Shown here: positions 1 to 64,000 of the stretch, one piece after another
Position numbering within the stretch: position 1 is the first letter of the stretch
How the letters are laid out: every line of letters starts with the position of its first letter
From: Patescibacteria group bacterium
GTDB lineage: Bacteria; Patescibacteriota; Microgenomatia; UBA8517
Length of the DNA stretch: 64,000 nucleotides
Assembly: GCA_041499035.1 (NCBI GenBank)
Contig: JBGQJK010000003.1
Span: forward strand, 1,953 to 65,952
Direction of reading: 5' to 3'
Notes under the pieces: model-generated
Told to the model about the DNA's origin: nothing
The model's input: only the letters and a program-made list of their open reading frames with translations
Database searches by the model: none
Program-made: the position numbers and the translations under genes

Positions 1-1563
1 TTTTTCATCGTCCCAGGAATGGGGTTTGGGAATGATGTAGGATTGGGTTCTAAGCCAATTACTTTCGCCGAAGGTTAATGTTTTGCTGTAATCAACTGAA
101 ATGCCGGGAGTAATTCTGTGAAGAAATAAATATTTACCGCCGAAAGTTTCCGGAAAGATGCAGGCGTCTTTGTCGTAGATGCCCGGGGCCGTGATCAGAA
201 TTGGCTTCTCCCAATCCCAATTCCGCTTTAGAAAGTTTTCAACACTAATTGATGTTAATGCGACTCTTGTTAAGTCGCCGCCCGCGTAGGCGGTGTAGCA
301 AATATAAAGTTTATCGCCTATTTGTGTGATTCTCGGGTCTTCGCAACCCCTGGACTCGAAGTCTTCTCTCGGGGAATAAATCGGGTCTGGGAGTCTCTCT
401 TCTATACTTACCCCGTCGGTACTTACCGCCAAACCAAATCTTGAAATGTCGTCTCCGGACTGGGCTCTATAAATGATATAGATCTTTCCTTCCAAACTGA
501 TAGCTGCGGGATTAAAAACCGCTTTTGATTCCCAAGAATGTTCAGGGATAGCTTTTAAGATCGGATTTTCCTTGAATTTTTCGAATTTTACGGGCGCAAC
601 ATTGTTAATTTGCATGCTGCTAAAAAGTTCTTTGACGGGAACTTCCGCGAGGCAAACCGAGGTGTCGCATGCGCTGTAGTAAATAGACAAGCTTTCCTTT
701 TCTATAATCGCCCCGTTTGCAAAAATTGTGTTTGGAACGTTGCCTTTTATTTCGTAATCTGTTTCGGGGACTAGGAGCGGTTTTTTAATTTCACCGACGA
801 TTTTTTTAGGATCTTTAAGATCAAGGAGAACACCCTTTATTTGAACCTGCCGCTGATCCGTAAAATAATTTTCTATATAACAATAAATAAGTAGCCAGCC
901 ATACTCCGTCTTAATTGGAGTTGCTCCGACCTCTACCTGGTCAAGGCTGCTCCAGGTAAGAGGCAGAGTCTGTTCGTCCAGCGATTTATACCATTTGTTC
1001 CAGAATTTTTCCGACCATAAGTCTTCCTTTTTATCAAAATAGGCAACGGCGATTTTTGACGGGGGAAGATCTGTGTTGGCCGTAAAAAGTACCGCGTATT
1101 TGCCGTTTATTTTTTCGGGGAAGAGGGTCATCGCTTTCGCATTGAACGGGGTTATTAAGTGTTTTTCTTTCACAGTGCTTAGATCATCCGAAATAGCCAA
1201 ACCGACTTTTATTCCGGGGGCAGAAAAGGGGAAGGTGGATAGAGCCGTATAAAAGATAAAGTACTCATTATCGAGCATTGTAACCCTTGGGTCTTCGCAA
1301 CCGAACGTGTCCCAGTCTTCGGAAGGAGTTATCAGTAACTTGCGGTTGTCGAAATCTATTCCGTCAGCGCTTTCCGCAGTCGCTATCACCGAAAGTTCGA
1401 GCTCTGCCCCTGAGACAAATTGCTTACTCGACATGGCTCGGTAAAGCATTCTGTATTTGTCATTTGTTTTTATGACTGAGCCGTTAAATGCAGCGTAGCT
1501 TTCCCAGGGATTTTTATTTAGCGGCAGAAGGATTGGATTTTTGGGGTATCTGGTTATATTCAT
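1..1563 (-). CDS. GH130/DUF377-like glycosidase or phosphorylase with two tandem beta-propeller modules. The N-terminus is at 1563 and the C-terminus runs off the window edge.
   Basis: Manual translation of the minus strand from the ATG at 1563-1561 (MNITRYPKNPILLPLNKNPWESYAAFNGSVIKTNDKYRMLYRA...) gives an open frame down to position 1. It is a paralogue of the next ORF and has GH130-like motifs (FNPAAI, GCEDPRIT, LYICYTAY). It is absent from the ORF track because no stop codon lies in the window. Confidence 0.65.
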   Translation of the reverse strand, partial: MNITRYPKNPILLPLNKNPWESYAAFNGSVIKTNDKYRMLYRAMSSKQFVSGAELELSVIATAESADGIDFDNRKLLITPSEDWDTFGCEDPRVTMLDNEYFIFYTALSTFPFSAPGIKVGLAISDDLSTVKEKHLITPFNAKAMTLFPEKINGKYAVLFTANTDLPPSKIAVAYFDKKEDLWSEKFWNKWYKSLDEQTLPLTWSSLDQVEVGATPIKTEYGWLLIYCYIENYFTDQRQVQIKGVLLDLKDPKKIVGEIKKPLLVPETDYEIKGNVPNTIFANGAIIEKESLSIYYSACDTSVCLAEVPVKELFSSMQINNVAPVKFEKFKENPILKAIPEHSWESKAVFNPAAISLEGKIYIIYRAQSGDDISRFGLAVSTDGVSIEERLPDPIYSPREDFESRGCEDPRITQIGDKLYICYTAYAGGDLTRVALTSISVENFLKRNWDWEKPILITAPGIYDKDACIFPETFGGKYLFLHRITPGISVDYSKTLTFGESNWLRTQSYIIPKPHSWDDEK

Positions 1564-1574
1564 AATCTTAGGCT

Positions 1575-3395
1575 TTAGTCTACTTCCGGTAGTTTGATAG
1601 GATGAAGAGTCCCACCCTCATCATTTGTCAGCTGCCTAAGAAACTCTTTCAGATTTGCTGATGCAACACAAGTAACACTGTCGCTTCCGCCGTAGTAAAC
1701 TAAGAGCTGCCCATCCACTATTACTGCGCCGCAGGGGTAGACTACACCGAACTTTGCCAATCCATTTTCATAGTGTTCCGTAGGTTCGATTATGGGGTGA
1801 TTGCTTCTGTGAAGAATTTTGGTCGGGTCATTTAGGTCCAGTAGCATTGCGCCGACTTTATACTTTGATGAATCTGCCTCGCCAACACCCTGATAAATTA
1901 AAAGCCAGCCCTCGTCGGTTTTTATAGGAGGCGCGCCGGTTCCGATTTTACGGCTGTCCCACATATTTGGTCTGGGTTTAATTGCAAACTCGCCTTTTAA
2001 CCAGCTCTTGCCGTCGAATTCCAGATTATCCACAAAGTCTATGAGAATGTTCGGATAAATTCTATGGAAGATTACGTATTTACCGTTAATCTTTTCCGGG
2101 AGAAGACATCCGCTTTTGTCTATTATCCCCGGTGGGGAAATAAGAACGGGCCTGCTCCAGAGAAAATTGCGGTTAAGGAAGTTTTCTAAAAGTATTGAAG
2201 TCATGGCGAGCCTGGGTGGTTCCCAACCGTTAAAAGCCACATAAATCATATAAAGTCTGTCGCCAATTTTTGTAATCCTGGGATCCTCGCAGCCGCCATA
2301 GCCGCCACCCGACATGTATTTTTTGGCAGTTTCGTATGAAGCCTGTTTGCCTTTGACTTCAAAAGGCTCGCTGGCTGCGTATATCGGCTCTTTAAGCCTG
2401 CCGCCGAAGTTTATGCCGTCACAGCTTTCCGCATACCCGAGAACCGAAATGTAGTCCCTGCCTACCGCGCGGTAAATCAGGTAGACTTTGCCATCTTCAT
2501 AAAATGCGGCAGGATTAAAAGCGGCTTCGTTTTCCCAGGCATTTTCCGCGCGTGGCACCAGAACGGGGTTTGCCGGATGTTTGTCGAGTTTATAATGATG
2601 ATTTTCGTGTGCAGGTTCGGACTCAAAAACCGGGTAGGTGATTAAAAATATCCCCACGTCCGAAATGTTCCAATAGCCCAAAAGTTTGCCTTCAAAATAG
2701 ACGCAGCCAAGACAAGTTACCTCGTGGTCTTTCCACTCACCGGGCTCTTGCCAGAGCGAAGTTTTGGTCTGCCAGAGGATTTTGTCGGGACTATTTATGT
2801 CGAAGCACATTGCTTTGGAGTCGAGTGAACTAGTATGGTAAATAACAAAAATGCCCTGGGAGGTTTTGATAACGAAATCAATATAATAATTCTTATCTTC
2901 CGGGAGATCCACTTTCTGAAACTTCCAGCTCTCTCCGTCTTTTGACACCCCAAAAGAAATACTCTTTCCTCCCGTGTACATGACATAATTGCCCTTATGT
3001 TTATAGTCGCTGACTATTACTCCGCCAGAAATACCCTCAGGATTTTTTGTGAAAGTATCCCAGTTTGACAAGCTTAGCGAGGACGCAAAAAATGATCCGC
3101 TTTGTTTTGCATCTACTAATTGGTAGTCCAATAGAAGATTGCCGTTAAACCTGCTTATCTTTAGACCGGAGAGTTTGCCGGGGTCAACCCTTTTTTTATC
3201 GCCGTCCCGGATTGTAAAAACAGATTCGCTCCGTTCGAACTCAAAACCGTCTTTGCTTTCGGCAACACAAACAGCATTGGGAGTATTCGAAGAATAGTAA
3301 TAGAGTGAAATCTTATCGCCGTGCGAATTTACACCCAAACCGCGGATTCTGGCATCTTTAATTGCACCTTTAGGTGGAATTTTTATTTTAGTCAT
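1575..3395 (-). CDS. GH130/DUF377-like protein with two tandem modules (beta-mannoside phosphorylase/glycosidase family)
   Basis: The 616-aa ORF has FNPAAFYEDGKVYLIYRA, GCEDPRITKIGDRLYMIYVA and GAMLLDLNDP motifs, repeated in two halves. The track start at 3425 is a GTG; the first ATG (MTKIKIPP) at 3395 is the more likely start. Confidence 0.7.
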   Translation of the reverse strand: MTKIKIPPKGAIKDARIRGLGVNSHGDKISLYYYSSNTPNAVCVAESKDGFEFERSESVFTIRDGDKKRVDPGKLSGLKISRFNGNLLLDYQLVDAKQSGSFFASSLSLSNWDTFTKNPEGISGGVIVSDYKHKGNYVMYTGGKSISFGVSKDGESWKFQKVDLPEDKNYYIDFVIKTSQGIFVIYHTSSLDSKAMCFDINSPDKILWQTKTSLWQEPGEWKDHEVTCLGCVYFEGKLLGYWNISDVGIFLITYPVFESEPAHENHHYKLDKHPANPVLVPRAENAWENEAAFNPAAFYEDGKVYLIYRAVGRDYISVLGYAESCDGINFGGRLKEPIYAASEPFEVKGKQASYETAKKYMSGGGYGGCEDPRITKIGDRLYMIYVAFNGWEPPRLAMTSILLENFLNRNFLWSRPVLISPPGIIDKSGCLLPEKINGKYVIFHRIYPNILIDFVDNLEFDGKSWLKGEFAIKPRPNMWDSRKIGTGAPPIKTDEGWLLIYQGVGEADSSKYKVGAMLLDLNDPTKILHRSNHPIIEPTEHYENGLAKFGVVYPCGAVIVDGQLLVYYGGSDSVTCVASANLKEFLRQLTNDEGGTLHPIKLPEVD

Positions 3396-3576
3396 ATATA
3401 TTTGGTTTTGACCACAAAACACCACGTCAAAAAGAAGTGTCGATCGAAGCGGCAGTTAGGCATGTTTTTATTTATTAATTTTTCTTCTTATATTAGATTA
3501 TCAAATTATTATAAACCTAATTGAGAAAGAGTTGAAAGGTGCAAAATATGGAAACTAATCAAGTTAATAAATATGT

Positions 3577-3582
3577 TAGAAT
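3577..3582 (+). promoter_or_regulatory. Extended −10 (TGtTAGAAT) 8 nt upstream of the ychF ATG, with no SD; leaderless-type start
   Basis: tgttagaat-agcttcat-ATG is read directly from the sequence. Confidence 0.35.
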
Positions 3583-3590
3583 AGCTTCAT

Positions 3591-4598
3591 ATGGGATTAT
3601 CTGTTGGAATTGTAGGGTTACCTAATGTTGGCAAGAGTACACTTTTTAATGCTTTACTAAAAAAACAGCAGGCATATGTTGCCAATTTTCCTTTTGCCAC
3701 AATTGAGCCCAACATTGGCGTTGTTCCCGTTCCGGATGAGCGTCTCTCAAAACTGGCTGAGGTAACCAAAAAAGCCGAGAATATGGGCAATCTTCCTCCT
3801 GAAGTTCCTGCTACCGTAGAGTTTGTTGATATTGCAGGGCTTATCGCAGGAGCGTCTAAAGGTGAAGGTCTCGGCAACAAATTCCTTAGTCATATTAGGG
3901 AAACCGATGCGATTTGTTTTGTCCTCCGTGCATTTTCCGATCCGGACATCATTAAACAGGGGGTAACCGACCCTAAAACCGATTTCGAGGTTTTAAAGGT
4001 TGAGCTTGACTTGGCGGATGAAGAAATGGTGGCCCGGTCCTCCGCAAAGGCTTCGGCTGGCAAGCAATCATCTGAGGATAATTTACCGCTTTTCTCAAAA
4101 AAACCCTTTCTGATTGTTCTCAACGTTGATGAGAAAGATTTGGAAGACTCTTCTGCCCTCGAGAGCAAATATGCTGGTGAGCTAAAGGTTAATAAAGACC
4201 AGGTAATAATAGTTTCCGCGAAAACGGAAAGTGAACTCTCGGAACTTTCTGCGGAGGACCAAAAAGCATATCTTTCCGACCTTGGCATAACGAAATCAGG
4301 ATTGGAAAGATTGATTCAAAAAGCTTTTGCCACACTCGGTCTTATCACCTTCCTAACGGCAGGGGAGAAGGAAGTACGGGCCTGGACGATCAAGAAAGGA
4401 CTAAATGCTCAGGAAGCTGCGGGGGTAATTCACACAGACTTCATCAAAAAGTTCATCAAGGCTGATGTTGTAGACTTCAACGATTTCATCTCAAACGGTG
4501 GCTGGAAAGCCTGCCGCGAACTCGGAAAAGTCAGAAGTGAAGGCCGTGACTACATTATGCAGGACGGCGACGTAGTTGAGTTTAAGATTGGCGCCTAA
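3591..4598 (+). CDS. ychF: Ribosome-binding ATPase YchF (Obg-like GTPase with C-terminal TGS domain)
   Basis: N-terminal P-loop [37 protein letters not shown], and a TGS-like end [10 protein letters not shown]. Confidence 0.9.
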
Positions 4599-4625
4599 AC
4601 CCCTCCTGGAGTAAAATACGCTTCT

Positions 4626-5141
4626 ATGGAAAGAATTCCGCGGAATACTATCGGCAGAGGCAATGAAAATACTGCAAAGGCTGGTTGGACAGGGGTAGTT
4701 TTAAAAGAAACAAACTTTTTAAGCATGATGTCACTAGCTTTTTCGGGTGGTGTCTCGGCCCTTCGGCGGGAGATAGCTTTTTGTGAGGGAGAAGCCCAAA
4801 GGTCGGAGATAAAGGTTCCAAGGAGAACACGCGTTGTCAAATTTCCGATTGGTTTTAAAATCGGACAAGACTATATTCCTGACGATGGATCTTTGACCCG
4901 GGAACAAATTGCCGAGAAAATTGAGCGTAGTGGAACCCAATTTATTAAGGAGGGCTATAAAATCAAACCGGAAAATTATCATGGTTTTGAACAGGAAGTT
5001 TACTTGGTTGATTTAACATTTGGTTACGCAAGGATATTGGGTAACTTCATAAGCATAGAGACCAAAAATCACTATAAACTCATGACCCTGAACGTGTTGC
5101 GCAGGGTGGGGGTTGCCCACTCCTTGAAGGGGGGAGCTTAG
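4626..5141 (+). CDS. Hypothetical protein; true start uncertain
   Basis: Only the long ORF supports it. The C-terminal half (KFPIGFKIGQDYIPDDGSLTREQIAEKIERSG...) looks protein-like. Confidence 0.3.
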   Translation: MERIPRNTIGRGNENTAKAGWTGVVLKETNFLSMMSLAFSGGVSALRREIAFCEGEAQRSEIKVPRRTRVVKFPIGFKIGQDYIPDDGSLTREQIAEKIERSGTQFIKEGYKIKPENYHGFEQEVYLVDLTFGYARILGNFISIETKNHYKLMTLNVLRRVGVAHSLKGGA

Positions 5142-5163
5142 CCATGATATACTTCAGCTTGAT

Positions 5164-5451
5164 ATGAACAATTATGAGCTGACTTTGGTAATTGACGGCA
5201 AGGGAGGCCCCGCCAAAAAGAAAAAGGTAACCGAAACTCTGGAAAAGACTCTTAAGATTTTTAAGGGTACCATCAAGGACTCCAAAGAATGGGGAATTAA
5301 AGAATTGGCCTATAAATTGGGCAAATCCGATACTGGCCTTTATCTGCACTTTGAATTAGAATTGGACGCAGGGGGCGTAAAGGCTTTAAACGAAAAGCTT
5401 AGAACCGACTCGGAAATTTTGAGGTACTTGGTAATTCGAAACGAAAATTAA
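5164..5451 (+). CDS. rpsF: 30S ribosomal protein S6
   Basis: MNNYELTLVIDGK...YLHFELE pattern, in the conserved rpsF-ssb-rpsR order. Confidence 0.85.
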   Translation: MNNYELTLVIDGKGGPAKKKKVTETLEKTLKIFKGTIKDSKEWGIKELAYKLGKSDTGLYLHFELELDAGGVKALNEKLRTDSEILRYLVIRNEN

Positions 5452-5946
5452 ATGGCACGAAGTTTAAACAAGGCAATGCTGATCGGGAATCTGACCCGCG
5501 ATCCTGAAATGCGCTACACGCCCCAGGGCGCCGCGGTTTGTACTTTTGGTGTGGCCACCAATAGGAGTTGGAATACCGATGCCGGGGAAAAGAAAGAAGA
5601 CGTAGAATTCCACAATATAGTAGCCTGGAATAAGCTGGCTGAGATCTGTTCGCAGCTTCTAAAAAAAGGCAGGAAAGTTTACGTTGAAGGCAGGCTCTCT
5701 ACCAGAAGTTGGCAGGGCCAGGACGGAGCCCAAAAACAGAGAACAGAAGTTGTAATTTCGGATATGGTAATCCTTGATAAGCGAACGGACGAGCCGACCG
5801 GGGATATAGATATTCCCGAGCCGGGCATGCAGACTCAGGAGGCACCGGCTGCGGAAGAATCTCAGGTTGAAGAAAAAAAGCCCTCCAAGAAATCAAAGTC
5901 TGCTTCAAAAAAAGAAGAACCTGCTGAAGAGGATATACCCTTCTAA
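5452..5946 (+). CDS. ssb: Single-stranded DNA-binding protein
   Basis: OB-fold N-terminus (NKAMLIGNLTRDPEMRYTPQGAAVCTFGVATNRSW), an acidic tail ending DIPF. Confidence 0.9.
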   Translation: MARSLNKAMLIGNLTRDPEMRYTPQGAAVCTFGVATNRSWNTDAGEKKEDVEFHNIVAWNKLAEICSQLLKKGRKVYVEGRLSTRSWQGQDGAQKQRTEVVISDMVILDKRTDEPTGDIDIPEPGMQTQEAPAAEESQVEEKKPSKKSKSASKKEEPAEEDIPF

Positions 5947-5949
5947 GTT

Positions 5950-6204
5950 ATGGCAAAAAAGCAAAACAAGAAAAGAAGAAGGATAGTGCTCGAGGCTGTA
6001 GCCCGTAATTGTCCTTTTTGCAAAACAAATACCAGCCCAGACTACAAGGACTTTGGCACACTTCAAAAATATATGAGTGACCGCGCCAAGGTGCTCGGCA
6101 AGGACAGGACCGGCATTTGCGCCAAACATCAAAGACGCCTTTCTGTTGCTATAAAACGTGCCAGACATTTAGCGCTTCTTCCTTATATTCCTGCTCTAAA
6201 ATAA
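5950..6204 (+). CDS. rpsR: 30S ribosomal protein S18
   Basis: CPFCK...DYKD...[42 protein letters not shown]. Confidence 0.9.
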
Positions 6205-6251
6205 AATCTGAGGCTTGAGTCGACCTAGTCTTTCGGGTATCATCTTTAGAT

Positions 6252-7481
6252 ATGTCTTTGAGGATAAATTTCGGCAAGGCACGCAACTTCATACTCATTC
6301 TCGTCATTATCGGCCTGTCGTTTTGGGGAGGATATTATTTGGGACTCCAAGGCTTCAGGGCCGAGGTAACAAAAGCACTTAAGGTGAGTATAAGTCGTGA
6401 TGTTCCGTCCAATGAGCATGTGGACTTTTCTCTTTTCTGGCAAGTTTGGGACATTCTTTCAAACAAATATTACGACAAAACCAAGCTGGATCCGAGACAA
6501 ATGGTTTATGGGGCAATAGGAGGTATGGTAAGCTCCCTGGGAGATCCGTTTACATCCTTCCTTCCGCCAACCCAGAACAAAATGGTTAACGAAGACCTTA
6601 GCGGCTCGTTCGATGGCGTAGGAATTCAAATCGGTTTTGACAAAACAGGCAAATTGACGGTGGAAGCTCCCTTACCGGGCTCTCCAGCAGAGAAAGCCGG
6701 GGTTAAAGCAGGGGATTTTGTCGCCCATATTAAAGATGCTAACAAAAAAATCGATATTGATACTCCGGGAATTTCGCTTGCTGACGCCGTGAGCGATATC
6801 AGAGGGCCAGCGGGTACTACCGTAACCCTGACTCTGGTCAGAGACGGGGCGGCGCCTTTTAAAGTTGATCTGGTCCGGGCCAAGCTCGATGTTCCTTCGG
6901 TGGCGCTAACATTCGTAGGTAATGGCGGTCTAATAGCCGACCTCAAGGTTAACAGTTTTGACGCCCAGACGCCGGATGAATGGAATAAACAGGTTGACCA
7001 GATTTTGGCAAAAGGTGGGATTCGCGGCATAATTATAGATCTTAGAAATAATCCGGGGGGTTACCTACAGGATGCGGTGGACCTGACGGGCGATTTTGTT
7101 AAGCTCGGGAGCGTCGTTGTTACAGAGGCCGATGGTGACGGAAACAAAGTTGATTATAAAACACAAAAAGCCGGCAGGCTCTTAAGTTTGCCGGTTGTAG
7201 TGCTAATTAACGGCGGGAGCGCCAGCGCGTCCGAAATTATGACGGGAGCCCTTCAAGATCAAATTCACGCAAGAACAGTTGGCCTAAAGAGTTTTGGTAA
7301 GGGAACAGTCCAGCAGCCGATTGACTTGGCTGACGGGGCGGGACTCCATGTTACGGTTGCAAAGTGGTTAACCCCCAAGGGGACTTGGGTCCACGGCAAA
7401 GGTATTACTCCTGATTTTGTTGTTGACAATCAAAACGCGACTGAGGACGCTCAACTGCAAAAAGCTATAATGCTTTTTTAA
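6252..7481 (+). CDS. ctp: Carboxyl-terminal processing protease (S41 peptidase with PDZ domain)
   Basis: N-terminal TM, a PDZ-like segment (GSPAEKAGVKAGD), and S41 motifs (DLRNNPGGYL, GSASASEI). Confidence 0.85.
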   Translation: MSLRINFGKARNFILILVIIGLSFWGGYYLGLQGFRAEVTKALKVSISRDVPSNEHVDFSLFWQVWDILSNKYYDKTKLDPRQMVYGAIGGMVSSLGDPFTSFLPPTQNKMVNEDLSGSFDGVGIQIGFDKTGKLTVEAPLPGSPAEKAGVKAGDFVAHIKDANKKIDIDTPGISLADAVSDIRGPAGTTVTLTLVRDGAAPFKVDLVRAKLDVPSVALTFVGNGGLIADLKVNSFDAQTPDEWNKQVDQILAKGGIRGIIIDLRNNPGGYLQDAVDLTGDFVKLGSVVVTEADGDGNKVDYKTQKAGRLLSLPVVVLINGGSASASEIMTGALQDQIHARTVGLKSFGKGTVQQPIDLADGAGLHVTVAKWLTPKGTWVHGKGITPDFVVDNQNATEDAQLQKAIMLF

Positions 7482-7523
7482 GGAAATTTTAAGTTTTTAG
7501 TATAATTATCATAAGTACCCGGT

Positions 7524-8675
7524 ATGGCAATTAGAAAATTGGATATTAAAAAACTGCTAGTTTTGGTAGCGTTAGTGTTGGTTGTTTTGGCTTCGCTTGC
7601 CTCCGGCGCGATTGCCGACAGACTATTCGGTTTTAGGCCCTTGGATAGATTTTTCCCGCGTGGCATTTCAACCGTTACCGAACGTGTGGTTAATGAAAAT
7701 AGCGATGTGGTTGATGTAGTTAAAAAAGTAGGGCCTTCAGTTGTTACCGTGTCAGCTACAGCTCCTCAGCGACAAGTTATTCAATTTTCGCCGTTTGGTG
7801 GGTTTTCCCAGGGTGTCCAGGGTGGAACTGCTCAAGACATCGGGAGTGGTTTTATAGTTTCTGCGGACGGTCTTATCGTCACAAATAAACATGTGGTTTC
7901 CGACACAACTCTTACTTATAAAGTGGCCACGCCCGACGGCAAAAGCTATGATGTTAAATCTATCAATAAAGACCCGAATAACGATATCGCCGTAATTAAA
8001 ATTGACGCAAAAGGACTTAAGCCGGTTGAACTTGGAGATTCGGCAAATCTTCAGGTCGGGCAGTTTGTAATTGCAATCGGAACCGCTTTGGGGGAATTTA
8101 GAAATACGGTTACGACTGGGGTTGTTTCGGGACTCGGGCGTGGAATAAATGCAGGAGGAGATTTTACGGGCTATGTTGAAAGATTGGATAATGTTATTCA
8201 AACCGATGCCGCCATTAATCCGGGCAACTCCGGCGGGCCGCTTCTTAACTCCAGTGGACAAGTGATTGGCATTAATGTTGCAGTAGCCCAAGGGGCGAAT
8301 AATGTTGCATTCTCTATTCCTATAAATACCGTTAAAGACGCGCTTAATTCATTTAATCAAAACAACGGCAAGTTTCCGGCAAAAGCTTTTCTTGGGGTGG
8401 AGTACCAAATGCTTAGCAAGCAGGTTGCTCTTTTGAATCAGGTTCCCCAGGGCGCGTATGTGGTTAATGTCGTGGCCGGGTCTCCCGCAGAAAAAGCAGG
8501 GATACAACAAGGGGACATTATTTTCAAAGCCGACGGCAATTCAATTTCAACCGACAGCGGAGGTCTGGGTAAAATTGTCGCAGGTAAAAAAGTGGGGGAC
8601 TCTATCAAACTTACAATCTGGCGCGATGGATCCCAAAAGGACATCTCTGTGACCCTCACAGCCGCGGGACAATGA
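7524..8675 (+). CDS. HtrA/DegP-family trypsin-like serine protease with C-terminal PDZ
   Basis: GSGFIVSADGLIVTNKHVV, the GNSGGPL active-site motif, and a C-terminal PDZ (GSPAEKAGIQQGDII). Confidence 0.85.
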   Translation: MAIRKLDIKKLLVLVALVLVVLASLASGAIADRLFGFRPLDRFFPRGISTVTERVVNENSDVVDVVKKVGPSVVTVSATAPQRQVIQFSPFGGFSQGVQGGTAQDIGSGFIVSADGLIVTNKHVVSDTTLTYKVATPDGKSYDVKSINKDPNNDIAVIKIDAKGLKPVELGDSANLQVGQFVIAIGTALGEFRNTVTTGVVSGLGRGINAGGDFTGYVERLDNVIQTDAAINPGNSGGPLLNSSGQVIGINVAVAQGANNVAFSIPINTVKDALNSFNQNNGKFPAKAFLGVEYQMLSKQVALLNQVPQGAYVVNVVAGSPAEKAGIQQGDIIFKADGNSISTDSGGLGKIVAGKKVGDSIKLTIWRDGSQKDISVTLTAAGQ

Positions 8676-8690
8676 ATCTTTCAAGTCCGT

Positions 8691-9392
8691 TTATTTGAGG
8701 GTTTTGGTGAACTCAAAGACTTTATCCAGATTGCCGTCAACTATTACTTCCAGGTTGCCCCAGTTTTTACCTAAGCGGTGATCTGTGATTCTATCTTGTG
8801 GGTAATTATAAGTACGGATTTTCTCACTTCTCATTCCGCGGCCGATTACTGACCTGTAGCCTGCAATTGTTCTTAGTTTTTCTTCCTCTAGTCTCTCCCA
8901 AAGCTTAGACCTAAGAAGGGCCAGCGCTATCTGTCTGTTTTGTTCCTGGAAACGTTCCTCGCGTGCTTGAACAATGATTCCGGTGGGTTTGTGGGTGAGC
9001 CTCACTGCTGTAGCTACTTTATTTACATTTTGCCCGCCGTGTCCGCCACCCGTTGTGAATTGCCACTCAAGGTCCTGTGGGTTAATTTGAACGTCGGTTT
9101 CGCGAACTTCGGGCAGAACCGCTACAGTGGCTGTTGAAGTATGGATTCTGCCTCTTTTTTCTGTAGCCGGAACTCTTTGGACCCGATGTACCCCAGACTC
9201 ATTTTTCAGAGCATCGAATGCTCCGGGGCCGCTAAACCTTACGGTTTTATCATCCAGTTGAATAGTTTTCCAGCCCTTTTTTTGGCCGTAGCGCAAGTAC
9301 ATCCTAAGGAGGTCGTTGCCCCAAAGTTTAGCTTCATCGCCGCCTGTGGCACCACGGATTTCGAGGTATGCGACTTGGTTGTTGTTTTCCAT
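8691..9392 (-). CDS. prfA: Peptide chain release factor 1 homologue lacking the N-terminal domain 1 (domains 2-4 only)
   Basis: [18 protein letters not shown] (the RF1-type PAT tripeptide motif), GGQ ([25 protein letters not shown]), and the C-terminal [14 protein letters not shown]. The ORF is 233 aa against ~360 for canonical RF1. Only 9 nt separate its start from the upstream rpmE stop. Confidence 0.8.
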
Positions 9393-9401
9393 AACTAAAA
9401 T

Positions 9402-9707
9402 CTACGCACGCAGTTCACTAAGCGAGGTAGGCCGTTCGTGCTCTTCCTGAAGCTTTTTCTCTTTCTTAAGCCGTCTTTTTTCGGTTTTGCTCATAATAGC
9501 CTTGCCCGCACCTTTCATTCTAGCCTTAAAGGCGTCAACCCGGCCTGCGGTATCCACAAACTTCATGGTGCCGGTGTAGAAGGGGTGGCAATTGTAGCAA
9601 ACTTCAACGTGGATTTCGGGGACAGTTGCGCCTGTCGTGAATGTATTTCCACAGGCACAAACTACCTTAGCGTCATCGTACCATTTAGGGTGAATTGCAG
9701 CTTTCAT
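9402..9707 (-). CDS. rpmE: 50S ribosomal protein L31 (Zn-ribbon type) with a Lys-rich C-terminal extension
   Basis: [10 protein letters not shown]...CACGNTF...[10 protein letters not shown], followed by a basic [17 protein letters not shown] tail. Confidence 0.85.
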
Positions 9708-9710
9708 AAT

Positions 9711-10625
9711 CTAGGAATTATACCTTTTCTTCTTGAACTCCGCAAGGAAGACGCCGATGGCTATTATCACTGAGCCGATTATAAAGGGAGGTGTGATTTT
9801 CTCTTTCAACCAGAGAATTGAGAGCGGAATGCCAAAAATAGGGTACAGGTAGGCAAAAAGCCCGGCTTCACTGGTTTCTATCGACTTTATGGCCTTGAAC
9901 CAAAGATAATAGCCTAAAGTCCCGGAAAGGATGGCCATATAAAATACACCTAAGTGGTAGGGGAATGGGGTCGTGTATATGGTATGTAGTATATTGGCAG
10001 GCGACTGTGAAAAGAGGAGGACTGGGAGAGTTGTTGCGAACCCGACCATGAAGGAAATGTGGGTGGAGGCAAGGGCTTCAACTTCTTTTCTAAGAATAAC
10101 CTTTTCCAAAATCACGTTTGCGGTTCCGATAAGCACCGAGCCAAAAACCAGAATATTGCCGATAAGGCCGGAAAGTCCGTCATTAGTTTTTAGTGCCGGC
10201 TCAATCACTGCGATGAGGGTTCCGGCAAGCGCGATCAGGATCCCAATCGTTTCCCTTCTGGTTACATGCTCTTTAAGGAAAAATACGCCCGCAACAACGA
10301 TGGTAATTGGGGCAATTGCCGAAATTAAATTTAGATCAATCGAGGTTGTACGTTCGGCTCCCCAAAAAAGTAGGAGAAGGGAAGCAGTTGTGCCCAAGAA
10401 GCCGTTAAATATGGTTAGCCAAAGTATTTTTGGATTTTTAGGAAATTTCGAAATTCCAAGAATAAAAAAGGGAATTGCTACTATTGTTGAGATTAGGAAC
10501 CTGTAGGTTAAAAAAACCGGAGTAGTAAAGCCCCCGAGAGTGTATTTAATAACAACTCCGGCCACACCCCAAATCACAGAAACAATAAGTAGTTGAATGT
10601 AAGCGCGAACTCGAGCAGGATTCAT
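9711..10625 (-). CDS. EamA/DMT-superfamily transporter
   Basis: A 10-TM hydrophobic profile with two EamA-like halves. Confidence 0.75.
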   Translation of the reverse strand: MNPARVRAYIQLLIVSVIWGVAGVVIKYTLGGFTTPVFLTYRFLISTIVAIPFFILGISKFPKNPKILWLTIFNGFLGTTASLLLLFWGAERTTSIDLNLISAIAPITIVVAGVFFLKEHVTRRETIGILIALAGTLIAVIEPALKTNDGLSGLIGNILVFGSVLIGTANVILEKVILRKEVEALASTHISFMVGFATTLPVLLFSQSPANILHTIYTTPFPYHLGVFYMAILSGTLGYYLWFKAIKSIETSEAGLFAYLYPIFGIPLSILWLKEKITPPFIIGSVIIAIGVFLAEFKKKRYNS

Positions 10626-11504
10626 TTAGATTAGGTCGATAATTCGGTCAATTCCAAAGGAAAATCCGACTGCAGGAATTGGGCGGCCTGCAAACATTCC
10701 GATCAAATTGTCATATCTCCCGCCACCCCCAACCGAAAGACTGTTGGGAGTTTTATCAAGTTTTAATTCAAAAATAGTTGATGTGTAATAATCTAATCCT
10801 CTCGCAATATAGGGGTTGAATGTAAAATCACGTCCTTCTTCAAATTTTGCCTCAGAAAGAGCATAAAAAATTTTGTCGAGTCTATTGGGTTTTGCGGCTG
10901 TTTCCAGGTTATTTAGATTGGGAACAGCTTTTAGAACTTCGTCGCGTCCGATCTTGTCAATTTTATCAATTGTTCTAACTTCTTCCGCCGTAAAGTTCCA
11001 CTCATCAAATATCGACCTGTCATTAATCTGTAAAATTGCATCGCCAAGATCCAGTTCCCGCGCACTTTCGATTGCTGCTGAAATTACTTTGACATCAGAC
11101 TCGATTTCAGAAGAGCCTACAGTATCAAAATCAAACTGCGTGAACTCGCGTCTCCTGCCTTTTTGGGGATTTTCGCCTCTAAAAACCTGACCTATTTGGT
11201 ACCTACTAAAAGTTGGACTAAGAAGGCCGAGATTATTGGCAACAAAGCGGGCCAGAGGAACGGTTAAATCGTATCTTAAGGCTAATTTACGGCCTCCTTT
11301 GTCGGTGAGTTGGTAAATCAATTTCTCGTCTTCACCATATTTTCCCAATAATGTTTCTGCAAACTCGAGAGTAGGAGTTTCCAGAGGCTCAAAGCCATAT
11401 TTTTCAAGCACGGGAACAATGGCGTTTACCATTAAACGTCTCTTCTTGGCTTCGTCAGGCATAATATCTCCAAAGCCTTTAGCTGTAACCGGCCCTTTTC
11501 TCAT
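10626..11504 (-). CDS. Histidyl-tRNA synthetase-like class II catalytic domain with no anticodon-binding domain (HisS core or HisZ-like)
   Basis: HisRS motif 1 (YGFEPLETPTLEFAETL), a motif 2 region (KLALRYDLTVPLAR), motif 3 (GGGGRYDNLIGMF...GFSFGIDR). The ORF ends about 100 aa earlier than canonical HisS. Confidence 0.75.
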   Translation of the reverse strand: MRKGPVTAKGFGDIMPDEAKKRRLMVNAIVPVLEKYGFEPLETPTLEFAETLLGKYGEDEKLIYQLTDKGGRKLALRYDLTVPLARFVANNLGLLSPTFSRYQIGQVFRGENPQKGRRREFTQFDFDTVGSSEIESDVKVISAAIESARELDLGDAILQINDRSIFDEWNFTAEEVRTIDKIDKIGRDEVLKAVPNLNNLETAAKPNRLDKIFYALSEAKFEEGRDFTFNPYIARGLDYYTSTIFELKLDKTPNSLSVGGGGRYDNLIGMFAGRPIPAVGFSFGIDRIIDLI

Positions 11505-12049
11505 AGTTTCTCCTCTCTTCTATTATCGATGATAGCTAGTAAAAGCTCAACCGCTTCTTTCGGTGTCTTGGCTTTTTCTATCTTTATACTTTTCCTTTCA
11601 TCTAAGAATTTTCCCGCGAATTTTTTGCCATAGCCATCAAAGTTTGTTAGAGCAACCATCGGAATTTTATTTCTGTAAGCAACAATCATCTCTTGCAAAG
11701 TTCCCGCGCCACCACCGAGAATAATAACTCCATCGCTAGAAAGTATCAGAGGAGGTGTATCTCCACCTGTTTCAGAATTTGTTACTATTTCCACATTAAT
11801 GTATTTGTTTGACACATTTCTCAGATTTCCTCTAACCACACCCACAGTTGTTCCATTCTTGGATATTGCCCCTTTAGCCACGGATTCCATTATTCCGCTC
11901 TTTCCGCCGCAAAAAACAATACAACCTTTTTGTGCGAGGAGTTTACCGATGGTTCCTGCGGCTTTGTATACTTTAGGGCCGGGCTTTTTGTATTTATATT
12001 CCTCGGGTCCGGCCGGACCAATAACGGCGATTTGTAATTTTTTATTCAT
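11501..12049 (-). CDS. LOG-family protein (TIGR00730 Rossmann fold; cytokinin riboside 5'-monophosphate phosphoribohydrolase-like)
   Basis: GGKSGIMESVAKGA and GGGAGTLQEM motifs. Confidence 0.8.
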   Translation of the reverse strand: MNKKLQIAVIGPAGPEEYKYKKPGPKVYKAAGTIGKLLAQKGCIVFCGGKSGIMESVAKGAISKNGTTVGVVRGNLRNVSNKYINVEIVTNSETGGDTPPLILSSDGVIILGGGAGTLQEMIVAYRNKIPMVALTNFDGYGKKFAGKFLDERKSIKIEKAKTPKEAVELLLAIIDNRREEKL

Positions 12050-12863
12050 TTTTTAGTTTTCTGAGCGTTTCAAGGATACCATTAAAAGTGTTTAAATCAT
12101 CAACGTATTTTTCCCTGTACCTATCAACTACTATTTTAGATTTTTCTCCATCCCCGATAAAGGACGAAAGGCTGTTATTGGCAGGTATGCCACTCGAACC
12201 TTGATATAAAACATTTGTTGTAACACTTATATATCCAGGTAAGCTGCTCTTAAAGATATTTGGGGCCTGTCTAGGTTTAGCTTGGAGAGGGGATAGAGTC
12301 ATCCATGTGGCTGCATACCATTCCAAATCATCCCTTGGGTCTAAAAATGAACGAACTGACTGTGCAGTCGAACCGCTCATTAAGACGTCGTCGATTACAA
12401 CACAAGAGTTAAGTTTTGAAGGGAGCCTCTCTCTAACAACATTTCTTCCTGTGGTAACGTCGACTCTATTCACGGACATTTTTTCACTCAAAATCCGTCT
12501 AACGTCCAGGTCAAGCCAACTAAAAAATTTGAAGATCTCAGGCCTTATAAGCTGCTTTACTGTTTGGGCTCCGTTACCCGGGAAAATCAAAATACTTTTC
12601 TCCGGATCAAGTTTTTCGAGAATGCTATCCAATCTGTTATTTAGTGTTATTCCGAGCCCTTCGGCACTATAGAAATAGGTAAAACCTTTACAGGATATAA
12701 TGAAGAGTTCAACAAGTTCTTTAACTTGATCCCCATTTTCTGGGTTTCTAAATGCCACGTCATCAATACCCAGGCGCTCTCTGGAGTTATCTATAAGTTT
12801 AAACTCAGAGTAGTCTAGATTAGGGAACCTTTCCCTTATTAGTTGTTCGTATTCTTTTCCCAT
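12042..12863 (-). CDS. Phosphoribosyltransferase-domain protein (type I PRTase PRPP-binding motif); function unknown
   Basis: VVIDDVLMSGSTAQSV PRPP-binding loop; it overlaps the LOG gene by 8 nt, so the two form an operon. Confidence 0.6.
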   Translation of the reverse strand: MGKEYEQLIRERFPNLDYSEFKLIDNSRERLGIDDVAFRNPENGDQVKELVELFIISCKGFTYFYSAEGLGITLNNRLDSILEKLDPEKSILIFPGNGAQTVKQLIRPEIFKFFSWLDLDVRRILSEKMSVNRVDVTTGRNVVRERLPSKLNSCVVIDDVLMSGSTAQSVRSFLDPRDDLEWYAATWMTLSPLQAKPRQAPNIFKSSLPGYISVTTNVLYQGSSGIPANNSLSSFIGDGEKSKIVVDRYREKYVDDLNTFNGILETLRKLKNE

Positions 12864-13113
12864 AAAAAAACCTCGTTCACGTCCACAACCCTACGGTTAT
12901 GAAGGAACGAGGGTCTTAATTAAAGGCTTTTGCCATTAAAAAAGGACCTCCGCGGTCCCATCCTTTTTCCCTAAATATTACTCTAGGGCTCTTGGTCCAT
13001 CTCTACTTTGCGGTGACAATGGTTAGTATCTTTTTACGCTTTTCCCTGCGTCCTCGATTTTGCGAGGCTCCTCGTGTCGCGTGACTGACACTCAAACGGA
13101 TTTATTCGACTAA
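12864..13113 (-). promoter_or_regulatory. ~250-nt 5' leader of the PRTase-LOG-hisS-like operon. It contains an intrinsic attenuator terminator and an SD-sequestering hairpin, making it a candidate riboswitch or attenuator.
   Basis: On the minus strand the order is consensus promoter, ~150 nt, GGACC-GCGGA-GGUCC followed by U6 (12958-12938), ~45 nt, then CCUCGUUC-26 nt-GAACGAGG followed by U7 and AUG. The GAGG Shine-Dalgarno lies inside the 3' arm of the last hairpin. Confidence 0.45.
12938..12958 (-). terminator. Intrinsic terminator hairpin (GGACC/GGUCC stem, U6) inside the leader
   Basis: The plus strand reads aaaaaa-ggacc-tccgc-ggtcc, which is the reverse complement. Confidence 0.55.
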
Positions 13114-13119
13114 GTAGGA

Positions 13120-13147
13120 ATTATAGCAGGAAAAGGTTGGTTGTCAA
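13120..13147 (-). promoter_or_regulatory. Consensus sigma70-type promoter: TTGACA, 16-nt spacer, extended −10 TGcTATAAT
   Basis: The reverse complement of 13120-13147 is ttgacaaccaaccttttcctgctataat. The −35 overlaps the stop codon of the upstream GNAT gene. Confidence 0.6.
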
Positions 13148-13653
13148 ATTTTGAGTGTGTAAACATATTCGTCCCTGTAGCTGCCGTCGGGGTATTTTAC
13201 GCTCTCGGGGAGTGTGGCTACTTTCTTAAATCCGAATTTTTCGTACAGATTGGTGGCGGGGGAGTTGCCGGAATTTACAAAAAGCTGGACCTCTTCGACT
13301 TCCGAAGCCATTTTGATCCTGTCGATCAAGTATTTCATCAACCTGCTTCCGACTCCCTTTTCCCGTTCACTCACGGCTACGCAAAAGTCCGAGAGATTTA
13401 CTATGTGTTTTTTGTTCGGCAGTGAGTTACTAGCCATAAGCGCGTAGGCGGTCAAAGTGTCATCGTTAAATAGACCATAATAGCCAAAACCTGGGAAGTG
13501 TGACCAGTAATTAAGCCTGTCTGCAAAAAAACTAAGGGGAGCGCCATCTTCTACCTCAAAGTTGGAAAGCCAGGCTTTCGGATCTGCCCTTAGTGTTTCA
13601 AGGCGCAGTTTTTTAAACTCGGCAGCATCGCTTTCGTAGAGAAGCCTGATCAT
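13144..13653 (-). CDS. GNAT-family N-acetyltransferase
   Basis: The acetyl-CoA-binding motif region VSEREKGVGSRLMKYLIDR. Confidence 0.8.
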   Translation of the reverse strand: MIRLLYESDAAEFKKLRLETLRADPKAWLSNFEVEDGAPLSFFADRLNYWSHFPGFGYYGLFNDDTLTAYALMASNSLPNKKHIVNLSDFCVAVSEREKGVGSRLMKYLIDRIKMASEVEEVQLFVNSGNSPATNLYEKFGFKKVATLPESVKYPDGSYRDEYVYTLKI

Positions 13654-13675
13654 TATTTTATATACCAGATTAGCA

Positions 13676-14713
13676 CTAACCCTGAGATATTAGAACCTGG
13701 AAGATTGATCTAACGGAGCTTACACCTTTATCGTCCGTAGCCACAACATAAATTATTACGTCACCTGCGCTGAGGTTACCCAGTTTTGTACTTACCATCT
13801 TGCCCGCTTTTATAGTTTCAATATCCGTTTTTGAGTCGGGTTTAACCGAATCTCCCGTATTATCAAATACATTGTTTACGCTCAAGATTTTTTTGGCCAC
13901 AGCAGTAAGGCGCGCTTCTTTGATACTAATTTTAGGTTCCGTGATTGGGGCAGTAACTAAAATGCGCTGGGCGCTTAGGACCGAATTTCCATCAATATAT
14001 CCCATAGCAACTATAATGTCTCCGATTGCAATATCGGTCGGCTTTACTTGTTTGGCGGTCGGCCCCACCGAATTGATTACGCTCGTTGAGGCACCGAGAG
14101 AAATTTGCTTGATCTCGCTTATGGCGGTTTTAATCTGAATAGTTGAATCCGTAATGTCGGTTACTGTTCCGATATAGGCTTTAGGACGGCTTAGAGTATT
14201 TGCAACATCCTGCGCAACTTTAGCCCTTATATCGGAGGTTCCGCTAGCGTTTGCGTCCGGCGAGCTTACCGGAACCGTCTTGGTCTGGAAACTGGAAGAA
14301 TAAACAACCAAAACCCCGGTTGCGCTTTGGCTTCCCGCTACCTCAAACGCGGTTATCTTTATTTGATTTACACCGGCTACCAAATTCACATCCTCTGTAA
14401 ATGCGCCGCTTGTGTCAGATTGGACGATGTAGTCGCTACCTTCACCCGAAAGGGTTACCCACGAGCTTGGCTTGGTTAAGCCCGAAACAGTAACCGAATT
14501 CTCCGTAACCACATCGTCATTCTCCGGTTTATCCAAAACAATCTTGAATTCACCTGCCGCTGCCTGTTTTGGAGTGGGTGAGGCCTTGCTCTGGTCAGTT
14601 TTTTTATTTGGGGTTATTGTTGTGTTAATCCGCCAGACTCCAAATGCGATAGTAAGTCCCAGAACTATCCCTGCAATGATTGCCCAAAGAACTTCTTTTC
14701 GCATTGAGCTCAC
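13676..14713 (-). CDS. N-terminally anchored, secreted hypothetical protein
   Basis: An N-terminal TM (LWAIIAGIVLGLTIAFGVW), then a Thr/Ser/Val-rich beta-strand-like sequence. Confidence 0.55.
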   Translation of the reverse strand: MSSMRKEVLWAIIAGIVLGLTIAFGVWRINTTITPNKKTDQSKASPTPKQAAAGEFKIVLDKPENDDVVTENSVTVSGLTKPSSWVTLSGEGSDYIVQSDTSGAFTEDVNLVAGVNQIKITAFEVAGSQSATGVLVVYSSSFQTKTVPVSSPDANASGTSDIRAKVAQDVANTLSRPKAYIGTVTDITDSTIQIKTAISEIKQISLGASTSVINSVGPTAKQVKPTDIAIGDIIVAMGYIDGNSVLSAQRILVTAPITEPKISIKEARLTAVAKKILSVNNVFDNTGDSVKPDSKTDIETIKAGKMVSTKLGNLSAGDVIIYVVATDDKGVSSVRSIFQVLISQG

Positions 14714-14880
14714 AATATAATAGATTGAGCTATTTAAGTCAAGGTTAGTAAAAAGTAGTCTTGCAGTCAGACCTGCGATTTGCTAGAGTGCAAGGAGAAT
14801 TATCAAATAAGCAAATAAATTTCAAATTATTAAATCATTTATTTGTAGATTAAGTTATTTGTAGATTTGTTTATTAACGT

Positions 14881-15534
14881 ATGGACATCACTTATTTAGG
14901 ACATTCTTCATTTAAAATCAAAACCAAAACTGCGGCCGTAGTTACCGATCCGTTTGATCCTAAGATGGTCGGACTCAAATATTCCGGAGTGGAAGGCGAA
15001 ATTGTCACGGTGTCGCATGCCCACCCCGATCACAATTTTGTTGAGAAGGTTAACGGTATGAAAAAAGTGGTTCAAGGCCCGGGGGAGTACGAGATTTCGG
15101 GGGTAAGCATCTGGGGTTACAATACCTTTCACGATAATCATGGAGGTGCAGAAAGAGGCGAAAACACGGTATATGTTATCGAAGCAGAAGGACTTCGTCT
15201 GGTTCACTTGGGGGATATTGGTCATTTACTTTCCGACGAACTGGTTGACGAAATAGGGGACGTTGACGTTTTGATGATTCCGGTTGGCGGTTTTTTTACA
15301 ATCGGACCAAAGGAAGCAACTGAAATAATAAGTAAAATAGAACCTTATTTTGTGATTCCGATGCACTATAAAATTGCGGGTCTTGCCCCGGTGCTTTCCG
15401 AAAAACTCCAGCCTCTCGATATCTTTTTAAAAGAATCGGGACTAACAACAGAAACTTTGCCCAAGTTTTCACTCAAAAAAGAAGATATATTGGAAGATCA
15501 GAGCACAAAGGTGATAGTGCTCGAAAAAAAGTAG
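14881..15534 (+). CDS. Metallo-beta-lactamase-fold hydrolase (UPF0173 family)
   Basis: MDITYLGHSSFKIKT...VTVSHAHPDH...HLGDIGH. Confidence 0.8.
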   Translation: MDITYLGHSSFKIKTKTAAVVTDPFDPKMVGLKYSGVEGEIVTVSHAHPDHNFVEKVNGMKKVVQGPGEYEISGVSIWGYNTFHDNHGGAERGENTVYVIEAEGLRLVHLGDIGHLLSDELVDEIGDVDVLMIPVGGFFTIGPKEATEIISKIEPYFVIPMHYKIAGLAPVLSEKLQPLDIFLKESGLTTETLPKFSLKKEDILEDQSTKVIVLEKK

Positions 15535-15550
15535 CTGCCCTTCAAACATA

Positions 15551-16876
15551 ATGGCTACTCAAAATCCAAATGTTCGCGTTCCGCCTCATTCGCAAGAAGC
15601 TGAAGAATCTGTTCTCGGGGCGATGCTACTCGATAAAGATGCGGTTATTGCCGTTGCGGAATTCCTTTCTGCCGAAGATTTTTACGATGAAAGATTAAAA
15701 GCGATTTATGAAGCCTGCCTCGATCTTTATGAAAGTAGGACCCCGATTGACGTTTTGACTGTTACCGATAGGCTTAAAAAAAGAAAAGCCTTAAAAAATA
15801 TCGGCAGTTCATCATTTCTTGCCGATCTGGCCAACAAAGTTCCGACAGCAGCTCACGTTGAGCACTATGGCAGGATTGTAAAGGACACGGCTACAAAACG
15901 TGCTCTGATGTCCGCAGCCGGGAGGCTTGTGGAGAGTTCAATGGACGAAGGACTTACCGCAAATGAATTGATGGACTCTGCCGAAAGCCAAATATTTTCG
16001 CTTTCGCAGAAAAATCTGTCGCAAAGCTTTACGGCAGTCAGAACAGCGCTAGCCGAAAGTTTTGACCGTTTGGATGAACTGCATAAACAAGGGGAGGGAA
16101 TGCGGGGAGTGCCCACGGGGTTTCCCGATTTGGATGACGCCTTGGCAGGAATGCAGAAAAGCAATCTTCTGATCCTGGCCGCCAGGCCCGGAGTAGGTAA
16201 AACCTCGCTGGCCATGAACATTGCTCAGTATGTGGCGGTTAATCTTAAGCGTCCCGTTGGCTTCTTCTCACTCGAAATGAGCAAGGAAGAGCTAGTGGAC
16301 CGGCTTTTGGTCGGTCAAGCCGACATAGATGCCTGGAAGCTTAAAACCGGTAAACTCGACGAGGACGATTTTACAAAGCTCAGTAATGCCATGGGAGAGC
16401 TTGCAGAGGCCCCGCTCTACATTGACGATACTCCGGCCCTCTCCGTCTTGGAAATGCGTACCAAAGCACGCCGTCTTCAGGTGGAAAATGGCCTGGACTT
16501 TCTTGTTGTCGACTACCTCCAGCTGGCCAGGTCGAGGAATCTCGAAAACAGAGTTCAGGAAGTTTCGGAAATTTCGCAGGGCATGAAGAATCTGGCCAGG
16601 GAGCTTAAAATCCCGGTTCTGGTTCTTTCCCAGCTAAGCCGTGCCATAGAAACACGGGGCGGTAAAAAACCCCAGCTTGCCGATCTTAGGGAGAGCGGGA
16701 GCATTGAGCAGGACGCGGATGTTGTGATGTTCCTCTGGCGTGAGGATGATGAAAACATAGAGAATATTACTCTCGATATTGCCAAACACAGAAACGGACC
16801 TTTAAAGAATATTCCGCTTCGCTTTAGAGGGGACAGGATCAAATTCTTCAGCCGTGACACAAAACACAAAGCTTAA
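15551..16876 (+). CDS. dnaB: Replicative DNA helicase DnaB
   Basis: N-terminal PPHSQEAEESVLGAMLLD, Walker A (ARPGVGKTSLAMNIA), and RecA-like motifs (VVDYLQL, SQLSR). Confidence 0.9.
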   Translation: MATQNPNVRVPPHSQEAEESVLGAMLLDKDAVIAVAEFLSAEDFYDERLKAIYEACLDLYESRTPIDVLTVTDRLKKRKALKNIGSSSFLADLANKVPTAAHVEHYGRIVKDTATKRALMSAAGRLVESSMDEGLTANELMDSAESQIFSLSQKNLSQSFTAVRTALAESFDRLDELHKQGEGMRGVPTGFPDLDDALAGMQKSNLLILAARPGVGKTSLAMNIAQYVAVNLKRPVGFFSLEMSKEELVDRLLVGQADIDAWKLKTGKLDEDDFTKLSNAMGELAEAPLYIDDTPALSVLEMRTKARRLQVENGLDFLVVDYLQLARSRNLENRVQEVSEISQGMKNLARELKIPVLVLSQLSRAIETRGGKKPQLADLRESGSIEQDADVVMFLWREDDENIENITLDIAKHRNGPLKNIPLRFRGDRIKFFSRDTKHKA

Positions 16877-16881
16877 GTGAG

Positions 16882-16966
16882 TGCCGAGGAGAGGAGTCGA
16901 ACCTCCACGGAGTGTTACCTCCACAGGTTTTTGAGACCTGAGCGTCTGCCATTCCGCCACCTCGGC
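16882..16966 (-). tRNA. tRNA-Leu, anticodon CAA (type II, long variable arm); CCA not encoded
   Basis: Manual fold of the reverse complement GCCGAGG-UG-GCGGAAUGGCAGACGC-U-CAGGU-CUCAAAA-ACCUG-UGGAGGUAACACUCCGU-GGAGGUUCGACUCCUCU-CCUCGGC-A. It has a 7-bp acceptor stem, a 5-bp anticodon stem, a 7-nt loop with CAA at positions 34-36, a 17-nt variable arm, and a UUCGACU T-loop. Confidence 0.85.
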
Positions 16967-17019
16967 GCTTTGTAATTTTAACACAAATGAAGCTATGAAG
17001 TTAGTTTTTAGCCAGGGGA

Positions 17020-17580
17020 TTATACCTGTGTAGGTACTTCCATCCCGATTGGTAAAACTCCAATCTCGACGTTACTTACACCTGGTGACCACTCGCCGTT
17101 AACACGCGCAATATCCTCCTGAGTATAAACTTTTCCTACTACTACAGTCCCGTCCCCTACACGCGACCAAAACGGTAGTAAATTTTTTCCACTCTCCCGA
17201 TATACTTTATCTACAGCTTCCAACAGAGTTGCGGCATTAGGAGCTGGCGCAAATTTGACCCCTGGGTTTGTCTCGCGTATCTTTGAATTAAATTCTTGTA
17301 TCATCTTTATCTGGACATGCCAAGGTTGATTGTAGCTCTCAGGCAGGGCACCTTCGGAAGGCAAAAATATGGTACCATTTAAACCCTTTACTTTACTCAT
17401 TTCTTTCCTTGCTGCTTTCAGGCGATCAGAGTCGATATGAATTCGAAGATAACCGCTTTCCAGCTCCTCGATGCTTTTACCGGCCAAATTAATCCTATAT
17501 AGCCCGTTTACCAATTCTACAGTATGAGTGCGTTCAACCATTGATTTCTGTTTTATAACACGCGAACCGGACTGTGTCAA
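17020..17580 (-). CDS. Hypothetical protein
   Basis: A 186-aa ORF with no recognisable motif. Confidence 0.45.
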   Translation of the reverse strand: MTQSGSRVIKQKSMVERTHTVELVNGLYRINLAGKSIEELESGYLRIHIDSDRLKAARKEMSKVKGLNGTIFLPSEGALPESYNQPWHVQIKMIQEFNSKIRETNPGVKFAPAPNAATLLEAVDKVYRESGKNLLPFWSRVGDGTVVVGKVYTQEDIARVNGEWSPGVSNVEIGVLPIGMEVPTQV

Positions 17581-17582
17581 AT

Positions 17583-18044
17583 TTAGTTTTTGAGCCAGAG
17601 GATCACGGCTCCGATTGTCAAAACCTGAGTTATTATGCCCCAGAATGGGGTCGTGTCCACTTGAAGCGATTTTTGGAATTTAATCCAGTTTTTAAGGAAT
17701 TTATTGCGCATTTTTAGAAAGAAGTAAGGGGACTCAATCAAATCGGGGAGAACCGAGGCAAAAGATGCGCCCAGGATTGTAACCGCGTGGCCGGTATCAG
17801 GAAGGGCCCGCCAGGCTATAAATGATCCGACAATGAGTGCGAGCGTTACATCGAGAGCAATAATAGTCAGACTTTTTTTAGTCGGCGCACCGAATTTCTT
17901 AGTCTCGGTAACAATGTGGGGGTTCCAGTGGGGGACGCGCTCCAAAACAAAATGGCTGACAAAGGCCAGCGGGATCGCGATCAAGGGGTTTGGAATCTTC
18001 GTCGCAATCGCGGCACCTATTGCGACGTGGGGGGTTTCAAGCAT
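17583..18044 (-). CDS. Hypothetical membrane protein
   Basis: A 153-aa hydrophobic ORF. Confidence 0.45.
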   Translation of the reverse strand: MLETPHVAIGAAIATKIPNPLIAIPLAFVSHFVLERVPHWNPHIVTETKKFGAPTKKSLTIIALDVTLALIVGSFIAWRALPDTGHAVTILGASFASVLPDLIESPYFFLKMRNKFLKNWIKFQKSLQVDTTPFWGIITQVLTIGAVILWLKN

Positions 18045-18065
18045 GGTGACTACTATGATATTATC

Positions 18066-18677
18066 ATCGTGATGCTAATTGCAAGTATTTTCACAAGTTT
18101 GATGGGAATGTTCGTATTTCTCTTTATTTTCTGGAAGCGGCTTAAGGAGGATTATTCACCGGAAATAATCTTTAAAACCGCTTTTTTTATACTTATCGGC
18201 ATGTTGATTGGCTTTTTGGTTGCCGTCAGATTTACGCCGGCAGCATTCATGTGGACTGCCTTTGCAGGTTCTTTAGCGGGTCTCTCGATTGCAATTTTAC
18301 GGCTCAAGGTTAAATTTTTCGAAACATTTGAGGCTTTTATTATTTCAAGCTTCCCCTGGGTAGGGTTTACATTCCTCCTCGACTCCGTTGCCCACTCTTC
18401 TTTAAGCTCGTTCTTAGCATTCATAGCAATACTAATTATTGTGTTCATTTCCTACTGGCTTGATGCCAATTATAAAAACTTTACCTGGTACAGGTCGGGG
18501 AAGATCGGATTTGCGGGGCTTACGACACTTGCCATATTTTTTATTGCCCGATCCGTCCTTGCAATTTTGAGGATAGGCATGCTATCCTTTGTAGGTTCGA
18601 TGGTCGAAGCGGTAATTTCAGCGGCGGCAGCGTTTATTTGTTTCGTTTTACTTTTTAATTTGAGCCGTAGTGAGTGA
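18066..18677 (+). CDS. Hypothetical polytopic membrane protein (start trimmed to the first ATG after the antisense overlap)
   Basis: MLIASIFTSLMGMFVFLFIFW... with several TM segments. The track ORF starts at 17916 and overlaps the gene on the other strand. Confidence 0.45.
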   Translation: MVMLIASIFTSLMGMFVFLFIFWKRLKEDYSPEIIFKTAFFILIGMLIGFLVAVRFTPAAFMWTAFAGSLAGLSIAILRLKVKFFETFEAFIISSFPWVGFTFLLDSVAHSSLSSFLAFIAILIIVFISYWLDANYKNFTWYRSGKIGFAGLTTLAIFFIARSVLAILRIGMLSFVGSMVEAVISAAAAFICFVLLFNLSRSE

Positions 18678-19074
18678 TTCCAAATCAAAAAGAATGACAA
18701 AAAATAACACTCCTCCAAAATTCCCGGCTAGCATTCTGGCACCTGTTGCCAATCTTCTCACAGGCAAACTCAAAACTCTTGAGAAAAGAAAAAAGGAAAT
18801 AAGCGGGGAGGATCCTTTCAAAAACACCGAAAGGGTTAACGATAACGCGGCCCCCGACATTGAAGCGGATGAACAGTTCGGGCACGCCAGAACTTCGGCG
18901 CTAAAGACCGAAATAGGCAGGACGATTATTCAGGTCAGGAAAGCTCTTACCCGTATAAAACTTGGAAAATACGGCATTTGTGAGGTCTGCGGCAATATGA
19001 TCGATACAGATAGGCTGATGATTTACCCCGAAGCCACTCTTTGTACAAAAGACGCGGCAAAAAGGGAAAAGTAG
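18670..19074 (+). CDS. DksA/TraR-family zinc-finger protein
   Basis: C-terminal CEVCGNMIDTDRLMIYPEATLC. Confidence 0.7.
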   Translation: MSDSKSKRMTKNNTPPKFPASILAPVANLLTGKLKTLEKRKKEISGEDPFKNTERVNDNAAPDIEADEQFGHARTSALKTEIGRTIIQVRKALTRIKLGKYGICEVCGNMIDTDRLMIYPEATLCTKDAAKREK

Positions 19075-19089
19075 GCTATAATTGTCTTC

Positions 19090-19794
19090 ATGGAGCCGAA
19101 AATTATTTTTGAAGATGATTCCTTCTTCGTAGTGGATAAGCCAAGTGGTTGGATAACCAATGACGCGGATACGACTACAACTCAGCCGGTCCTTCAGACC
19201 TTCATGCGTGAGCATTTTGAATATCCGCTAAAAGGGGACAGGGAAATGCGGGACGGAATTGTTCATCGGTTAGATAAGGAAACGAGTGGCCTTATCATCG
19301 TTGCCAAAACCCAACAGGCGTTTGAAAAGCTTCAGTCCGAATTTAAGAATAGGGAAGTAAGTAAAACTTATACCGCGCTTCTCCATGGAAAAGTTGAACC
19401 AACCGAGGGTGAAATAAGAGCAGAAGTTGGGCGATTGCCCTGGCACAGGTCGCGTTTTGGAGTTCTTCCGGGTGGGCGAGAGTCAACTACAAAATATAAA
19501 GTACTGGAATATTATCCGGGAAATAATGCCGGGCATTCCTTGGTTGAATTTTACCCGAAAACAGGCCGGACCCATCAAATCAGAATCCATGCCAGGCATA
19601 TTGGCCACGCGATAGTTGCCGATGAATTTTACGCAGGTAGGAAGACCGCCAGGAATGATCGCAAATGGTGCCCCAGGCTTTTCCTCCACGCCGCTTCCAT
19701 CAAATTTATCCACCCGGAAACAAATAAAGAAGTTGAGTTCAAGTCTGGTCTTCCCGAAGATCTTCAAAATGTACTTCTCACACTTAAAAAATAA
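19090..19794 (+). CDS. RluA-family pseudouridine synthase
   Basis: HRLDKETSGLIIVAKT catalytic motif. Confidence 0.85.
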   Translation: MEPKIIFEDDSFFVVDKPSGWITNDADTTTTQPVLQTFMREHFEYPLKGDREMRDGIVHRLDKETSGLIIVAKTQQAFEKLQSEFKNREVSKTYTALLHGKVEPTEGEIRAEVGRLPWHRSRFGVLPGGRESTTKYKVLEYYPGNNAGHSLVEFYPKTGRTHQIRIHARHIGHAIVADEFYAGRKTARNDRKWCPRLFLHAASIKFIHPETNKEVEFKSGLPEDLQNVLLTLKK

Positions 19795-19871
19795 TCAAAT
19801 TCTATTGCTTTATAGTTTCTAAACTACTATATTGAATAGAGGTTTCTTAAGTATGATACAAAGAGACCTTT

Positions 19872-22748
19872 GTGTTTATGCTTCATAAGATTTGGCTAAA
19901 GTTTTTAGTAGCGTTTATTTTTTCTTTTGCGCTTTTATTTTTTGTAACATCATCTGTTTCTGCTGCCACTTATTACGTTGCAAATGCAGGGAACGATTCC
20001 TGTAACGGAATTTCCCAAACAATCGGATCATCCGGTTCATGCGCTTGGAAAACAGTGGCCAAAGTTAACGCTTCTAGTTTCGGTGCGGATGACTCTATCC
20101 TCTTCAACCGCGGCGACACTTGGCGGGAGCAGTTACTGATTCCCTCCTCGGGAACCTCCGGGCACCCAATCACATTTGGGGCCTATGGAACCGGAAACAA
20201 ACCTCTGATACAAAACAGTACAGAACTTGTAAGCGCAACTTGGACCCAATATGCAGCTACACCTTCAGGATCTGTTACAGAAGCAAATATGAAAACGAGT
20301 GTTGTGAATGGCACTGCCTTTACTGATTTTAGTAGTGCGAATGTATTAACAAGTTATCCAGGGTCAAAGTTAACAATTACAGACCATGCAGGCAAAAAAC
20401 TTATTGGGTATATTAAGGCGGCGGGCACAGGGGAGACTTATGGCAGTCAGTTGATGGCCAATACTGCATTTAATAATACTACAAGCGTTCAAGGGAATTG
20501 TACATTATCATCCGTCGCCGGAGGACAGACAGGTAACGCACTTCAGATGACAGTCCCCTCCGGAACAAGTTGCCAGAGCTCAGAAGTTTTTGCAACTTCA
20601 AATGGGGCTTTATATCTATTAACGGGTTATCTTAAAATAGGAACCGGTAACGCAATACAATCTTTCTTTGAACAAAATTTTGGTGCCTTTAATACCTATC
20701 AAAATTACTATAACCAATCCGCATCTTGGACCCCATATACACTTTATGGTACAGCGGACGGCACATCGTTTCTTCATCAGTGGACAGCTTATGGTACTTC
20801 GACACAAACAGATTTTGTTGATACTGTTAGTACAGTTCAAGTTATAACGCCATCTTCAACCGGGGTAACGATTACTTCCACTGCAAACGGTTCTACTTAC
20901 AATTGGACATCCGAGGATGCAGGATTCAATCGAAATGATTCAAGCAACTACACATATTCGATAGATGCCAGCAACCCCAATATTTATTACGCATCAGGTG
21001 TGACTACTGATGTCGGAATTATGGTTTTTAACTCCGGAGCTTCTATGGGTGTAAGAAAAATAACTTTAGGAACCCTTGCTTCTCAAGGAGATTTCTATTA
21101 TGATTCGGTCGGACAAAAACTCTATTTGTATTCGGCATCTGCTCCTGGAACCTATTATTCTTCAATTGAAGCCGGAAAAGCTCAAAGTGCGATTCTGGAT
21201 AGTTTGAAAAGTCACATAGTTATTCAGGATTTTAACGTTAGATACAGCGGGTCAAGCGACATCGAGGTAAACGCTTGGAGTAGTCCGGTTGATGATGTTG
21301 TTGTGCAACGTAATGACATGTCTCTTTCGGGGAATAGTACCGGCGGGAATGGTATCCAGGCTTATTCCGGAACAATGTCAAATATAACCATTCGGGACAA
21401 TACCGCAAACAACATATACGATGCAGGGATAACTGCTCCACAAGATGGCGAAGTTTCCGCTTTCAGTAATATATATGTTTACAACAACATTATTACTAAC
21501 TGCGAACACGGGATTGAAATAGGCGCTTTTACCTCCGGAACAACAGTTAACGGCCTATACATATATAACAATGATATTTATAACAGCGGCGGAGGTTTTA
21601 GCCACAGCCAGCGTTCTGATCCTTATGGAGACGGCTTTATTATGTGGAGTATGTCGGGAGCTACTGTTAGTAACATGAAGGTAGAAAATAATATTGTAAG
21701 TAACTCCATTTATAATGTCCTCAAAGGCGACACAAACTGGGCTGGAGAAACCTGGGATTACAATTTGTATTATCCGGACGGAGCTACAAAATTTGGGTAC
21801 AATGCTTGGCCGATATATTCAAATGCATATAATCTTGCCAACTGGAAAACTACAACTGGTCAAGATGCACATTCAATAACATCCGACCCTGTATTTGTTA
21901 GCACCGGGATAGATTTCCACCTTCAATCTACATCACCCGCTATTGACGCAGGGGTGAATGTTAGTTTAATTTCTGATTATGAAGGAAACCACATATGGCA
22001 GGGGATGGCTCCTGATATTGGTGCGTATGAGTATCAATCTGGAAGTTCTGCTGGTACAACTTCAAATAATTCTTCGGTTTCAAGTAGTCCTAATTCCAAA
22101 TCAGGCTGGAGTTATCCAGTTATTGCGGGACCGAACCATGTGGGTATTACGAGTTTTATTATGGGAAGGGGTACTGCGGGGGATGCTATGGCCTATATTC
22201 CCGATAATGCCCACCACGATGATATTTATTTAACAATTGATGAAGTATCTCTTAATGATTTGTCCAATCGTCGCAAGATTCCATTTCCCTGGAGTCAGGG
22301 GTGGAACCTGGTAGGGGATATATACAACTTTAATGCGGTTAGCTCGTTCAATGGTTTTCCTATACCACAGTTTGATCATCCTGCGATGGTAGTTCTCCCT
22401 TACAATTTGGCGAAGTTAAAAGGTATTTCTCCAAAGAATCTAAAAATAGGTTGGTATGACACTTCTACAAAGAAGTGGAAAGTTCTTCCTTCAAGGATTA
22501 CTGTTATCAATCAGCTGGCTCATACTATCGCCAGCACCACTAAAAACTTTTCCTATTTTGCTGTAGTTTATCCCAATCAAAACCAAACTTCAGTTTTGGG
22601 AGCGTCCGTTGAAAAATTGAAACCAGTAACCACATTAGCACCAACACCAACAACAGTTCCTACTCAAACTCTAACTCAAACACTTGCGCCGCAACAAACT
22701 CAACCAATAGCTAAACCCAAATCCTGTTTCCTCTGGTGGTGTTTTTAA
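19872..22748 (+). CDS. Large secreted protein, right-handed beta-helix (pectate-lyase-like) with a Pro/Thr/Gln-rich tail ending CFLWWCF
   Basis: A signal peptide, repeated N/G/T/S-rich beta-helix-like turns, and a C-terminal TPTTVPTQTLTQTLAPQQTQPIAKPKSCFLWWCF. Confidence 0.65.
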   Translation: MFMLHKIWLKFLVAFIFSFALLFFVTSSVSAATYYVANAGNDSCNGISQTIGSSGSCAWKTVAKVNASSFGADDSILFNRGDTWREQLLIPSSGTSGHPITFGAYGTGNKPLIQNSTELVSATWTQYAATPSGSVTEANMKTSVVNGTAFTDFSSANVLTSYPGSKLTITDHAGKKLIGYIKAAGTGETYGSQLMANTAFNNTTSVQGNCTLSSVAGGQTGNALQMTVPSGTSCQSSEVFATSNGALYLLTGYLKIGTGNAIQSFFEQNFGAFNTYQNYYNQSASWTPYTLYGTADGTSFLHQWTAYGTSTQTDFVDTVSTVQVITPSSTGVTITSTANGSTYNWTSEDAGFNRNDSSNYTYSIDASNPNIYYASGVTTDVGIMVFNSGASMGVRKITLGTLASQGDFYYDSVGQKLYLYSASAPGTYYSSIEAGKAQSAILDSLKSHIVIQDFNVRYSGSSDIEVNAWSSPVDDVVVQRNDMSLSGNSTGGNGIQAYSGTMSNITIRDNTANNIYDAGITAPQDGEVSAFSNIYVYNNIITNCEHGIEIGAFTSGTTVNGLYIYNNDIYNSGGGFSHSQRSDPYGDGFIMWSMSGATVSNMKVENNIVSNSIYNVLKGDTNWAGETWDYNLYYPDGATKFGYNAWPIYSNAYNLANWKTTTGQDAHSITSDPVFVSTGIDFHLQSTSPAIDAGVNVSLISDYEGNHIWQGMAPDIGAYEYQSGSSAGTTSNNSSVSSSPNSKSGWSYPVIAGPNHVGITSFIMGRGTAGDAMAYIPDNAHHDDIYLTIDEVSLNDLSNRRKIPFPWSQGWNLVGDIYNFNAVSSFNGFPIPQFDHPAMVVLPYNLAKLKGISPKNLKIGWYDTSTKKWKVLPSRITVINQLAHTIASTTKNFSYFAVVYPNQNQTSVLGASVEKLKPVTTLAPTPTTVPTQTLTQTLAPQQTQPIAKPKSCFLWWCF

Positions 22749-22809
22749 TTTTTATGATGATATGGATTGAGAGGTTGACTCCTTATCCGGCAAAAATTAT
22801 GATAAAGCA

Positions 22810-23073
22810 ATGAATAAAAGGGATAAAGATGAGTTTACAAGTATAGTTGTTAATGCGCTTAATGATGTAGTAATCCCTGCTATGGATGATATGGAGAAAG
22901 GATTGAGAGGGGATTTGGCATCAAAAAAGGATCTAAAAGAATTAAGCATGAAGGTTGATTCTCTTGATAGGAAGTTTGATGCTCAACAAGAAAGGCTCGA
23001 TAAGCACAACGGAAGAATAGAGAGTCTGGAAAAAATTCATCCAAAAGGAAGGCATTCTCCATTAGCCTACTAG
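22810..23073 (+). CDS. Small coiled-coil protein; paralogue of 35059..35319
   Basis: KKDLKEL...HNGRIESLEKI matches KDDIKHL...HEPRIENIEKKL. The upstream region has the same promoter architecture as its paralogue. Confidence 0.5.
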   Translation: MNKRDKDEFTSIVVNALNDVVIPAMDDMEKGLRGDLASKKDLKELSMKVDSLDRKFDAQQERLDKHNGRIESLEKIHPKGRHSPLAY

Positions 23074-23105
23074 ACTTGTTTTCACACATTAGCTAGACTT
23101 ATTGT

Positions 23106-24788
23106 ATGGACTTTGTTCTCGGATTGTTTTTAGTGGTTGTTGCCGCTGTTGCCGGGGGAGCTCTTGCCAAAACTCTCAAACTTCCCGTACTTGTCGGCTA
23201 TATAATTGCCGGCATTCTTTTTGGAACGATTCTACCTGCAAGCGCTAAAAATGTTTCCACACTGGCTCAAGTGGGCACCATCCTCCTCCTTTTTTCAATC
23301 GGGGTAGAGCTGCCGCTTTCCCGGTTAACCAAATTTCTTAAAGTTGCTGTTTTTGGCTCTTTTATTCAGATTTTTCTGGTTACCGGCGCATCTTACTTTT
23401 TTCTCACGGCTTTTGGTTTGAGTCCGCTTCCGGCTTTAATTCTTTCCCTGGGCTTTTCTATAAGTTCAACCGCGGTTCTAACCCTCATTTTGGGGGATAG
23501 GGGAGAAACCGACACCATTCACGGTGGGCTGATGTTTTCCTGGTCACTTGTCCAGGACCTTACGGTCGTACCGATTATGGTAATCCTACCCATTTTGGGT
23601 ACGGGCGGCTGGGGAGGGCTGGGACTTGTCGGACTGGCGCTTCTTAAGGCTTTTGGCGTTATTGCGGGAGCGCTAATCCTAGGTAGACTGGTAGTTCCTT
23701 TTATAATTCATTTTGTTGCCAACCTCAACTCAAGGGAACTACTCCTCCTTTCATCGGTTGCGATTGCCCTCGGGACCGCCGCCGTAACCTCTTTCTTCGG
23801 CATTTCACCAGCTCTGGGGGCTTTCCTCGCAGGTGTGGTTATTTCGGGTTCGCAGGAACATCACGCAATATTTGCCGAAACCCGCCCACTTCGCGACCTA
23901 TTTGTTGCGCTTTTCTTTGTAACCCTTGGATTTTTGGTTAACCCGGTTCTGGTTTTTGATAAATTGCCTCTGATTTTCACTATCACTGTAGTTATTTTGG
24001 TAATAAAAGCGGTCGCCGTATTTTTAATCAGCGCAGCCTTTGGTTATAAAGGGCGAACCGGCGTAGCTACCGCCTTTGGTCTCGCACAAGTAGGGGAGTT
24101 TGCGTTTGTAATATTTTCGACCGCACTGGCACTTAAACTAATTGGCCCGGCCGATATATCTGTCGGCATTTCTGTAACACTTTTAACATTGGTTGTTTCA
24201 CCAATACTTTTTAATTCAGTTGTTCCATTCTGGCGGGGTATTCGTGACCTTACTGCCAACTCGGGCCTTTCAAAACTATTCGCCAGCGGTGAACGGAGAG
24301 ACGAGGCAATTGAAAGTTTAACTAACCACATAATTATTTGCGGATATGGCAGAGTGGGGAAGTGGGTGGGTAAAGCATTAACTGATTTTGCAATTCCCTT
24401 TATTGTTGTTGAATATAACCAGAAAGTTGTCCAGGATCTTAAAAGCGAAGGTACGCCGGTTATTTACGGCGATCCGACTGAACCGGAGGTGCTTGAGGCA
24501 GTTTTTATTCGCGATGCCAAGGCGGTCGTTCTGGCAATTCCGGACCGGGTTGCCCAGGAAACATTAATAGCTTATGTTCAAACGGTGGCCCCGGCGGTAA
24601 AAATAATTTCCAGAGTACACCTTGATTCGGACTGGGAGAAATTGAAAACTCTCAGGGTTAGTAAAATTGTTCAACCGGAATTTGAAGCCGCAGTTGAGAT
24701 AGTCCGCTCGATCCTAAGGAGTACAGGTAAAGATAAAGCCGAAATATCAGGTTCCATTAAGAGTCTTAGAGTCTCACACAGTCGTTAG
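23106..24788 (+). CDS. CPA2-family monovalent cation:proton antiporter (KefB-like) with C-terminal TrkA-N domain
   Basis: A 12-13 TM core, then IIICGYGRVGKWVGKAL (Rossmann fold). Confidence 0.85.
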   Translation: MDFVLGLFLVVVAAVAGGALAKTLKLPVLVGYIIAGILFGTILPASAKNVSTLAQVGTILLLFSIGVELPLSRLTKFLKVAVFGSFIQIFLVTGASYFFLTAFGLSPLPALILSLGFSISSTAVLTLILGDRGETDTIHGGLMFSWSLVQDLTVVPIMVILPILGTGGWGGLGLVGLALLKAFGVIAGALILGRLVVPFIIHFVANLNSRELLLLSSVAIALGTAAVTSFFGISPALGAFLAGVVISGSQEHHAIFAETRPLRDLFVALFFVTLGFLVNPVLVFDKLPLIFTITVVILVIKAVAVFLISAAFGYKGRTGVATAFGLAQVGEFAFVIFSTALALKLIGPADISVGISVTLLTLVVSPILFNSVVPFWRGIRDLTANSGLSKLFASGERRDEAIESLTNHIIICGYGRVGKWVGKALTDFAIPFIVVEYNQKVVQDLKSEGTPVIYGDPTEPEVLEAVFIRDAKAVVLAIPDRVAQETLIAYVQTVAPAVKIISRVHLDSDWEKLKTLRVSKIVQPEFEAAVEIVRSILRSTGKDKAEISGSIKSLRVSHSR

Positions 24789-24846
24789 TTGTGTTTTTTT
24801 TGTATCTTTCTTTAGCGACATTTCTTTTGAAAAGAAATGTCGGGAT

Positions 24847-25752
24847 ATGTATTCTGCCCGGAGAAAAAACAGACTTAACATCGGTAAGAAAAAAGGCCAA
24901 ATATATAGCCTTTTAATCAAAGTGGTGATACCCCTTTTGATTGTTCTTTCTGTGGTCTTGTATTTAAAGCTTAGTACAAAATATTGGAATGGGGTAGATA
25001 AGTTTGCGTTTGTTTTTCAGAAGGCCTCGAGAGATGTTGACGTCACGGTCCTTGACCCGGCTCTCGGGGAGGAAACAACCCTAATTATTCCCGGTGAAAC
25101 CGAGGTTGATGTTGCCAGGAGTTATGGTAGCCTCAGGATCAAAAATGTCTGGCAGCTTGGCGTGAACGAAAGGTTGGGTGGAACTCTGCTTGCGGAAACG
25201 GTAACCCGCAGTTTTTTGTTTCCGACCAGTTTGTGGTCAGGGCAGGATCTGGGAGACCCATGGAAATTTATCTTCGGCAACAAAAATACTAATATTCCCT
25301 TTGGCGATAGAGTAGGGGTGGTAATCTTTGCCTTAAGAGTTAAAAGTATTGACAAGACAGAAATAGATTTAGGTAAAAACCAGTTTTTGCGCAAGCAAAT
25401 TCTTACGGACGGCACACCCGGTTATGTTGCGTCGGGACCCATTAGCGGACGTCTTACAGTTTACTTTTCCGATAATAACTTTGGAGACAAAAATTTGAGA
25501 TTTACTATGACGGATTCCACGGGCACTCCGGGTGTCGCGGATGGGGTAGGGCAGGTTCTTGAGGTACTCGGAGGAAAGGTCGTTGCGGTGGACCGGAAGC
25601 CCGCCGACAGTTCACTTGATTGTGTAGTTTCCGGGCAAAACTTTGACGCTGTCTGGAAAGTTGCTGCCCTTTTCTCATGCCAGAGAAGCTCCGGAAAAAG
25701 TGATTTTGATTTGGAGATAAAAATGGGGGCCAAGTTCGCCAAAAGATTCTAA
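24847..25752 (+). CDS. LytR-CpsA-Psr (LCP) family cell-envelope protein with LytR_C-like domain
   Basis: An N-terminal TM, then TLIIPGETEV...SYGSLRIKNVWQLG, which is LCP-core-like, and a C-terminal DSTGTPGVADGVGQVLEVLGG. Confidence 0.6.
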   Translation: MYSARRKNRLNIGKKKGQIYSLLIKVVIPLLIVLSVVLYLKLSTKYWNGVDKFAFVFQKASRDVDVTVLDPALGEETTLIIPGETEVDVARSYGSLRIKNVWQLGVNERLGGTLLAETVTRSFLFPTSLWSGQDLGDPWKFIFGNKNTNIPFGDRVGVVIFALRVKSIDKTEIDLGKNQFLRKQILTDGTPGYVASGPISGRLTVYFSDNNFGDKNLRFTMTDSTGTPGVADGVGQVLEVLGGKVVAVDRKPADSSLDCVVSGQNFDAVWKVAALFSCQRSSGKSDFDLEIKMGAKFAKRF

Positions 25753-25755
25753 AAA

Positions 25756-26442
25756 CTACTCTGTAATCTCTTCGGAGTTACTCATTTCGGGGATGTCCCT
25801 GTGGACCAGCTCAGGCGGAGTAAAACTTACGTAGTCCATTTTTTCGGGCGGGAAGGAAGTTATACCGGTTTTATTCTCCAGCTCGCGGATAAGTACGGTA
25901 ACATCTTTCGAATCAATCGACTTAATCAAAACCTGATATTTATTGCCTTTTTTCAGGAACTGCCTGAGCCTGGCTGCCAAGTCATCGGGGAGGCGTCCGA
26001 TATATTTACCGTCCTCGCTGACTACCGAAACTTTATGAGCATAGGGTGCAAATTTAACCTCGTCGCCCGAGTCCAGATTTGCAAAGACGTTGGTGTCTCC
26101 CGGGTTCATCAAAAGCACCATCTTGGTTTTGCCTGACTCTTCCAAAAAAGCTTCCCCCGATGGGGCTACAGCTTTCCTGCCGTAGCTGTCGGGGCGCGCC
26201 GATTTCCACTTAAGAAGGCATTTTTGAGCGATTGAGTTTACAGGGTCAATTTTCAGGACTTTTTGAGTCGTGGCCACCGCTTTTGAAGCCAATCCCAGCT
26301 CTGAATAGCAGCGGGCGAGCCTGTTGAGGGCATCCACATCTTCCGCATTTTCCGAGAGAATCTGAAGGTTTATATTTTGGGCTTCCTGCCAATTCCCGGA
26401 AAGCGCATAGGCCACAGCTTTTTGGGCAAGAGAAGTTTCCAT
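25756..26442 (-). CDS. TPR-repeat protein
   Basis: N-terminal TPR-like helices (ALSGNWQEAQNINLQIL...ALNRLARCYSELG). Confidence 0.55.
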   Translation of the reverse strand: METSLAQKAVAYALSGNWQEAQNINLQILSENAEDVDALNRLARCYSELGLASKAVATTQKVLKIDPVNSIAQKCLLKWKSARPDSYGRKAVAPSGEAFLEESGKTKMVLLMNPGDTNVFANLDSGDEVKFAPYAHKVSVVSEDGKYIGRLPDDLAARLRQFLKKGNKYQVLIKSIDSKDVTVLIRELENKTGITSFPPEKMDYVSFTPPELVHRDIPEMSNSEEITE

Positions 26443-26497
26443 TATCTTTTAGCTAGTATGAGTATAGAGATGGCACTGGCTATGTCAATACCTTCCT

Positions 26498-26527
26498 CTG
26501 ACAAAGAAATAGGCAAACTGGTATAAT
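26498..26527 (+). promoter_or_regulatory. yebC promoter: CTGACA, 18-nt spacer, TGgTATAAT, 9 nt before the ATG
   Basis: ctgacaaagaaataggcaaactggtataat-tcgacttgt-ATG is read from the sequence. Confidence 0.45.
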
Positions 26528-26536
26528 TCGACTTGT

Positions 26537-27283
26537 ATGAGCGGACATTCACACTTCGCCACAATTAAGCGTCAAAAAGCCGTCAACGACGCCGCCAAAG
26601 GAAATCTTTTTTCAAAGCTCGCCCGGGCGGTTATGATTGCGGCAAAAGGCGGGGCAGACCCCGACATGAACTTCAAATTGCGGGTGGAGATTGATAAAGC
26701 CAGGGCAGCCAGCATGCCAAAAGAGAATATCGAAAGGGCAATTGCCAAAGCAACTACCGAGGCAGCAAACCTTAGTGAAATTACTTATGAGGGCTTTGGT
26801 CCGGGAGGAATCTCGGTAATTATTGAAGTCACCACCGATAATAAAAACAGAAGCGCACAGGAAATAAAAAATCTTTTCGAACGTGCCGGGGGTACTCTGG
26901 CCGGCCCGGGAGCGGTTTCATTTAATTTTGAGAGCAAGGGCTTTATCCTTGTTGAAAAATCGGCCGATTCCGAAGCGCAAATGCTTAGGATGATTGACCT
27001 TGGGGTAGAGGATGTTACGGACTCTCCCGACGGGATAGAAGTGTTTACGGCGCCCGATAAGCTGGCGGAGGAAAGGAAGAAGTTTGAAGTAGCGGGCTTT
27101 GCGATGAAAGAGACCGAACTTGTGATGAAGCCAAAGAATTTACAAACAGTCGAGGATCCCGGGGTCGCCGCCAAAGCGTTAACTTTTTTGGATTCGGTGG
27201 AGGACTCAGAAGACGTAGCCAACGTTTTCAGTAATCTCGATATCCCCGACGCAACCATGCAGCAGATTTCCACGGGTATTTAA
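26537..27283 (+). CDS. yebC: YebC/PmpR-family transcriptional regulatory protein
   Basis: MSGHSHFATIKRQKAVNDAAKG...YEGFGPGGISVIIEVTTDNKNR. Confidence 0.9.
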   Translation: MSGHSHFATIKRQKAVNDAAKGNLFSKLARAVMIAAKGGADPDMNFKLRVEIDKARAASMPKENIERAIAKATTEAANLSEITYEGFGPGGISVIIEVTTDNKNRSAQEIKNLFERAGGTLAGPGAVSFNFESKGFILVEKSADSEAQMLRMIDLGVEDVTDSPDGIEVFTAPDKLAEERKKFEVAGFAMKETELVMKPKNLQTVEDPGVAAKALTFLDSVEDSEDVANVFSNLDIPDATMQQISTGI

Positions 27284-27288
27284 TTCAT

Positions 27289-28059
27289 ATGTCTAAACGC
27301 CGGCGTTTTGTAATAGCTTCAAGTATTTTAGCTCTAGGATTCGTTGCAGTGCAGTTTTTAACAGACCAGAACCGTTTTTGGGCAATTGCAGTTTTGGGAC
27401 TTATGACGATAATTCTGTTTTTCTGGTCTCTTTTTGAGGGATTGGGTAAGAATATGACCCTTTTAACATTGGTTCTTCCTACAATTTTTACGCTCGGGGT
27501 AGGAACCTTCTGGTTCCTTCTCCCCGCCAATATTTTTGCCCGGATCCCGATTGTTATATTTTATGGAATAGGTATCTACGTACTCTGCCTGACAATGAAT
27601 ATTTTTAGCGTTTCGGCAATTCGTACTATTGCACTCTTACGGGCAGCCAGGGGAGTGGGGTTTGTACTCAGTCTTGTTACATCGTTCCTTGTATTCGATG
27701 CTATTCTATCCCTCAGAAGTTCTTTGTATTATTTATTACCTCTGGTTTTTGTTATTTCATTTCCGCTTTTTATGCAGGGTTTTTGGTCGGTTGTACTTGA
27801 GAAGGAATTTTCAAAGGACATTTTGGTTCTGTCAGCTGTTTCGACTCTTGTTATGGCGGAGACCGCCGCGGTACTTTTCTTCTGGCCCGTAACGGTGGTC
27901 GTTGGCTCGCTTTTCCTGACTGTAACTTTTTACATTCTTATGGGCCTGGGCCAAAGTAAGCTTGAGGGTAGGCTGTTTCTGGCTACCGTCAGGGAACACC
28001 TGGTGGTGGGGGCGCTGGTTCTTATTTCAATGTTTTTTGCAACCCATTGGGGCCAATGA
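27289..28059 (+). CDS. Hypothetical polytopic membrane protein
   Basis: 256 aa, about 7 TM segments. Confidence 0.55.
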   Translation: MSKRRRFVIASSILALGFVAVQFLTDQNRFWAIAVLGLMTIILFFWSLFEGLGKNMTLLTLVLPTIFTLGVGTFWFLLPANIFARIPIVIFYGIGIYVLCLTMNIFSVSAIRTIALLRAARGVGFVLSLVTSFLVFDAILSLRSSLYYLLPLVFVISFPLFMQGFWSVVLEKEFSKDILVLSAVSTLVMAETAAVLFFWPVTVVVGSLFLTVTFYILMGLGQSKLEGRLFLATVREHLVVGALVLISMFFATHWGQ

Positions 28060-28099
28060 GAAATAAGCAAATAAGCGAATAAGCAAATCTCCAAATAAA

Positions 28100-28725
28100 A
28101 GCACACAAAAGCCGGGGGGAACAGGGGAGGGGGAGAAAGTACCCTATAATTATAGGATAAATAGTGTGTTCAGCTTATAGTTTTCACGATAATTATAGGT
28201 TGTTTTCACGAAAAGCGACACATCATACCGGTCGAAGAAAAACCGAAGCCTGTTGTCACGGAGAACTGATGTACATTGATACAGTTGTTGGCCTCAAGAC
28301 CTTACTTTCTCAGCTTCGGGGCATGCTATGTGTGGATAAGTAATTGAGAGACAGGAGCAGCCCCTTGCCACTTTAGGAAGAAGTTATACCACACACCATT
28401 TAGGGAGAAGCGCATAGGCAGCTTGTTGGTTACATAAGTGCGTCACTATTCTCCCGGAGGGCTTAGGACATCCTTATTAGTGGCACGCCCCACAGGGAAG
28501 CTGATTATACTATGTCGTACAATAATACTTTTGCGACGTATACTAAAACAGGCTGAGAGTAGAGCGTATTTATGTACGTTTCCGCGCATTCATATATCCG
28601 TATGCACTTTTATTGTTATCCGTTCGTAATACTATCCTCCCACCGCGTTTCCTTAGTATTGTTCTTTCCGAATATAAGCCGAAGAATATTTTTGGTTCTT
28701 GCTCCCCCTCCCCCGGTTTTTAGCT
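28100..28725 (+). ncRNA. Candidate large structured RNA in the ORF-free 28060-29213 region, closed by a long-range G-run/C-run helix followed by a U-tract. Hypothesis only; the strand is inferred from the U-tract.
   Basis: No ORF of 60 aa or more apart from two low-complexity ones. gccggggggaacaggggagggggag (28111-28136) is complementary to ctccccctcccccgg (28702-28716), which is followed by ttttt. The nested internal helices are listed in findings. Confidence 0.25.
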
Positions 28726-29149
28726 GTTTATCCTTTTTTATGTAAAATGCGGTTATTCCCATGTTTTCGGCCAAACTAAGACGATCAGTTAGTCGCCTTT
28801 TGAATTACATAGGCCTTAAAATCGATTTGGTGAGGTCGTATTTAGCCTCGATTATGATTTAGAGATTTAGATCACTAAAATAGTAGTTATTGTACTTACG
28901 AGGTGTAAAATCTTGACACGGTAGAAGAAAAATTTCACTATTTAGACTTTTTTAGAGCGATTGACCATTCGAATAATAATAACGAGTTGAGTAAATTTGC
29001 GAAAGACCATGATATGCGAATATCAATGAAGCCGGTTTCGCATGGACGAAGAAGAGGTATAAGACTGGGAGGCAAAAGAGTTTTACCTGAAGAGTGCTGG
29101 ATAAATAATGATAACGAGCTGGCAAGGTGGTATAAGGAGAGACTAAAAA

Positions 29150-29175
29150 AATGACATTTGTCGCACAATGTCATT
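29150..29175. promoter_or_regulatory. dif-like recombination-site candidate: perfect 9-bp inverted arms AATGACATT / AATGTCATT around the 8-bp centre tgtcgcac, directly upstream of the xerD-like gene
   Basis: aatgacatt-tgtcgcac-aatgtcatt, which is also 10-6-10 with one arm mismatch. It overlaps the −35 of the xerD-like promoter. Confidence 0.35.
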
Positions 29176-29201
29176 GACAACTCTCCACATTTTGGTATAA
29201 G
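29174..29201 (+). promoter_or_regulatory. Promoter of the xerD-like gene: TTGACA, 16-nt spacer, TGgTATAAG
   Basis: ttgacaactctccacattttggtataag, then 12 nt to the ATG at 29214. Confidence 0.5.
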
Positions 29202-29213
29202 ATCTTCTTAGTA

Positions 29214-30167
29214 ATGGCTGAGTCTGCTCATAACCAGTCTGAAATAGGAAGAAAAGTAAAAGACTTTCTGGAATATCTTCAAGTTGAGCGAGGCTCCTCT
29301 CCCCTAACGATCAGGAACTACAAACATTATCTAACGCGGTTTATGTTATGGATGGAAAGTCAAGGCATCCGCGAAGATTTACGCGACATTAATCAGGATA
29401 TGGTCCGTAGTTTCCGTGTTTATTTATCCAACTTGCCCGGGGAAAATAAGGCAACGCTGGCACGCCGGACCCAGGGTTATCACGTTATTGCCCTTCGGTC
29501 ATTTCTAAAATGGTTGATACGGAATGATTTTAGTGTTATGGCACCTGACAAAATCGATTTGCCGAAAGTGGAAGAAAGACAAGTCAAGTTTCTTTCCGGA
29601 GAAGAAGTGGACAGAATGCTTAATGCACCGTCCCTTGACTCAATTCAGGGAAAACGCGATAAAGCAATCTTGGAGGTGCTTTTTTCAACGGGACTCCGTG
29701 TTTCGGAACTTACCCGGCTCGACAGGGATAAAGTTAATTTGGATACCAAAGAGTTTGGCATTATCGGCAAGGGGGGCAAGGCCCGTGTGGTTTTCCTTTC
29801 GGGAAGGGCAACCGACTGGCTTATAAAATATTTAAATGAAAGGGTTGATCACTTTAAACCTTTATTCATTCATCATAAGGGCAAGTCCGACCCCACTACC
29901 CCGGATGAGCATATGCGCCTTACTCCCCGCTCGGTTCAAAGGATGATAAAAAAATATTCGCATAAAATGAAGATGCCGATGGAAGTTACCCCGCACGTTA
30001 TGCGCCATAGTTTTGCTACGGACCTTCTAAATGCCGGAGCGGATATCAGAAGCGTGCAGGAAATGCTGGGACACAAAAACATCTCAACTACCCAAATTTA
30101 TACCCATGTAACCAATAAGCAGCTTCGTGATGTTCATGCAGCTTTCCATGGGAAAGGGGGAAGTTAG
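29214..30167 (+). CDS. xerD: Tyrosine site-specific recombinase, XerD/XerC-like
   Basis: ERGSSPLTIRNYKHYLTRF, LFSTGLRVSELTRLD, GKGGKARVV, and HVMRHSFATDLLNAGADIRSVQEMLGHKNISTTQIYTHV (the catalytic R, H-x-x-R and Y). Confidence 0.85.
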   Translation: MAESAHNQSEIGRKVKDFLEYLQVERGSSPLTIRNYKHYLTRFMLWMESQGIREDLRDINQDMVRSFRVYLSNLPGENKATLARRTQGYHVIALRSFLKWLIRNDFSVMAPDKIDLPKVEERQVKFLSGEEVDRMLNAPSLDSIQGKRDKAILEVLFSTGLRVSELTRLDRDKVNLDTKEFGIIGKGGKARVVFLSGRATDWLIKYLNERVDHFKPLFIHHKGKSDPTTPDEHMRLTPRSVQRMIKKYSHKMKMPMEVTPHVMRHSFATDLLNAGADIRSVQEMLGHKNISTTQIYTHVTNKQLRDVHAAFHGKGGS

Positions 30168-30619
30168 TCAAAAGGGTTAGCCTCTTCATCAAGCGGTGTT
30201 TCCTGCTCGGTATTAACCGCATTTTGCCTGGCCCGGAAGGTTATTTCTTCGGCGCTCCGAACTCTCCAACCCGCAGTACTTTTTTTCTTATGCGGATTAT
30301 CATAGATACTTTTGTTTTCGGTTTTGGTTTTGGGCCGCGGTTCTTTAGGATACAAGGCGTTTGGTGCACGGGAGTTATGATAATTACTGATGCGGGGCTG
30401 AAGAACTTTGTTTCCCTCTGCTAGCTCATTTAAAACTTCCGCGGCTTCGTGATAAGTCATATGGCCTTTAACAGCCAATATGGAAGTTCTATTGAATGTA
30501 TTGACGCCTTCCCCTTTAAGCTTTTGAATTTCATCGGGCTTAACCCCGATCTTGTAGGCTAGAACTTCCGCCGGAAGCTCTTCAATATTAAATACTTCTT
30601 CGTCTTTTCTGCGACTCAT
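30164..30619 (-). CDS. Hypothetical protein
   Basis: A 151-aa ORF overlapping the xerD stop convergently by 4 nt. Confidence 0.45.
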   Translation of the reverse strand: MSRRKDEEVFNIEELPAEVLAYKIGVKPDEIQKLKGEGVNTFNRTSILAVKGHMTYHEAAEVLNELAEGNKVLQPRISNYHNSRAPNALYPKEPRPKTKTENKSIYDNPHKKKSTAGWRVRSAEEITFRARQNAVNTEQETPLDEEANPFD

Positions 30620-31026
30620 TATTCTGAAGTTTTACCGTCGAATTCTTCATGACCCTCGTCAGCCGCGGCATCTACTTTAGTGGGATGGACTACATCCAGT
30701 CTGTGGTGGGCCGGAGAATAAACGGTATAAAGTTTCAGCTCAAAAGTTTTTGAAGTATTTATAATGTTATGTGATGACCCTGCGGGAACTACTATGCAAA
30801 ATCCAGCGCTAAATGTATAAACGTTGCCGTCGATTATGGCTTTACCCTCCCCGCTTTCGATCCGCAAAAACTGGTCGTTGTCGGGGTGTACCTCCATCCC
30901 GATTTCCTCCCCCGCCCTGAGACTCATCAAAACCAACTGGGAGTGATGTGCAGTATAAATAACTTTCCTGAAGTTACTGTTGCCGGTTGTCGCTTCTTCG
31001 AGATTAATTACAAAACCTTTGGCCAT
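30619..31026 (-). CDS. Cupin-domain protein
   Basis: Cupin motifs MEVHPDNDQFLRIESGEG and VVPAGSSHNIINT. Confidence 0.7.
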   Translation of the reverse strand: MAKGFVINLEEATTGNSNFRKVIYTAHHSQLVLMSLRAGEEIGMEVHPDNDQFLRIESGEGKAIIDGNVYTFSAGFCIVVPAGSSHNIINTSKTFELKLYTVYSPAHHRLDVVHPTKVDAAADEGHEEFDGKTSE

Positions 31027-31035
31027 GAAATATTC

Positions 31036-31694
31036 TTAATTGCATTTCAGTGCGGCACGGCACTGGGTCTTACTATCACCCGTAAGACTGTCGCAATAAG
31101 AACATTGTGAAGAGGAGGAGCTTCCACCGGAAGTCCCTTGCTGTGTGGGAACATTAAATGATTGGAATGTAACGCCTGTGGGAAGATTAAACATGGTGGC
31201 ATCGACTACCCAGGGCCCGCAGTTGTAATTCATGTTTGCACTTGGGTCAACCGCTCCACTTGGCGCCTTTGCCGCAGTAGAACCCGTGGCGGGTGTTGCA
31301 TTCGGATCAAAACTCATTTTAAAGCCCGTCTTTTGGCCGTCCGTCCACATATAACTTGTGCTGTCCATGACAATCATATGGGATTTTGTAGCAACGCTAT
31401 TTACAGTTACGTCGAAGTCCCCCCTTACTTTGCCTCCGCTTGTATAAACCGCCCCGGTACTACCCGCGTTACTGTAAGTACAGCTCTGGGCAACACCTTT
31501 ACCAAGAATATCTTTTAAAGTCCCGACTGCTGAAGTGGTTTGCTGTTGATTTCCGTTTCCACCCGAGGTTTCGGTTGCCGGTGTCGTCGCCCTTTTCTTT
31601 CCGGACATGAAGTACCAGCCACCCAAAAGTAAAAGAAGTAGTACTGCAACTATCACCAATACTTTCTTGTTCATTAGTGCTATTATACTATTCA
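31036..31694 (-). CDS. Secreted hypothetical protein (signal/TM, then Thr/Ser/Gly-rich, Cys-containing C-terminus)
   Basis: MNSIIALMNKKVLVIVAVLLLLLLGGWYF; the start was trimmed from the track start at 31875. Confidence 0.5.
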
Positions 31695-31701
31695 TATATA
31701 C

Positions 31702-32095
31702 CATGTCAACCAAAAAGTTGAAGCAGGAATATGAGATTGCAGCTCCCCTCTCCAGTGTTTGGAAAGCTTTAACCGACACCAAAGTTATAAATAAATGGGG
31801 TGGCGGACCCGCTAAAATGAAGCCGGAAGTTGGTTTTAAATTCAGCTTTTGGGGCGGAGATATTACCGGAAGCAATACGAAAGTGATTTCGATGAAACAA
31901 CTTAATCAGGATTGGATGGCGGGAAAATGGGACGAGTTTTCCAAAGTCGTTTTTAAACTTTCTAACAAAGCCGGTGTAACAACTGTAGTTCTAACTCAGA
32001 CAGGCATCCCTTTCAAAGAGTTTAAAGATATAGCCGACGGTTGGGACCGATATTACTTTGGTGAGATAAAGAAACTGCTGGAAAGCAAACTATAG
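31702..32095 (+). CDS. SRPBCC/AHSA1-like (activator of Hsp90 ATPase homologue / polyketide-cyclase fold) protein
   Basis: MSTKKLKQEYEIAAPLSSVWKALTD...INKWGGG. Its start codon overlaps the divergent gene start in a CATG. Confidence 0.6.
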
Positions 32096-32116
32096 AGGCT
32101 GTTGTATAATAACTCC

Positions 32117-32374
32117 ATGACGGAAAACCTAGCCATGAATATCCAAAAAATGTGCGCCGGCTGCCCGTTTCAATCTCCGGAAAACGGTTGTTCTCATGTT
32201 GAGATTGGCGAGGCCGGACAATTAAGGCGGGCGGAAAAAGGAATGTGTGAGGACGCAGCAGTTTATGACGCCTCACGTATTGTGCGATCGGCTTACAGGA
32301 TTTTGATCCGCAACCAATGGACATCGGTACGGATCAGTGATATTTTCTACGTTGGGCAAAAGTCTAGCTCCTAG
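32117..32374 (+). CDS. Possible small Cys-rich protein
   Basis: MTENLAMNIQKMCAGCPFQSPENGCSHVEIGEA...; gtTGTATAAT lies 6 nt upstream of the ATG. Confidence 0.25.
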   Translation: MTENLAMNIQKMCAGCPFQSPENGCSHVEIGEAGQLRRAEKGMCEDAAVYDASRIVRSAYRILIRNQWTSVRISDIFYVGQKSSS

Positions 32375-32376
32375 TG

Positions 32377-32691
32377 TCACGTTTTGATTTTGTTACGTAT
32401 GGAGTTTCCCACAAAGGCAGCGATTAATCCGCAGAGGGCTCCGAAAATCCCAAGGAGAAAAAAGAACCCGAGTTTTGTGTAAACCGGATCGGTTCCCGCA
32501 TAACCGTGAAACATAAACATTAGTGAAGCAACAAACCCGAAAATTGCGCCGCTCCTAAGAGCCGCATTCCTGTTTTTGGAAAAATACCCCAGGACTAATC
32601 CTGTAATCCCCCAGGGAAGGAGTATCCAAACCGGCCCGCCAAGTAGCCCCAAAATTAACCCGACCGCAACCGCTGCTATCAAAAGGTACAT
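32377..32691 (-). CDS. Small membrane protein (3 TM)
   Basis: A hydrophobic 104-aa ORF. Confidence 0.45.
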   Translation of the reverse strand: MYLLIAAVAVGLILGLLGGPVWILLPWGITGLVLGYFSKNRNAALRSGAIFGFVASLMFMFHGYAGTDPVYTKLGFFFLLGIFGALCGLIAAFVGNSIRNKIKT

Positions 32692-32760
32692 ATATAAATT
32701 GTAACACCGGCTACAAGACTTGATATTGAAAAATATATTTTTCGGTGGTAAATTAAATTA

Positions 32761-32961
32761 ATGGACGTAGAAAAACACAAAAATTGGAAAGGAATGCATA
32801 GCGGAGGCGGAAATGCAGTTTACGGCTTGGGTTTTATCGGGGCTTTAATTTATTACATTCAGAATGCAACAAATTTTATGGACGGAGTTATCGGGTTTCT
32901 TAAAGCCCTAGTCTGGCCCGCCTTCCTGATTCACAAAGTCTTCACAATTCTGGGGATGTAA
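32761..32961 (+). CDS. Small membrane protein
   Basis: A 66-aa ORF; TGgTAAATT lies 6 nt upstream of the ATG. Confidence 0.35.
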   Translation: MDVEKHKNWKGMHSGGGNAVYGLGFIGALIYYIQNATNFMDGVIGFLKALVWPAFLIHKVFTILGM

Positions 32962-32969
32962 TGAAGTTA

Positions 32970-33188
32970 TTATTCTGATTCTTTTCCTTTTTTCGGATGG
33001 TTTTGTTCAATGAGATTTCTGGTTCGATATAAAAGCGCTTCCCTTTTCGTAACTTTGTATCCCTTTGCACCAGCGATTATGTCTAAGAAAATATCTCCGG
33101 ACAGAGACTTAAGATCTGCCATTGCTTTGGCAACCAAATAGGCTGTGCCTTCACCGTTTGAATCGCTTCCTCCCTCGCCAACTGCCAT
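32970..33188 (-). CDS. Small hypothetical protein
   Basis: A 72-aa ORF. Confidence 0.3.
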   Translation of the reverse strand: MAVGEGGSDSNGEGTAYLVAKAMADLKSLSGDIFLDIIAGAKGYKVTKREALLYRTRNLIEQNHPKKGKESE

Positions 33189-33221
33189 AACACTTAAATC
33201 CTACTCCAAATTCCTCAAAGG

Positions 33222-33719
33222 TCAAATTTGGGGTTTTGGATTTCTAAACTTCTTTACTAGAAACCATGTAGGTAAACCGATTACAATTCCAAGGAAGGCT
33301 AGTGTGCCAAGTGTCTCCCCTGTTGTTAACCGTGCTGGTGATGGGCTTGGGGAATTTTCCGTTAATGCGCCTTTAACTTCTGGTGAAGGAGTAGGCGAAG
33401 TGACCGGGGTTGACGTTTCTGTAGGCGTAGAAGTTGGAGTGATTGTTGCAATAACACTTATAGTCGCTTTTGGGGTTGAAACAATAAGAGGCCTTGAAGT
33501 AGCTGGGGCTAGGTAAATCGGTTGTGAGCATTGTGGGTAATATGGCGCGCAAGTATCTGAGAGCGGAGTTCCGTCACAACACCCACAGCCGCAAACTCCG
33601 CTATGGTGGGAGCAGCAACCACTTCTTGCAAATAAGTTCGTAGGATAAGTAAGCGAGAAGGCGAAAAGAATAATAAAAGATGTAAACAGGGGCAGGAGCC
33701 GAAACCCCTGGAATTTCAT
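33222..33719 (-). CDS. Secreted Cys-rich, Pro/Thr-linker protein with a C-terminal sorting-signal-like tail (motif, hydrophobic stretch, basic tail)
   Basis: A signal peptide, a CCSHHSGVCGCGCC cluster, a TPTSTPTETSTPVTSPTPSP linker, and a C-terminal LTTGETLGTLAFLGIVIGLPTWFLVKKFRNPKPQI. Confidence 0.5.
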   Translation of the reverse strand: MKFQGFRLLPLFTSFIILFAFSLTYPTNLFARSGCCSHHSGVCGCGCCDGTPLSDTCAPYYPQCSQPIYLAPATSRPLIVSTPKATISVIATITPTSTPTETSTPVTSPTPSPEVKGALTENSPSPSPARLTTGETLGTLAFLGIVIGLPTWFLVKKFRNPKPQI

Positions 33720-33804
33720 GTATTTGCCCGAATAGTAGTCCTAAATCTCATCAAGGTCAAATTCAGCTCTATTTTAGGACTTTTGGCCTAAAAGTGGGCT
33801 AGTT

Positions 33805-34062
33805 TTAGGTTTTGATGCGCTTGACTGTTCCGTGGTTAATAAAGACCGCAGGCATACCTTTGACCACTTTGATTCTGCCGATTCTTAGTTTGCACTCCGG
33901 GCAAAATACATCGGTTCCTGTCGGCAAATCCCCCACTCCCACGTAATCCTTGCCGATCCGCTGTATATAGCACTTCATGAGAAATCCCGGCTTCATTTTT
34001 ATATACCGGCCAAAGAGGATGTGCCCATTTTTGCAGTAAACGTCAATTGTTTTAATACTCAT
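33805..34062 (-). CDS. Small zinc-ribbon-like protein
   Basis: CKNGH...CPECK pairs. Confidence 0.4.
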   Translation of the reverse strand: MSIKTIDVYCKNGHILFGRYIKMKPGFLMKCYIQRIGKDYVGVGDLPTGTDVFCPECKLRIGRIKVVKGMPAVFINHGTVKRIKT

Positions 34063-34122
34063 TTGAAGCTATTTTAGCACTTCACCTGAGGTTTTCCTTA
34101 CTTTAGGAGTTTTTCTTGAAAT

Positions 34123-34665
34123 TTATAGTTCTTTTCGCCAGACTTGTGCGTCACCTGTTGGTCCATACATTTGAATAGCCACTCCACATCTTTCATAACC
34201 GACACTGTCATAAAACCCCCAACCCGAGCTTTCGTAGCGCGGGCCACTATTTAAAATTATTTCGGTATAATCATTTTTTCTGGCCTGTTCCTCCAACCTA
34301 GCGACAAGTACCGAACCAACCCCTTTGCCTTTCCGCATGTCTGGTCTAACAAAGGCATTAACAAGTTCAATAGGATTTTCTGTTTTAGAAAATCTACGCA
34401 TAACTTCATTTGGCTTTCTAGTTCCTACCACTCCTATTATTTCCCCACCTTCCTCAGCCACTAAATATTTTCTGTCGTTAGCGCCCGTTGCACTTTTTCC
34501 CATATAATCTAGCGTCTCGGAGATTTCATCTGTCAGAATCTCTCCGTTGAACCTATCTCTGACCCAAACAGTCATAATTGATTTTAGAAAAGGTAAGTCG
34601 GTGAGTTTTAAAGGACGAATATTACCGTGGAATTGACCCTTTTCTTTAACGTGAGTTTCTGGCAT
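34123..34665 (-). CDS. GNAT-family acetyltransferase
   Basis: RKGKGVGSVLVARLEEQARK acetyl-CoA-binding motif. Confidence 0.75.
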   Translation of the reverse strand: MPETHVKEKGQFHGNIRPLKLTDLPFLKSIMTVWVRDRFNGEILTDEISETLDYMGKSATGANDRKYLVAEEGGEIIGVVGTRKPNEVMRRFSKTENPIELVNAFVRPDMRKGKGVGSVLVARLEEQARKNDYTEIILNSGPRYESSGWGFYDSVGYERCGVAIQMYGPTGDAQVWRKEL

Positions 34666-34730
34666 GTTGCCTATTTTAGCACTTCTTTTGTAGACTTAGC
34701 ACTTTCTTGGAATTTGAGAAGTACTGGTTA

Positions 34731-34973
34731 TTATTGCTTGTTTTCCTTATTTCTGAAGATTTCGTCCTTATACCAATCGTAGGCATATCTTGCTGCGTTG
34801 ACAATTATTACTGCAGGGATACCAACATATAAAGTTGCAAAAGCGAAAAAGGTTACAAGCTCTTTAATTGCCATGGGGTTTCCCTCAATTGCTTGTTTGG
34901 TGGCAATAGCCCCGGCACCCAACTCTGCAAGACCAATAGCTGTAATTTCAGGGATATGCTTTCTGATCTCCAT
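34731..34973 (-). CDS. Small membrane protein
   Basis: An 80-aa ORF with 2 TM. Confidence 0.4.
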   Translation of the reverse strand: MEIRKHIPEITAIGLAELGAGAIATKQAIEGNPMAIKELVTFFAFATLYVGIPAVIIVNAARYAYDWYKDEIFRNKENKQ

Positions 34974-35058
34974 TTTTATTTAGACAAGGTCATATTACTA
35001 TAAATTCTTAAAAGGTCAAATTATTGACAGCCCGGCTTCCACGGTATTTAATGAAGAC

Positions 35059-35319
35059 ATGACATTAACAAATAGTGACTTTAAGGGTATAAAAGAGGTT
35101 GTCAACGAGGCAATTGAAGAAAATGAGACTTTGGTCAGAAAGGATGATATAAAACACCTTCCTACAAAAGAAGAGTTTTATAACAAAATGGATGAAGTGA
35201 TGGGAGAACTTAAAACAGTCCGGGAAGAGCATACATTGCTTTCCGGCAGAGTTTACGATAACCATGAGCCCAGAATTGAGAACATAGAAAAGAAATTAAA
35301 TCTTCAGCTGGCAGTTTAG
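35059..35319 (+). CDS. Small coiled-coil protein; paralogue of 22810..23073
   Basis: See 22810..23073. The upstream region is TTGACA-17-TTTAAT-6-ATG. Confidence 0.5.
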   Translation: MTLTNSDFKGIKEVVNEAIEENETLVRKDDIKHLPTKEEFYNKMDEVMGELKTVREEHTLLSGRVYDNHEPRIENIEKKLNLQLAV

Positions 35320-35347
35320 AGACTCCACTTGATATACAATAGATAAG

Positions 35348-35635
35348 GTGCAGGACAGGCTTAAATTCCGGATAGGCAAAGACACTTTGGCTAAATTTGT
35401 AGTTAGTGCTTTTGAAGAAGATCCTTACTCCAAGCAGGTTGTGACTTTGGAAAATGTAGGTAAGCCTGTTGGACATTTTACAATATCGATAGTTAACGAG
35501 GCTGACAATTCTTTTTTCCAGATTGAACAAATCAATCCCCCGGAACTTGACACGGTGTTTAAGGCGTTTGAAGCGTTTAAAGTAGAAAACTCCACGGAGG
35601 TTATCTATCGTGTCCTGATCCCCAGACAAGATTAA
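35348..35635 (+). CDS. Hypothetical protein
   Basis: A 95-aa ORF. Confidence 0.4.
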   Translation: MQDRLKFRIGKDTLAKFVVSAFEEDPYSKQVVTLENVGKPVGHFTISIVNEADNSFFQIEQINPPELDTVFKAFEAFKVENSTEVIYRVLIPRQD

Positions 35636-35658
35636 TTTGATTATTATCAAATTGCGGA

Positions 35659-35922
35659 TTATTTTCTTTTTTTGAGCCACCAGGTTTTGAGGAGACCCAG
35701 GGAAAATGTGGAAACTATGTAGGCTTCGGTCGGGACAAATGCGGCCAAGAACGGTTTATCTATTTTTAACATATAAAACAAAGTTGCGACCACAATGTAA
35801 GTTGCGACCGCAACGGAAATCCGCCGGACCCAGCTTGTTTCCCAGGCTTTATCCCCTTCCACTTTACGGTTCCTTGCCTTAATTTTCTCAACTTCTTTTT
35901 CCAAACTTTCGATTCCAGTCAT
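35659..35922 (-). CDS. Small membrane protein
   Basis: An 87-aa ORF with 2 TM. Confidence 0.4.
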   Translation of the reverse strand: MTGIESLEKEVEKIKARNRKVEGDKAWETSWVRRISVAVATYIVVATLFYMLKIDKPFLAAFVPTEAYIVSTFSLGLLKTWWLKKRK

Positions 35923-35980
35923 GAAGCAATTTTAGCATATTAACTTGTTTTTGCCCCATAGTTGAATTACAATCCCGCTT

Positions 35981-36469
35981 ATGGAAACACGGGTGGTATA
36001 CACATTAGCTATATTGGGAGCGCTTGGGGTTGGTGCATATTTTGCTTTGAGACCGAAAGGCAGTTTGCCTCCTGAGAGTCTAATTCCTCCGCAAGACAAA
36101 AGTTCAGATCAGACTCCTCCCATCCAAAATGCCGGCCTTGCAACTTTGGCCCCCACGGAATCCGGACGAAACGGCAACGGTTCTACGAAAGTAAATGGAA
36201 TGACAGGCGCAGTATACCCGGTAGTACCTGATCCTGAAGGCAGGAATAGAGAGTGTTTGGGAGTGGGAGCATATAGTGTCGGAAATCCGGTAACCGTTGA
36301 CGGTGCGGCGGTAGCTGAGGGTTCGGACAACAGCGTTTATATTGATGCTGAAGGCGACATTTATTCAAAAGGGGTAAAAATTGGAAGTTGGAATAGGAGT
36401 GCTTTGCCAAGTAATGAACAATTTGGACACACTAAGCCTGAGGACAAGATTGTTGTTTGCGCAAACTGA
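35981..36469 (+). CDS. Secreted hypothetical protein
   Basis: A signal/TM, then a Gly/Pro-rich sequence. Confidence 0.45.
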   Translation: METRVVYTLAILGALGVGAYFALRPKGSLPPESLIPPQDKSSDQTPPIQNAGLATLAPTESGRNGNGSTKVNGMTGAVYPVVPDPEGRNRECLGVGAYSVGNPVTVDGAAVAEGSDNSVYIDAEGDIYSKGVKIGSWNRSALPSNEQFGHTKPEDKIVVCAN

Positions 36470-36478
36470 TTAGGGACT

Positions 36479-36501
36479 GCAGTGGGGCCAGAGACTGCGC
36501 T
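36479..36501. repeat. Left copy of a ~23-30-bp direct repeat (gcagtggggccagagactgcgct)
   Basis: It matches 37182..37204 at 22 of 23 positions. On the minus strand it would encode ...KRSLWPHCSP*, a relic of the Rpf-like gene's C-terminus. Confidence 0.6.
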
Positions 36502-36506
36502 TTGTA

Positions 36507-36815
36507 TTAAGTAAGGAGTTTCGCGCGGTGAGTAAGAATATTTCCCCAAGTCATCATACTTTCGGCCCAAACCGAAGGGTCTTTTGGTCCGTGTAAACCC
36601 TCTTTTTGAAGTAATGGATACTGATTTGTAAAACTGCTGAAAGTTCCTGCAAAAGCAGCTGGAAGTGTTGAAGAATTTAAGTCCTGAATATAACTTGACG
36701 TGTTAACTAAAAACGTTTTTATTCTCTCTTTTTTACCTAAGTAATCATCAGCTGCCCAGTTTCCTACTCTGTTAAGATTCATTGCAATATCCAATATTTT
36801 GGCCTTGTTATTCAT
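36507..36815 (-). CDS. Hypothetical protein; second gene of the repeat-flanked two-gene cassette
   Basis: 102 aa; separated from the upstream gene by 1 nt. Confidence 0.45.
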   Translation of the reverse strand: MNNKAKILDIAMNLNRVGNWAADDYLGKKERIKTFLVNTSSYIQDLNSSTLPAAFAGTFSSFTNQYPLLQKEGLHGPKDPSVWAESMMTWGNILTHRAKLLT

Positions 36816-36816
36816 A

Positions 36817-37155
36817 TTATTTCAAAAGTTTTCCTACTATTGCATCAAATCTTTTTCTTATACCAAGAGAAAGGATATCCCGGGACGGATTATTATCCTT
36901 GGGCCGGAGATTTATTATTGAATTGTAGTCAACTTCGTTTGTTTTAACATCGAATCCCCCGCCCCAGAGATTTTTCTGTGAAGAACCATTATTGAGTAGA
37001 GCCTGTTCCTCATCAAAATGCCTGTCTCCTCCGCCCGAGAGAATTTCCTTTTCAATGTCTACCACGACTTTTATATATCCGTCGAAACGTTTAGCCATTT
37101 CTGCTATTTGTTCTTTTGAAGCTCTACCCGTGATAATCATATTCTTAAAACCCAC
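36817..37155 (-). CDS. Hypothetical protein; first gene of the repeat-flanked two-gene cassette
   Basis: 112 aa, with GGGD/GGG glycine motifs. Confidence 0.45.
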   Translation of the reverse strand: MGFKNMIITGRASKEQIAEMAKRFDGYIKVVVDIEKEILSGGGDRHFDEEQALLNNGSSQKNLWGGGFDVKTNEVDYNSIINLRPKDNNPSRDILSLGIRKRFDAIVGKLLK

Positions 37156-37172
37156 TTATTCTAACATACCAT

Positions 37173-37742
37173 TTATGGGTAGCAGTGGGGCCAGAGGCTG
37201 CGCTCCCCAATGCTTACGGCATATGAAGCGGTTTGGACTGCTTCTTCCGCATTAGCCCTTAGAGACAGATTCGGGTCCTCCCCCATTTTGATTCTTAAAT
37301 TTTTCCAGGTAGTTGCGTCGAACTGGAAAAGGCCCAAGTAGACGGAATTTTTTGCAGAAGGATTAAATCCCGATTCACAAATCGCAATCGCGCGTATTAC
37401 ATTTGGGTCAACTCCATATTGCCCCGCAAAGCGGTTTGTGAATTCATAAATTTCTGCGGATGTAAACGTAGGTTGTGGAATTGGAGTCGGAGTTGGTTTG
37501 GGCGTAGGTTTTTTGGTTGGAGTCGGTGACGGGGATGGCGTTGGTGAAGGGGTATCAGTTGGCATTGATGTTGGGCTTGACGAAGACGTTGCTTCCGCCA
37601 TAACTTTTTTCTCTTCATTCGGGCGATTCATAATATACAAAGTCACAACTTCTCCGAATAGAACGAGAAGGAGGATAGACAAAATGAAGTTTTTCATACG
37701 GGTAATTCTAGCACTACTTTCCTCTGTGCTTGAAGTATTCAA
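37173..37742 (-). CDS. Membrane-anchored Rpf/transglycosylase-like domain protein with a Pro/Thr linker
   Basis: AIAICESGFNPSAKNSVYLGLFQFDATTW (Rpf-like transglycosylase core), a PTPSPSPTPTKKPTPKPTPTP linker, and an N-terminal TM. Confidence 0.65.
   Translation of the reverse strand: MNTSSTEESSARITRMKNFILSILLLVLFGEVVTLYIMNRPNEEKKVMAEATSSSSPTSMPTDTPSPTPSPSPTPTKKPTPKPTPTPIPQPTFTSAEIYEFTNRFAGQYGVDPNVIRAIAICESGFNPSAKNSVYLGLFQFDATTWKNLRIKMGEDPNLSLRANAEEAVQTASYAVSIGERSLWPHCYP
37182..37204. repeat. Right copy of the direct repeat (gcagtggggccagaggctgcgct); it forms the 3' end of the Rpf-like gene
   Basis: It encodes ...ERSLWPHCYP* of the 37173..37742 gene on the minus strand. Confidence 0.6.
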
Positions 37743-37891
37743 CCTGCTGAAGTCTGTGGACCGCGTCTTCCCGTTTTTTGTAAGGGCCCCCGAGATGCTT
37801 ACGGCTGGTTCTTCCGATTACGTAATAGCCTTCCTTCCGTTTAATTATCACCATTCATTATAACAGCCATTTTTTTGATATAATCCCTAAC

Positions 37892-38563
37892 ATGGTTGAA
37901 AACAGACGGTTTGCACTATTAGCTGACCTTGATAAAACTCTGCACGACTCAGACGAATATACCACCTCGGCGTTTGTATATAGTCTTGACCAGCTCGGCT
38001 ATCCGCTAAGCCCAAGACAAACGATTACAAAACTTATCGGTAAGCCACTAATTGAGTGCTACGAAGCCCTGGCCCCCGGGGGAGATTTTGAGGCTCTTAG
38101 GGCTGCACACACAAAATTTCAAGAAGAGCACCCGGAGCTTTTGAAGCCATTCCCCCACACCATTAGCACCTTGAGTAAAATAAAAGATGAGGGTTTTAAT
38201 ACTGCAGTTATAACTTCCCGCTCAAGGGCCAGCGCTCTTGAAAACATGGAGGCGACAGGTGTGGCCCGTTTTATTGACTACCTGGTTTCGGTGGATGATG
38301 TGGAAAATCCCAAACCTCATCCCGAACCTGTTCAAAAGGCGCTTATCCATTTTAATATTCCCGCTCATCATGCCTGGACCGCCGGTGACTCGCACTTAGA
38401 CGTACAGGCGGGAAACCGCGCCGGAACTCATACGATTGCTGTGGTAAACGGCAAGCTTACCCAAGAAATTATTGAGAGCAGGCCCGATCACATAATTTAC
38501 GACATTGAGGAGATATACCCGGTGATAATGACAGGCATAAGGATTATAACCGGCTCAGTATAA
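37892..38563 (+). CDS. HAD-superfamily hydrolase (phosphatase, PGP-like)
   Basis: LLADLDKTL (motif I DxD), VITSRS, GDSHLDVQAG. Confidence 0.8.
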   Translation: MVENRRFALLADLDKTLHDSDEYTTSAFVYSLDQLGYPLSPRQTITKLIGKPLIECYEALAPGGDFEALRAAHTKFQEEHPELLKPFPHTISTLSKIKDEGFNTAVITSRSRASALENMEATGVARFIDYLVSVDDVENPKPHPEPVQKALIHFNIPAHHAWTAGDSHLDVQAGNRAGTHTIAVVNGKLTQEIIESRPDHIIYDIEEIYPVIMTGIRIITGSV

Positions 38564-38567
38564 GCTT

Positions 38568-38768
38568 CTACTTTTTACGCGAAGAATTGGGGTCGCCCTC
38601 CGCTTTTAGCCAGAGCGCTCCTACCCCGAGAACTGCCAACCCTATCGGGACATTTACATAAACACTGAAGAGAGCGGCAGCAATAACAATCAAACCAACT
38701 CTGGCCTCTTTGATTTTTTCCAGCAAACCCTTTTCGTCAACGTGTCCGCCCAGTCCCCTATCTTTCAT
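38568..38768 (-). CDS. Small membrane protein
   Basis: A 66-aa ORF with 1-2 TM. Confidence 0.35.
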   Translation of the reverse strand: MKDRGLGGHVDEKGLLEKIKEARVGLIVIAAALFSVYVNVPIGLAVLGVGALWLKAEGDPNSSRKK

Positions 38769-38798
38769 AAGGCGTATTCTAGCACAATATTCTTTGTT

Positions 38799-39128
38799 TT
38801 ATACCCCTTTTGAGCCGTTATGGTCGGACAGTATTTCCGTAAGTTTTAAAATGTCTATTCCCCCGCTTTGTTTTATGCATGAGGCGTCCATCATCAGTAG
38901 TTGCTGACCGGAAAGCTGCCTGCTATGGAGGAATCCCTCAACTTCGTGTTGAAATATTGCTTTTTTATTTTTATCGTACACAATTTCCCTGAGTACATCC
39001 CCCGGCAATAATTCCCAAACATCCTCAAATGTTTCAATCGGAGCAGGACTTTTGGGGCCGGGTCCCCAGTCGAAGCGCGCCGGGGCGAGTCTGGCGCGCA
39101 TTCGTTCATGTAAATCTACAACAGACAT
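38799..39128 (-). CDS. Hypothetical protein
   Basis: A 109-aa ORF. Confidence 0.4.
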   Translation of the reverse strand: MSVVDLHERMRARLAPARFDWGPGPKSPAPIETFEDVWELLPGDVLREIVYDKNKKAIFQHEVEGFLHSRQLSGQQLLMMDASCIKQSGGIDILKLTEILSDHNGSKGV

Positions 39129-39174
39129 AATGTTTGAATTTTAACCGCTTTTTTAAAAAAATCTACATGCTAAT

Positions 39175-39552
39175 TTGCGGTTGTTGTATAATAATTTTAT
39201 GAAGTTTAGTATCCGCCTACTCTATCTTTATCTTTTTTCCTTCATAGGCCTGCTCGTTGCCGTAATCGGGTCGGTAAGGCTGATTCAACTTGCATTAAAA
39301 GTCTTCGTTTTTAACGGTGCAGACACTTATAATGTTTATACCTCCCCCGTTGCCCCCGCGCCAGTTACTCCCGATGGGAAGGTTCCTGCAGTGCAAACTC
39401 AGACGGAAATTGAGGCACAGAGGAAAATTAACGATGCGGAAAATCAAAAACAGCGTCAGCGTGAAGTCGCGGAAGCCAGTGCGATGATAATAGTGGGAGC
39501 CCCTCTCTACCTCTATCACTGGAAAAAAATCCAGAAGGAAAACAAAAAATGA
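39175..39552 (+). CDS. Membrane protein
   Basis: N-terminal TM; 125 aa. Confidence 0.45.
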   Translation: MRLLYNNFMKFSIRLLYLYLFSFIGLLVAVIGSVRLIQLALKVFVFNGADTYNVYTSPVAPAPVTPDGKVPAVQTQTEIEAQRKINDAENQKQRQREVAEASAMIIVGAPLYLYHWKKIQKENKK

Positions 39553-40052
39553 TTACTTTTGTTTTGCCCGGCGGCTCGCCCCAAAATAGACCGTGGTTAA
39601 ATGAAACGGCCAAAATCCTTGAGGTTCCCGGTGTGATCCGGCCGATCATCTGGGACCATTGGGAAGACTCCGATCAAAAGTTTATTCCCGAGGAAAAAGC
39701 TTCCCTTATAGATAAAGTGGCCAGAGGCGAGGAAATTAATATTGTTGCCAAGTCTATCGGGACTCTAGTGGCTGCACTAATGATAAATAAAATCCCCTAC
39801 CAGATTTATAAACTTATTCTTTGCGGGATTCCTTTACAAGACCTAAATGAGGATGAAAAAGATACTATAAAAGGGGCGCTTGCCAGTCTGGCTCCCGAGA
39901 AAATTCTCTGCTTTCAGAATGAAAGCGACCCGCACGCAAGTTACGCGGAGGTCAGCGAGTTTTTGCCTGTCGGGGTTAAAGTTATTAGTAAGCCCCGTAG
40001 CGACCACGAATACCCTTATTTTGAGGACTTCAATGAATTCTTAAAAGCCTGA
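39549..40052 (+). CDS. Alpha/beta-hydrolase-fold serine hydrolase (RBBP9/YdeN-like)
   Basis: VAKSIGT nucleophile elbow (G-x-S-x-G-like); 167 aa. Confidence 0.55.
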   Translation: MITFVLPGGSPQNRPWLNETAKILEVPGVIRPIIWDHWEDSDQKFIPEEKASLIDKVARGEEINIVAKSIGTLVAALMINKIPYQIYKLILCGIPLQDLNEDEKDTIKGALASLAPEKILCFQNESDPHASYAEVSEFLPVGVKVISKPRSDHEYPYFEDFNEFLKA

Positions 40053-40072
40053 AGATCGTAAAAAATACAGTT

Positions 40073-40112
40073 CTCACATCCAAGAGACGTGTCTTCCCGT
40101 CTGTGAGTTTTT
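40073..40112 (+). terminator. Candidate intrinsic terminator (CUCAC...AGACG-loop-CGUCU-GUGAG + U5)
   Basis: ctcacatccaagagacgtgtcttcccgtctgtgagttttt lies 21 nt after the stop at 40052. Confidence 0.45.
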
Positions 40113-40323
40113 GGCGAATAGACTATTTGACCTGTAATACAGTCAAAATATATTAGTCCCGGCCAAACCACCCGAACCCCGCCCGGGCCCAAAGCAAAGG
40201 TAATTTCTTTTTCCGGTACCGCGGGATTGGTGCAGCCCGGTGGTTTTCTGAATACTCTTTCTGACATGAAGTGTTTATTATAACAGAAATTATGAAGCCC
40301 ATCAAATACTATAAGACACTATT

Positions 40324-41097
40324 CTATCTTACTTGGTAGCTAAGGGAGACGGTGACGTCAATTTCCGTTTGTCCGGGCTGAATATCGGGTTGGACTGCGG
40401 GAGCGGGCGCCCCACCCAAACCCACTGCGGATTTATCTGCTGCGAAAGCAATCGGCCTGATATTCTGGGCCTGGTTTTCCGAGACATTTATTATTTTACC
40501 TAGAGTTATACCAGCCGCTTTGGCCAGGCCGTCCGCCTTGGTTTTTGCGTCGGCAACCGCCATGCTCCTTGCTTCGTTCATTTTGGCAGTTTTGGTTGAA
40601 TCGTTAAGGTCAAAATTTACATTGCCGACCATGTTGGCCCCTGCGGCTGTTGAATTAACTATTACGTCGTTAATCTTATCGAAATCTTTGACGGCAACCT
40701 CATAATTTGTGGAAACCTGATAGCCGGTTATTTTTTGCGAGGGTTGTGTAAAATCATACTGCGGGTAAACGTTGTAGGAAGTGGTTTTAATGTCCTGCTC
40801 GCTTATACCGAGTTTCTTTAGTGCATCCGTTAAAGCTTTCGATTTTGTATTAACCGAATTTTGGACCGATTTAAGTGAACTTCCGCTATCCTGAATGCCC
40901 AATGTAACCTTGGCAATGTCTGGGGTAACCGAAACCTTGCCCTCCCCCGAAACCATAAAGGGCTCTCCTACTCCTTGGGTGGTCGTCGCGAAGTTTATTG
41001 GAGGTCCCCATTTGGCAAAAACAAACAAGAGGATAAAAAAGATGATTACTGCACCTGCTCCGCCCGCCTGCGGAGGAATAGTTTTCTTTTCTTCCAT
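40324..41097 (-). CDS. SIMPL-domain (DUF541/BP26-like) periplasmic protein
   Basis: An N-terminal TM, then a SIMPL-like pattern (VSVTPDIAKVTLGIQ...). Confidence 0.7.
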   Translation of the reverse strand: MEEKKTIPPQAGGAGAVIIFFILLFVFAKWGPPINFATTTQGVGEPFMVSGEGKVSVTPDIAKVTLGIQDSGSSLKSVQNSVNTKSKALTDALKKLGISEQDIKTTSYNVYPQYDFTQPSQKITGYQVSTNYEVAVKDFDKINDVIVNSTAAGANMVGNVNFDLNDSTKTAKMNEARSMAVADAKTKADGLAKAAGITLGKIINVSENQAQNIRPIAFAADKSAVGLGGAPAPAVQPDIQPGQTEIDVTVSLSYQVR

Positions 41098-41228
41098 TAA
41101 TTAATACTAATGCTGATTGCAGCTTTTTGCAATTGTGAATTATAACCAAATGAAATACTTACATGATATATATCATTTAAGTGAAGAATAGCTTGACAAA
41201 GAAAATGAAGAAGAAGTACAATCCGTGC

Positions 41229-41534
41229 ATGGCAAAAGTTGATGTCGTCAAGCCGGTTCTTACGGATAAAGAGTTGTCCAGAGTATTCTTAAAAGAAGAT
41301 GTGACACAGGGAAATGTTGGGATGGTTGTTGAGCATTTGGCAGATGCGCAGCTTCCAAAAGGTGAAGCATTGAAACTATTGGCTCAGGCTGCTAGGAATA
41401 GAGCAGATATAAAAGATCAGGAAGCACTATTAGTTGATGCATCGGCAGGCCATATAATTCAGGATGCAGGGGCTTTTGAGAGAAGTAGAGCATCTGCGTT
41501 AAGGAAATTTGCCGACGAAATTGAAAAGCCTTAA
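41229..41534 (+). CDS. Hypothetical protein (start trimmed to the ATG 6 nt after a −10)
   Basis: TTGACA-18-TACAAT-ccgtgc-ATG. The track ORF begins at a GTG at 41181 that would lie inside its own promoter. Confidence 0.4.
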   Translation: MAKVDVVKPVLTDKELSRVFLKEDVTQGNVGMVVEHLADAQLPKGEALKLLAQAARNRADIKDQEALLVDASAGHIIQDAGAFERSRASALRKFADEIEKP

Positions 41535-41537
41535 AAT

Positions 41538-44159
41538 TTAACTTTCTTCTTCTTCATCCACGGCTTTTTCGAGTACCGCTGCAGCGGCTACTGAGTCTCC
41601 TTTGTCGGCAAACCTCATCAAGATCACACCCTGTGTTGCACGGCCGAGCTGGGGAATATTTCTTAAGGGGAGCTTTATAACCTGACCCATTTTACTGGTG
41701 ATTATTACCTGGTCGATATTTCTTGTAACCATGGCGGCGGTTTTAAGGTTCCCCGTTTTAGTCGAAACCACGGCTGCTTTTACCCCTTTACCCGCACGTT
41801 TTTGTACAGGAAAGAGGTGGATCGGAGTACGCTTGCCTAAACCCTTCTCCGCAATTGTCAGAATATCTCTGAAATACTTCTTTCTTTTGTCCGCGGGAAT
41901 GCTTTCTTTGCCCGGAAACACATCCATGCCGATAAGCTCATCCCCTGCTTCGAGTTTTATTCCCGTTACCCCAGTTGTGGCCCTGCCCATCGGGCGTACG
42001 TTGGCTTCGGGGAAGCGTATCGACTTTGCATTCCGCGTCAAAAGAATAATATGGTCATCCCCGCCTGTGGGGTGAACCGATATGAGCTGGTCATCGCTTC
42101 TAAGTTTTATAGCAATCAGGCCGGAAGACCTTAAATTTTCAAACTCACTAAGGTTGGTCTTTTTAATGATCCCGTTCTTAGTCGCCATGATCAGGTTTTT
42201 TATGCCGCTGTCTTTTGAAAGCGGTAAAACCGACCTGATTTCTTCCCCACCCTCGAGATTCAGAAGATTAACAAGCGCCTGGCCTTTTGCCTGGCGGGAA
42301 GACTCGGGAATTTCCCAGGCTTTTGTACCGAACACACGGCCTTTATTGGTAAAGAAAAGAATATTGTCATGAGTGGAAGCGGAAAGAATATGTTCGATTT
42401 CATCCTCCTCTTTAGTTGTCATGCCGATCACTCCCTTGCCGCCGCGTCTTTGCGCGCGGTAGCTGGTTGCTGAGAGACGCTTGATGTAGCCGGTGCGGGT
42501 AATAGTGATTAATGTCTCCTCTTTGGCCACAAGATCTTCCTCGGAAATCTCCCCCAACGCGGATTTATAAATCTTGGTTCGCCTTGCATCACCGTATTTC
42601 TCCTTCAATTCGGTCAGTTCCTTAACAATAATGTCCAGGACTTTTTTTGGATCCCTGAGAATTGCAACTAACTGGTCAATTAATTTTTCAATCTCCTCGT
42701 ACTCTTTTTCTATCTTTTCGCGCTCGAGTGCAGCAAGACGACGAAGTTGCATGTCCAAAATCGCGGTTGCCTGAATTTCGGACAACTTAAACCTTTTGAT
42801 TAAATTGACCTTGGCATCATCCTGGGTTTTACTCTCCCTTATCGTTTTTATAACCGCATCCAGATTATCAAGCGCAATCTTTAAGCCTTCCAAAATGTGG
42901 GCCCGCTTTTTGGCTTCCGTCAGATCAAAAATAGTCCGCCTGGTAACAACTTTTTGTCTGTGTTTTACAAACTCGGAGAGTATTTGTTTGAGGTTCAGTG
43001 TGTGCGGAGTTCCGTCAACCAGAGCTACAAAATTCGCGGGGAAACTACTCTGAAGCCTAGTATGTTTATAAATATTATTGAGAACCGACTTGGGTTTGGC
43101 ATCACGCTTAAGGTCGACCACAACACGCATGCCGTCTTTATCGCTTTCATCCCGAAGATCAGAAATGCCGACGACCTTTTTATCCTTTACAAGTTCCGCG
43201 ATTTTGGCAACCAGTTCGCTTTTATTTACCTGATAAGGAATTTCGGAAATAATTATCTGGGTTTTGCCCTTGGCCCCTTCCGTTATCTCGGCAATTCCCC
43301 TTACAACAATCTTACCCCGTCCCGTAGCATAAACTTCCCTAAGACTATTGGCATCATAGATTGCACCCCCGGTCGGGAAATCGGGCCCAGGAATTACTTT
43401 TGTCAGTTCTTCGAGTTCTATATCGCTTTCAAATGAAATTGATGTCGGGTCAGCCTCCTCCTCGGTAAGCGGCTTTTCCGCGCCCGAAGCAACTAGATTA
43501 ATTTTCTTTATAACAAAATCAGTTTGTTCTTGGTGGGTTTTGCCTTCGGAAACAACTCTGCCTTTTTTAATCATCTCGTTAATCGCGTCCACAACTTCAC
43601 TTAGATTGTGGGGAGGAATTTTGGTGGCCATCCCGACCGCGATTCCTTCGGATCCCATCAAAAGCAGGTTAGGAAGGATTGAAGGGAGGTAAACAGGCTC
43701 TTTTAATGTTGCGTCAAAGTTGTCTGTAAAGTCCACCGTTTCTTTTTCCATGTCGGTTAGCATCAGGTCGGCAATTTTTGCTAATTTAACCTCGGTGTAA
43801 CGCATAGCTGCGGGGGGATCGCCGTCAACCGAACCGAAGTTGCCTTGGCCGTGAACTAAGGGATAGCGCATGGAAAAAGTCTGGGCCAACCTGACCATGG
43901 CGTCATAAACTGCCATATCCCCGTGCGGATGATATTTGCCTAAAACTTCTCCGACAACTTTGGCGGATTTGGTGGTGGAGCTGCCGACAAAATGGAGGCC
44001 CATGAGGTGCATCGCGTAAAGAATACGCCGGTGAACAGGCTTAAGGCCATCCCTAACGTCGGGAAGCGCGCGGGCAACAATAACACTCATTGCATAATCA
44101 AGGTAAGACTTAGAAAGTTCCGTGGTGATCTCAGTCGAGCGAATTTTGCCAATATCCAT
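41538..44159 (-). CDS. gyrA: DNA gyrase subunit A
   Basis: [29 protein letters not shown] and the active-site region, with a C-terminal beta-pinwheel; 873 aa. Confidence 0.95.
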
Positions 44160-44226
44160 ATACTTCTCAAACTTTCTTTAGAAACAAAAGAAAGTTTGGC
44201 AAAGAAATTAAAACAAAAGGGACAAT

Positions 44227-44255
44227 AAAACTGAGGCTTTGTTAGCCTCAAAACA
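44227..44255 (-). terminator. Hairpin terminator downstream of the sortase gene (UGAGGCU-AACAA-AGCCUCA flanked by A/U runs)
   Basis: Plus strand: aaaac-tgaggct-ttgtt-agcctca-aaac. Confidence 0.45.
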
Positions 44256-44294
44256 TTGTAACCTTTTTATTAGAGTGAAGCAAGGAGGACCTTG

Positions 44295-44870
44295 TTAAAT
44301 TTGTGGTTTCGCAACTATAACAGCCCTTTGACTGTCAAACAGCCCGTAGCAGGTATAAATTGTAAGCTGTTCGGTCGGCATTGGCGAAACCAAGTCTACC
44401 CTGTCTGGGCTGACTATATACTTTTTCTCAACCAAATAATTATAGATTTTGCCGCTTTTGGTTTTAATCATAATCTTCTTGCCCACACCTATAAATGGAA
44501 GGTTTCCGAAAATTTCTTTTTTATTGTGGCCATAGATAACTACGTTTCCCCCGCCCCCCGGAGCGGCCGAGGTGTCCAAAAATGTTGCGTTTTTCTGGGA
44601 TATCTGCCAGACTCCGTCTTTGATGGTTCCGGGATCAACTTTTAAGTCAATATTTACGGAGGGGATGATAATTTCAACAGGCGCGTCAATACTTTGAACT
44701 GCCTGGCTGGCTTGGGGCGGCACTTTACTAAACGACAGGATCCGTTCCTTGTAGTAGTTATAGGCGCCAAAAACAAAGATTGTTATCCCTACGAAAATTA
44801 AAACAGAGGAGCCGAGCTTACCTTGAAGCTTTCTTGAAGTTTTTGATTCCGACTGCTGAGATTGTTCCAC
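44295..44870 (-). CDS. Sortase-family transpeptidase
   Basis: An N-terminal TM, VVIYGHN (catalytic His), and the LTIYTCY (TLxTC) catalytic Cys motif. Confidence 0.8.
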   Translation of the reverse strand: MEQSQQSESKTSRKLQGKLGSSVLIFVGITIFVFGAYNYYKERILSFSKVPPQASQAVQSIDAPVEIIIPSVNIDLKVDPGTIKDGVWQISQKNATFLDTSAAPGGGGNVVIYGHNKKEIFGNLPFIGVGKKIMIKTKSGKIYNYLVEKKYIVSPDRVDLVSPMPTEQLTIYTCYGLFDSQRAVIVAKPQI

Positions 44871-45669
44871 CTAAAGCCATTATGCCACCAACTAGCGTTA
44901 TAGCAAGATACAGGTCTTCTGCAAAGCTTCCGGTACCAGCCATTGTTGAGGCTCCTAAAATCTGGCCGCCTGTTCCTGTTCCAGTTATAGCAGGTGTGCC
45001 TGGGTTATCCTGATGGGCTGATTCCGGTCCGCCGTATTGGAACTGTCTACAGACTGTTGAATCCGTATTAAGCTGGTACCAGCCGTCAGGAACTACTGTC
45101 TGTACTCCGTCAAGATTAGAACATTTGTCATTAGGATCGGGTGTAACCGTAGCTACCGGTGTAGCTGTAGGCGTAGCCGTGGGTGTGGCTGTTGCACAAT
45201 CTTCATCATCTTCGTTGGGACTGTCCAAGTCTCCGTCATTGTCACAATCTGTTGTAACTACCGGAGTCGCGGTAGGGGTTACTGTGGGAGTGGCTGTAGG
45301 GGTAGGATTAACATGTGAGCAGTTGGCGAAATTGGTGTTTGAATAATCTCCCTGGCCTGCATAATTTACCCCGTTAAAGCTAAAGGGTGTCCAAATATCC
45401 CCAGCGTGGTTGCCGTGGCCGTTAAGGCCGTTGGCGTCATTTACCGAGTGTACTGAAACGTCTACATTGCTGTAGTTTCCTGATTGTCCGTCTTTGTGGC
45501 AAACGGTTACTTTTACTGATTGAGGAGTGGCTGTAGGGGTTGGGGTCGGGCTATTATGGGGGTTACTCGCAGAAACAGTACTAAGAGAGTTTACAAGCAA
45601 TAAAGAGGATACGGCCAAAGTGGCCAAAATGGCTGCGAAAGAAGCTTTACCTGTGCTTAAATGCGTCAT
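44818..45669 (-). CDS. Secreted Pro/Thr-repeat protein with a C-terminal sorting signal; likely sortase substrate
   Basis: A signal peptide, TPTATPT repeats, and a C-terminal NPGTPAITGTGTGG...LYLAITLVGGIMALGGTISAVGI-KNFKKASR (motif, hydrophobic stretch, basic tail). Its 3' end overlaps the sortase ORF. Confidence 0.6.
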   Translation of the reverse strand: MTHLSTGKASFAAILATLAVSSLLLVNSLSTVSASNPHNSPTPTPTATPQSVKVTVCHKDGQSGNYSNVDVSVHSVNDANGLNGHGNHAGDIWTPFSFNGVNYAGQGDYSNTNFANCSHVNPTPTATPTVTPTATPVVTTDCDNDGDLDSPNEDDEDCATATPTATPTATPVATVTPDPNDKCSNLDGVQTVVPDGWYQLNTDSTVCRQFQYGGPESAHQDNPGTPAITGTGTGGQILGASTMAGTGSFAEDLYLAITLVGGIMALGGTISAVGIKNFKKASR

Positions 45670-45695
45670 ATAGTTTTACTAATAGGGGTATGCTA

Positions 45696-47363
45696 TCACA
45701 TACTATTACTCTTGTCAAGTGGTACTACAGGATTAAAATTAAACCCTAAAAACTTGATATAATTTACACTATTGAACATGTGTTTTATAGCCTCTCCCAC
45801 CGGCTTATAGAAGGCAGTCAGAACAATCGAGTACATTCCCACAGTATTCAATACTCCCCAAAATACCAACTGTCCGGCCAGATGATGGAAAAGATAAGCC
45901 ACAACCAGACCAATCCCGGTAATACTCCCTAAAACTATGTGGGGGTAGAAAAGGGATAACTGCACTTTATTTACCTGTGACGTGCCCTTTGGCGTGACCC
46001 TATAAATTAACTTCTTGCCTCTTAAAACTCCTATAAAGGCCAGGAGGTAAATCGGCCAGGCTGCCAGACTTAAAAACTTTCCGTTTAAAAGAAGTCCGGA
46101 CTCTTTATTCGGATCAATATTTACTCTCTGCAGCCAGATAGAAATCCCCAACTGGGTCAAAAGAAGTGGTAAGTATAGGTAAAAAAGAGGCATAAGTGCC
46201 ATCGAGGCGGACTGTATGCCGAACAGAAAGTATAGGGTTAGAAGCAGTACCCCAATTCCCTGGGCAATGCCGTCGAAGTAGTATTGCTGGAGAAAGTAGT
46301 AGTTAAAAGCGTGTATAGGCCTCATCCTCCTGAAGACTTTGGGGCTTTGGGTAAAAAGGATGTGTATTAAGCCGTAGGCCCAACGCATTTGCTGGCTAAA
46401 ATAAGAGTCCCATGTTGCGGGTCCCTCCCCGACTGCCAAAACCTCCGGAAGGTAAACGCTTCTCCATTTGTTGGCATAGAAATTCATGCCGGTCAAGTGG
46501 TCCTCAACAATGTGGCCTGAATAACCACCTATGTCATCATGAGCCGTAACTCTGACAACGTGGTTGGCACCGATAAAAAGAGGCATGTCTTTGGCAAACA
46601 AACCTCTCTGAATTATTCCGTAAAAACTGAACGCCTGCTCCGCCGCCGCTCTGGCTATCCAGGATTTGTCCTGATTTCCGTAAATTTGCGGGGTGCCTAC
46701 AAAGGCGATTTTGGGATCTCTAAAATACCCTAAAGTTTTTGTTAAGAAATCTCTTTTTGGTTCGAAGTCTACATCCAGCTGGGCAACAAAATCGTACATA
46801 CTCGAGTGTTCTGTATACCAAGCGTTGTAGTTTCCGCCCTTTGTTTTGGCCATGTAGGGCCCGCGGTCAAGGTTATATTCAGGACGGTTTTTTCTGGTAA
46901 AATATTTTACGCCGTATTTTCGGCATATTACCTTCGCCATGGCGTCGTCACCTTCGTCAAGCAGCCAGGTATCGTGAGGATAATCACACCTGATCATTGC
47001 ACCGAGCGTATTTTCCAACACCTCATAAGGTTCTTTTCCGGGTACGAATGCGGTCAGAAAAGCGACCCGCAAGTTAGCTTCGGGTTCGAGACGTTTGGGC
47101 TTGGCCATGTCTAAAGACAGGAACCAGCTAAACATTTCGTTTACAATTTGATGCCAGACTACATAGGTTAAAAGGATAAAGAGGATGATGTCTATAGCAT
47201 GCCAAACTCCGGGGAAATGATGGGGAATACTAGAAAGCTCGAACCAATAGGCACCAAACGCTCCTGTTAAAAAGGCTCCCGCGGTCAGAATTAAAGTCAA
47301 AACAACATTTTCCTTCCACGACAGGACCCTGTGTTTGGAGATGCCTAGGCCTGAATTTTTCAT
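45696..47363 (-). CDS. Processive GT2 glycosyltransferase, cellulose-synthase-like (membrane)
   Basis: D, DxD, and the QQMRWAYG (QxxRW) motif, with N- and C-terminal TM bundles. Confidence 0.8.
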   Translation of the reverse strand: MKNSGLGISKHRVLSWKENVVLTLILTAGAFLTGAFGAYWFELSSIPHHFPGVWHAIDIILFILLTYVVWHQIVNEMFSWFLSLDMAKPKRLEPEANLRVAFLTAFVPGKEPYEVLENTLGAMIRCDYPHDTWLLDEGDDAMAKVICRKYGVKYFTRKNRPEYNLDRGPYMAKTKGGNYNAWYTEHSSMYDFVAQLDVDFEPKRDFLTKTLGYFRDPKIAFVGTPQIYGNQDKSWIARAAAEQAFSFYGIIQRGLFAKDMPLFIGANHVVRVTAHDDIGGYSGHIVEDHLTGMNFYANKWRSVYLPEVLAVGEGPATWDSYFSQQMRWAYGLIHILFTQSPKVFRRMRPIHAFNYYFLQQYYFDGIAQGIGVLLLTLYFLFGIQSASMALMPLFYLYLPLLLTQLGISIWLQRVNIDPNKESGLLLNGKFLSLAAWPIYLLAFIGVLRGKKLIYRVTPKGTSQVNKVQLSLFYPHIVLGSITGIGLVVAYLFHHLAGQLVFWGVLNTVGMYSIVLTAFYKPVGEAIKHMFNSVNYIKFLGFNFNPVVPLDKSNSM

Positions 47364-47485
47364 AGACCGATAGTATATAGATTCAATCCTATAATGTCAA
47401 TTAAGGCTGTGTGGGTATTGTGTTGTTGCCAGCATTCTGCCGTGGGCTTGACATCCGTTTGAAATTTGCGATATGCTTGATGCAG

Positions 47486-48181
47486 ATGAATATTAGACGA
47501 AATCTTTTTAGAGTTTCTTCGGCTGGAGTTTTAGTTGTTTATCTTGGTATAGTTTTTACAACCGTAGTAATTGCGGCTCCTCCTTTCAACTTATTTGACC
47601 AGAGATCGAACACCAACGCCAGTAATGAGGGACGTCCGTCTCCCCGGCCAACGCGTTCGCCGCATCCAAGCTTTTCTCCCCGCCCAAGTAAAAGTCCTGG
47701 GTTTCAGGCTTGCCAGGCAAGAGAAGCCAGTATTAAAACTCGTGCCGGAAACCTCCTTCAACTTGTAACATTAATGGAGAGTAGGTTTGATGCAATCGCA
47801 ACAAGAGTTGAAGATTATTACACTTCAAAATTGGTTCCGGCCGGTACAATAGTTCCCAATTACTCTGCTCTTTTGGCCGATATTCAGACTAAAAAAGGAG
47901 CTGTTCAAACGGCGCTAACTAAAGCGCAAACCGATTTAACCAGTTTTAGCTGCACAAGCGGGGATCCTAAGGCAGCCTTGATGCTATTTAATACGGATAT
48001 GAAAGCGGTAAAATCCGCCCTACAGGATTTTAAAACATCAGTTCAAAACCTAATAGTTGCAGTTAGATCAGCAAAGGGGCAAGATAATAGTGCGAGTCCG
48101 AACGATTTGCACAGTCCGAAACCATTATTTTTTCAGGATAACGGCAGGGGTAACAATGGAAACGGAGGCGGAAATAAATGA
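47486..48181 (+). CDS. Secreted hypothetical protein
   Basis: An N-terminal TM (VLVVYLGIVFTTVVIAA), then a Pro/Ser-rich region; the start was trimmed. Confidence 0.45.
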   Translation: MNIRRNLFRVSSAGVLVVYLGIVFTTVVIAAPPFNLFDQRSNTNASNEGRPSPRPTRSPHPSFSPRPSKSPGFQACQAREASIKTRAGNLLQLVTLMESRFDAIATRVEDYYTSKLVPAGTIVPNYSALLADIQTKKGAVQTALTKAQTDLTSFSCTSGDPKAALMLFNTDMKAVKSALQDFKTSVQNLIVAVRSAKGQDNSASPNDLHSPKPLFFQDNGRGNNGNGGGNK

Positions 48182-48441
48182 GCAAGTTTAATAATAGTCA
48201 AAAAGGTAATATGCAGCTTCTTGTCCTAATAATTATTGTTTTTGCGGCATTGGTTGGGGTGTATCTGGTACAGCAAAGGACAAATTTTCTGCCCAAAGCC
48301 GGCTTTGATCAGAGTACGACTTACCAAAGTATCAATAGTTCCGGGGATCTCGATAAGGCGCTGAATGACGTTAATAGTGCTGATCTAAACCAGGTTGATC
48401 AGGGAATAAATCAAACCGGCTCCGACGCTTCAAGTTTGTAA
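48178..48441 (+). CDS. Small membrane protein
   Basis: An 87-aa ORF with an N-terminal TM. Confidence 0.4.
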   Translation: MSKFNNSQKGNMQLLVLIIIVFAALVGVYLVQQRTNFLPKAGFDQSTTYQSINSSGDLDKALNDVNSADLNQVDQGINQTGSDASSL

Positions 48442-48467
48442 CTCACCCTCCGCTCAGCAAGTCCGTC

Positions 48468-49730
48468 TTATCTGGAAATGAAGGTTTGGTACAATAGTTT
48501 TTGGAATTTGAAGAATAGGGTCTCGTTTTTGCTTCTTAAGGTTACTGTCAGGGCTACTCCGTTCGGGTTATTAATTATTCCAACTGCGTAGTAGCCTTCT
48601 GCCATTACATTAGCCTTAACGCTTGTTCCGTCAAAGGGCAGGTAGAATTGGCCGTTTGAATCCGTGGTTACCGTGCCGTCCGTGCTGACAATTGTCGCTC
48701 CCTTGATACTTTGGCCTGCCTCGTTCATTACCACCCCTTTTAGAACATGCGGAATAAAGAAATTCCTGAGTACGCCAACCGCCTGCCTCGGACTGCCGTC
48801 ATCGTTCCAGAGCTCTGTAGAGCCGCCAAAACCAGTCCAGTAATTTATACCTAAAAGATTGTGATTATTAGAAAGAAGGGTCAGGGACGTTTTTATCCAG
48901 GCCGCCTGCTGGGCTTCGGTTAGGTTACCCTGAAGATCGGGAATCGGAGCTCCGAATTCTCCTAAAATTACCTTGCCTCCCGAACTCCCTGCCAAGTCGT
49001 TTACGCCTTGATTTAATTCTTGAGGCGTTGGAACGTAATGATCTATTACAACCAGGCCCCCGAGTGCTTCGGTTGTGTCCGGGTCCATTACTAACCTGGC
49101 TACGTCCGCGTTCATCGGGAAATAGTTTGTGGCCACATTTCTGCCGGTTTGAGCAAAAGTGTTCCTGGAAAGTTGATATTCGTCGATCAAGAATTGCCGG
49201 TGCCCCGCAACGTCCCCATTCTGCCTAGGGTCCCCTGGGCCTCCGTTTTCACACTCGGTACAAGCCGTAAAAATGTCGCCGTCTGCAAATAAGTTGCCGT
49301 TATCCAATATAAATTGCTTAAGCATTGTTTCGTGCTGGGCTCTTGTAATTTTAGGATAACCGAACCAGCCCTCCCAGCCTGAAAAGTTTCCCCTGAACCA
49401 GACATTAAGGCCGTATTTTCGGGCTGCTATCACCCATCTTTTTAAAAACGGCACGAATTCGCTATCGTATGGAGTTCCTATTGCAATGTAATTTGCGCCA
49501 CTATCGGCAATTGAGCTTACCTGAGAGTCAATGGTCTTATCAAAACCCGGATCATCCGCATATTGTCTGGCCGGATCCCTACTAAACTTAACAGTGTCGA
49601 CTGATTGCACTTGCCAAAAATGAGCCTGGCCGTTTTGGCTGGCGGCATTTTTGTGCCACAAAAGAAGTAGCCCTAAAATTGCCAAGAGAGCTAATATAAT
49701 TCCCATAAATCCGGACTTATTCTTACCCAT
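48468..49730 (-). CDS. Secreted glycoside hydrolase, TIM-barrel (GH5/GH113-like mannanase/cellulase type) with a C-terminal CarbReg-like beta-sandwich
   Basis: A signal peptide, a NVWFRGNFSGWEGWFGYP sandwich-like pattern, VILGEFGAPI (a catalytic nucleophile-like Glu), and a C-terminal KGATIVSTDGTVTTDSNGQFYL. Confidence 0.6.
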   Translation of the reverse strand: MGKNKSGFMGIILALLAILGLLLLWHKNAASQNGQAHFWQVQSVDTVKFSRDPARQYADDPGFDKTIDSQVSSIADSGANYIAIGTPYDSEFVPFLKRWVIAARKYGLNVWFRGNFSGWEGWFGYPKITRAQHETMLKQFILDNGNLFADGDIFTACTECENGGPGDPRQNGDVAGHRQFLIDEYQLSRNTFAQTGRNVATNYFPMNADVARLVMDPDTTEALGGLVVIDHYVPTPQELNQGVNDLAGSSGGKVILGEFGAPIPDLQGNLTEAQQAAWIKTSLTLLSNNHNLLGINYWTGFGGSTELWNDDGSPRQAVGVLRNFFIPHVLKGVVMNEAGQSIKGATIVSTDGTVTTDSNGQFYLPFDGTSVKANVMAEGYYAVGIINNPNGVALTVTLRSKNETLFFKFQKLLYQTFISR

Positions 49731-49826
49731 CCCACTATTTTACATTAAATTCCATCTTGAGGCTAATTCCTTGTTTGAATTTTCACGAATCCGTGTTATT
49801 ATGGGCCAGACTTTTTTGATCTACCC

Positions 49827-52532
49827 ATGACAATAGTAAAACGATTTGCTTCAGTTTTAATAGCCACCCTTGTGCTTCTTGTTTTATGCCCCATAATGTC
49901 GCCGGCCAAAGCTATTGCAAACTGCCCCGGAGGCACGACGCTAGGTTTTGTGGCACATGAGGACGACGACATCCTTTTTTTAAGTCCGGACATACTCCAC
50001 GACATTCAAAACGGCAGGTGTGTTGTAACAGTTTTTGTGACAACTGGGGACGATAACCAGGGAACCACCTATTGGCAACAGAGAGAAGCGGGAGCAAAGG
50101 CAGCTTATGCCCAGATGAATGGGGTGGCCAGCGCCTGGACTCAGTTTGATGCCGGAATTCCGGGGCATCCTGCCCCCCTCACAACCTTAGTAGGAAAGCC
50201 GGCAATTTCTTTAATATTTATGAGGCTCCCTGACGGTAATGGGGACGGTTCCGGTTTTTCTAATGATAACTTTGAAAGCCTCCAAAAAATTTGGCAAGGA
50301 GCGATATCCTCTGTTCATGCAGTTGACGGAACTTCAACCTACTCTAAACAAGACATAACAAATACATTTGCCTATCTTATGAGTACTTACTCTCCAGACC
50401 AAATTCGTACACAAGACTATGTTCACGCTTATGGGGACGGTGATCATAGTGACCATCATACGGTTGGATATTTTGCCAACTTGGCAAATCAAAGCTACGG
50501 CCTGGGGCACACTTTTACAGGTTATCTTGATTACCAAACTTCTTCTCTCTCCGTAAACGTGGCCGGGGCCGACTTCTCTAATAAACAAAATGCGTTTTTT
50601 GCTTATGCTCCACATGATCCTTCAGTTTGTCAGACGCCATCTGCGTGTCAACAAAATGATTACGGGAAGTGGCTTGCGCGCCAATATGTTGCAGGAAGTA
50701 TAACAATAAGCGGGTCAACCCCAAATAATGTTGGGTTACAGGCAACGGTCACAGCTTCATCCGAAACGCCGGCTACGCTCCAGTATGCAACAAAAGCGGT
50801 TGACGGAGTTATCGACGGTTACCCCGGAGATTATACAAAGGAATGGGCCACCAATGGAGAGAAAGTTGGAGCCTGGTTAAATTTAACCTGGCCGGTTTCA
50901 CAAACTATAAATCAAATAGTTCTTTACGACAGACCCAACAGTGATGACCAAATTACAGGCGCAAATTTAATATTTAGTGACGGGTCTGTAATTTCTGCGG
51001 GAGGTTTGAATAATAACGGTTCTCCTGTAACTATAAACTTTGCGCCTAAAACTATTACAAGCGTACGCCTTAATATTACAAGTGTTAGCTCAACTACCAT
51101 TAACGTAGGACTTTCCGAAATTCAGGTTTTTCAACAAGGGTCTGGTGGTACATCAACCCCTACTCCGACTCCAACTCCAACAGTTACACCTACGGTAACT
51201 CCTACCCCTACGGCTACCGCCACACCCGGTTCCAATTCTTTTACTGGTCAGTATTTTTCCAATCAAAATTTAACCGGCAGCCCAACCCTTACCAGAAATG
51301 ATCTATCTGTAAACTTTGATTGGGGATCAAACGCTCCTGACCCTTCGCTCCCAAAGGATAATTTTTCAGTTCGCTGGACTGACAATCAAACTTTTCCGGC
51401 CGGAACTTACAATTTTTCCGTAACAGCAGATGACGGTGTCAGGCTTTTCCTTGATGGAAACGCGATCATCAATAAATGGATTGATCAGCCGGCGACAATT
51501 TATACAACAAATGTATCATTAACTTCAGGACAACACTCAATTGTTATGGAATATTACGACAACACACAGAACGCCGTTGCTAAACTCTCATGGTCATCGG
51601 TTAATGCCACACCAACACCCACTGCTTCACCAACCCCTACCCCGTCAGGTACGCCAGATGCCAATTCCTACACAGGTCAATATTTTTCTAATCAAAATCT
51701 TACAGGTTCCCCCACTCTTACAAGAAACGATTCAACGATAAATTTTAATTGGGGACTTGGCGCGCCAGACCCGTCTCTTCCAAATGATCATTTTTCTGTG
51801 CGTTGGACTAAGAGCCAAGCTTTTTCTGCGGGGCCTTATACATTTTCTGTGACGGCGGATGATGGGGTAAGGCTTAAAATTGACGGGAATACGGTAATTG
51901 ATAAATGGATCGACCAAGGATCAACAACATATACAACAAATCTTAACCTAACTGCTGGAACTCACACAATTGTTATGGAATTTTATGACAATACCGAGGA
52001 CGCAATTGCCAAATTTTCATGGCTTGCGGTTGGTTCTACACCAACTCCGACGCCAACGGGAACTCCCACTGCTTCACCAACCCCTACCCCGACACCGGGT
52101 CCTTCCCAAAATGGTCTCCAAGGACAATACTTTAATTCGACGGACTTGAGCGGGACCGCGGTTTTAACAAGAACTGATCCAAACGTAAATTTTGACTGGG
52201 GTATGGGTTCCCCCGGCCCGGGAGTAAATAGCGACAAATTCTCTGTTCGCTGGACAGGTTTTATAACACCCTCCTTTACGGAAAATTATACTTTTTGCTC
52301 CACGAGCGACGATGGAGAAAGAGTGTGGGTCAACAACCAGCAGGTTCTTAACTTCTGGGTAGATCAGGGGGCGACAGAACACTGCGGAAACATTAATCTT
52401 GCCGCAGGAGTTAAAGTTCCGATAAAGGTTGAGTTCTATGATAATACTGAAGAAGCGATAATGCAGTTGTCATGGCAGTCGGCCACACAGCCTAAACAAG
52501 TTATTCCGTCAGCCAGCCTATCTGTACAGTAA
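49827..52532 (+). CDS. Secreted multidomain protein: PIG-L/LmbE-family deacetylase, a discoidin-like domain, then three PA14 domains separated by Thr/Pro linkers
   Basis: GFVAHEDDDILFLSPD (PIG-L motif), then three repeats of YTGQYFSNQNLTGSPTLTRND...FSVRWT...DDGVRL..., which are PA14-like, separated by TPTPTPT linkers. Confidence 0.75.
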   Translation: MTIVKRFASVLIATLVLLVLCPIMSPAKAIANCPGGTTLGFVAHEDDDILFLSPDILHDIQNGRCVVTVFVTTGDDNQGTTYWQQREAGAKAAYAQMNGVASAWTQFDAGIPGHPAPLTTLVGKPAISLIFMRLPDGNGDGSGFSNDNFESLQKIWQGAISSVHAVDGTSTYSKQDITNTFAYLMSTYSPDQIRTQDYVHAYGDGDHSDHHTVGYFANLANQSYGLGHTFTGYLDYQTSSLSVNVAGADFSNKQNAFFAYAPHDPSVCQTPSACQQNDYGKWLARQYVAGSITISGSTPNNVGLQATVTASSETPATLQYATKAVDGVIDGYPGDYTKEWATNGEKVGAWLNLTWPVSQTINQIVLYDRPNSDDQITGANLIFSDGSVISAGGLNNNGSPVTINFAPKTITSVRLNITSVSSTTINVGLSEIQVFQQGSGGTSTPTPTPTPTVTPTVTPTPTATATPGSNSFTGQYFSNQNLTGSPTLTRNDLSVNFDWGSNAPDPSLPKDNFSVRWTDNQTFPAGTYNFSVTADDGVRLFLDGNAIINKWIDQPATIYTTNVSLTSGQHSIVMEYYDNTQNAVAKLSWSSVNATPTPTASPTPTPSGTPDANSYTGQYFSNQNLTGSPTLTRNDSTINFNWGLGAPDPSLPNDHFSVRWTKSQAFSAGPYTFSVTADDGVRLKIDGNTVIDKWIDQGSTTYTTNLNLTAGTHTIVMEFYDNTEDAIAKFSWLAVGSTPTPTPTGTPTASPTPTPTPGPSQNGLQGQYFNSTDLSGTAVLTRTDPNVNFDWGMGSPGPGVNSDKFSVRWTGFITPSFTENYTFCSTSDDGERVWVNNQQVLNFWVDQGATEHCGNINLAAGVKVPIKVEFYDNTEEAIMQLSWQSATQPKQVIPSASLSVQ

Positions 52533-52536
52533 TTTA

Positions 52537-53982
52537 TTACTTCGACAGGACAAATTTTTCAATTTGTATATTATAAAAGTTAGTACTTTTCGTAAAAATG
52601 TATTTAGCTCTTAAAGCCTGCTCGATATTTTCATGCTTTAGATGATTGGGTCCAACATCAACTAGGCCACTCAAAACCAACCATACATTCGGACAGGATA
52701 ACGTTTCAGTCTTTTTCAAATCGGGATCGGGTACATTTTCTCCAATCCCATTGCTAAGTGTATAGGTTGTACCGGATATGTTTACAGGTTTTGGAAATGC
52801 GGAGGTATTATAAAATTTAAATTTGTCCAGACCGAAGTACGTAAAAAAGATGGCACAGTCACCTTCCTTTGAATTAGTCGTTAAATAATTTGTTGTACTT
52901 GTCCAGTCGGGGTTGTTATTGCTAATTGTCATAGCGGGAAGATCAATTTTTGCATACCACAAGTACACCCTAGCAATACTAAAAAGGATAGAAAGCGAAA
53001 AGGTCGCAATGAACAACCATTTTGGACGGATCCTATAAATACACACGCTAACAACCGTAGTTAGATATGGCAAAAGCATAATAAAATACCTTGATTGATA
53101 TATAGATTTTATGAAAATTGAAAATAAAAAGATCAATGCAATCGGAAGTCCAAGAAGCATAAGTGTAAAAAGGTTTTTCCATTGAGTAATGCGCTTCCAT
53201 GGAAAAAAGACTAAAACGATCAAAAAATAAATCATAGCTAAGGGTGCAAAATCTCCTGAAAGGATGTAAAACGTTTCCACAAGGCTAATAATCGATGGTT
53301 TTGCTATCCAATTCACTTGGCTGCTATGAAATGACGGAGAAATAAACATCGGGATTATTGTCAAGCATGTCAAAAACATCCACATAACAATAGTTTTAAA
53401 ATATTTCTTCAATGGTAAGAAAAACAAGGATGCAAACTGAGCAGCGATAATCAAAAATGAGAAAATATGAGTATATATAGCTAGTGCACTAACTAGAAAA
53501 TATAAAAACTGCAACAGATAATTCTTATTATTTTCATTGAATACCAAGAGTATAAATAAATATGTGGAGATCGTGCATAGTAATAAACTTAAAGAGTAAC
53601 CCCTGGCATCTTGGGCATATAAGACGAAAAAGACATTCAGTAGAGTTAAAACCGAAGTAAGCATAGCGATCTTTTTGTCGAATAAACGATCTACTACTTT
53701 GTAAATAAAAGGGATAGCCGCCACCGCAAATACAGCGGACGGAAAACGGACAATAAATTCACCTTTACCAAAAGGAAGCCAAAAATGAAGCATAAAATAG
53801 TAAAACCACATATTGAATTCGTTGAACCATAACTTGCTTGCAAGTGATATAGAAGGTGATAGTTGGAGACTAAAAATCTCGTCAGTTGAAAAACTTTTAG
53901 AGCCCAGCATAAACAGACTTGTAAAGGCGGCTAATAAAACCAGCAGAATGAGAGCTCTATTCTGTTTGATAAATTCCCTCAT
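52537..53982 (-). CDS. GT-C-fold membrane glycosyltransferase (ArnT/PMT-like)
   Basis: 481 aa, more than 10 TM segments, with a DE-containing first loop. Confidence 0.6.
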   Translation of the reverse strand: MREFIKQNRALILLVLLAAFTSLFMLGSKSFSTDEIFSLQLSPSISLASKLWFNEFNMWFYYFMLHFWLPFGKGEFIVRFPSAVFAVAAIPFIYKVVDRLFDKKIAMLTSVLTLLNVFFVLYAQDARGYSLSLLLCTISTYLFILLVFNENNKNYLLQFLYFLVSALAIYTHIFSFLIIAAQFASLFFLPLKKYFKTIVMWMFLTCLTIIPMFISPSFHSSQVNWIAKPSIISLVETFYILSGDFAPLAMIYFLIVLVFFPWKRITQWKNLFTLMLLGLPIALIFLFSIFIKSIYQSRYFIMLLPYLTTVVSVCIYRIRPKWLFIATFSLSILFSIARVYLWYAKIDLPAMTISNNNPDWTSTTNYLTTNSKEGDCAIFFTYFGLDKFKFYNTSAFPKPVNISGTTYTLSNGIGENVPDPDLKKTETLSCPNVWLVLSGLVDVGPNHLKHENIEQALRAKYIFTKSTNFYNIQIEKFVLSK

Positions 53983-55721
53983 TTTTGTTTCCCAAGTACC
54001 GGAGTGTAATTGAGCTGGGTCAGGTACTGTGAGTCGATTTCATAGACGTCTGCAAAAGGATAACTTTCGACAAGATGGTATTTCTTAAAACCGCTGGATT
54101 TGCTCACACCTTTATATGATTGGTCATTGTTGTCGTAAGTTCTCATTACGATCCAGCGTGCCCATCTGTCCGGCTCAATTAGCGCGTCTTTCCAATATTC
54201 CCCTGTTCCTTCATGGATAAATCTGCTCATGGGGAGTCCCGAAGAAAATATAATTGCGTCATGACTGGCCGCAGAAATTAATATAAATCCGGGTTGATCT
54301 TTGGCTGCTCTATTCAAGTATCCCGAAATCTCGCTTACGTTTTTCTGCGAGCTGCCCACCCGTGCATCATCTATTGTAACTGCATCGCCGTTGGCAAAGG
54401 CAAAAAACATTACAAAAATATAGAGACCGACTAGAACCCAGCGAAGATCTTTGAGCTTCCCTATTATGTATCCTATGAATACCGCGAAAGCCGGCATCAT
54501 CATAATTCCATAGCGGATGTTAAACCAGGTGTTCCCCGAAATGCCCTGGACAAAAAGTACGGAAAAGCCCAAAACCAAGGCCAATATATTAAATGCGATA
54601 GGAGCAATTAGTGTTAAAGTAGATAACCGTACCGCTCCTTTTATTTTTTTGTCAAACCAAAGAAAGAAACCACCGAGGAATCCCAAGATTGCCACAAAGG
54701 CGATGCAGTTATAAAGAACCGAATAAAGATAAAGCTGTGTGGAGAGCACAACATTATTTTTTGTAGGCAAATTTCCGGCTTGCAAGAGCTGCAGTTGCTG
54801 GGCATGGGCCGAGTATGGTCCCAAAGCAAAATATAGAGGATCTTTAAAAATAGCAGCATTCCAGCCAAACCAGAGAACAATTCCGAGTGCACCCATGGTC
54901 AAAAATAGAATTGTAAGACCTTCCGCAACTTTATAACCCCTATCTTTCCAGTTAATTATTCCCACAATCGCCGCGGCAAAAACTAGGAGAAACCAGCCAT
55001 CATACCTTACAAGCGTCGAAAGCATTATCCAAAATGAAGATTTGACCAGGCTTAGTATTGTCCTGTCCTCGGCCCAACTTATAAGATAGTAGCAGCCGGC
55101 AGTCATGGTGGCCAGTAGTAGCGGTTCAGTCATAGCGGTAGACTGCAAATATAGAATATTTAAGTTGGCAACAAAGACAATTATGCCGATAATTCGGCCT
55201 AACATACCAACGTTCAACTTTTCCAATATTTTGTAAATAATAAGCCCCGTGGCAACAAAGCTGAGCATGTTCCAGATAGCTCCGGCAAATCCCGAATGCC
55301 AGGCCCAATCATTCCAAACTAAGGGAATCATTAGGATGTGGTTAAGAGGCAACCAAACGCTCCCAAGCTGTGCCAGGCCCGGCTTAAGGCCTTCAACTAC
55401 CCTGCGACCAATGTCCAGGTGGCTCCTGGCGTCGTTATAGCTAAGGCCTAGCCCGTTTTTAAGATAGAAAACAAAGAAGTAAACAGAGATTAAGGAGAGA
55501 ACTAACGTAATTATCGTAACGATATGCCTTTCAAAAAGAGCCAGAACTCCGCCAATTTTCGTTTTATCAATATCGAATGATATTTTAGTCATTTTAAGCT
55601 TCAGCGGTTTGGAATGAGTTCTGACGCTTTCCCGGATCTTTTCAAGGCGATAACTGACACCCTCAAGCATGGGTGCGGATTTTTTCAAAATTGGTGTTGT
55701 TTTTGATTTATTTTTCTTCAT
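53979..55721 (-). CDS. Polytopic membrane protein with a C-terminal extracytoplasmic domain; GT-C-like
   Basis: 580 aa with many TM segments, in an operon with the GT-C genes. Confidence 0.5.
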   Translation of the reverse strand: MKKNKSKTTPILKKSAPMLEGVSYRLEKIRESVRTHSKPLKLKMTKISFDIDKTKIGGVLALFERHIVTIITLVLSLISVYFFVFYLKNGLGLSYNDARSHLDIGRRVVEGLKPGLAQLGSVWLPLNHILMIPLVWNDWAWHSGFAGAIWNMLSFVATGLIIYKILEKLNVGMLGRIIGIIVFVANLNILYLQSTAMTEPLLLATMTAGCYYLISWAEDRTILSLVKSSFWIMLSTLVRYDGWFLLVFAAAIVGIINWKDRGYKVAEGLTILFLTMGALGIVLWFGWNAAIFKDPLYFALGPYSAHAQQLQLLQAGNLPTKNNVVLSTQLYLYSVLYNCIAFVAILGFLGGFFLWFDKKIKGAVRLSTLTLIAPIAFNILALVLGFSVLFVQGISGNTWFNIRYGIMMMPAFAVFIGYIIGKLKDLRWVLVGLYIFVMFFAFANGDAVTIDDARVGSSQKNVSEISGYLNRAAKDQPGFILISAASHDAIIFSSGLPMSRFIHEGTGEYWKDALIEPDRWARWIVMRTYDNNDQSYKGVSKSSGFKKYHLVESYPFADVYEIDSQYLTQLNYTPVLGKQK

Positions 55722-57258
55722 TTTTGTTTAATAATACGGCCACTAAAAGGCTTGTTGAGACTAAGGCAATAGCGCCTGCAATTATGTAAAAGTATTCCTT
55801 AGCGCCTAAATATTTTTTTAGCCAGGTCTGGTAAACAAAAGATTTTGACCCGTTCTTTCCCAGAAAGTCCCAAGACCTGTCGTAGGAAAAGCGCTCCTGC
55901 TTACCGGATATCGCCTCAAGTGGCAAGGCTTCGGTTTGCGGCGGGCTTGCGCTCGAGGTTAAGGCCCCAAGAGTGTTCACTCCAACCGAATAAATTAGCA
56001 GAACCCAAAAAGGTACGATAAAAAGTATATTTCTCTTGAACTTGGACAAAGCGACCGCTATGAAGATGGAAAGAATAGAGTAGGCAGGGATCATGTAACG
56101 CGAACCGAATGCCCAGCCGCCCCAAGGGTCGTCCCAGAGCGAGTAGAGCAAGATATCTATGGCCAAAATGGTTACCAAAAGAGGTAGGTATTTATTTTTT
56201 CTTTTGTAAAGGATAACGATCCCTATAATTCCCAATAAAACTACCGGAGTAAAGTAAATAATCCCTCTATCGGGGCTTAAGAAGTGTATATAAAGTCCGT
56301 TCAGCAAATTTCTGCTGTTAAAGGCACCTATAATGCCAACGCTGACAGTATCGGGTGTACTTTGAAGTGACTGGATATCAGTTGCTTTTTGCCGTAGAAC
56401 GGGTTTTCCATTCGCATCCATATCCCTTATGGACGTAATAGCCGAGGTTCCTAGGGTATGAAGGGCACCGCCATAAGAAAGTGTATTAAACCAGAAAAAG
56501 AAGAGCATAGGTAGGATTACCCCGACAGAGCCGAGAAGTTTAACGGTGCGCAGCGTTATGGAAATCTTCTTTTTCGTTAAAACGAACTGTACGGCTCGGA
56601 GGCCCGCGACAAGTGCCAGCGGAAACATCATAAAGAAATTTGGATAGTCAAGAGAAACCCCTAGTGCAAATAAGAAAAATATCAAAAACTGGGACCAGAG
56701 ACTTTCTGACTTTATAAGCAAATAAATGGAAAGTAAGACTATAAAAGTTGTAACGTGGTGCTGGTACAGGTCTACGGCGTAGGCAAAAGCTGGGGTTGCG
56801 AAAAGGAATACAAGTCCCCCCAGGAGCGCGGCATACTTTCCTGCACCTAATTTTCCGGAAATTTTATAAATCAAGTATGAATTGATAAGGGCGAACAGGG
56901 AGATGACTAAAAATGTTCCCACCTGAGAAGCATCGAACAGCCTTCCTACGAAGTATCCGGGAATAACAATAAAAGATAATGCGGGGGCAAAAAGCGAAAC
57001 ATAATACCTTCCATTAAACCCGAGGTCGGGTAATATGAACCTGGCAATGTCGGCAGAAAAGTATACCGATCCGTGTTCAACCAAAGAGTAAGTCAGGGCA
57101 AAACGGCCTCTTTCCGGTGAAAGTTCAAACGGACCGTCCTCCCTCCATTTTGTGGTTAATAAGTTTACAGTTGTCGGGTTTCCGGGCAAGCCGCGGACAC
57201 TCAAAAAGAGAACGATGGCGCTAATGAGTATTAGAATTATTGACAAATATTTTTTCAT
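55708..57258 (-). CDS. GT-C-fold membrane glycosyltransferase (ArnT/GT83-like)
   Basis: 516 aa with a polytopic membrane profile. Confidence 0.6.
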   Translation of the reverse strand: MKKYLSIILILISAIVLFLSVRGLPGNPTTVNLLTTKWREDGPFELSPERGRFALTYSLVEHGSVYFSADIARFILPDLGFNGRYYVSLFAPALSFIVIPGYFVGRLFDASQVGTFLVISLFALINSYLIYKISGKLGAGKYAALLGGLVFLFATPAFAYAVDLYQHHVTTFIVLLSIYLLIKSESLWSQFLIFFLFALGVSLDYPNFFMMFPLALVAGLRAVQFVLTKKKISITLRTVKLLGSVGVILPMLFFFWFNTLSYGGALHTLGTSAITSIRDMDANGKPVLRQKATDIQSLQSTPDTVSVGIIGAFNSRNLLNGLYIHFLSPDRGIIYFTPVVLLGIIGIVILYKRKNKYLPLLVTILAIDILLYSLWDDPWGGWAFGSRYMIPAYSILSIFIAVALSKFKRNILFIVPFWVLLIYSVGVNTLGALTSSASPPQTEALPLEAISGKQERFSYDRSWDFLGKNGSKSFVYQTWLKKYLGAKEYFYIIAGAIALVSTSLLVAVLLNKNEEK

Positions 57259-57259
57259 A

Positions 57260-58444
57260 TTATTTGAATGTTTCTTTTAAAACTTCAATGTTTTTTTCAA
57301 AATCATACTTAGAGTTTATTAGATCATAATTATTTTTACTAAATTCTTTATAGATTTGTGGATTCTTTAATAGTTTATATATCGCTTGAGCCATATGGTC
57401 CGGGCTCTTTTCTTTAACTACAAAACCACCTAAGCCATTTTTTAACAATTCTACTGACGAATCATTTTTGGCAATTACCATAGGGAGTGCTGCGCTCATG
57501 GCTTCAAAATACATTCCGGGCATGGTGTCTAAAATTGAACCGGATACAAAGATATCGGCTTTTTTATAGAATTTATGAATAAGAGTTCTTGGAACAAACC
57601 CAATGAAAGAAATATATTTTAAGAGATTAAGTTCTTGACTAAGTTCTTTAACCTTTTTTTCCATCGGTCCGTCGCCTACAATAGTCAATTTTATGTTATT
57701 TACCTTATATTTTTTCAAAAGTATAGCTACCGCTTCAATTAAATCTGTTACTCTTTTACGTTCCAGAAGATACCCGACAGTTAAAAGATCGAATGACTTA
57801 CCGATTTTTGATTTTGGCTTGGATGAAAAACCATTCTTTATAACACCTAAAGTTATTGTCTTAACATGACCAATTCCCTTTTGTCTAATTGTGTTTTCGC
57901 CGGCCGAATCAATCGTGATTATTTGATTTGACATATTGAGAGTAAGTGTTGACAGTGGTTTAAAAATCTTATATAGAAGGCCATAAATTAACGCATCAAT
58001 CTTTTCGAAAAACGTCCGTCTCCTGCCTTTAATATTTTTATTATTAAAAAACCGCATATCGAATGGTGAATAAACAGGTCCGATTACAAATCTGATCTTT
58101 TTTCTATTCCATATTGCCAGAGGGCTAAACGTAGAGTCAATAGCAAACGGACCCTGATGCCAAATACAATTATATTTATTCGATTTCATTAATTCCAATG
58201 ATTTTATAAAGACTAGAAAAATGAATTGAATCCGTTTGAAATTACTGATATGGCTTGGTTTCTCATCAAATAAATTGTGAATTTTGAAGTTTCCTATTTG
58301 TTTGATACCCGAATACCCTACCAGAACATCACCCGAAAAAGTTTTGTCTTTTGCTATTTGTTTTAGATATTCAAAAGAACGTGTATGTTCGCTTCCTGAA
58401 TTCTCGTTTATATAGTAATGTAGCGGTGCAATAAGTAGTTTCAT
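57260..58444 (-). CDS. GT4-family (GT-B) glycosyltransferase
   Basis: C-terminal EAMSAALPMVIAKNDSSVELLKNGLGGFVV (the E-x7-E region). Confidence 0.8.
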   Translation of the reverse strand: MKLLIAPLHYYINENSGSEHTRSFEYLKQIAKDKTFSGDVLVGYSGIKQIGNFKIHNLFDEKPSHISNFKRIQFIFLVFIKSLELMKSNKYNCIWHQGPFAIDSTFSPLAIWNRKKIRFVIGPVYSPFDMRFFNNKNIKGRRRTFFEKIDALIYGLLYKIFKPLSTLTLNMSNQIITIDSAGENTIRQKGIGHVKTITLGVIKNGFSSKPKSKIGKSFDLLTVGYLLERKRVTDLIEAVAILLKKYKVNNIKLTIVGDGPMEKKVKELSQELNLLKYISFIGFVPRTLIHKFYKKADIFVSGSILDTMPGMYFEAMSAALPMVIAKNDSSVELLKNGLGGFVVKEKSPDHMAQAIYKLLKNPQIYKEFSKNNYDLINSKYDFEKNIEVLKETFK

Positions 58445-59235
58445 AAAATATTTGTTTTTATAAATCCCCTGAAAGTCGAGACAAGAGGGCTAGCTAGAAC
58501 TTTAAATTCTGCAAATGAGTGTGTGCCGTCAACACCAATACGTGGAATTTCCAGAGGTTTTGTGTTTATCGTGATTTCGCCGTCATTCATAGTTAAACCA
58601 AGCAGATAGCCGGCTTTTTTGGCTGTATTAAGAATTGTTTTGTCGTATTTGCCTCTAGGATAAGCAATATATTTAATTTTGATTCCCAGATTTTTTTCCA
58701 GACTTTTCTTTGAGCCTGTAATCTCTTGTTTTATGGCGGGAGGGCTAAGTTTTAACAAGTCAGGATGGGTAGAAGTGTGACTTCCGACTGCCCAGCCGTT
58801 TTTTGTAAGGGCAAAAACATCGTTTTTATTTAGGAATTCTCTTCGGGTTGCTAGTTCCGAATAATTAGCATTCTTTGTATCCCCAATGAGAAATACGGCG
58901 GGTCTTATATTTAGCGATTTAACAAATGTTTTAATTTTTAGGATGTTTTTATATCCGTCATCAAATGTAATAAGAATCGAAGGTTTGGTAATACTAAGCT
59001 TTCCGGCTAAGAAATCTTGAAGCTCCTTTAAAGTAATAAATTTGTAATTTTTTGCCAAAAATTTCACTTGCTTCTTAAAGTCATTTGGGGCTACGCTAAA
59101 ATCCCAGCCATCTGTGTCGATGCTGTGGTAGCAAAGGATCGTTACTTGGGGACCCCGGAGTTTTAATACCTTGCCGATTGCAAAAAGTAAGATGTAAACC
59201 GACCTTCTCATTAAAATAAAGACTTTCTTTTTCAT
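58441..59235 (-). CDS. Polysaccharide deacetylase (NodB/CE4 family)
   Basis: ITFDDGYKN and the HTSTHPDL His motif. Confidence 0.8.
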   Translation of the reverse strand: MKKKVFILMRRSVYILLFAIGKVLKLRGPQVTILCYHSIDTDGWDFSVAPNDFKKQVKFLAKNYKFITLKELQDFLAGKLSITKPSILITFDDGYKNILKIKTFVKSLNIRPAVFLIGDTKNANYSELATRREFLNKNDVFALTKNGWAVGSHTSTHPDLLKLSPPAIKQEITGSKKSLEKNLGIKIKYIAYPRGKYDKTILNTAKKAGYLLGLTMNDGEITINTKPLEIPRIGVDGTHSFAEFKVLASPLVSTFRGFIKTNIL

Positions 59236-59236
59236 T

Positions 59237-59815
59237 TTATTTAGTTTCCTTGTTTTCCCTAATTATCCTGTTAAAAAATTCCAACCTTACCCTTTTATAC
59301 TCCCGCATCGAAAGTCCATTGGATTTCAATTTAATTTGTTCATATTCTTTAAGCAGAGATTTATTTGAACTTAGTATGTTAAACGATTTCAGCGGGCCTC
59401 GGCAGACTCTGCTATTGGGGTCCCCTAGAATTAGCTCGATTTCGCAGCCGTTCTTGGTAAAATGCCACTCTACAAACTCTTTTCTTGTTTTGTCGGCGTT
59501 TCCAAATAGTCTTACAAGTCCCGGAAGATATTTGGGAAAATGTTTCGGATCAGATAATGCTATTAGGTCTATGTCCCTCTGTCCCGAAATTTTGAAAGCC
59601 GCGGAACCGATAAGATATACCGTTAACCCCGGAATATTTTTAGATATTAAGTTTTTTAAATTTTTCCCTGTTTTATTTACATCCGGATCATATGGAAATA
59701 TTTTTATTTTCTTATCCGTGGGGTAGGTGTATGACCACAAAAACTCTATCGGTGATTGAAAAAACAACTTGATATTTCTTTTAAGATTAATCATTTTTTT
59801 TAGTACTTGCGGCAA
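59237..59815 (-). CDS. Nucleotidyltransferase-fold protein
   Basis: LIGSAAFKISGQRDIDLIAL (GS...D.D). Confidence 0.5.
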   Translation of the reverse strand: MPQVLKKMINLKRNIKLFFQSPIEFLWSYTYPTDKKIKIFPYDPDVNKTGKNLKNLISKNIPGLTVYLIGSAAFKISGQRDIDLIALSDPKHFPKYLPGLVRLFGNADKTRKEFVEWHFTKNGCEIELILGDPNSRVCRGPLKSFNILSSNKSLLKEYEQIKLKSNGLSMREYKRVRLEFFNRIIRENKETK

Positions 59816-60686
59816 TCGACCAGGTCTCCCCCTGTTTGCTGTTGCCTGATCTCAGTCTCATATAAAGCTGGAGGAAAAAATAGGCAATAGAATGAATCGG
59901 GAAATTGATTAATATGGGTAGAGATTTAAGGATAGCTAGCGCATAATCTCTTTCCGGAATTTTTGTTTCGGCCTCGACCAGGTTTGAATCAAAATATTTT
60001 TTCTGTTCAAGTATCGTGTTGAAAAACCGTGTGCTTTGTTTTTTGTGATCTCCATAGTTTTCCGGTACCTTGTACCAGGCGACTGCATTCCCGATATATT
60101 GATATCTGAAATTTTCACTGACGCATCTTAGATATGAATACATATCATTGCCGACCGATGACGGAAAGTGCAGTGACTTAAAAAACTTTTTTGAGTAAGA
60201 CCGGGCCAGACCGTGACATGTGTATACATTGTTGCCTTTTTTAAAGACCCCAAACAGGACTTCCTTCAGGAGCATGCTTACAAAAACAATCTTGCCATAG
60301 AAGCTGGCCGGCAGTTTCTCTGCTATTGCCGAGGAGGTTAAGTCGGCGCTACCCGAAATTATCGGGCCGGTAAGTTTTTTTATAAAAGTGCTATCGTGAA
60401 TAGCAATATCTCCGTCGAGTGTAACCAACACATCACCTTTCGTCTTTAAGATAATTTGGTTTAGGCCCCTGGCTATTCCCCGCCTGTCCGGATTTGCGAT
60501 AACTGTCACTTTGGGGTTTTTAAGCGATCTGGCAATACTGACCGTCTTGTCGCTTGATCCGTCTGAGGAAACTATGATTTGGCTGATGATAAATCCATCC
60601 TCTTTTTGAGCCAAGACGCTCTCAAGCAAAGTTTTAATATTTGCTTCTTCGTTATAAACCGGTATTCCTATATCAATTTTTAACAT
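59787..60686 (-). CDS. GT2-family glycosyltransferase
   Basis: IGIPVYNEEANI...SDGSSDKT...LDGD. Confidence 0.8.
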   Translation of the reverse strand: MLKIDIGIPVYNEEANIKTLLESVLAQKEDGFIISQIIVSSDGSSDKTVSIARSLKNPKVTVIANPDRRGIARGLNQIILKTKGDVLVTLDGDIAIHDSTFIKKLTGPIISGSADLTSSAIAEKLPASFYGKIVFVSMLLKEVLFGVFKKGNNVYTCHGLARSYSKKFFKSLHFPSSVGNDMYSYLRCVSENFRYQYIGNAVAWYKVPENYGDHKKQSTRFFNTILEQKKYFDSNLVEAETKIPERDYALAILKSLPILINFPIHSIAYFFLQLYMRLRSGNSKQGETWSIAASTKKND

Positions 60687-61587
60687 ATGCTGATTTTATT
60701 CTGTCCCAATTACTTATGCGTAAGTCTCTGTCGGTTAAGTTTTTCGCAACGGTCAAATAAAGTTTAAGGCATATTGCAGCTATAAAAAGAATGGGGCTTT
60801 TAACAAACATCTTGATCGCAGCGGTAATCTTTAATCTGTATGGTGTTTTGTAATAGATATCAATTTTAGGTCCGAAATATGCTTTTATGTCAAAATATGT
60901 ATTTTGGTGTCTTGTTGCCTGTCTTAGATAATCCTTTAAATTGTCCGGTGCTTTGTAATAAACGTTTATATTTTTTGCGAAATAAAACCTCATTCTTTTT
61001 AGGCGGGAATCTATGTAAATAAATTCATCATCGCTAATTACCTGCTTAGGTATACTAATAGTCTTGCCGTATTTTTTGCTAACTGCATATGAACATCCAT
61101 GCATGTTGTGAATTGAGTCTCCTTTATTAATATTGTTACGAATCTCGTACCATATCTCGATTAAAAAATTAATTACTTTTCCAGCAAAAGTGCTTGCTTT
61201 GAGGGGTTGATCATGGAAAGCTAGTAGATCGGCGCTGCTTTGCTTGCTGATTTCGACGACTTTGTTAATTAGGTTTTTATCAAAGATCTTAACATCGGAA
61301 TCAAGGCAAATAAGAATATCGCTTTTGTTCTCGGTAAACAATCTATTTAATTGAAAGATTTTACCTGACCTCATGTCCGATCTTAAACAATAAATCTTCC
61401 CGTATTTTTTAGAGTAGTTGGATATTATTTTAGCAGTATTATCTTCGCTGCAGTCATCAGCAACTAAGATCTTTTCTAGCGTATAATCCCCACTGTCTAG
61501 GCTAAGAATGTTCTCGAGCAACTGGCCGATATATTCTTCTTCGTTATATGCTGCTATGGCTACACTAACTGTAATAGTTTTTTTCAT
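60673..61587 (-). CDS. GT2-family glycosyltransferase
   Basis: VAIAAYNEEEYI...DDCSEDNT...LDSD. Confidence 0.8.
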   Translation of the reverse strand: MKKTITVSVAIAAYNEEEYIGQLLENILSLDSGDYTLEKILVADDCSEDNTAKIISNYSKKYGKIYCLRSDMRSGKIFQLNRLFTENKSDILICLDSDVKIFDKNLINKVVEISKQSSADLLAFHDQPLKASTFAGKVINFLIEIWYEIRNNINKGDSIHNMHGCSYAVSKKYGKTISIPKQVISDDEFIYIDSRLKRMRFYFAKNINVYYKAPDNLKDYLRQATRHQNTYFDIKAYFGPKIDIYYKTPYRLKITAAIKMFVKSPILFIAAICLKLYLTVAKNLTDRDLRISNWDRIKSAYVKN

Positions 61588-61768
61588 CTTAATTTCGCAG
61601 TATTTTTTTTGTTGACTTATATTCTTTATATTTTGGGTTAAGCGTATTTTTGCTGTGCGAGAATAGTCTGTTTAAAACAAAAGTCAAAATATAAAGTGAT
61701 GTCCAGAGTCGATTTTTTATAAGTTCTTCAAGAATATAATTAAATAATAAAGTTTTTGGTATATTTTA

Positions 61769-62521
61769 TTATTTATACCTGACGTCTTTACTAAAGTATT
61801 TTTCAATAGAGTTGACTCCGCTAATAAACTTATTACTTTGTTTTACTTGGTCGGGGAAATCGGAAATCATACCCCCATACATATTAGCGTTATCTATCAT
61901 TATAAATTCATATCCCAGCGTTTTGGATCTCAAGTATATATATGCGTCTTCAGCAACATCTAACGGAAGGTTTAGTTCTTTTGCAAAATTTCTAGATAAT
62001 GCCTTAATTGAATGTCCACCTAACCAATATATGTTATTTCCATTTTTCCAGCTTTTATAGATGTTCTTTTTTAGTCTATCTCCCGCGTAAGTTATTTTTT
62101 GATAGAATCCTTTAGGTGTCGCTGGTTTATACCAACCAACTACAGCGGCTAATTTTTTCGAATCATGCTTGCGGAATTCTGATACTAAATTTTCTACTAC
62201 CATGTCGTTTTCCGGAAGAGTATCGGCTTCTGCAAAGACTATGACATCCCCCTTAAACATCCCGATTATCTGGTTTTGCCTGAAATTCTGCCCCATCCTT
62301 TTTTTTGCATCTATGGCTTTAATCAGTTTATTGTTTATTGCATGAATGTTCCTGACAGTATTATCGTTGCTTCCGTCGGAAATTACGATAATTTCTTTCA
62401 GATCATAACTTTTCCGCTTTTGCTCCAAAAGCGCGACAATGAGTTTTATGATATTAATTTCCTCATTGTGTGCCGGAATTCCGATTGAGACTTGTGTTTT
62501 CTGATTAGCAGATTTTGTCAT
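61769..62521 (-). CDS. GT2-family glycosyltransferase
   Basis: IGIPAHNEEINI...SDGSNDNT...AEAD. Confidence 0.8.
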   Translation of the reverse strand: MTKSANQKTQVSIGIPAHNEEINIIKLIVALLEQKRKSYDLKEIIVISDGSNDNTVRNIHAINNKLIKAIDAKKRMGQNFRQNQIIGMFKGDVIVFAEADTLPENDMVVENLVSEFRKHDSKKLAAVVGWYKPATPKGFYQKITYAGDRLKKNIYKSWKNGNNIYWLGGHSIKALSRNFAKELNLPLDVAEDAYIYLRSKTLGYEFIMIDNANMYGGMISDFPDQVKQSNKFISGVNSIEKYFSKDVRYK

Positions 62522-62525
62522 ATGT

Positions 62526-63908
62526 TTAGAATAAGCTCATGCAGTCAACCGCACTTTTATCCCAATCAAAGTGGCTAGCCCATTCTACGGATTCGCTAGA
62601 CATCGAATTTCTTGTTTTTTTGTCTTTCAGAAGGCTTACCGTGGTTTTTGCAAATTCTTCTATATCGCCATATGGAACCAATAAGCCGCTATGTGGGTTA
62701 TGAATGGAGTCTCTAAGCCCCGCGACATTTGATGCGATTACAGGTGTCCCGCAGGCATTTGCTTCTATTGAGGTTATCCCCCAGCCTTCAATAAGTGAGG
62801 GGTTCACAAAGACCCATGCTTTTTGATAGAGTTCAACTTTTTCCGACTGAGTAACCTTTCCTGTAAAGGTAATCCTTTTTCCAAGATGTAGAGATTTTAC
62901 AAGAGTTATGAGATTTTTTCTTTCTGTCCCGTCCCCTGCAATAATAAATTCCACGTTAGGAACTTTCCTAATAATTTTTTTGGCGCTCTTAATAAATACA
63001 GCTAAACTTTTTTGCGGGCTAAGGCGGCCTAAATAAAGAACCATCGGGTTAACCGATTTTTTACCTGGCTTATAGATGTCAAGATCTACTCCATTATAAA
63101 TCACGTGAGGCTCTTTTCGTGTTAGCTTGTGCTCCAAAATATCGGCTTTGCTGGATGGTGAAACTGTTATAACCTCGGTGTTTTTGTAAACCAATGGCAC
63201 AAGGTATTTTTCGAGTAAAAGTCCAACCCAAGATATGGGGGGCTTAAGTCGTATTCGGAAAACGTCTTGATGAACATGGTGAATCAAAAGATACACCTTT
63301 TCCTTAGCATAGATTGGCGTGAAGAACGGAATTCCATTTTCGGAATCGATGATCAAATCAAAATGACCTCTAAACTTTGTTATGTAGTATAAAAAGGCCC
63401 AGAGAAATACTGTGTAGAAGCCTCCGCGTCTAATTATAGTTACTCCGTCAATACTATCATTTCTTGGCGAAGTCGTATCGTTACCGCAAAAGAGGGTCAC
63501 CTCGTGGCCCATTTTTACCCACCTTTTTGCCAGTTCATGAACGTATACTTCTGCTCCTCCGCTCCAGACATGATTTGTATCGCGCCAATTGAATATTAGA
63601 ATGTTTAGTTTATCTTTGGTAACTTCCGGGGCTAGAGTTGAAGTTGGTGCAAAAAGTCCGAGAAAGTCTAAAGTGTTTCTGGCTACCGATTTAAGCTTTT
63701 GATAATTAAAATGCATGGTTAACATTGCGGCGAAGTAGAACATTCCCCCAAAGAACATGACATCCACCAGTTCTGAAATGTCTGCATGGAAAATAAGCAT
63801 TCCGGTTACTTGAATTAGGGAAAATACGAAGCCAAGGTATGGGAAACCATGTTCATTTTTGGACTGATGATAAAGCACGATGCTATTTGCAAGGGTTTGA
63901 AAAACCAT
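62526..63908 (-). CDS. GT4-family glycosyltransferase with an N-terminal membrane segment
   Basis: GGAEVYVHELAKRWVKMGHEV...EGWGITSIEANACGTPVIASNVAGL. Confidence 0.75.
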   Translation of the reverse strand: MVFQTLANSIVLYHQSKNEHGFPYLGFVFSLIQVTGMLIFHADISELVDVMFFGGMFYFAAMLTMHFNYQKLKSVARNTLDFLGLFAPTSTLAPEVTKDKLNILIFNWRDTNHVWSGGAEVYVHELAKRWVKMGHEVTLFCGNDTTSPRNDSIDGVTIIRRGGFYTVFLWAFLYYITKFRGHFDLIIDSENGIPFFTPIYAKEKVYLLIHHVHQDVFRIRLKPPISWVGLLLEKYLVPLVYKNTEVITVSPSSKADILEHKLTRKEPHVIYNGVDLDIYKPGKKSVNPMVLYLGRLSPQKSLAVFIKSAKKIIRKVPNVEFIIAGDGTERKNLITLVKSLHLGKRITFTGKVTQSEKVELYQKAWVFVNPSLIEGWGITSIEANACGTPVIASNVAGLRDSIHNPHSGLLVPYGDIEEFAKTTVSLLKDKKTRNSMSSESVEWASHFDWDKSAVDCMSLF

Positions 63909-64000
63909 GGCGAATGTATATATTGGTAAAAATGACGTTACTGAAAGGATTTTTGAACCGTAAAGTAGCGGGGCGGTGTATTTACCAAATATTCCGATTC

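Follow-up and report, generated by a model that had tools for sequence, protein, structure and literature searches.

Which signal is read by the long structured leader that precedes the X-SLOG-hisS-EamA operon, and how does it act on the genes behind it? The leader lies on the minus strand of the window, a 64,000-nt stretch of Patescibacteria DNA, and consists of a consensus promoter and about 250 nt with two hairpin/U-run elements, all of them located where a preceding sequence-only reading had placed them. That reading had envisaged a two-stage control by a sensor of a possibly new class and had distrusted a resemblance to the T-box. Our analysis shows that the leader type is an unannotated variant of the T-box that is found in ultrasmall (CPR) bacteria. 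The regulated genes are arranged as follows:

9711..12863, minus strand: regulated operon, ORFs that overlap or abut
12042-12863, minus strand: X, type-I PRTase fold (fold search)
11501-12049, minus strand: SLOG/LOG-family protein (Pfam)
10626-11504, minus strand: HisRS catalytic core of 292 aa, lacking the anticodon-binding domain (Pfam, NCBIfam)
9711-10625, minus strand: EamA transporter (Pfam)

The earlier proposal of a type-I PRTase as first gene is supported by the fold search, which documents the fold of X; a sequence search of X against PDB chains returned only noise. Its proposal of a HisRS catalytic core as third gene agrees with Pfam and with the NCBIfam hisS model, which the 292-aa protein passes (288.8 bits, cut-off 286.75). 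An identity as HisZ was rejected, since the protein passes hisS but reaches only 156 with hisZ (cut-off 272). The same gene order with a full-length hisS is present in two orthologous loci, L001 and L004, the sequences of which end inside the leader.

13120..13147, minus strand: sigma-70 promoter, TTGACA (13147-13142), 16-nt spacer and extended -10 TGcTATAAT (13128-13120)

This promoter matches the consensus at 12 of 12 positions, which no other site in 9-17 kb does, and its -35 element overlaps the stop codon TGA of the GNAT gene (13146-13144), exactly as first described. Transcription would start near 13115-13111. A perfect TTGACA located 16-18 nt upstream of a near-consensus -10 element (0-2 mismatches) was found in 29 of 68 relatives of the leader, 27 of them with at most one mismatch. 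The -10 of the relatives mostly ends 30-39 nt before the specifier, the equivalent position in the window being -33. The conserved position of the promoter bears out the earlier view that it is genuine and that the leader is regulatory.

The predicted fold of the whole leader is more stable than that of its own shuffles (z = -4.43, 0/200). Promoter, both hairpins and the structure between them recur in dozens of independent loci, which shows that these features are more than chance. The previously recommended Rfam scan for riboswitch, T-box and leader families, run permissively (E up to 10), retrieved the T-box as the sole family matched in the window leader. The alignment is full-length with the distal Stem I deleted (26.6 bits, E = 3.9e-4), and an independent match of the same kind was obtained for locus L002. 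Neither the window leader nor 17 family loci reach the curated gathering cut-off of RF00230 (93 bits), and a gathering-threshold scan of the 64-kb window detected only a tRNA-Leu elsewhere and left the leader unmatched. The two Rfam alignments and the covariation presented below show that the distrusted T-box resemblance was the answer and that the sensor belongs to a known class.

The comparative alignment, likewise recommended beforehand, revealed a conserved leader with a fold backed by covariation. The family comprises 83 or more non-identical relatives, most of which originate from CPR metagenome assemblies of the Microgenomates type. They stem from a pattern search with 181 matches, about half of which were discarded because they had arisen by chance or from coding sequence in unrelated bacteria. 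The search pattern fixed the UGGG motif, and the Arg, Trp and Pro sister elements discussed below come from loci of these UGGG family members. In a MAFFT alignment that was not fitted to any structure, 93.1% of the cells are paired, compared with 33-46% for slid partners, and 27 of 40 pairs change on both sides. The covariation score, IIA/B pseudoknot included, amounts to 0.457 versus at most 0.108 in controls and was reached by none of 500 shuffles. A model-fitted alignment of 76 sequences gave equivalent values (94.0% paired, covariation score 0.490). The sensor half comprises the following elements:

13069..13100, minus strand: ultrashort Stem I (Rfam alignment; covariation)
13100-13098 with 13071-13069, minus strand: Stem I base helix UCC/GGA, with GA-motif (K-turn-like) flanks GUUUGA / GA
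13091-13087 with 13078-13074, minus strand: specifier hairpin GUGUC/GACAC, loop AGUCACGC
13083-13081, minus strand: specifier codon CAC (His), next base G
13052..13067, minus strand: Stem II hairpin CCUCG-CAAAAU-CGAGG, 5/5 pairs changing on both sides
13021..13050, minus strand: Stem IIA and downstream linker for the IIA/B pseudoknot (covariation)
13050-13048 with 13039-13037, minus strand: Stem IIA CGC/GCG, loop AGGGAAAA, 2/3 pairs covarying
12997..13022, minus strand: lineage-specific extra stem CCAU...AUGG between IIA/B and Stem III (covariation)
12967..12993, minus strand: AAGAG, Stem III and AA, a conserved hairpin with flanks (RNAfold)
12993-12989, and 12988-12982 with 12975-12969, minus strand: AAGAG, and Stem III CCCUAGA/UUUAGGG, forming the RRRNG-Stem III-AA motif

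Stem I is the most conspicuous part of the sensor. In the window it replaces 75 positions of the Rfam T-box model by 7 nt, and it lacks the long form with the distal interdigitated T-loop platform for the tRNA elbow. A Stem I that ends in the specifier loop is common to at least 76 of the 83 members, the exception being four long-Stem-I relatives. The AGUCACG loop is invariant in the family while its stem covaries, and both-sided changes occur in seven of the eight pairs of Stem I helices 1 and 2, in the MAFFT and the model-fitted alignment alike. In the family, both-sided changes affect all four pairs of the IIA/B pseudoknot (GUUG/CAAC, GCUU/AAGC, GGC/GCC); the pairing of the window itself is weak (GG with CU/CC). 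The extra stem contains a conserved internal loop UGUC / G(G)AG with (nearly) invariant internal U-A and C-G, and its helices 6 and 7 exhibit both-sided changes in six (MAFFT) and seven (model-fitted) of eight pairs. The Stem III site is a single hairpin in 70 of 75 relatives, with 37 different outer stems between the same flanks, and corresponds to the RRRNG-Stem III-AA motif of T-box discriminator domains (PMC7778990). Further downstream follow the elements of the expression platform:

12951..12964, minus strand: T-box sequence AGGAUGGGACCGCG, 13/14 matches to the consensus AGGGUGGNACCGCG
12903..12964, minus strand: antiterminator composed of A1, the 7-nt bulge UGGGACC and A2
12964-12961 with 12906-12903, minus strand: A1, AGGA with UCCU, invariant in the family
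12953-12945 with 12915-12907, minus strand: A2, GCGGAGGUC with GACCCUCGU, one A·C mismatch in the window
12934-12925, minus strand: small hairpin GGC-AAAA-GCC of the 29-nt insert that forms the antiterminator loop
12864..12912, minus strand: T2, canonical T-box terminator (dG -24.3 kcal/mol)
from 12912, minus strand: T2 5' arm CCUCGUUCCUUC... (CCUCGUUCC...), identical with the antiterminator 3' strand
12878-12871, minus strand: T2 3' arm ...GAACGAGG, containing the GAGG Shine-Dalgarno element
12870-12864, minus strand: U7 of T2, followed by the ATG at 12863

The 14-nt consensus is that of the published T-box (PMC11297988), and UGGG at 12960-12957 is complementary to the 3' CCCA of uncharged tRNA-His with its discriminator C73. 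The A2 helix shows compensatory changes at three of eight pairs, and 98.9% of its cells are paired in the MAFFT alignment. RNAalifold paired GGGA instead of AGGA with UCCU for A1; we retained the canonical A1, both strands of which are invariant, so that the data are equally compatible with either pairing. The hairpin next to the start codon is identified as the T-box terminator T2 because it shares the 3' strand of the canonical antiterminator. The window's only GAGG is located in the T2 3' arm, 7 nt before the ATG. The former description of a start-proximal hairpin that buries the Shine-Dalgarno element was hence correct regarding the structure, and its identity turned out to be that of the canonical terminator. 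Equivalent hairpins followed by U5-8 are present in 77 of 83 relatives, and the U-run is kept even where a tRNA gene and no ORF comes next. The constrained antiterminator fold reaches -38.8 and the terminator state -49.7 kcal/mol. Both hairpins of the proposed two-stage control are present; they are alternative partners in one T-box expression platform and no independent modules.

The specifier CAC, followed by the purine G, matches the amino acid of the cargo, namely hisS, the his operon or tRNA-His. The first regulated gene is tRNA-His in 44 of the 83 family members, and other cargo comprises hisS with EamA or hisG-hisD-hisC-hisB; X and SLOG are absent from most members, which contain hisS, the his operon or tRNA-His instead. 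The tRNA-His(GUG) genes adjoining the 44 members encode G-1 in all cases and C73 in 43 of them. A tRNA-His gene is absent from the 64-kb window, and the pairing with C73 is based on those of the relatives. In 13 relatives nothing but G-1 and the tRNA-His gene comes after the U-run, with neither an ORF nor a ribosome-binding site. Specifier, bulge and cargo change together in the sister elements. One example is UGG with UGGU upstream of a tRNA-Trp with A73; others are CCC with UGGU upstream of an ornithine cyclodeaminase and CGC with UGGC upstream of an ORF.

T-box anatomy, covariation, the agreement of specifier, discriminator and cargo, and mutually exclusive pairings thus establish the basis for our main conclusion. 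With high confidence we regard the leader as a tRNA-His-specific T-box riboswitch with a very short Stem I, whose termination at T2 would be relieved by uncharged tRNA. At the level of sequence, the earlier option of a tRNA sensor and the hint at a histidine-related ligand thereby converge on tRNA-His. Binding of tRNA, termination and read-through in the window leader are predicted to proceed as follows. In the nascent leader, a small hairpin with the His codon CAC exposed in the terminal loop would form beside Stem II, the IIA/B pseudoknot and the extra stem, and the anticodon GUG of tRNA-His would pair with CAC. If the tRNA is uncharged, its 3' CCCA would pair with the bulge UGGG and stabilize the antiterminator (A1 and A2), locking the strand CCUCGUUCCU and preventing the strong terminator T2. 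The polymerase would then enter X-SLOG-hisS-EamA, and the GAGG ribosome-binding site would be free. With charged or no tRNA, T2, favoured over the antiterminator by about 11 kcal/mol, would form and stop transcription at U7 just before the start codon, and the ribosome-binding site would be buried in transcripts that escape. The proposed combination of transcriptional and translational control is probably right.

12938..12959, minus strand: T1, the earlier 'attenuator', hairpin GGGACC-GCGGA-GGUCCU (12959-12943) with a U-run to 12938

The second conspicuous feature is T1, which was flagged by a terminator scan and has a dG of -9.6 kcal/mol in the window. The hairpin and U-run are located where they had been described; their distance from the predicted transcription start is about 175 nt (end of the U-run) rather than 150 nt. 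The 5' arm represents the tRNA-acceptor-binding part of the T-box bulge, and the 3' arm lies in the A2 strand and loop of the antiterminator. T1 is an additional hairpin inside the antiterminator loop, formed with the T-box bulge itself, and not the main switch that the name 'textbook attenuator' had suggested. A U-run of at least 5 nt is found at this site in 77 of 83 relatives, preceded by a hairpin of at least 5 bp in about 75, and the same element is present in the ortholog L004. The 3' arm occurs in at least six different versions, each complementary to the invariant core; the 5' arm was fixed by the search pattern, so that true two-sided covariation of T1 cannot appear in this sample. 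The helix AAAAAGGA:UCCUUUUU, considered as an antiterminator of T1, was rejected as negligible (-1.3 kcal/mol).

Given that its 5' arm is the bulge GGGACC, T1 must compete with binding of the tRNA acceptor end. The distal Stem I platform is regarded as generally required for transcriptional T-boxes (PMC7583486), and a purely transcriptional mode may be kinetically difficult for a Stem I that lacks it. In our view T1 serves as an early checkpoint, working as a programmed pause and/or a weak terminator immediately after emergence of the T-box motif, which is the least certain part of our interpretation. The delay could give a slowly binding, platform-less T-box time for tRNA capture. The position of T1 corresponds to that of the glyQS pause at 178, a pause that helps to capture the tRNA 3' end (PMC13001445).

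A stronger role of T1 is conceivable, although we consider it somewhat improbable. T1 may be a true first terminator, which would give the leader two sequential tRNA-dependent termination checkpoints, T1 blocked by the tRNA 3' end on UGGG and T2 by the completed antiterminator, with lower basal read-through as a result. Its geometry, a GC-rich stem of 5-8 bp directly followed by U5-9, is that of a terminator, and the 5' arm coincides exactly with the acceptor-binding GGG(ACC). The antiterminator of several subclasses is moreover extended to the T1 3' arm and U-run, e.g., GGUCUUUU/AAAAGACC, with GGUC/GACC as the equivalent in the window. However, T1 has a short stem of low stability (-7 to -12.6 kcal/mol), and when the polymerase has reached the T1 U-run the antiterminator 3' strand is not yet made, which leaves 4 bp with the tRNA end alone against the hairpin. 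The Arg and Trp sister elements harbor a hairpin and U-run at the Stem III position with no evident tRNA-dependent alternative, which is more pause-like.

The same T-box could also act mainly on translation, as in the actinobacterial ultrashort-Stem-I class, the U-runs then being of little weight. This is quite unlikely. Ultrashort Stems I have so far been linked to translational T-boxes (PMC7583486; PMC11297988), and the window's Shine-Dalgarno element in the T2 3' arm would fit this function. However, T2 retains hairpin and U5-8 throughout the 77 relatives, and the 13 members with a directly adjacent tRNA-His gene have no ribosome-binding site to hide. The GGAGG of the 3' arm is set by complementarity to the conserved CCUCUCGUUCC and present with or without an ORF. 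The conservation of the T2 stem and U5-8 before tRNA genes indicates that transcription termination is the output, not Shine-Dalgarno sequestration alone.

Promoter and T1 might alternatively delimit an independent small RNA of about 175 nt, the operon then depending on separate expression or on incidental read-through. Short terminated RNAs often accumulate from riboswitch leaders, and a strong promoter with a terminator-like site about 175 nt further on would suit such a product. Nevertheless, every T-box element is present including the antiterminator 3' strand beyond T1, the cargo agrees with the specifier across the family and a promoter scan detected no promoter-like site between T1 and the ATG, all of which makes this scenario highly improbable. 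A small-molecule riboswitch for PRPP, ppGpp, purines or free histidine, or a classical his-operon leader-peptide attenuator, is barely credible, for all that the operon encodes PRTase-fold and LOG-family proteins behind a long structured leader with terminators, since a scan with E up to 10 retrieved no Rfam family but the T-box, the T-box sequence forms the conserved core, most members lack X and SLOG and contain his cargo or tRNA-His, and leader ORFs of at most 30 aa with at most one His codon rule out leader-peptide attenuation; the small-molecule ligands proposed before thus find no support.

The tRNA-His-specific T-box of the window shares many traits with the transcriptional T-boxes of Firmicutes (RF00230; tyrS and glyQS of B. 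subtilis; his-operon and hisS leaders). Common to both are the 14-mer with a UGGN bulge, an A1/A2 antiterminator competing with a downstream intrinsic terminator, a specifier followed by a purine, the GA-motif at the base of Stem I, the IIA/B pseudoknot and RRRNG-Stem III-AA, and a cargo of aminoacyl-tRNA synthetase, biosynthesis genes and transporter. In contrast, Stem I of the CPR type lacks everything above the specifier including the elbow platform and presents the specifier in a terminal loop of 7-9 nt, an extra stem lies between IIA/B and Stem III, and the antiterminator loop carries T1, a conserved hairpin and U-run on the bulge. The score is about 27 bits at the RF00230 cut-off of 93, the hosts are CPR/Patescibacteria, and the cognate tRNA is the first regulated gene in about half of the members.

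An ultrashort Stem I is also known from Actinobacteria, where the Mycobacterium ileS leader, reportedly described by Sherwood in 2015, is a translational T-box. This class II (Mycobacterium ileS; TBDB class II) likewise has a truncated Stem I with the specifier on top, a dependence on Stem II and IIA/B in place of the elbow contact, which we infer for the window type, and an alternative hairpin that in the window also hides the Shine-Dalgarno element. However, the class II platform, a Shine-Dalgarno sequestrator lacking an intrinsic terminator, was not found in the CPR family, which has a long stem with U5-8 in 77 of 83 members, conserved before tRNA genes, a tRNA gene coming next in 44 of 83. 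The CPR family also differs in phylum and in the amino acids concerned (His, also Trp, Pro and Arg), and T1 and the extra stem are added. The TBDB class II model was applied only to Actinobacteria and class I hits (PMC7778990). The 'stem Sa' of staphylococcal glyS (PMC9177973) is, judged from its description, likewise a lineage-specific insertion in the antiterminator/terminator domain, whereas the CPR insertion has a U-run at its start and forms a terminator-like hairpin together with the T-box bulge. Regarding pausing in glyQS, the T1 U-run just after the T-box motif occupies the site of the 178 pause, and the Arg and Trp sister elements have a hairpin and U-run behind the Stem III position, a site that may be equated with the 138 pause. 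The glyQS pauses have, however, not been described as conserved hairpin-plus-U-run modules, and pausing in CPR bacteria is our proposal.

Taken jointly, termination despite an ultrashort Stem I, a checkpoint built from the bulge and control of the tRNA gene of its own ligand in about half of the members may define a hitherto undescribed T-box subclass of CPR bacteria, a proposal that we hold with slightly more doubt than belief. If true, it would run counter to the published view that transcriptional T-boxes generally need an elbow-docking platform, and the T1 checkpoint would compensate for the ultrashort Stem I. The ligand tRNA gene (tRNA-His, at least once tRNA-Trp) would be under the control of its own T-box, and the charging ratio would feed back on the synthesis of the same tRNA together with its synthetase. 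A T-box located directly upstream of its cognate tRNA gene, for which we found no report in the searchable literature, would amount to charge-dependent autoregulation of tRNA. Uncharged tRNA-His is expected to induce the X-SLOG-hisS-EamA operon, which would tie the uncharacterised X, a rare PRTase-fold protein, and a LOG-family gene to histidine or tRNA-His physiology. The family documents widespread T-boxes in CPR bacteria that escape the curated models, and it would provide both a natural counter-example to the need of transcriptional T-boxes for a long Stem I and a compact tRNA sensor of about 190 nt for structural work.

The ~250-nt leader ahead of the start codon of gene X (12864-13113, minus strand) is preceded by a promoter and contains two hairpins with their U-runs, exactly as the sequence-only reading had described them:

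13147-13142 and 13128-13120, minus strand: promoter, TTGACA and TGcTATAAT with a 16-nt spacer, read from the sequence
12959-12943, minus strand: T1, the start-distal hairpin GGGACC-GCGGA-GGUCCU with a U-run to 12938, flagged by the terminator scan
12912 to 12871, minus strand: T2, the start-proximal hairpin from CCUCGUUCC (12912 onwards) to GAACGAGG (12878-12871), then U7 and the ATG at 12863; read from the sequence and longer than T1

The -35 element overlaps the stop codon of the upstream GNAT gene, and the 12/12 promoter match is unique to this site within the 9-17 kb of the promoter scan. The 250-nt leader folds far better than its shuffles (z = -4.43). Its earlier interpretation as a metabolite- or tRNA-sensing element is partly supported, in that the leader belongs to an unannotated CPR subclass of T-boxes and is specific for tRNA-His. 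Every criterion of sequence and structure that could be tested speaks for a T-box, and we regard this identity as very probable. The comparison with Rfam was negative at curated thresholds, with no match in the leader, and positive in a permissive scan of 12800-13200, which returned the T-box leader only (26.6 bits, E = 3.9e-4). This alignment is full-length (model positions 1-219), with 7 nt replacing 75 positions of the distal Stem I. The 14-nt T-box sequence AGGAUGGGACCGCG shares 13 of 14 positions with the consensus AGGGUGGNACCGCG quoted in PMC11297988. The variable base of its bulge results in UGGG, for which the predicted partner is 3' CCCA, i.e. a discriminator C73. This discriminator is typical of bacterial tRNA-His, and the 5' hairpin GUGUC-AGUCACGC-GACAC exposes a CAC codon (His) in the loop, with G as the next base.

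The core AAAGGATGGGACCGCGG was scanned in one-genome-per-species and metagenome collections, yielding 61 and at least 120 loci, respectively. A T-box context was found for 95 of the matches listed, 83 of them non-identical; the remaining ones were rejected as chance or coding matches. According to the record titles, the hosts are Gottesman-, Levy-, Davies-, Ames- and Woesebacteria, Microgenomates, and Parcubacteria, Paceibacterota and Patescibacteria groups. Many MAGs titled 'uncultured Gammaproteobacteria bacterium' (TPA) combine the CPR-type leader with CPR-like gene content (L013-L019, L026, L028, L030, L032, L035, L038, L040, L047, L048, L056), and these labels are probably wrong. The members share the following anatomy.

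Anatomy of the leader family, from the 5' to the 3' end
1, conserved promoter
2, AAAGCGUUUGA, a covarying 4-6-bp stem with the invariant loop (A)GUCACG(A/C), then GAGC
3, Stem II hairpin
4, Stem IIA, forming a pseudoknot with the linker
5, extra stem with the conserved internal loop UGUC/GGAG
6, AAGAG-Stem III-AA
7, T-box core
8, antiterminator loop, usually starting UCCUUUUUU
9, CCUCUCGUUCCUU
10, long hairpin and U-run

The comparative analysis thus shows that the T-box architecture recurs in at least 83 non-identical relatives and is backed by covariation. On a MAFFT alignment of 33 sequences that was fitted to no structure, RNAalifold found double changes preserving 20 of 32 pairs. The canonical T-box structure, entered manually with its pseudoknot and scored on the same alignment, had 93.1% of its cells paired versus 33-46% with partners slid by 1-3 columns. 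Changes on both sides occur at 27 of its 40 pairs, the covariation score is 0.457 versus at most 0.108, and none of 500 shuffles reached any observed value. The resulting covariance model scored a single copy in the window at 148 bits (the window being part of the seed) and detected ~105 full-length copies across the fetched loci; a model-fitted alignment of 76 sequences is 94.0% paired with a score of 0.490. Stem III, whose length is too variable for alignment, was folded separately. Of 75 sequences, 70 form one hairpin there; the outer stem comes in 37 variants, and the flanks AAGAG and AA are constant. This arrangement agrees with the RRRNG-Stem III-AA motif that PMC7778990 describes in the discriminator domains of T-boxes. 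An extra covarying stem (12997-13022, minus strand; alignment columns 108-147) with a nearly invariant internal loop UGUC / G(G)AG is located between the IIA/B pseudoknot and Stem III. The Rfam T-box consensus has no counterpart of this stem, which aligns to it as a 44-nt insertion; the stem may take over the role of the missing elbow contact or act as an S-turn.

The regulated operon starts with X (12042-12863, minus strand), a rare gene with 8 proteins among 5.8 billion, whose homologues lie on contigs with the order X-SLOG-hisS(-EamA) and a full-length hisS. X has no Pfam or NCBIfam match, and it contains a PRPP-loop-like motif, VVIDDVLMSGST. The proposed type-I PRTase fold is borne out by a confident structure model (pLDDT 84, pTM 0.84), whose core aligns with type-I PRTases in Foldseek (probability 1.0, E about 2e-5). 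The second gene, SLOG (11501-12049, minus strand), had been assigned to the LOG family and does match TIGR00725/LOG, with a score below the cut-off. In most loci it follows X with overlapping stop and start, and a 265-aa ORF takes its place in L013 and L038; the X and SLOG pair is found between the His T-box and hisS in few lineages only. The third gene (10626-11504, minus strand) was correctly recognized as a HisRS catalytic domain (Pfam 5e-45; NCBIfam hisS equivalog cut-off passed with 288.8 vs 286.75 bits), and a hisZ identity was rejected, as it fails the hisZ model and passes hisS. The 292-aa protein has the motif 2/3 and GGGRYD signatures and lacks the anticodon-binding domain; EamA (9711-10625, minus strand) abuts it. 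Similar HisRS forms of 293-304 aa occur in L049, L120 and L048, the latter followed by a separate 146-aa ORF that could be a split-off domain. In L001, a Y1 (IS200/IS605-type) transposase gene (2782-3468) separates hisS and EamA within an otherwise syntenic operon. Downstream of L31, the window harbors a release-factor-like ORF of 233 aa (8691-9392, minus strand) with a GGQ motif region, apparently without the N-terminal domain of full-length RF1/RF2.

The protein cargo of the family comprises either hisS and EamA or a histidine biosynthesis operon (HisG/HisG_C, histidinol dehydrogenase, HisC, PHP phosphatase, IGPD). Two His T-boxes of this class on separate contigs are present in each of the MAGs CALRFD01 (L021, L043) and CAYZZG01 (L038, L056), which suggests a small tRNA-His regulon. 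The first ORFs of L021 resemble those of the his biosynthesis operon in size, and the leader of L038 lies upstream of X and hisS. Elsewhere in the fetched loci, three sister elements have the same 5' domain; specifier, bulge and cargo change together, and they are natural controls for the T-box logic:

L128 5703-5420, minus strand: Trp sister, loop UGG, bulge UGGU, then tRNA-Trp(CCA) with discriminator A
L015 5737-5450, minus strand: Pro sister, loop CCC, bulge UGGU, then ornithine cyclodeaminase
L047 6312-6570, plus strand: Arg sister, loop GUCGCGA (CGC), bulge UGGC, then an ORF without Pfam match

T1 is formed by GGGACC of the T-box bulge and GGUCC(U), which opens the antiterminator A2 strand/loop, followed by U6; its pairing is mutually exclusive with tRNA acceptor binding (GGG) and helix A2 (GG). 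A U-run of at least 5 is present at this position in 77 of the 83 listed members, about 75 of which have a preceding hairpin of at least 5 bp on the T-box core. The 3' arm exists in at least six versions (GGUCCU, GCGGUCU, GGUCU, GGUCUCU, GCGGUUCU, GGCCCA), each of which still pairs with the invariant core, in a slightly shifted register. Among the canonical long-Stem-I His T-boxes of the same scan (n = 4), three lack a U-run at the T1 position and the fourth (L014) has U5 and no hairpin. T1 may be a terminator that acts early and responds to tRNA, or it may be a programmed pause. Its geometry corresponds to a weak intrinsic terminator (-7 to -12.6 kcal/mol). Its position matches the 178 pause of B. 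subtilis glyQS, which helps that leader to capture the 3' end of its tRNA (PMC13001445); a built-in delay would fit a T-box without a fast-docking elbow platform. In the Arg and Trp sisters, a hairpin with U6-8 occupies the Stem III position ahead of the T-box sequence; it is terminator- or pause-like with no obvious tRNA-dependent alternative. We equate this position with the glyQS 138 pause, an equation of our own that is absent from PMC13001445. An independent sRNA running from the promoter to T1 is improbable, as it would leave the antiterminator strand beyond T1 unexplained.

L004 has kept the 3' portion of the leader, both hairpins included. The antiterminator of L002 is canonical, AGGA[UGGGACC]GCGGGAG-CAAC-CUCUCGU-UCCU, and its 3' strand doubles as the 5' arm of a terminator with U6, directly followed by tRNA-His(GUG). 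This strand sharing identifies T2 as the homologue of the T-box terminator in the window, where the antiterminator reads AGGA[UGGGACC]GCGGAGGUC-(29-nt insert)-GACCCUCGU-UCCU. L002 contains two tandem T-box terminator hairpins (1-66 and 226-470). The first element is cut at the contig end, with a 65-aa ORF downstream; the second looks minimal, its ultrashort Stem I (loop AUUCACAC) leading almost directly to Stem III, and no Stem II, IIA/B, extra stem or T1 is apparent in it.

In all likelihood, T2 is a regulated terminator. The MFE fold combines Stem III, T1, the insert hairpin and T2 at -49.7 kcal/mol, and the forced antiterminator with unpaired bulge has -38.8; bound tRNA would have to offset the gap of ~11 kcal/mol between the two states, as in other T-boxes. 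U7 immediately precedes the ATG and the only GAGG is located in the 3' arm, 7 nt upstream of the ATG, so that termination and Shine-Dalgarno occlusion should reinforce each other. The previous description as an SD-sequestering hairpin thus holds for the GAGG, but T2 is first of all a terminator, with its U-run kept in 77 of the 83 listed members. A purely translational T-box, for which the buried GAGG could be invoked, is unlikely because the U-runs are conserved ahead of tRNA genes. A metabolite riboswitch has no support, the T-box being the sole family in the permissive scan, and neither has a His leader peptide, as the ORFs of the leader reach 30 aa at most and contain no more than one His codon.

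The leader departs from class I T-boxes as curated in Rfam in two respects, a score below the threshold and the lack of a long Stem I. Actinobacterial translational T-boxes have a truncated Stem I as well, but their platform is terminator-less, unlike that of the leader. The class I entries of TBDB were gathered with the Rfam model, and its class II model was run on Actinobacteria and class I hits only (PMC7778990). Within the incomplete coverage of the literature full text, we found no paper linking T-boxes with CPR, Patescibacteria, Microgenomates or Parcubacteria and no description of a T-box upstream of a tRNA gene.

A tRNA-His(GUG) gene follows within ~100-300 nt (in one case 747 nt) in 44 of the 83 listed members. 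These genes encode G-1 in all 44 cases and C at position 73 in 43, the latter as predicted from the UGGG bulge. The tRNA starts 1-21 nt past the terminator U-run in 32 cases, and G-1 alone lies between them in 13 of the 44. The leader is hence found directly 5' of the gene of its own ligand (e.g., L075, L092, L098, L049, L120, L018), and the Trp-specific sister element is likewise located upstream of tRNA-Trp(CCA) (L128 5347-5703, minus strand). A T-box ahead of its cognate tRNA, whose 5' leader it forms, implies that transcription of the tRNA is controlled by the charging of that same tRNA.

What the first reader, a model, noticed from the sequence alone, without database searches (positions are those of the whole stretch)
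28060..29213. 1.15 kb ORF-free region with nested long-range complementary segments; candidate large structured RNA next to an xerD-like gene
Every other part of this window is tightly packed with genes. Yet 28060-29213 has no credible ORF: two low-complexity ORFs of 63 and 80 aa only. Its composition is mixed rather than AT-rich spacer.

Seen in sequence:
- A purine run gccggggggaacaggggagggggag (28111-28136) is complementary over 13-15 nt to ctccccctcccccgg (28702-28716). That segment is immediately followed by ttttt. Together they look like a closing helix plus U-tail around a ~560-nt domain.
- Inside it, several nested helices are mutually compatible.
- tcagcttc (28310-28317) pairs with gaagctga (28497-28504).
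- ggggc-a-tgct...agca-gcccc forms a hairpin at 28318-28364.
- tgccact (28366-28372) pairs with agtggca (28478-28484).
- cgagg-tcgtatttag-cctcg forms a hairpin near 28833-28851.

The 5' edge carries a perfect 14-bp palindrome cctataattatagg (28143-28156), a half-copy gataattatagg (28188-28199), a duplicated ttttcacg, and three tandem 8-mers aataagcN right after the upstream stop codon.

The region matches none of the RNA families I can recognise by eye (RNase P P4, tmRNA termini, T-box, group II domain V). Its location immediately upstream of the only site-specific recombinase in the window makes it a candidate novel large ncRNA, a mobile-element relic, or a recombination/terminus-associated region.
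Basis: seen in the sequence. Interest (0 to 1): 0.7.

Follow-up and report, generated by a model that had tools for sequence, protein, structure and literature searches.

The report
Chromosome terminus dif site, not RNA
The gene-free 1.15 kb is most likely not a large RNA gene but the replication-terminus region of a Woesebacteria (candidate phyla radiation) chromosome, holding an unusual 24-bp recombination site for the neighbouring Xer recombinase, which would unlink chromosome dimers before cell division.

Summary
The described features are all in the sequence, but the large structured RNA reading fails every test. There is no Rfam match here or in 17 homologous loci. RNAalifold finds no consensus structure in the conserved blocks. 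The "closing helix" shows no covariation, and the nested inner helices fold no better than shuffled sequence.

Instead, about 0.8 kb (28111-28850) is conserved at the DNA level and syntenic (YebC, DUF5656, element, variable gene, Xer) in 26 Woesebacteria/Microgenomates genomes.

The G-run and C-run are the innermost converging copies of the most strand-polarised oligomer family in the window (GGGGA / GGGGAG / GGGNAGGG). Its polarity flips between 28130 and 28702. The same flip occurs in 23 relatives and in 120 metagenome contigs.

At the flip lies a single-copy 9-6-9 imperfect palindrome, GTCGTACAA-TAATAC-TTTTGCGAC (28514-28537). Its left half-site recurs next to the -35 box of the xer promoter (29160-29169) in every relative.

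Best reading: a non-canonical dif site with KOPS-like flanks, forming a dif-xer module. Eleven phage contigs carry the same site without polarity.

The other conserved motif arrays, which have helical-repeat spacing, and an invariant TTATCCACA remain unexplained. They may be accessory or terminus-organising protein sites. This is a new variant of a known kind.

The parts
27289..28059 (+). DUF5656 membrane-protein gene, the conserved left neighbour of the element
   Evidence: Pfam PF18900. The order YebC, DUF5656, element, Xer holds in 26 genomes and in class A metagenome loci.
28062..28085 (+). Three tandem AATAAGCN 8-mers directly after the stop codon. Function unknown.
   Evidence: Similar AT-rich 8-mer runs occur at variable places in relatives.
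28111..28135 (+). G-run holding GGGGAGGG (28124-28131). It is the innermost left copy of the polarised KOPS-like motif and points towards the dif site.
   Evidence: Conserved as AGGGGAGGAGGG in relatives. Last + strand GGGGAG before the polarity flip.
28143..28156 (.). 14-bp perfect palindrome CCTATAATTATAGG. Conserved. Split by a 12-22 nt insertion in three relatives. Function unknown.
28181..28219 (+). Two direct copies of TTTTCACGA, 22 bp apart (28181 and 28203), with ATTATAGG between them and GCGAC after them. Candidate protein-binding array.
   Evidence: The spacing is 22 bp in 20 of 23 genomes where both copies lie in the element. Alignment. No consensus RNA structure.
28233..28247 (+). 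CGAA-N6-CCGAA direct repeat (pair 1)
   Evidence: Conserved block.
28267..28286 (+). Tandem 10-mers TGATGTACAT and TGATACAGTT (consensus TGTATAGTT-TGATATAGTT)
   Evidence: TGATATAGTT is near-invariant. The period is 10 bp.
28331..28339 (-). TTATCCACA, a perfect DnaA-box nonamer (TGTGGATAA on the + strand). Near-invariant in relatives but solitary. Unexplained.
   Evidence: Identical in 26 of 27 aligned sequences. It is the only box with 0-1 mismatch in the region. Not enriched near the site in other lineages.
28340..28513 (.). Not alignable between genomes. Length clusters near 150 or 200 nt.
   Evidence: Fold z-scores at chance. In L012 this spacer holds a LAGLIDADG gene.
28514..28537 (.). 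Candidate dif site: GTCGTACAA-TAATAC-TTTTGCGAC. Two 9-bp inverted arms around a 6-bp centre.
   Evidence: Conserved in 22 relatives. Lies at the polarity change point 28130-28702. One exact match per locus in each of 120 metagenome loci that show the same polarity flip. No canonical dif in the window.
28555..28566 (+). GAGAGTAGAGCG, a conserved G-rich element about 20-30 nt right of the site (GGGGAAGTGG-like in more distant relatives)
   Evidence: GGGG peak at +20..+39 from the centre of the site.
28668..28683 (+). CCGAA-N6-CCGAA direct repeat (pair 2), at a fixed distance from the dif site
   Evidence: The distance from dif is 148-159 bp in 21 genomes (153-159 in 20 of them), although the DNA between is not conserved.
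28702..28721 (-). C-run plus T5, which is GGGGAGGG on the - strand (28706-28713). It is the innermost right copy of the polarised motif and points towards dif.
   Evidence: First - strand copy after the flip. Conserved about 192-197 bp from dif. No covariation with the G-run.
28758..28801 (.). Two small inverted repeats: CCCATGTTTTCGG, and AGACGA..TCGCC followed by TTTT
   Evidence: Partly conserved. RNAalifold predicts no consensus pairs.
28814..28849 (+). Conserved CCTTAAAATCGATTTGGTGAGGTC, followed by a variable hairpin (GAGGTCGTATTTAGCCTC). Right edge of the conserved element.
28987..29154 (+). 55-aa ORF, probably the remnant of the variable gene that sits between the element and xer in relatives
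   Evidence: 43% identity over 42 aa to the 205-aa ORF at L028:5650-6267, E = 5e-9.
29151..29203 (+). xer promoter. dif left half-site GTCGCACAAT (29160-29169) lies inside the palindrome ATGACATT-N8-AATGTCAT and abuts the -35 box TTGACA (29174-79). The -10 box TAAGAT is at 29198-203.
   Evidence: Promoter scan. The half-site is present upstream of xer in the 22 relatives shown plus L003. It is present in 14 of 27 class A loci. Only two GTCGYACAAT occur in 64 kb, against 0.21 expected.
29214..30167 (+). Tyrosine recombinase gene of the Xer family (317 aa)
   Evidence: Pfam Phage_integrase plus SAM-like domain. In NCBIfam only the XerA_Arch model passes its cutoff. Best solved relative is E. coli XerD, 1a0p, E = 1e-43. 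The catalytic motifs LRVSE, GKGGK, HVMRH, LGH and IYTH are present.

Best explanation
The region is the replication-terminus locus of a Woesebacteria (Patescibacteria/CPR) chromosome, organised around a non-canonical dif site.

Shown:
- The window's most strand-polarised oligomers (GGGGA, GGGGAG, GGGNAGGG) switch strand between 28130 and 28702.
- The conserved G-run (28111-35) and C-run (28702-21) are the innermost converging copies of that motif.
- Between them lies a single-copy, conserved 9-6-9 imperfect palindrome (28514-37).
- That palindrome sits 0.03-5.5 kb upstream of a xer gene in this lineage.
- Its left arm recurs at the -35 box of the xer promoter.

Inferred:
- The Xer recombinase, which is XerD/XerA-like and has its catalytic residues intact, binds the two arms.
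- It exchanges strands across the 6-bp centre and so resolves chromosome dimers.
- The GGGGAGG-type motifs act like KOPS and direct an FtsK-type translocase towards the site.
- Xer also binds the promoter half-site and autoregulates.

More speculative: the further conserved arrays have fixed 10-, 11-, 22- and about 155-bp spacings. These are TTTTCACGA x2, CGAA-N6-CCGAA x2, TGATATAGTT x2, a solitary TTATCCACA, and AAAATCGATTT. They may be binding sites for accessory or terminus-organising proteins, comparable in role to the accessory sequences of cer/psi.

Phage contigs carrying the same site probably exploit the host Xer, for integration or for multimer resolution.
For: Conservation and synteny
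- Nucleotide-level conservation of blocks of the 0.8-kb element across genomes whose flanking protein is only 59-82% identical.
- Conserved gene order.

Terminus
- Cumulative GC skew peaks at 30-37 kb.
- GGGNAGGG: 7 on the + strand, all at or left of 29801, and 7 on the - strand, all at or right of 28706.
- GGGGAG: left +21/-2, right +4/-18.
- An unbiased k-mer scan ranks this family first, with p from 3e-11 to 7e-7.
- The maximum-likelihood change point is 28130-28702 for GGGGAG and 28129-28703 for GGGGGA.
- 23 relatives: GGGGAG left +107/-8, right +5/-63.
- 120 metagenome contigs: GGGGA left 248/44 and right 66/198 in class A (p = 1e-48); left 345/86 and right 61/248 in class B (p = 1e-62).

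Site
- 9-6-9 architecture, single copy, conserved.
- No canonical dif elsewhere in the window.

Link to Xer
- xer lies downstream in the 21 Woesebacteria genomes whose locus reaches it, and in 27 class A loci.
- The half-site GTCGCACA(A/T)T abuts the -35 box in all relatives.
- L005 and L009 carry an extra recombinase gene. At the same position they have a different 12-6-12 palindrome.
- The recombinase's catalytic residues are intact.

Known systems
- Known single-recombinase dif-xer modules and KOPS behaviour match this layout (review PMC5357621).
Against: - No experiment exists. Binding and recombination by Xer are inferred.
- The site does not match the canonical dif consensus.
- Whole-genome position relative to oriC could not be checked. 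In the complete genome CP055308.1 the locus lies at 749-758 kb of 803 kb. If that record starts at dnaA, this would be far from 180 degrees. The start point of the record is unknown.
- Bulk GC skew is weak and partly follows gene orientation.
- FtsK was not looked for.
- About 700 bp of additional conserved motifs, including an invariant DnaA-box nonamer, are not explained by a simple dif model.
- In L005 and L009 the xer orthologue keeps the GTCGCACAAT promoter half-site although the main site differs.
Confidence: 0.8

Rival explanations
1. A large structured non-coding RNA of about 600 nt, closed by the G-run/C-run helix and ended by the U-tract.
For: - Gene-free but conserved.
- The MFE fold pairs the two runs.
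- Fold z-scores are -1.9 and -2.9.
- A T5 tract follows the C-run.
- A LAGLIDADG gene is inserted in a variable segment in L012, as happens in loops of structured RNAs.
Against: - No Rfam hit in the window or in 17 homologous loci.
- RNAalifold finds 0 pairs in blocks I and III. In block II it finds only the palindrome.
- The closing helix is no better paired than in shuffles.
- The variable spacer has z near 0 in 24 species.
- Wobble and mismatch types show no strand preference.
- The repeats are direct and at helical-repeat spacing.
- The G-run and C-run belong to a window-wide polarised motif family.
Confidence: 0.04
2. The 24-bp palindrome is a Xer or integrase operator, or an attB used by phages, or a replication-fork barrier that happens to sit at the terminus. 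In this reading it is not the chromosome-dimer resolution site.
For: - A half-site sits in the xer promoter, which fits a regulatory role.
- Eleven phage contigs carry the same site.
- In L029 the site lies 460 nt from an integrase gene, next to a GH6 gene.
- It does not match canonical dif.
Against: - The site coincides with the polarity flip in contigs that lack any adjacent xer or phage genes (class B).
- There is one copy per contig.
- The 6-bp centre between inverted arms is the architecture of a recombination core site.
- No other dif candidate is present.
Confidence: 0.1
3. A replication origin or DnaA-controlled region, because of the invariant TTATCCACA and the iteron-like direct repeats.
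For: - A perfect DnaA-box nonamer is near-invariant in relatives.
- Direct repeats sit at 10- and 22-bp spacing.
- Phage contig L035 has two TTATCCACA boxes beside the palindrome, near a primase-helicase gene.
Against: - There is only one box and no cluster.
- The G-rich motif and genes converge on the locus, which is the terminus pattern, rather than diverging from it.
- No dnaA or dnaN is among the genes scanned in the window.
- The box is not enriched near the site in other lineages.
Confidence: 0.02
4. A relic of a mobile element (MITE, IS or IMEX) bounded by the G-run and C-run as terminal inverted repeats.
For: - 13-15 bp inverted repeats bound a segment of about 590 bp next to a recombinase gene.
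- Mobile genes are inserted in some relatives: LAGLIDADG in L012 and an extra integrase in L005 and L009.
Against: - There are no other copies in the window, and no hits in the phage or plasmid collections.
- The position and orientation are the same in 26 genomes and in class A metagenome loci.
- The 'TIRs' are copies of a polarised motif that is dispersed across the window.
Confidence: 0.03

Closest known systems
XerS/difSL module of streptococci and lactococci
   Same: - A single tyrosine recombinase gene is genetically linked to its own atypical dif site at the terminus. In distant class A relatives the site lies only 31-600 nt upstream of xer (review PMC5357621).
- The site is an imperfect inverted repeat with A/T tracts facing the centre.
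- The polarised motifs differ from E. coli KOPS in those organisms too.
   Different: - The arm sequences are unrelated: TTTCCGAAAA and TTTTCTTGAAA with an 11-bp centre, against GTCGCACAA and TTTTGCGAC with a 6-bp centre.
- The recombinase is not XerS. It scores 135 bits on the NCBIfam XerS model, whose cutoff is 267.
- In Woesebacteria a variable gene separates the site from xer, and a half-site stays at the promoter.
Archaeal XerA/dif
   Same: - The recombinase passes only the NCBIfam XerA_Arch cutoff, 227 against 220.
- It aligns with solved XerA structures 4a8e and 5hxy.
- One recombinase acts on a fairly symmetric site with a 6-bp centre.
- Some archaea have a xerA/dif module, and short polarised sequences invert at dif.
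   Different: - Archaeal dif is 11-6-11. From my own knowledge, not tested here, it resembles bacterial dif in sequence. This site fails the canonical consensus.
- The closest solved relative is bacterial XerD, 1a0p.
- XerA acts without FtsK. Here a G-rich KOPS-like polarity, GGGNAGGG itself, suggests a translocase.
Classical XerCD/dif with FtsK and KOPS (E. coli, Vibrio)
   Same: - GGGNAGGG-type octamers lie on the leading strand and converge on the site.
- The site sits at the skew inversion.
- Mobile elements carry look-alike sites, as IMEX elements do.
   Different: - Only one xer gene is at the locus.
- The site sequence does not fit the 28-bp consensus.
- A further 0.7 kb of flanking DNA is conserved. 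I know of no description of this for classical dif (own knowledge, not checked here).
Plasmid resolution sites cer and psi (core site plus accessory sequences)
   Same: - A core Xer site is flanked by a few hundred bp of conserved non-coding DNA with phased protein-binding-like repeats. The distance from dif to the CCGAA pair is 153-159 bp, and the repeats are spaced at 22 and 10 bp.
- For cer, accessory proteins are known to bind such flanking DNA. That they enforce resolution selectivity is from my own knowledge.
   Different: - This locus is chromosomal and lies at the terminus.
- The accessory role is purely inferred. No ArgR, PepA or ArcA sites were identified.
- The conserved motifs lie on both sides of the core.

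Membership tests
dif / Xer chromosome-dimer resolution site | Two partly symmetric arms of about 9-11 bp around a 6-8 bp central region | tested here: met
   GTCGTACAA-TAATAC-TTTTGCGAC. The arms match at 8 of 9 positions in the consensus. Conserved in 22 relatives.
dif / Xer chromosome-dimer resolution site | Located at the replication terminus, where strand-compositional and KOPS-like polarity inverts | tested here: met
   The change point is 28130-28702. The flip is reproduced in 23 genomes and 120 metagenome contigs. Position relative to oriC was not testable.
dif / Xer chromosome-dimer resolution site | One copy per chromosome | tested here: inconclusive
   One copy in the 64-kb window and one exact match in each of 120 fetched loci. 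No whole genome could be scanned.
dif / Xer chromosome-dimer resolution site | Matches the canonical 28-bp dif consensus (DBBBCSBATAATRTAYATTATGTHAANT) | tested here: not met
   No match with 5 or fewer mismatches in the region. The best window hit is unrelated. The site is therefore a variant, like difSL or difH, and not classical dif.
dif / Xer chromosome-dimer resolution site | Bound and recombined by the cognate Xer recombinase | not testable with these tools
   Indirect evidence only: the linked xer gene, the half-site at the xer promoter in all relatives, and intact catalytic residues.
KOPS / architecture-imparting sequences read by FtsK | G-rich oligomer strongly skewed to the leading strand, with the skew inverting at dif | tested here: met
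   GGGGA, GGGGAG and GGGNAGGG.
KOPS / architecture-imparting sequences read by FtsK | An FtsK with a gamma domain that recognises the motif | not tested
   No FtsK turned up among the 30 window ORFs scanned. The rest of the genome is not available.
XerS (NCBIfam NF003462) / XerC (TIGR02224) / XerD (TIGR02225) equivalogs | Score above the curated cutoff of the model | tested here: not met
   XerD 258 against 330, XerC 258 against 335, XerS 135 against 267.
XerA-type recombinase (NCBIfam NF040815) | Score above the curated cutoff | tested here: met
   227 bits against a cutoff of 220. The organism is nevertheless bacterial, and the best solved match is XerD.
Known large or structured RNAs (GOLLD, ROOL, OLE, HEARO, raiA, RNase P, tmRNA, group I/II introns; Rfam 15) | Covariance-model match | tested here: not met
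   The window yields nothing except tRNA-Leu at gathering score. Only noise appears at E<=10. There are no matches in the gap of 17 homologous loci. ARAGORN finds no tmRNA.
Novel structured RNA (generic) | Conserved secondary structure supported by compensatory changes | tested here: not met
oriC | Cluster of DnaA boxes, with strand polarity diverging from the locus | tested here: not met
   One box only. The polarity converges on the locus.
IS / MITE | Several copies per genome at non-syntenic sites | tested here: not met
   No second copy in the window. The element is syntenic in 26 genomes.

The most novel reading that the evidence does not exclude
The 0.8-kb element may be more than a dif site. 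It could be a previously undescribed, lineage-wide terminus nucleoprotein platform. In this reading, phased arrays of protein sites flank the recombination core at fixed distances: TTTTCACGA x2 at 22 bp, CGAA-N6-CCGAA on both sides, tandem TGATATAGTT, and an invariant DnaA box. These arrays would act as chromosomal 'accessory sequences'. They might impose resolution selectivity, or they might couple termination, DnaA and dimer resolution. The same core site would be parasitised by CPR phages as the first IMEX-like elements of Patescibacteria.
Probability: 0.2. Interest if true: 0.75.

Novelty: new variant of a known kind. Interest (0 to 1): 0.5.

Why it matters
Chromosome biology of the candidate phyla radiation is almost unknown, because these bacteria are rarely cultured. 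No paper in the searched library mentions a dif site in Patescibacteria.

A defined dif sequence and a KOPS-like polar motif would be useful in several ways:
- They give a sequence-only marker for the replication terminus in CPR genomes and MAGs. This helps with checking assemblies, orienting replichores and interpreting coverage-based growth estimates.
- They define a testable recombinase/site pair.
- They flag phage or plasmid contigs that probably exploit the host Xer, which is a host-linking signal.

The result also removes a false lead. A conspicuous gene-free, conserved, self-complementary region need not be an RNA gene.

Tried and rejected
Searches and tests that gave nothing or argued against a reading:
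- Rfam at gathering score and at E<=10 on the window, and at gathering score on 17 loci: nothing relevant.
- blastn of the 1.15 kb against the phage and plasmid collections: no match.
- The contigs that encode the identical DUF5656 protein, of which two were fetched (L001, L002): no variation, so they were useless for covariation.
- DnaA-box cluster or oriC: a single box only. It is not enriched near the site in other lineages: 9 hits against about 4.6 expected by my rough count.
- Promoter or operator readings of CCTATAAT and of the palindrome: no consistent -35 box could be placed by eye (own reading), so these were left open.
- sigma-54 reading of the palindrome: rejected on spacing (own reasoning).
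- parS-like reading of GTTTTCACG: rejected because the sequence is not palindromic.
- Extra recombinase arms near the site in metagenome loci: not enriched, 0.21 per kb near against 0.14 per kb far.

Things that could not be done:
- Taxonomy of the class B contigs could not be established. The source names were truncated.
- Only contigs of about 1 Mb and the gene content (murG, a VirD4-like gene) hint at small-genome bacteria.
- The whole-genome position of the site relative to dnaA could not be determined with the tools.
Full report
**Observation.**
The region 28060-29213 lies between a DUF5656 membrane-protein gene (27289-28059) and a Xer-family tyrosine recombinase gene (29214-30167). It holds only short ORFs. 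Its GC content is 0.31-0.50. The window comes from a Woesebacteria/Microgenomates (Patescibacteria) genome.

**Homologous loci.**
A scan of one genome per species with an alignment of DUF5656 proteins returned 26 loci. The gene order YebC, DUF5656, gap, (variable gene), Xer is conserved. The first ~0.8 kb of the gap has no ORF of 100 aa or more, and no conserved one, in 25 of the 26; L012 holds an inserted LAGLIDADG gene. The flanking protein is only 59-82% identical. Even so, the gap DNA aligns at 70-95% identity in blocks matching window 28116-28350, 28490-28571 and 28750-28853. The element is therefore functional. It spans about 28111-28850.

One is a 55-aa remnant of the variable gene found in relatives. 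The other is the xer promoter.

**Test of the RNA reading.**
- Rfam 15 gives nothing in the window except a tRNA. At E<=10 it gives only noise. It gives nothing in the gaps of 17 homologous loci.
- RNAalifold on 23-24 homologues predicts 0 pairs for block I on the + strand. On the - strand it predicts four invariant pairs.
- It predicts 0 pairs for block III.
- In block II it predicts only the 24-bp palindrome. The one variable pair there is C-G 14, U.G 4, C.A 3, U-A 2, so there is no strand preference.
- The long-range G-run/C-run helix is paired in 74.8% of cells, against 76.5% when partners are shuffled among sequences. 468 of 500 shuffles are at least as high.
- The nested helices lie in a spacer that cannot be aligned. 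Its folding energy is at chance: z = -0.01 in the window, and mean z = -0.44 and -0.69 on the two strands.
- The conserved repeats are direct. They sit at 10, 11 and 22 bp, and some distances are fixed across non-conserved DNA.

I conclude that this is a DNA-level element, not a structured RNA.

**What the G-run and C-run are.**
In the window, GGGNAGGG occurs seven times on the + strand, all at or left of 29801. It occurs seven times on the - strand, all at or right of 28706. GGGGAG counts are +21/-2 to the left and +4/-18 to the right.

An unbiased scan of all 5- to 7-mers for a strand flip ranks GGGGA, GGGGG, GGGAG, GGGGGA, GGGGAG and AGGGGA first, with p down to 3e-11. The maximum-likelihood change point for GGGGAG is between 28130 and 28702, and for GGGGGA between 28129 and 28703. 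That interval is exactly between the two runs.

Bulk GC skew is weak and partly follows gene orientation. Cumulative skew peaks at 30-37 kb. Genes to the right are mostly on the - strand. The polarity converges on the locus, which is the pattern of a terminus and not of an origin. The same flip is seen in 23 relatives: GGGGAG left +107/-8, right +5/-63. This matches how KOPS behave around dif (review PMC5357621).

**The candidate dif.**
At the flip lies GTCGTACAA-TAATAC-TTTTGCGAC (28514-28537). It has two inverted 9-bp arms and a 6-bp centre, and it is conserved in 22 relatives. No canonical dif is present in the window.

- **Class A, 37 contigs.** These have DUF5656 upstream and/or xer downstream. 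In the 27 that hold xer, it starts 31 to about 5500 nt past the site, and in a few of them as little as 31-600 nt past it, so the two form a dif-xer module.
- **Class B, 83 contigs.** These have neither gene adjacent but are chromosomal. One example is an 830-kb contig where the site follows murG and genes converge on it.
- **Polarity.** GGGGA flips at the site in both classes (p = 1e-48 and 1e-62).

**Link to the recombinase.**
- The left arm GTCGCACA(A/T)T recurs directly upstream of the -35 box TTGACA of the xer promoter. This holds in the window (29160-29169) and in all relatives whose locus reaches the xer promoter (22 plus L003). It also holds in 14 of 27 class A contigs.
- The two copies are the only GTCGYACAAT in 64 kb, against 0.21 expected.
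- L005 and L009 carry an additional recombinase gene. At the same position they have a different palindrome, AACCGAGTATAA-TAACCC-TTACACTCGGTT.
- The recombinase keeps the catalytic R, K, H-R, H and Y motifs. It is closest to E. coli XerD among solved structures. In NCBIfam it passes only the XerA-type cutoff.

**Mobile elements.**
Eleven IMG/VR contigs carry the exact site in intergenic DNA. They share nothing else with the element, and some encode terminase or primase-helicase genes. They show no GGGGA polarity: 55/46 on the left and 17/13 on the right. They are probably phages or plasmids that use the host Xer. This last step is inference.

**Mechanism.**
Steps shown:
- the polarity inversion,
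- the site architecture,
- the linkage to xer,
- the promoter half-site.

Steps inferred:
- Xer binds both arms and exchanges strands across the 6-bp centre to resolve chromosome dimers.
- The GGGGAGG-type motifs orient an FtsK-like translocase.
- Xer autoregulates through the half-site.

**Unexplained.**
Several conserved motifs are not accounted for by a simple dif model:
- the 14-bp palindrome,
- TTTTCACGA x2,
- CGAA-N6-CCGAA on both sides of the site; the right-hand pair lies 148-159 bp from dif in all 21 genomes measured (153-159 in 20 of them),
- the tandem TGATATAGTT repeats,
- a solitary but near-invariant TTATCCACA,
- AAAATCGATTT.

Their phasing suggests accessory or terminus-organising protein sites. 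This is a hypothesis only.

**Novelty.**
dif/Xer systems, single-recombinase modules and KOPS are well known. The site sequence, its use across many small-genome uncultured bacteria, and the extended conserved architecture are not described in the searchable literature. I rate this a new variant of a known kind and of moderate interest. The ncRNA claim is rejected.

Noticed in passing
L012:5074-5571 (+): A LAGLIDADG homing-endonuclease gene (Pfam PF00961, E = 2e-18) is inserted inside the conserved non-coding element of one Microgenomates genome. It lies between the TGTGGATAA nonamer and the dif-like site. No recognisable intron or intein surrounds it.
   Followed up: partly
L005:5180-5290 and L009:5160-5260; recombinase genes L005:6333-7292 and L005:7787-8707: Two genomes replace the usual 24-bp site with a different palindrome, AACCGAGTATAA-TAACCC-TTACACTCGGTT. 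They carry two tandem tyrosine-recombinase genes. The xer orthologue still keeps the GTCGCACAAT half-site in its promoter. This may be a swap of the dif/Xer system.
   Followed up: partly
L035, about 8540-8600 (viral contig IMGVR_UViG_3300038566_000454): In a phage contig, two perfect TTATCCACA boxes 22 bp apart lie immediately beside the dif-like site, near a Toprim/AAA_25 primase-helicase gene. This could be a phage origin next to a Xer site.
   Followed up: no
L029:3338-3361, with integrase gene 3823-4755 (-) and GH6 gene 1188-2951 (-): In one 'viral' contig the site lies between an integrase gene and a glycoside hydrolase family 6 gene. This looks like a prophage-host junction.
   Followed up: no
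L109:4491-4514 (830-kb contig) and L098:6969-6992 (180-kb contig): In another, unidentified small-genome lineage, the same site sits just downstream of murG, with genes converging on it. The GGGGA polarity flip is the same, but no xer gene is adjacent.
   Followed up: partly
window 28987-29154 (+): A 55-aa ORF resembles the N-terminal part of a 205-aa ORF that occupies the dif-xer gap in L028 (43% identity over 42 aa). The slot between the element and xer holds different genes in different genomes, often NT5C/HAD-like genes. In this window the gene looks decayed.
   Followed up: partly
window-wide; for example 5629, 14806, 18798, 28062-28078, 30114, 50705, 55239, 62530, 62680, 63792: The heptamer AATAAGC occurs 12 times on the + strand and once on the - strand. 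It occurs on both sides of the terminus, so its bias does not flip the way GGGGA does. Unexplained.
   Followed up: no
relatives: dif to CCGAA pair 2 (window 28514 to 28668): The distance between the dif-like site and the right-hand CCGAA-N6-CCGAA pair is held at 148-159 bp in 21 genomes (153-159 in 20 of them). The roughly 100 nt between them are AT-rich and not conserved.
   Followed up: partly
L010:8402-8496 (-): A SAM riboswitch (RF00162, 57 bits) lies about 2 kb downstream of xer in one relative.
   Followed up: no
L039:3485-5467 (-): The large terminase gene of a phage contig carries intein/Hint domain matches.
   Followed up: no
window 16881-16966 (-): tRNA-Leu(CAA). It is the only RNA gene detected in the window.
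   Followed up: yes

Follow-up and report, generated by a model that had tools for sequence, protein, structure and literature searches.

The locus described here raises the question of how a short copy of the 3' end of a lytic transglycosylase gene came to lie, detached from any gene, on the far side of two small genes. Within the window, the whole 64-kb stretch of DNA that was analysed, the left repeat copy GCAGTGGGGCCAGAGACTGCGCT (36479-36501) and the right copy GCAGTGGGGCCAGAGGCTGCGCT (37182-37204) are identical at 22 of 23 positions on reading of the sequence, in agreement with the initial annotation, and the match was lengthened by a repeat finder to 32 nt (36470-36501 versus 37173-37204; 27/32). 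Both 32-nt copies start at a reverse-complemented TAA stop, and outside these 32 nt the similarity between the flanks drops at once. The copies enclose exactly the unit of a DUF5674 gene and its 102-aa partner gene, the insert being 671 bp in length, with the left repeat located 5 nt past the stop of the 102-aa gene and the right repeat 32 nt ahead of the DUF5674 ATG. The features of the locus are listed in Table 1.

Table 1. Features of the repeat-bracketed locus, in order of position within the window
Feature	Position	Strand	Description
g87	35659..35922	-	small conserved gene; synteny marker; directly after the 102-aa gene in L070 and L076
g162	35981..36469	+	lineage-specific orphan, convergent to the pair; N-terminal hydrophobic helix; TGA stop abuts the relic stop
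Left repeat copy	36470..36501	-	non-coding relic of the SLT terminus, ...KRSLWPHCSP-stop, in-frame stop retained; core 36479-36501
102-aa partner gene	36507..36815	-	no Pfam family; second in the pair, 1 nt past the DUF5674 stop
DUF5674 family gene	36817..37140	-	107 aa from ATG; alternative GTG start at 37155 (112 aa); first in the pair
Candidate extended -10-like element TGTTAGAAT	37158-37166	-	identified by eye
Right (live) repeat copy	37173..37204	-	last ten SLT codons and TAA stop, ...ERSLWPHCYP-stop; 23-nt core 37182-37204
SLT-domain lytic transglycosylase gene	37173..37697	-	174 aa from ATG; Pfam PF01464, E 1.2e-8; 99%-identical 174-aa protein P0121

The right copy forms the end of the transglycosylase gene, of which the mechanical open reading frame starts further out, at TTG 37742 (37173..37742). 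The protein is composed of an N-terminal membrane anchor, a Pro/Thr-rich linker and an SLT domain; it passes the Pfam SLT family PF01464 (35 bits against a cut-off of 21.3), and its homologues are annotated as SLT-domain proteins. The label "Rpf-like", under which this gene was initially described, holds at the level of the clan but not of the family, since the Rpf-type family PF06737 stays below its cut-off (19.9 against 27 bits), and NCBIfam RpfC gave an E-value of 0.054. The left copy lies between g162 and the 102-aa gene, two convergent genes separated by 37 nt, in a reading frame that differs from that of the 102-aa gene. Termini of the SLT family follow the pattern W-P-[NH]-C-x-P-stop, in which x is variable, and all the invariant residues are retained in the left copy: the five differences from the live SLT end, consisting of two synonymous changes and the complete exchange of the x codon, are confined to synonymous or variable positions. 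The proposal that the left copy is a displaced relic of this gene end is thus borne out by its homology, its reading frame and the retention of the Pro codon and the stop.

The search for the 23-mer over the whole 64-kb window, with up to three mismatches tolerated, gave two copies and no third, and no copy was detected in the 100 dinucleotide shuffles used as control; the 23-mer was absent from more than 100 related loci of other lineages and from viral contigs. The possibility, raised beforehand as one that would speak against an insertion, that the 23-mer is a common repeat is thereby set aside. A REP-like or multi-copy intergenic repeat was rejected on the same two-copy count and on a hairpin z of about 0: the hairpin gcagt...actgc that had been pointed out within the repeat is no more stable than in shuffled sequence (z between -0.14 and +0.68). 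That the left copy represents a functional or repeated element, such as a terminator, a REP-like element, a protein-binding site or a small RNA, or else a chance match, is very improbable. Its position in a convergent-gene gap is one where terminators are expected, and multi-copy intergenic motifs do flank the pair in L010 (a palindrome with four copies in the locus), L017 (a promoter-like motif with five copies), L088 and L092, but the low copy number, the folding at the level of shuffles and the lack of any terminator pattern or Rfam match overlapping the left copy argue against a functional element, and a chance match is opposed by its expectation of ~1e-4 (~1.5e-4 for 22/23 pairs within 1.5 kb) as well as by the preserved frame, Pro codon and stop of the gene end. 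The left copy is evidently a real duplicate that marks a past rearrangement of DNA.

The pattern of the substitutions in the relic gives a hint of its origin. Under simulated neutral decay, the terminus signature was preserved in 1.6% of runs, or in 4.8% when the codon swap was counted as one event, and the mismatches are clustered (1/23 in the core versus 5/9 outside, p = 0.003), with the constrained positions spared. The substitutions look selected rather than neutral, an argument that rests on five of them. Since the invariant residues are kept and the changes are confined to synonymous or variable positions, the relic resembles the terminus of a former functional allele.

Both enclosed genes had been described as lacking a recognisable domain. 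While no Pfam family was found for the 102-aa protein, the other open reading frame, of 107 or 112 aa, proved to be a member of DUF5674 (PF18924; E 4.9e-29, 101 bits against a cut-off of 27, with positions 2-109 of the 109 in the profile covered), for which the start at ATG 37140 is favoured by gene callers and by the family alignment. The 102-aa protein is predicted to form an all-alpha helical bundle (model pLDDT 95) with the invariant blocks DIAMNL.R.GNWAAD and WAE.M.TWGNILTHR, which are shared by its homologues, about 400 in number, with identities of 60-79%. The tight coupling of the two genes with a 1-nt gap, stressed in the initial annotation, extends to the relatives: the DUF5674 gene is located immediately upstream of the partner in 40 of the 41 Microgenomates genome loci and in 53 of the 63 metagenome loci. 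The pair is near-universal among the Microgenomates loci sampled and occupies one locus per assembly, complete genomes included. Judged by this distribution, the pair is an ancient, conserved, single-copy operon, not new cargo. Modules of DUF5674 with a small partner were also identified on 33 Nostocales plasmids, in accessory and variable contexts and sometimes two per plasmid, and in all seven plasmid loci inspected DUF5674 is followed by the small partner, with 4-nt gene overlaps. Homology of the 102-aa family to the cyanobacterial partners is not supported; hhalign aligned the expected N-terminal block, but with a probability of only ~1% (E 0.04-0.05).

The pair was initially suspected to be a toxin-antitoxin or immunity module. 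It shares with type II toxin-antitoxin modules the layout of two small, co-directional neighbouring genes separated by 1 nt, and the Nostocales modules, being plasmid-borne and sometimes duplicated, add to this likeness. Such a function is nevertheless not supported: neither protein gave a toxin, antitoxin or defence match in Pfam, NCBIfam or PADLOC; nothing below E 0.2 was obtained with PDB sequence profiles, and Foldseek with the helical-bundle model returned only generic helical bundles (E > 0.1). The accessory, multi-copy distribution is seen on the Nostocales plasmids, whereas the Microgenomates pair stays at one locus per assembly and is strongly conserved, its identity of 60-79% across classes lying far above that of typical toxin-antitoxin pairs. 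No instance of the pair was found in phage and IMG/VR contigs.

In at least six lineages related to this one (L050, in which they are adjacent, L070, L076, L067, L088 and L025), the SLT gene precedes the pair, and g87-g85 follow directly downstream of the pair in L070 and L076. Because g87 comes directly after the 102-aa gene in these two lineages, g162 together with the relic is a lineage-specific interval; g162 matched, among 5.8 billion proteins, itself and one partial homologue. A recent arrival of the pair as a foreign cassette is not upheld: the pair is conserved, confined to one locus and located downstream of SLT in six lineages, and the orphan gene is g162. In L050, with the order SLT-DUF5674-102aa, the next gene begins 1 nt past the 102-aa stop, so that this lineage carries no relic. 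Relatives do carry the pair without flanking repeats, as the initial annotation had named as evidence against insertion, and they do so not only in unrelated contexts, as it had specified, but also in the SLT context (L050). The junction between SLT and DUF5674 is variable among relatives, with 0-3 extra genes and, in L070, a convergent 261-aa gene. The third-codon identity between the window and L050 is 50-55%, and the terminal 33 nt of SLT agree at 18-22 of 33 positions in relatives. The unconstrained relic, by comparison, agrees at 27/33 (22/23 in the core), and its closest match is the window's own SLT terminus. As measured by these identities, which show the difference in age, the duplication is far younger than the linkage of SLT with the pair.

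The arrangement has the geometry of an insertion. Since the copies bracket exactly the unit, the SLT stop and g162 must at one time have been neighbours and are now parted by the unit, and the abutment of the relic on the g162 stop codon likewise requires a former SLT-g162 junction. The comparison with related genomes proposed at the outset yielded no empty site: look-ups of the exact 102-aa, g162 and SLT proteins led only to near-identical strains, and all seven contigs on which the g162 or 102-aa protein is identical are occupied. The one g162 homologue is on record without a contig. No intermediate relatives for SLT, the 102-aa protein or g162 were found in the databases, the distant relatives being without g162.

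No recombinase, integrase or transposase was detected by Pfam in or beside the unit, and the insert holds just the DUF5674 and 102-aa genes. The nearest recombinase is, as stated before, the xerD-like gene (29214-30167), which encodes a XerC/D-type tyrosine recombinase in a housekeeping context, and the absence of a transposase is confirmed; the xerD-like gene lies at a distance of 6.3 kb instead of about 7 kb. Terminal inverted repeats were not found; close to the ends of the insert, the best-matching inverted sequences (11/14) are at chance level and not terminal. An Xer/dif (IMEX) reading was rejected, because the repeat is without the dif-like 11-6-11 architecture and is not common to other lineages.

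In four other lineages (L031, L040, L076 and L111), two-copy repeats of 16-33 nt with unrelated sequences likewise enclose the pair closely, with the downstream copy located roughly 0-20 nt past the stop. The L031 bracket takes in the stop and 3' end of a 398-aa gene, with 18/20 matches in the core that was scored and ~28/33 when extended by eye; the L040 bracket (16/16) spans the upstream stop; the L076 bracket matches at 24/26; and the L111 bracket (31/33) includes the start codon of a divergent gene and splits an apparent HicBA-128aa operon. Inspection by eye suggests a separate -10-like element in the short leader of each bracketed unit. No common core was found among the four brackets and the 23-mer of the window. 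Apparent brackets in L010, L017, L088 and L092 proved to be the multi-copy intergenic motifs mentioned above and were rejected, as were those in L114 and L116, which were artefacts of truncated loci. Compared with other units of one or two genes, bracketing of the pair is enriched about 3-5-fold (4/71 versus 6/493, p = 0.027), an enrichment that is borderline, since without the window itself it falls to 3/70 (p = 0.089). Brackets were also found around other genes, in L016, L017 (HicAB), L050 and L074, and around none of the seven Nostocales plasmid modules.

These observations bear on the alternative that DUF5674 and its partner constitute a small mobile cassette, possibly toxin-antitoxin-like, for which a staggered-cut or att-type insertion at the SLT 3' end would have duplicated 23-32 bp. 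The exact enclosure of the unit, the unrelated brackets in four lineages with their enrichment, the -10-like element of each unit and the modules of DUF5674 with an overlapping partner in variable contexts on Nostocales plasmids are all in its favour. We nevertheless consider it unlikely, as the pair is a conserved single-locus operon within an SLT...pair...g87 synteny common to several lineages, no transposase, integrase or terminal inverted repeats accompany the unit, the repeats are variable, longer than classical target duplications and without a shared core, the enrichment loses significance without the window and other genes are bracketed too, the plasmid modules are unbracketed and phage and IMG/VR contigs lack the pair, toxin-antitoxin and defence homology is missing, and the relic substitutions look selected. 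The original interpretation as a site-specific attL/attR pair is correct as to the presence of direct repeats, but it is not supported, given the lack of a unit-encoded recombinase and of a core shared across lineages. An extended form of the cassette idea is improbable: the pair, as a self-contained cassette of a -10 element and two genes, might occasionally be relocated or re-acquired by an undescribed process leaving 16-33-bp gene-end duplications, so that the window, L031, L040, L076 and L111 would represent five independent footprints and the Nostocales plasmid modules an accessory version of this system, with one of the proteins perhaps taking part.

The explanation that we prefer, with about even confidence, is that the relic is a scar of recombination that placed the operon of DUF5674 and the 102-aa gene between the SLT stop and g162. 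The operon would have moved in with its short leader, and the SLT 3' terminus would have been left behind as a dead remnant. We infer that DNA was exchanged with a related Microgenomates lineage, which may have proceeded in either of two ways: one crossover in shared sequence, on the SLT or the g87 side, with an illegitimate join at the opposite end (homology-facilitated illegitimate recombination), or integration of a circularised fragment through a single crossover at the short SLT homology. The relic would then be the terminus of the former allele, which would explain why it still resembles a selected SLT end. It would now be functionless, no element-encoded enzyme would have been involved, and the pair would be cellular cargo, not a toxin-antitoxin system. 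Against this exchange count the lack of any donor or empty haplotype (SLT abutting g162) among the sequences found, and the fact that homology-facilitated illegitimate recombination usually removes sequence where the illegitimate joint forms and does not duplicate it. The tight abutment of the repeats here and in four lineages also counts against it, a self-inserting unit being the more economical explanation on this point.

Foreign DNA would be unnecessary if g162 had first been located between SLT and the pair, and tandem duplication with deletions, or a local copy-and-paste, had reversed this order and stranded the SLT end. The variable SLT-DUF5674 junction of relatives, including the convergent gene in L070, and the closest match of the relic to the window's own SLT terminus are consistent with such a shuffle within the genome. 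We regard it as quite unlikely, because at least two to three precise events would be required, and the clustered mismatches that avoid constrained sites are unexpected for a neutral copy. The window contains no second trace of DUF5674 or the 102-aa gene, the 32-nt repeat being the sole one; the idea that g162 overlies the decayed remains of a second, tandem copy of the pair was rejected for the same reason.

The recombination scar preferred here is of a familiar kind. Scars of homology-facilitated illegitimate recombination and of Campbell-type single crossover are known from naturally transformable bacteria, and the locus would resemble them in that foreign or allelic DNA comes in beside an anchor gene with which it shares homology, through a junction that lacks site specificity and requires no enzyme of an element, and a short piece of the anchor may flank the insert on both sides; it differs in that the homology of 23-32 nt is near the lower limit for RecA-type exchange. 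With attL/attR islands that target gene 3' ends (tRNA, tmRNA), it shares an intact target gene and a displaced copy of the 3' end on the opposite side of the insert, but the 671-bp insert is without integrase, its cargo is a conserved, core-like operon, and no conserved att core exists, since the repeats around the pair in other lineages are unrelated in sequence. The direct duplication of the target on both sides of the insert is similar to that left by transposons and casposons, but no transposase, Cas1 or terminal inverted repeats are present, and the duplication, of 23-32 nt here and 16-33 nt in other lineages, is longer and more variable than the classical fixed-length duplications of those elements.

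The scar would serve as a marker of gene-order change in a streamlined CPR genome nearly without mobile-element machinery. Among Microgenomates loci, units of one or two genes bracketed by repeats that copy the end of the gene next to them are found repeatedly, though at low frequency, which hints at a general, recombinase-independent route of gene insertion; if the bracketing were specific to the pair, it would indicate a new kind of cassette mobility. No mention of DUF5674 was found in the searchable literature, nor a description of its pairing with a downstream partner, and DUF5674 with its small helical partner appears to be a hitherto undescribed two-gene system.

Both copies of the 23-mer noted in the initial annotation were recovered in place, identical at 22 of 23 positions, and the alternative raised there, a common repeat, does not hold within the 64-kb window, in which only these two copies were detected with up to three mismatches allowed, and none in 100 shuffles. 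With a repeat finder the repeat was extended to 32 nt (27/32 identical), both copies starting at a reverse-complemented TAA stop, and beyond it the similarity between the flanks is lost at once. As had been proposed, the left copy (hereafter the relic) is a displaced gene end of the kind formed by the right, live copy, its stop-terminated peptide corresponding to the live terminus; it occupies a 37-nt gap between the stop of the 102-aa gene and that of the convergent gene g162. A functional or chance element at the left copy is highly improbable: neither a terminator pattern nor an Rfam family coincides with any part of the repeat, the hairpin suggested for it does not exceed shuffled sequence in stability, and such pairs are expected by chance within 1.5 kb at about 1e-4.

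The gene labeled Rpf-like is an SLT-domain lytic transglycosylase (SLT), PF01464 being above and Rpf-type PF06737 below threshold. In several public annotations of the locus a Gly/Val-rich 121-aa antisense ORF, from the reverse of the SLT Pro/Thr linker, is called instead, likely a gene-calling artefact. The two small genes had been described as lacking recognisable domains; this stands for the 102-aa protein, without match in Pfam, NCBIfam, or PADLOC, but not for the 112-aa ORF, a full-length DUF5674 protein (E 4.9e-29) that probably starts at ATG 37140 (107 aa). About 400 Microgenomates (CPR/Patescibacteria) proteins, 60-79% identical to the window protein and sharing two invariant blocks, form the 102-aa family; the AlphaFold model is a confident all-helical bundle (pLDDT 95) with only generic Foldseek matches (E > 0.1). 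Neither protein could be linked to toxins, antitoxins, or immunity proteins, and the proposed foreign toxin-antitoxin-type cassette is thus not supported. The locus of this Microgenomates bacterium recurs in GCA_041496805.1.

Of 41 loci from species-representative genomes and 63 from metagenomes, 40 and 53, respectively, have DUF5674 immediately 5' of the 102-aa gene, with one such locus per assembly; the pair is therefore an old conserved operon, and a recent arrival is not supported. Adjacency to SLT is not general: a same-orientation upstream SLT is found in a subset of lineages, directly adjoining the pair in comparison locus L050 and with 0-3 genes between in L076, L070, L067, L088, and L025. 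In L070 and L076, homologues of two small genes, g87 and g85, directly follow the 102-aa gene, while in the window both lie on the far side of g162, which has one partial match and otherwise no relatives. From this, the lineage-specific interval is the relic plus g162, rather than the pair. The g85 product (85 aa, two CxxC-type motifs) is unusually conserved for this neighbourhood, at 88% identity in the L047 relative against only 64% for SLT; there, SLT and g85 are about 1.2 kb apart without the pair between them.

Third-codon identity of the pair between the window and L050 is only 50-55%, and the terminal 33 nt of SLT are identical at 18-22/33 positions in relatives as against 27/33 between the unconstrained relic and the live copy; the duplication is therefore far younger than the linkage of SLT to the pair. 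An empty site (SLT end without the pair) was not found among seven contigs carrying identical flanking genes.

Since the relic stop abuts the g162 stop, an SLT gene end and g162 must at one time have been neighbours, and the insertion-like geometry originally described, with the pair topologically between them, is upheld. SLT family members end in W-P-[NH]-C-x-P-stop, where x varies freely. Relic and live copy differ at five positions, accounted for by synonymous changes in a Ser and a Pro codon and by replacement of the whole x codon; the relic keeps the stop and every invariant residue. This signature was preserved in 1.6% of random substitution trials (4.8% with the codon swap as one event), and the mismatches are significantly clustered, which suggests that the copies diverged in two lineages while both were functional termini and were later joined by recombination. 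Exchange with DNA of a related lineage, for which no donor haplotype was found, is therefore favoured; it could have proceeded by one crossover in shared sequence plus one illegitimate joint, or by single-crossover integration of a circularised fragment via short homology; the end of the former allele would remain as a scar, the relic. A recombination scar beside an ancient operon is the most likely reading, at about an even chance, and an intragenomic shuffle is quite improbable.

The pair itself being a mobile cassette is the main rival explanation, and a rather unlikely one. In a survey of 79 non-redundant loci, the same pair was tightly bracketed by direct repeats in L031, L040, L076, and L111, the downstream copy never more than about 20 nt from the 102-aa stop, and excision of the unit with one repeat copy from L111 would rejoin an apparent HicB-HicA-128aa operon. 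Candidates L010, L017, L088, and L092 were discounted, their repeats being multi-copy intergenic motifs. Under a tight bracketing definition with a two-copy filter, 4/71 pair units were bracketed versus 6/493 units made of one or two other genes (p = 0.027); with the window left out, 3/70 (p = 0.089). Other genes are bracketed as well. The L017 HicA/HicB-like genes look like a repeat-bracketed toxin-antitoxin cassette. The L050 149-aa gene, unrelated to the pair, shows the relic-type anatomy of the window, the upstream repeat copy being the terminal 3' stretch (...FFMP*) of the 175-aa gene before it. Repeat bracketing is thus real and recurrent in the surveyed genomes, but its specificity for the DUF5674 pair is not established, because of the p value without the window and the other bracketed genes. 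The four sets of repeats are unrelated in sequence to one another; bracketing repeats vary in length without a conserved core, no terminal inverted repeats were found, and the pair was not found in phage records or IMG/VR contigs. The initial annotation was correct that no transposase is present: the 671-bp insert and its immediate neighbours encode neither recombinase nor transposase, and the closest recombinase gene, a XerC/D gene of housekeeping type, is 6.3 kb distant. Site-specific attL/attR recombination is therefore not supported.

Several further features were observed at these loci. L111 likewise carries a HicAB-like pair directly after the 102-aa gene, downstream of the L050 149-aa gene lie an EcoRI-type methylase and a GmrSD/HNH gene, and the L016 repeat contains the palindrome CCACCTCTAAGGTGG, present also in L107. 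The palindromic intergenic motif AATTTGTCTTCAAATTAGCT and its relatives recur in loci of Woesebacteria and Roizmanbacteria type. Successive genes of L017 are preceded by TGCTATAATTGCCCCATGA, a combined -10 box and start codon, suggesting that leaders are very short or absent.

Positions of repeats and associated features in the window and comparison loci
Locus	Position	Strand	Feature	Remark
Window	37173-37204	-	Live copy, last ten codons of transglycosylase gene	RSLWPHCYP*
Window	36470-36501	-	Relic	RSLWPHCSP*, frame different from preceding 102-aa gene
Window	33805-34062	-	g85
L047	6691-6945		g85
Window	37498-37863	+	121-aa antisense ORF
Window	51614-51647, 52061-52094		34-nt direct repeat, 447 nt apart, in 901-aa ORF (49827-52532)	94% identical; probably internal protein repeat
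L031			Bracketing repeat, 3' end and stop of 398-aa gene	18/20 in scored core, by eye ~28/33
L040			Bracketing repeat, spans upstream stop codon	16/16
L076			Bracketing repeat	24/26
L111			Bracketing repeat, holds start codon of divergent gene	31/33
L017	5304-5969		HicA/HicB-like gene pair immediately after 102-aa gene	Perfect 76-nt direct repeats
L016	1166-1223, 1925-1982		Direct repeats around single ~225-aa gene	Perfect 58 nt
L050	5822-5837, 6472-6487		Repeat around 149-aa gene, two genes downstream of pair	Perfect 16 nt
L010	4616, 5300, 8802, 9247		AATTTGTCTTCAAATTAGCT-type motif
L088	3183, 3878, 4414		AATTTGTCTTCAAATTAGCT-type motif
NZ_CP047243.1	311847-312544		Nostocales DUF5674 + partner module

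DUF5674, of which no mention was found in the literature searched, has homologues on 33 Nostocales plasmids (Nostoc/Calothrix/Anabaena/Trichormus), in some at two places, which share 42-50% identity with the window protein. In 7/7 inspected loci a hypothetical gene of 115-120 aa comes next and overlaps DUF5674; the surroundings are accessory and vary, with TnpB, ISLre2 transposase, thermonuclease, GIY-YIG, or methylase neighbours; none of the seven modules is repeat-bracketed, and homology of the partner to the 102-aa family was not detectable (hhalign probability about 1%). With DUF5674 and a small downstream gene in both Microgenomates and Nostocales, the two-gene architecture is conserved across two phyla. 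That small cassettes relocate in CPR genomes by a new mode is quite improbable; the insertion-like geometry is real, and the pair is an ancient operon of unassigned function next to a scar.
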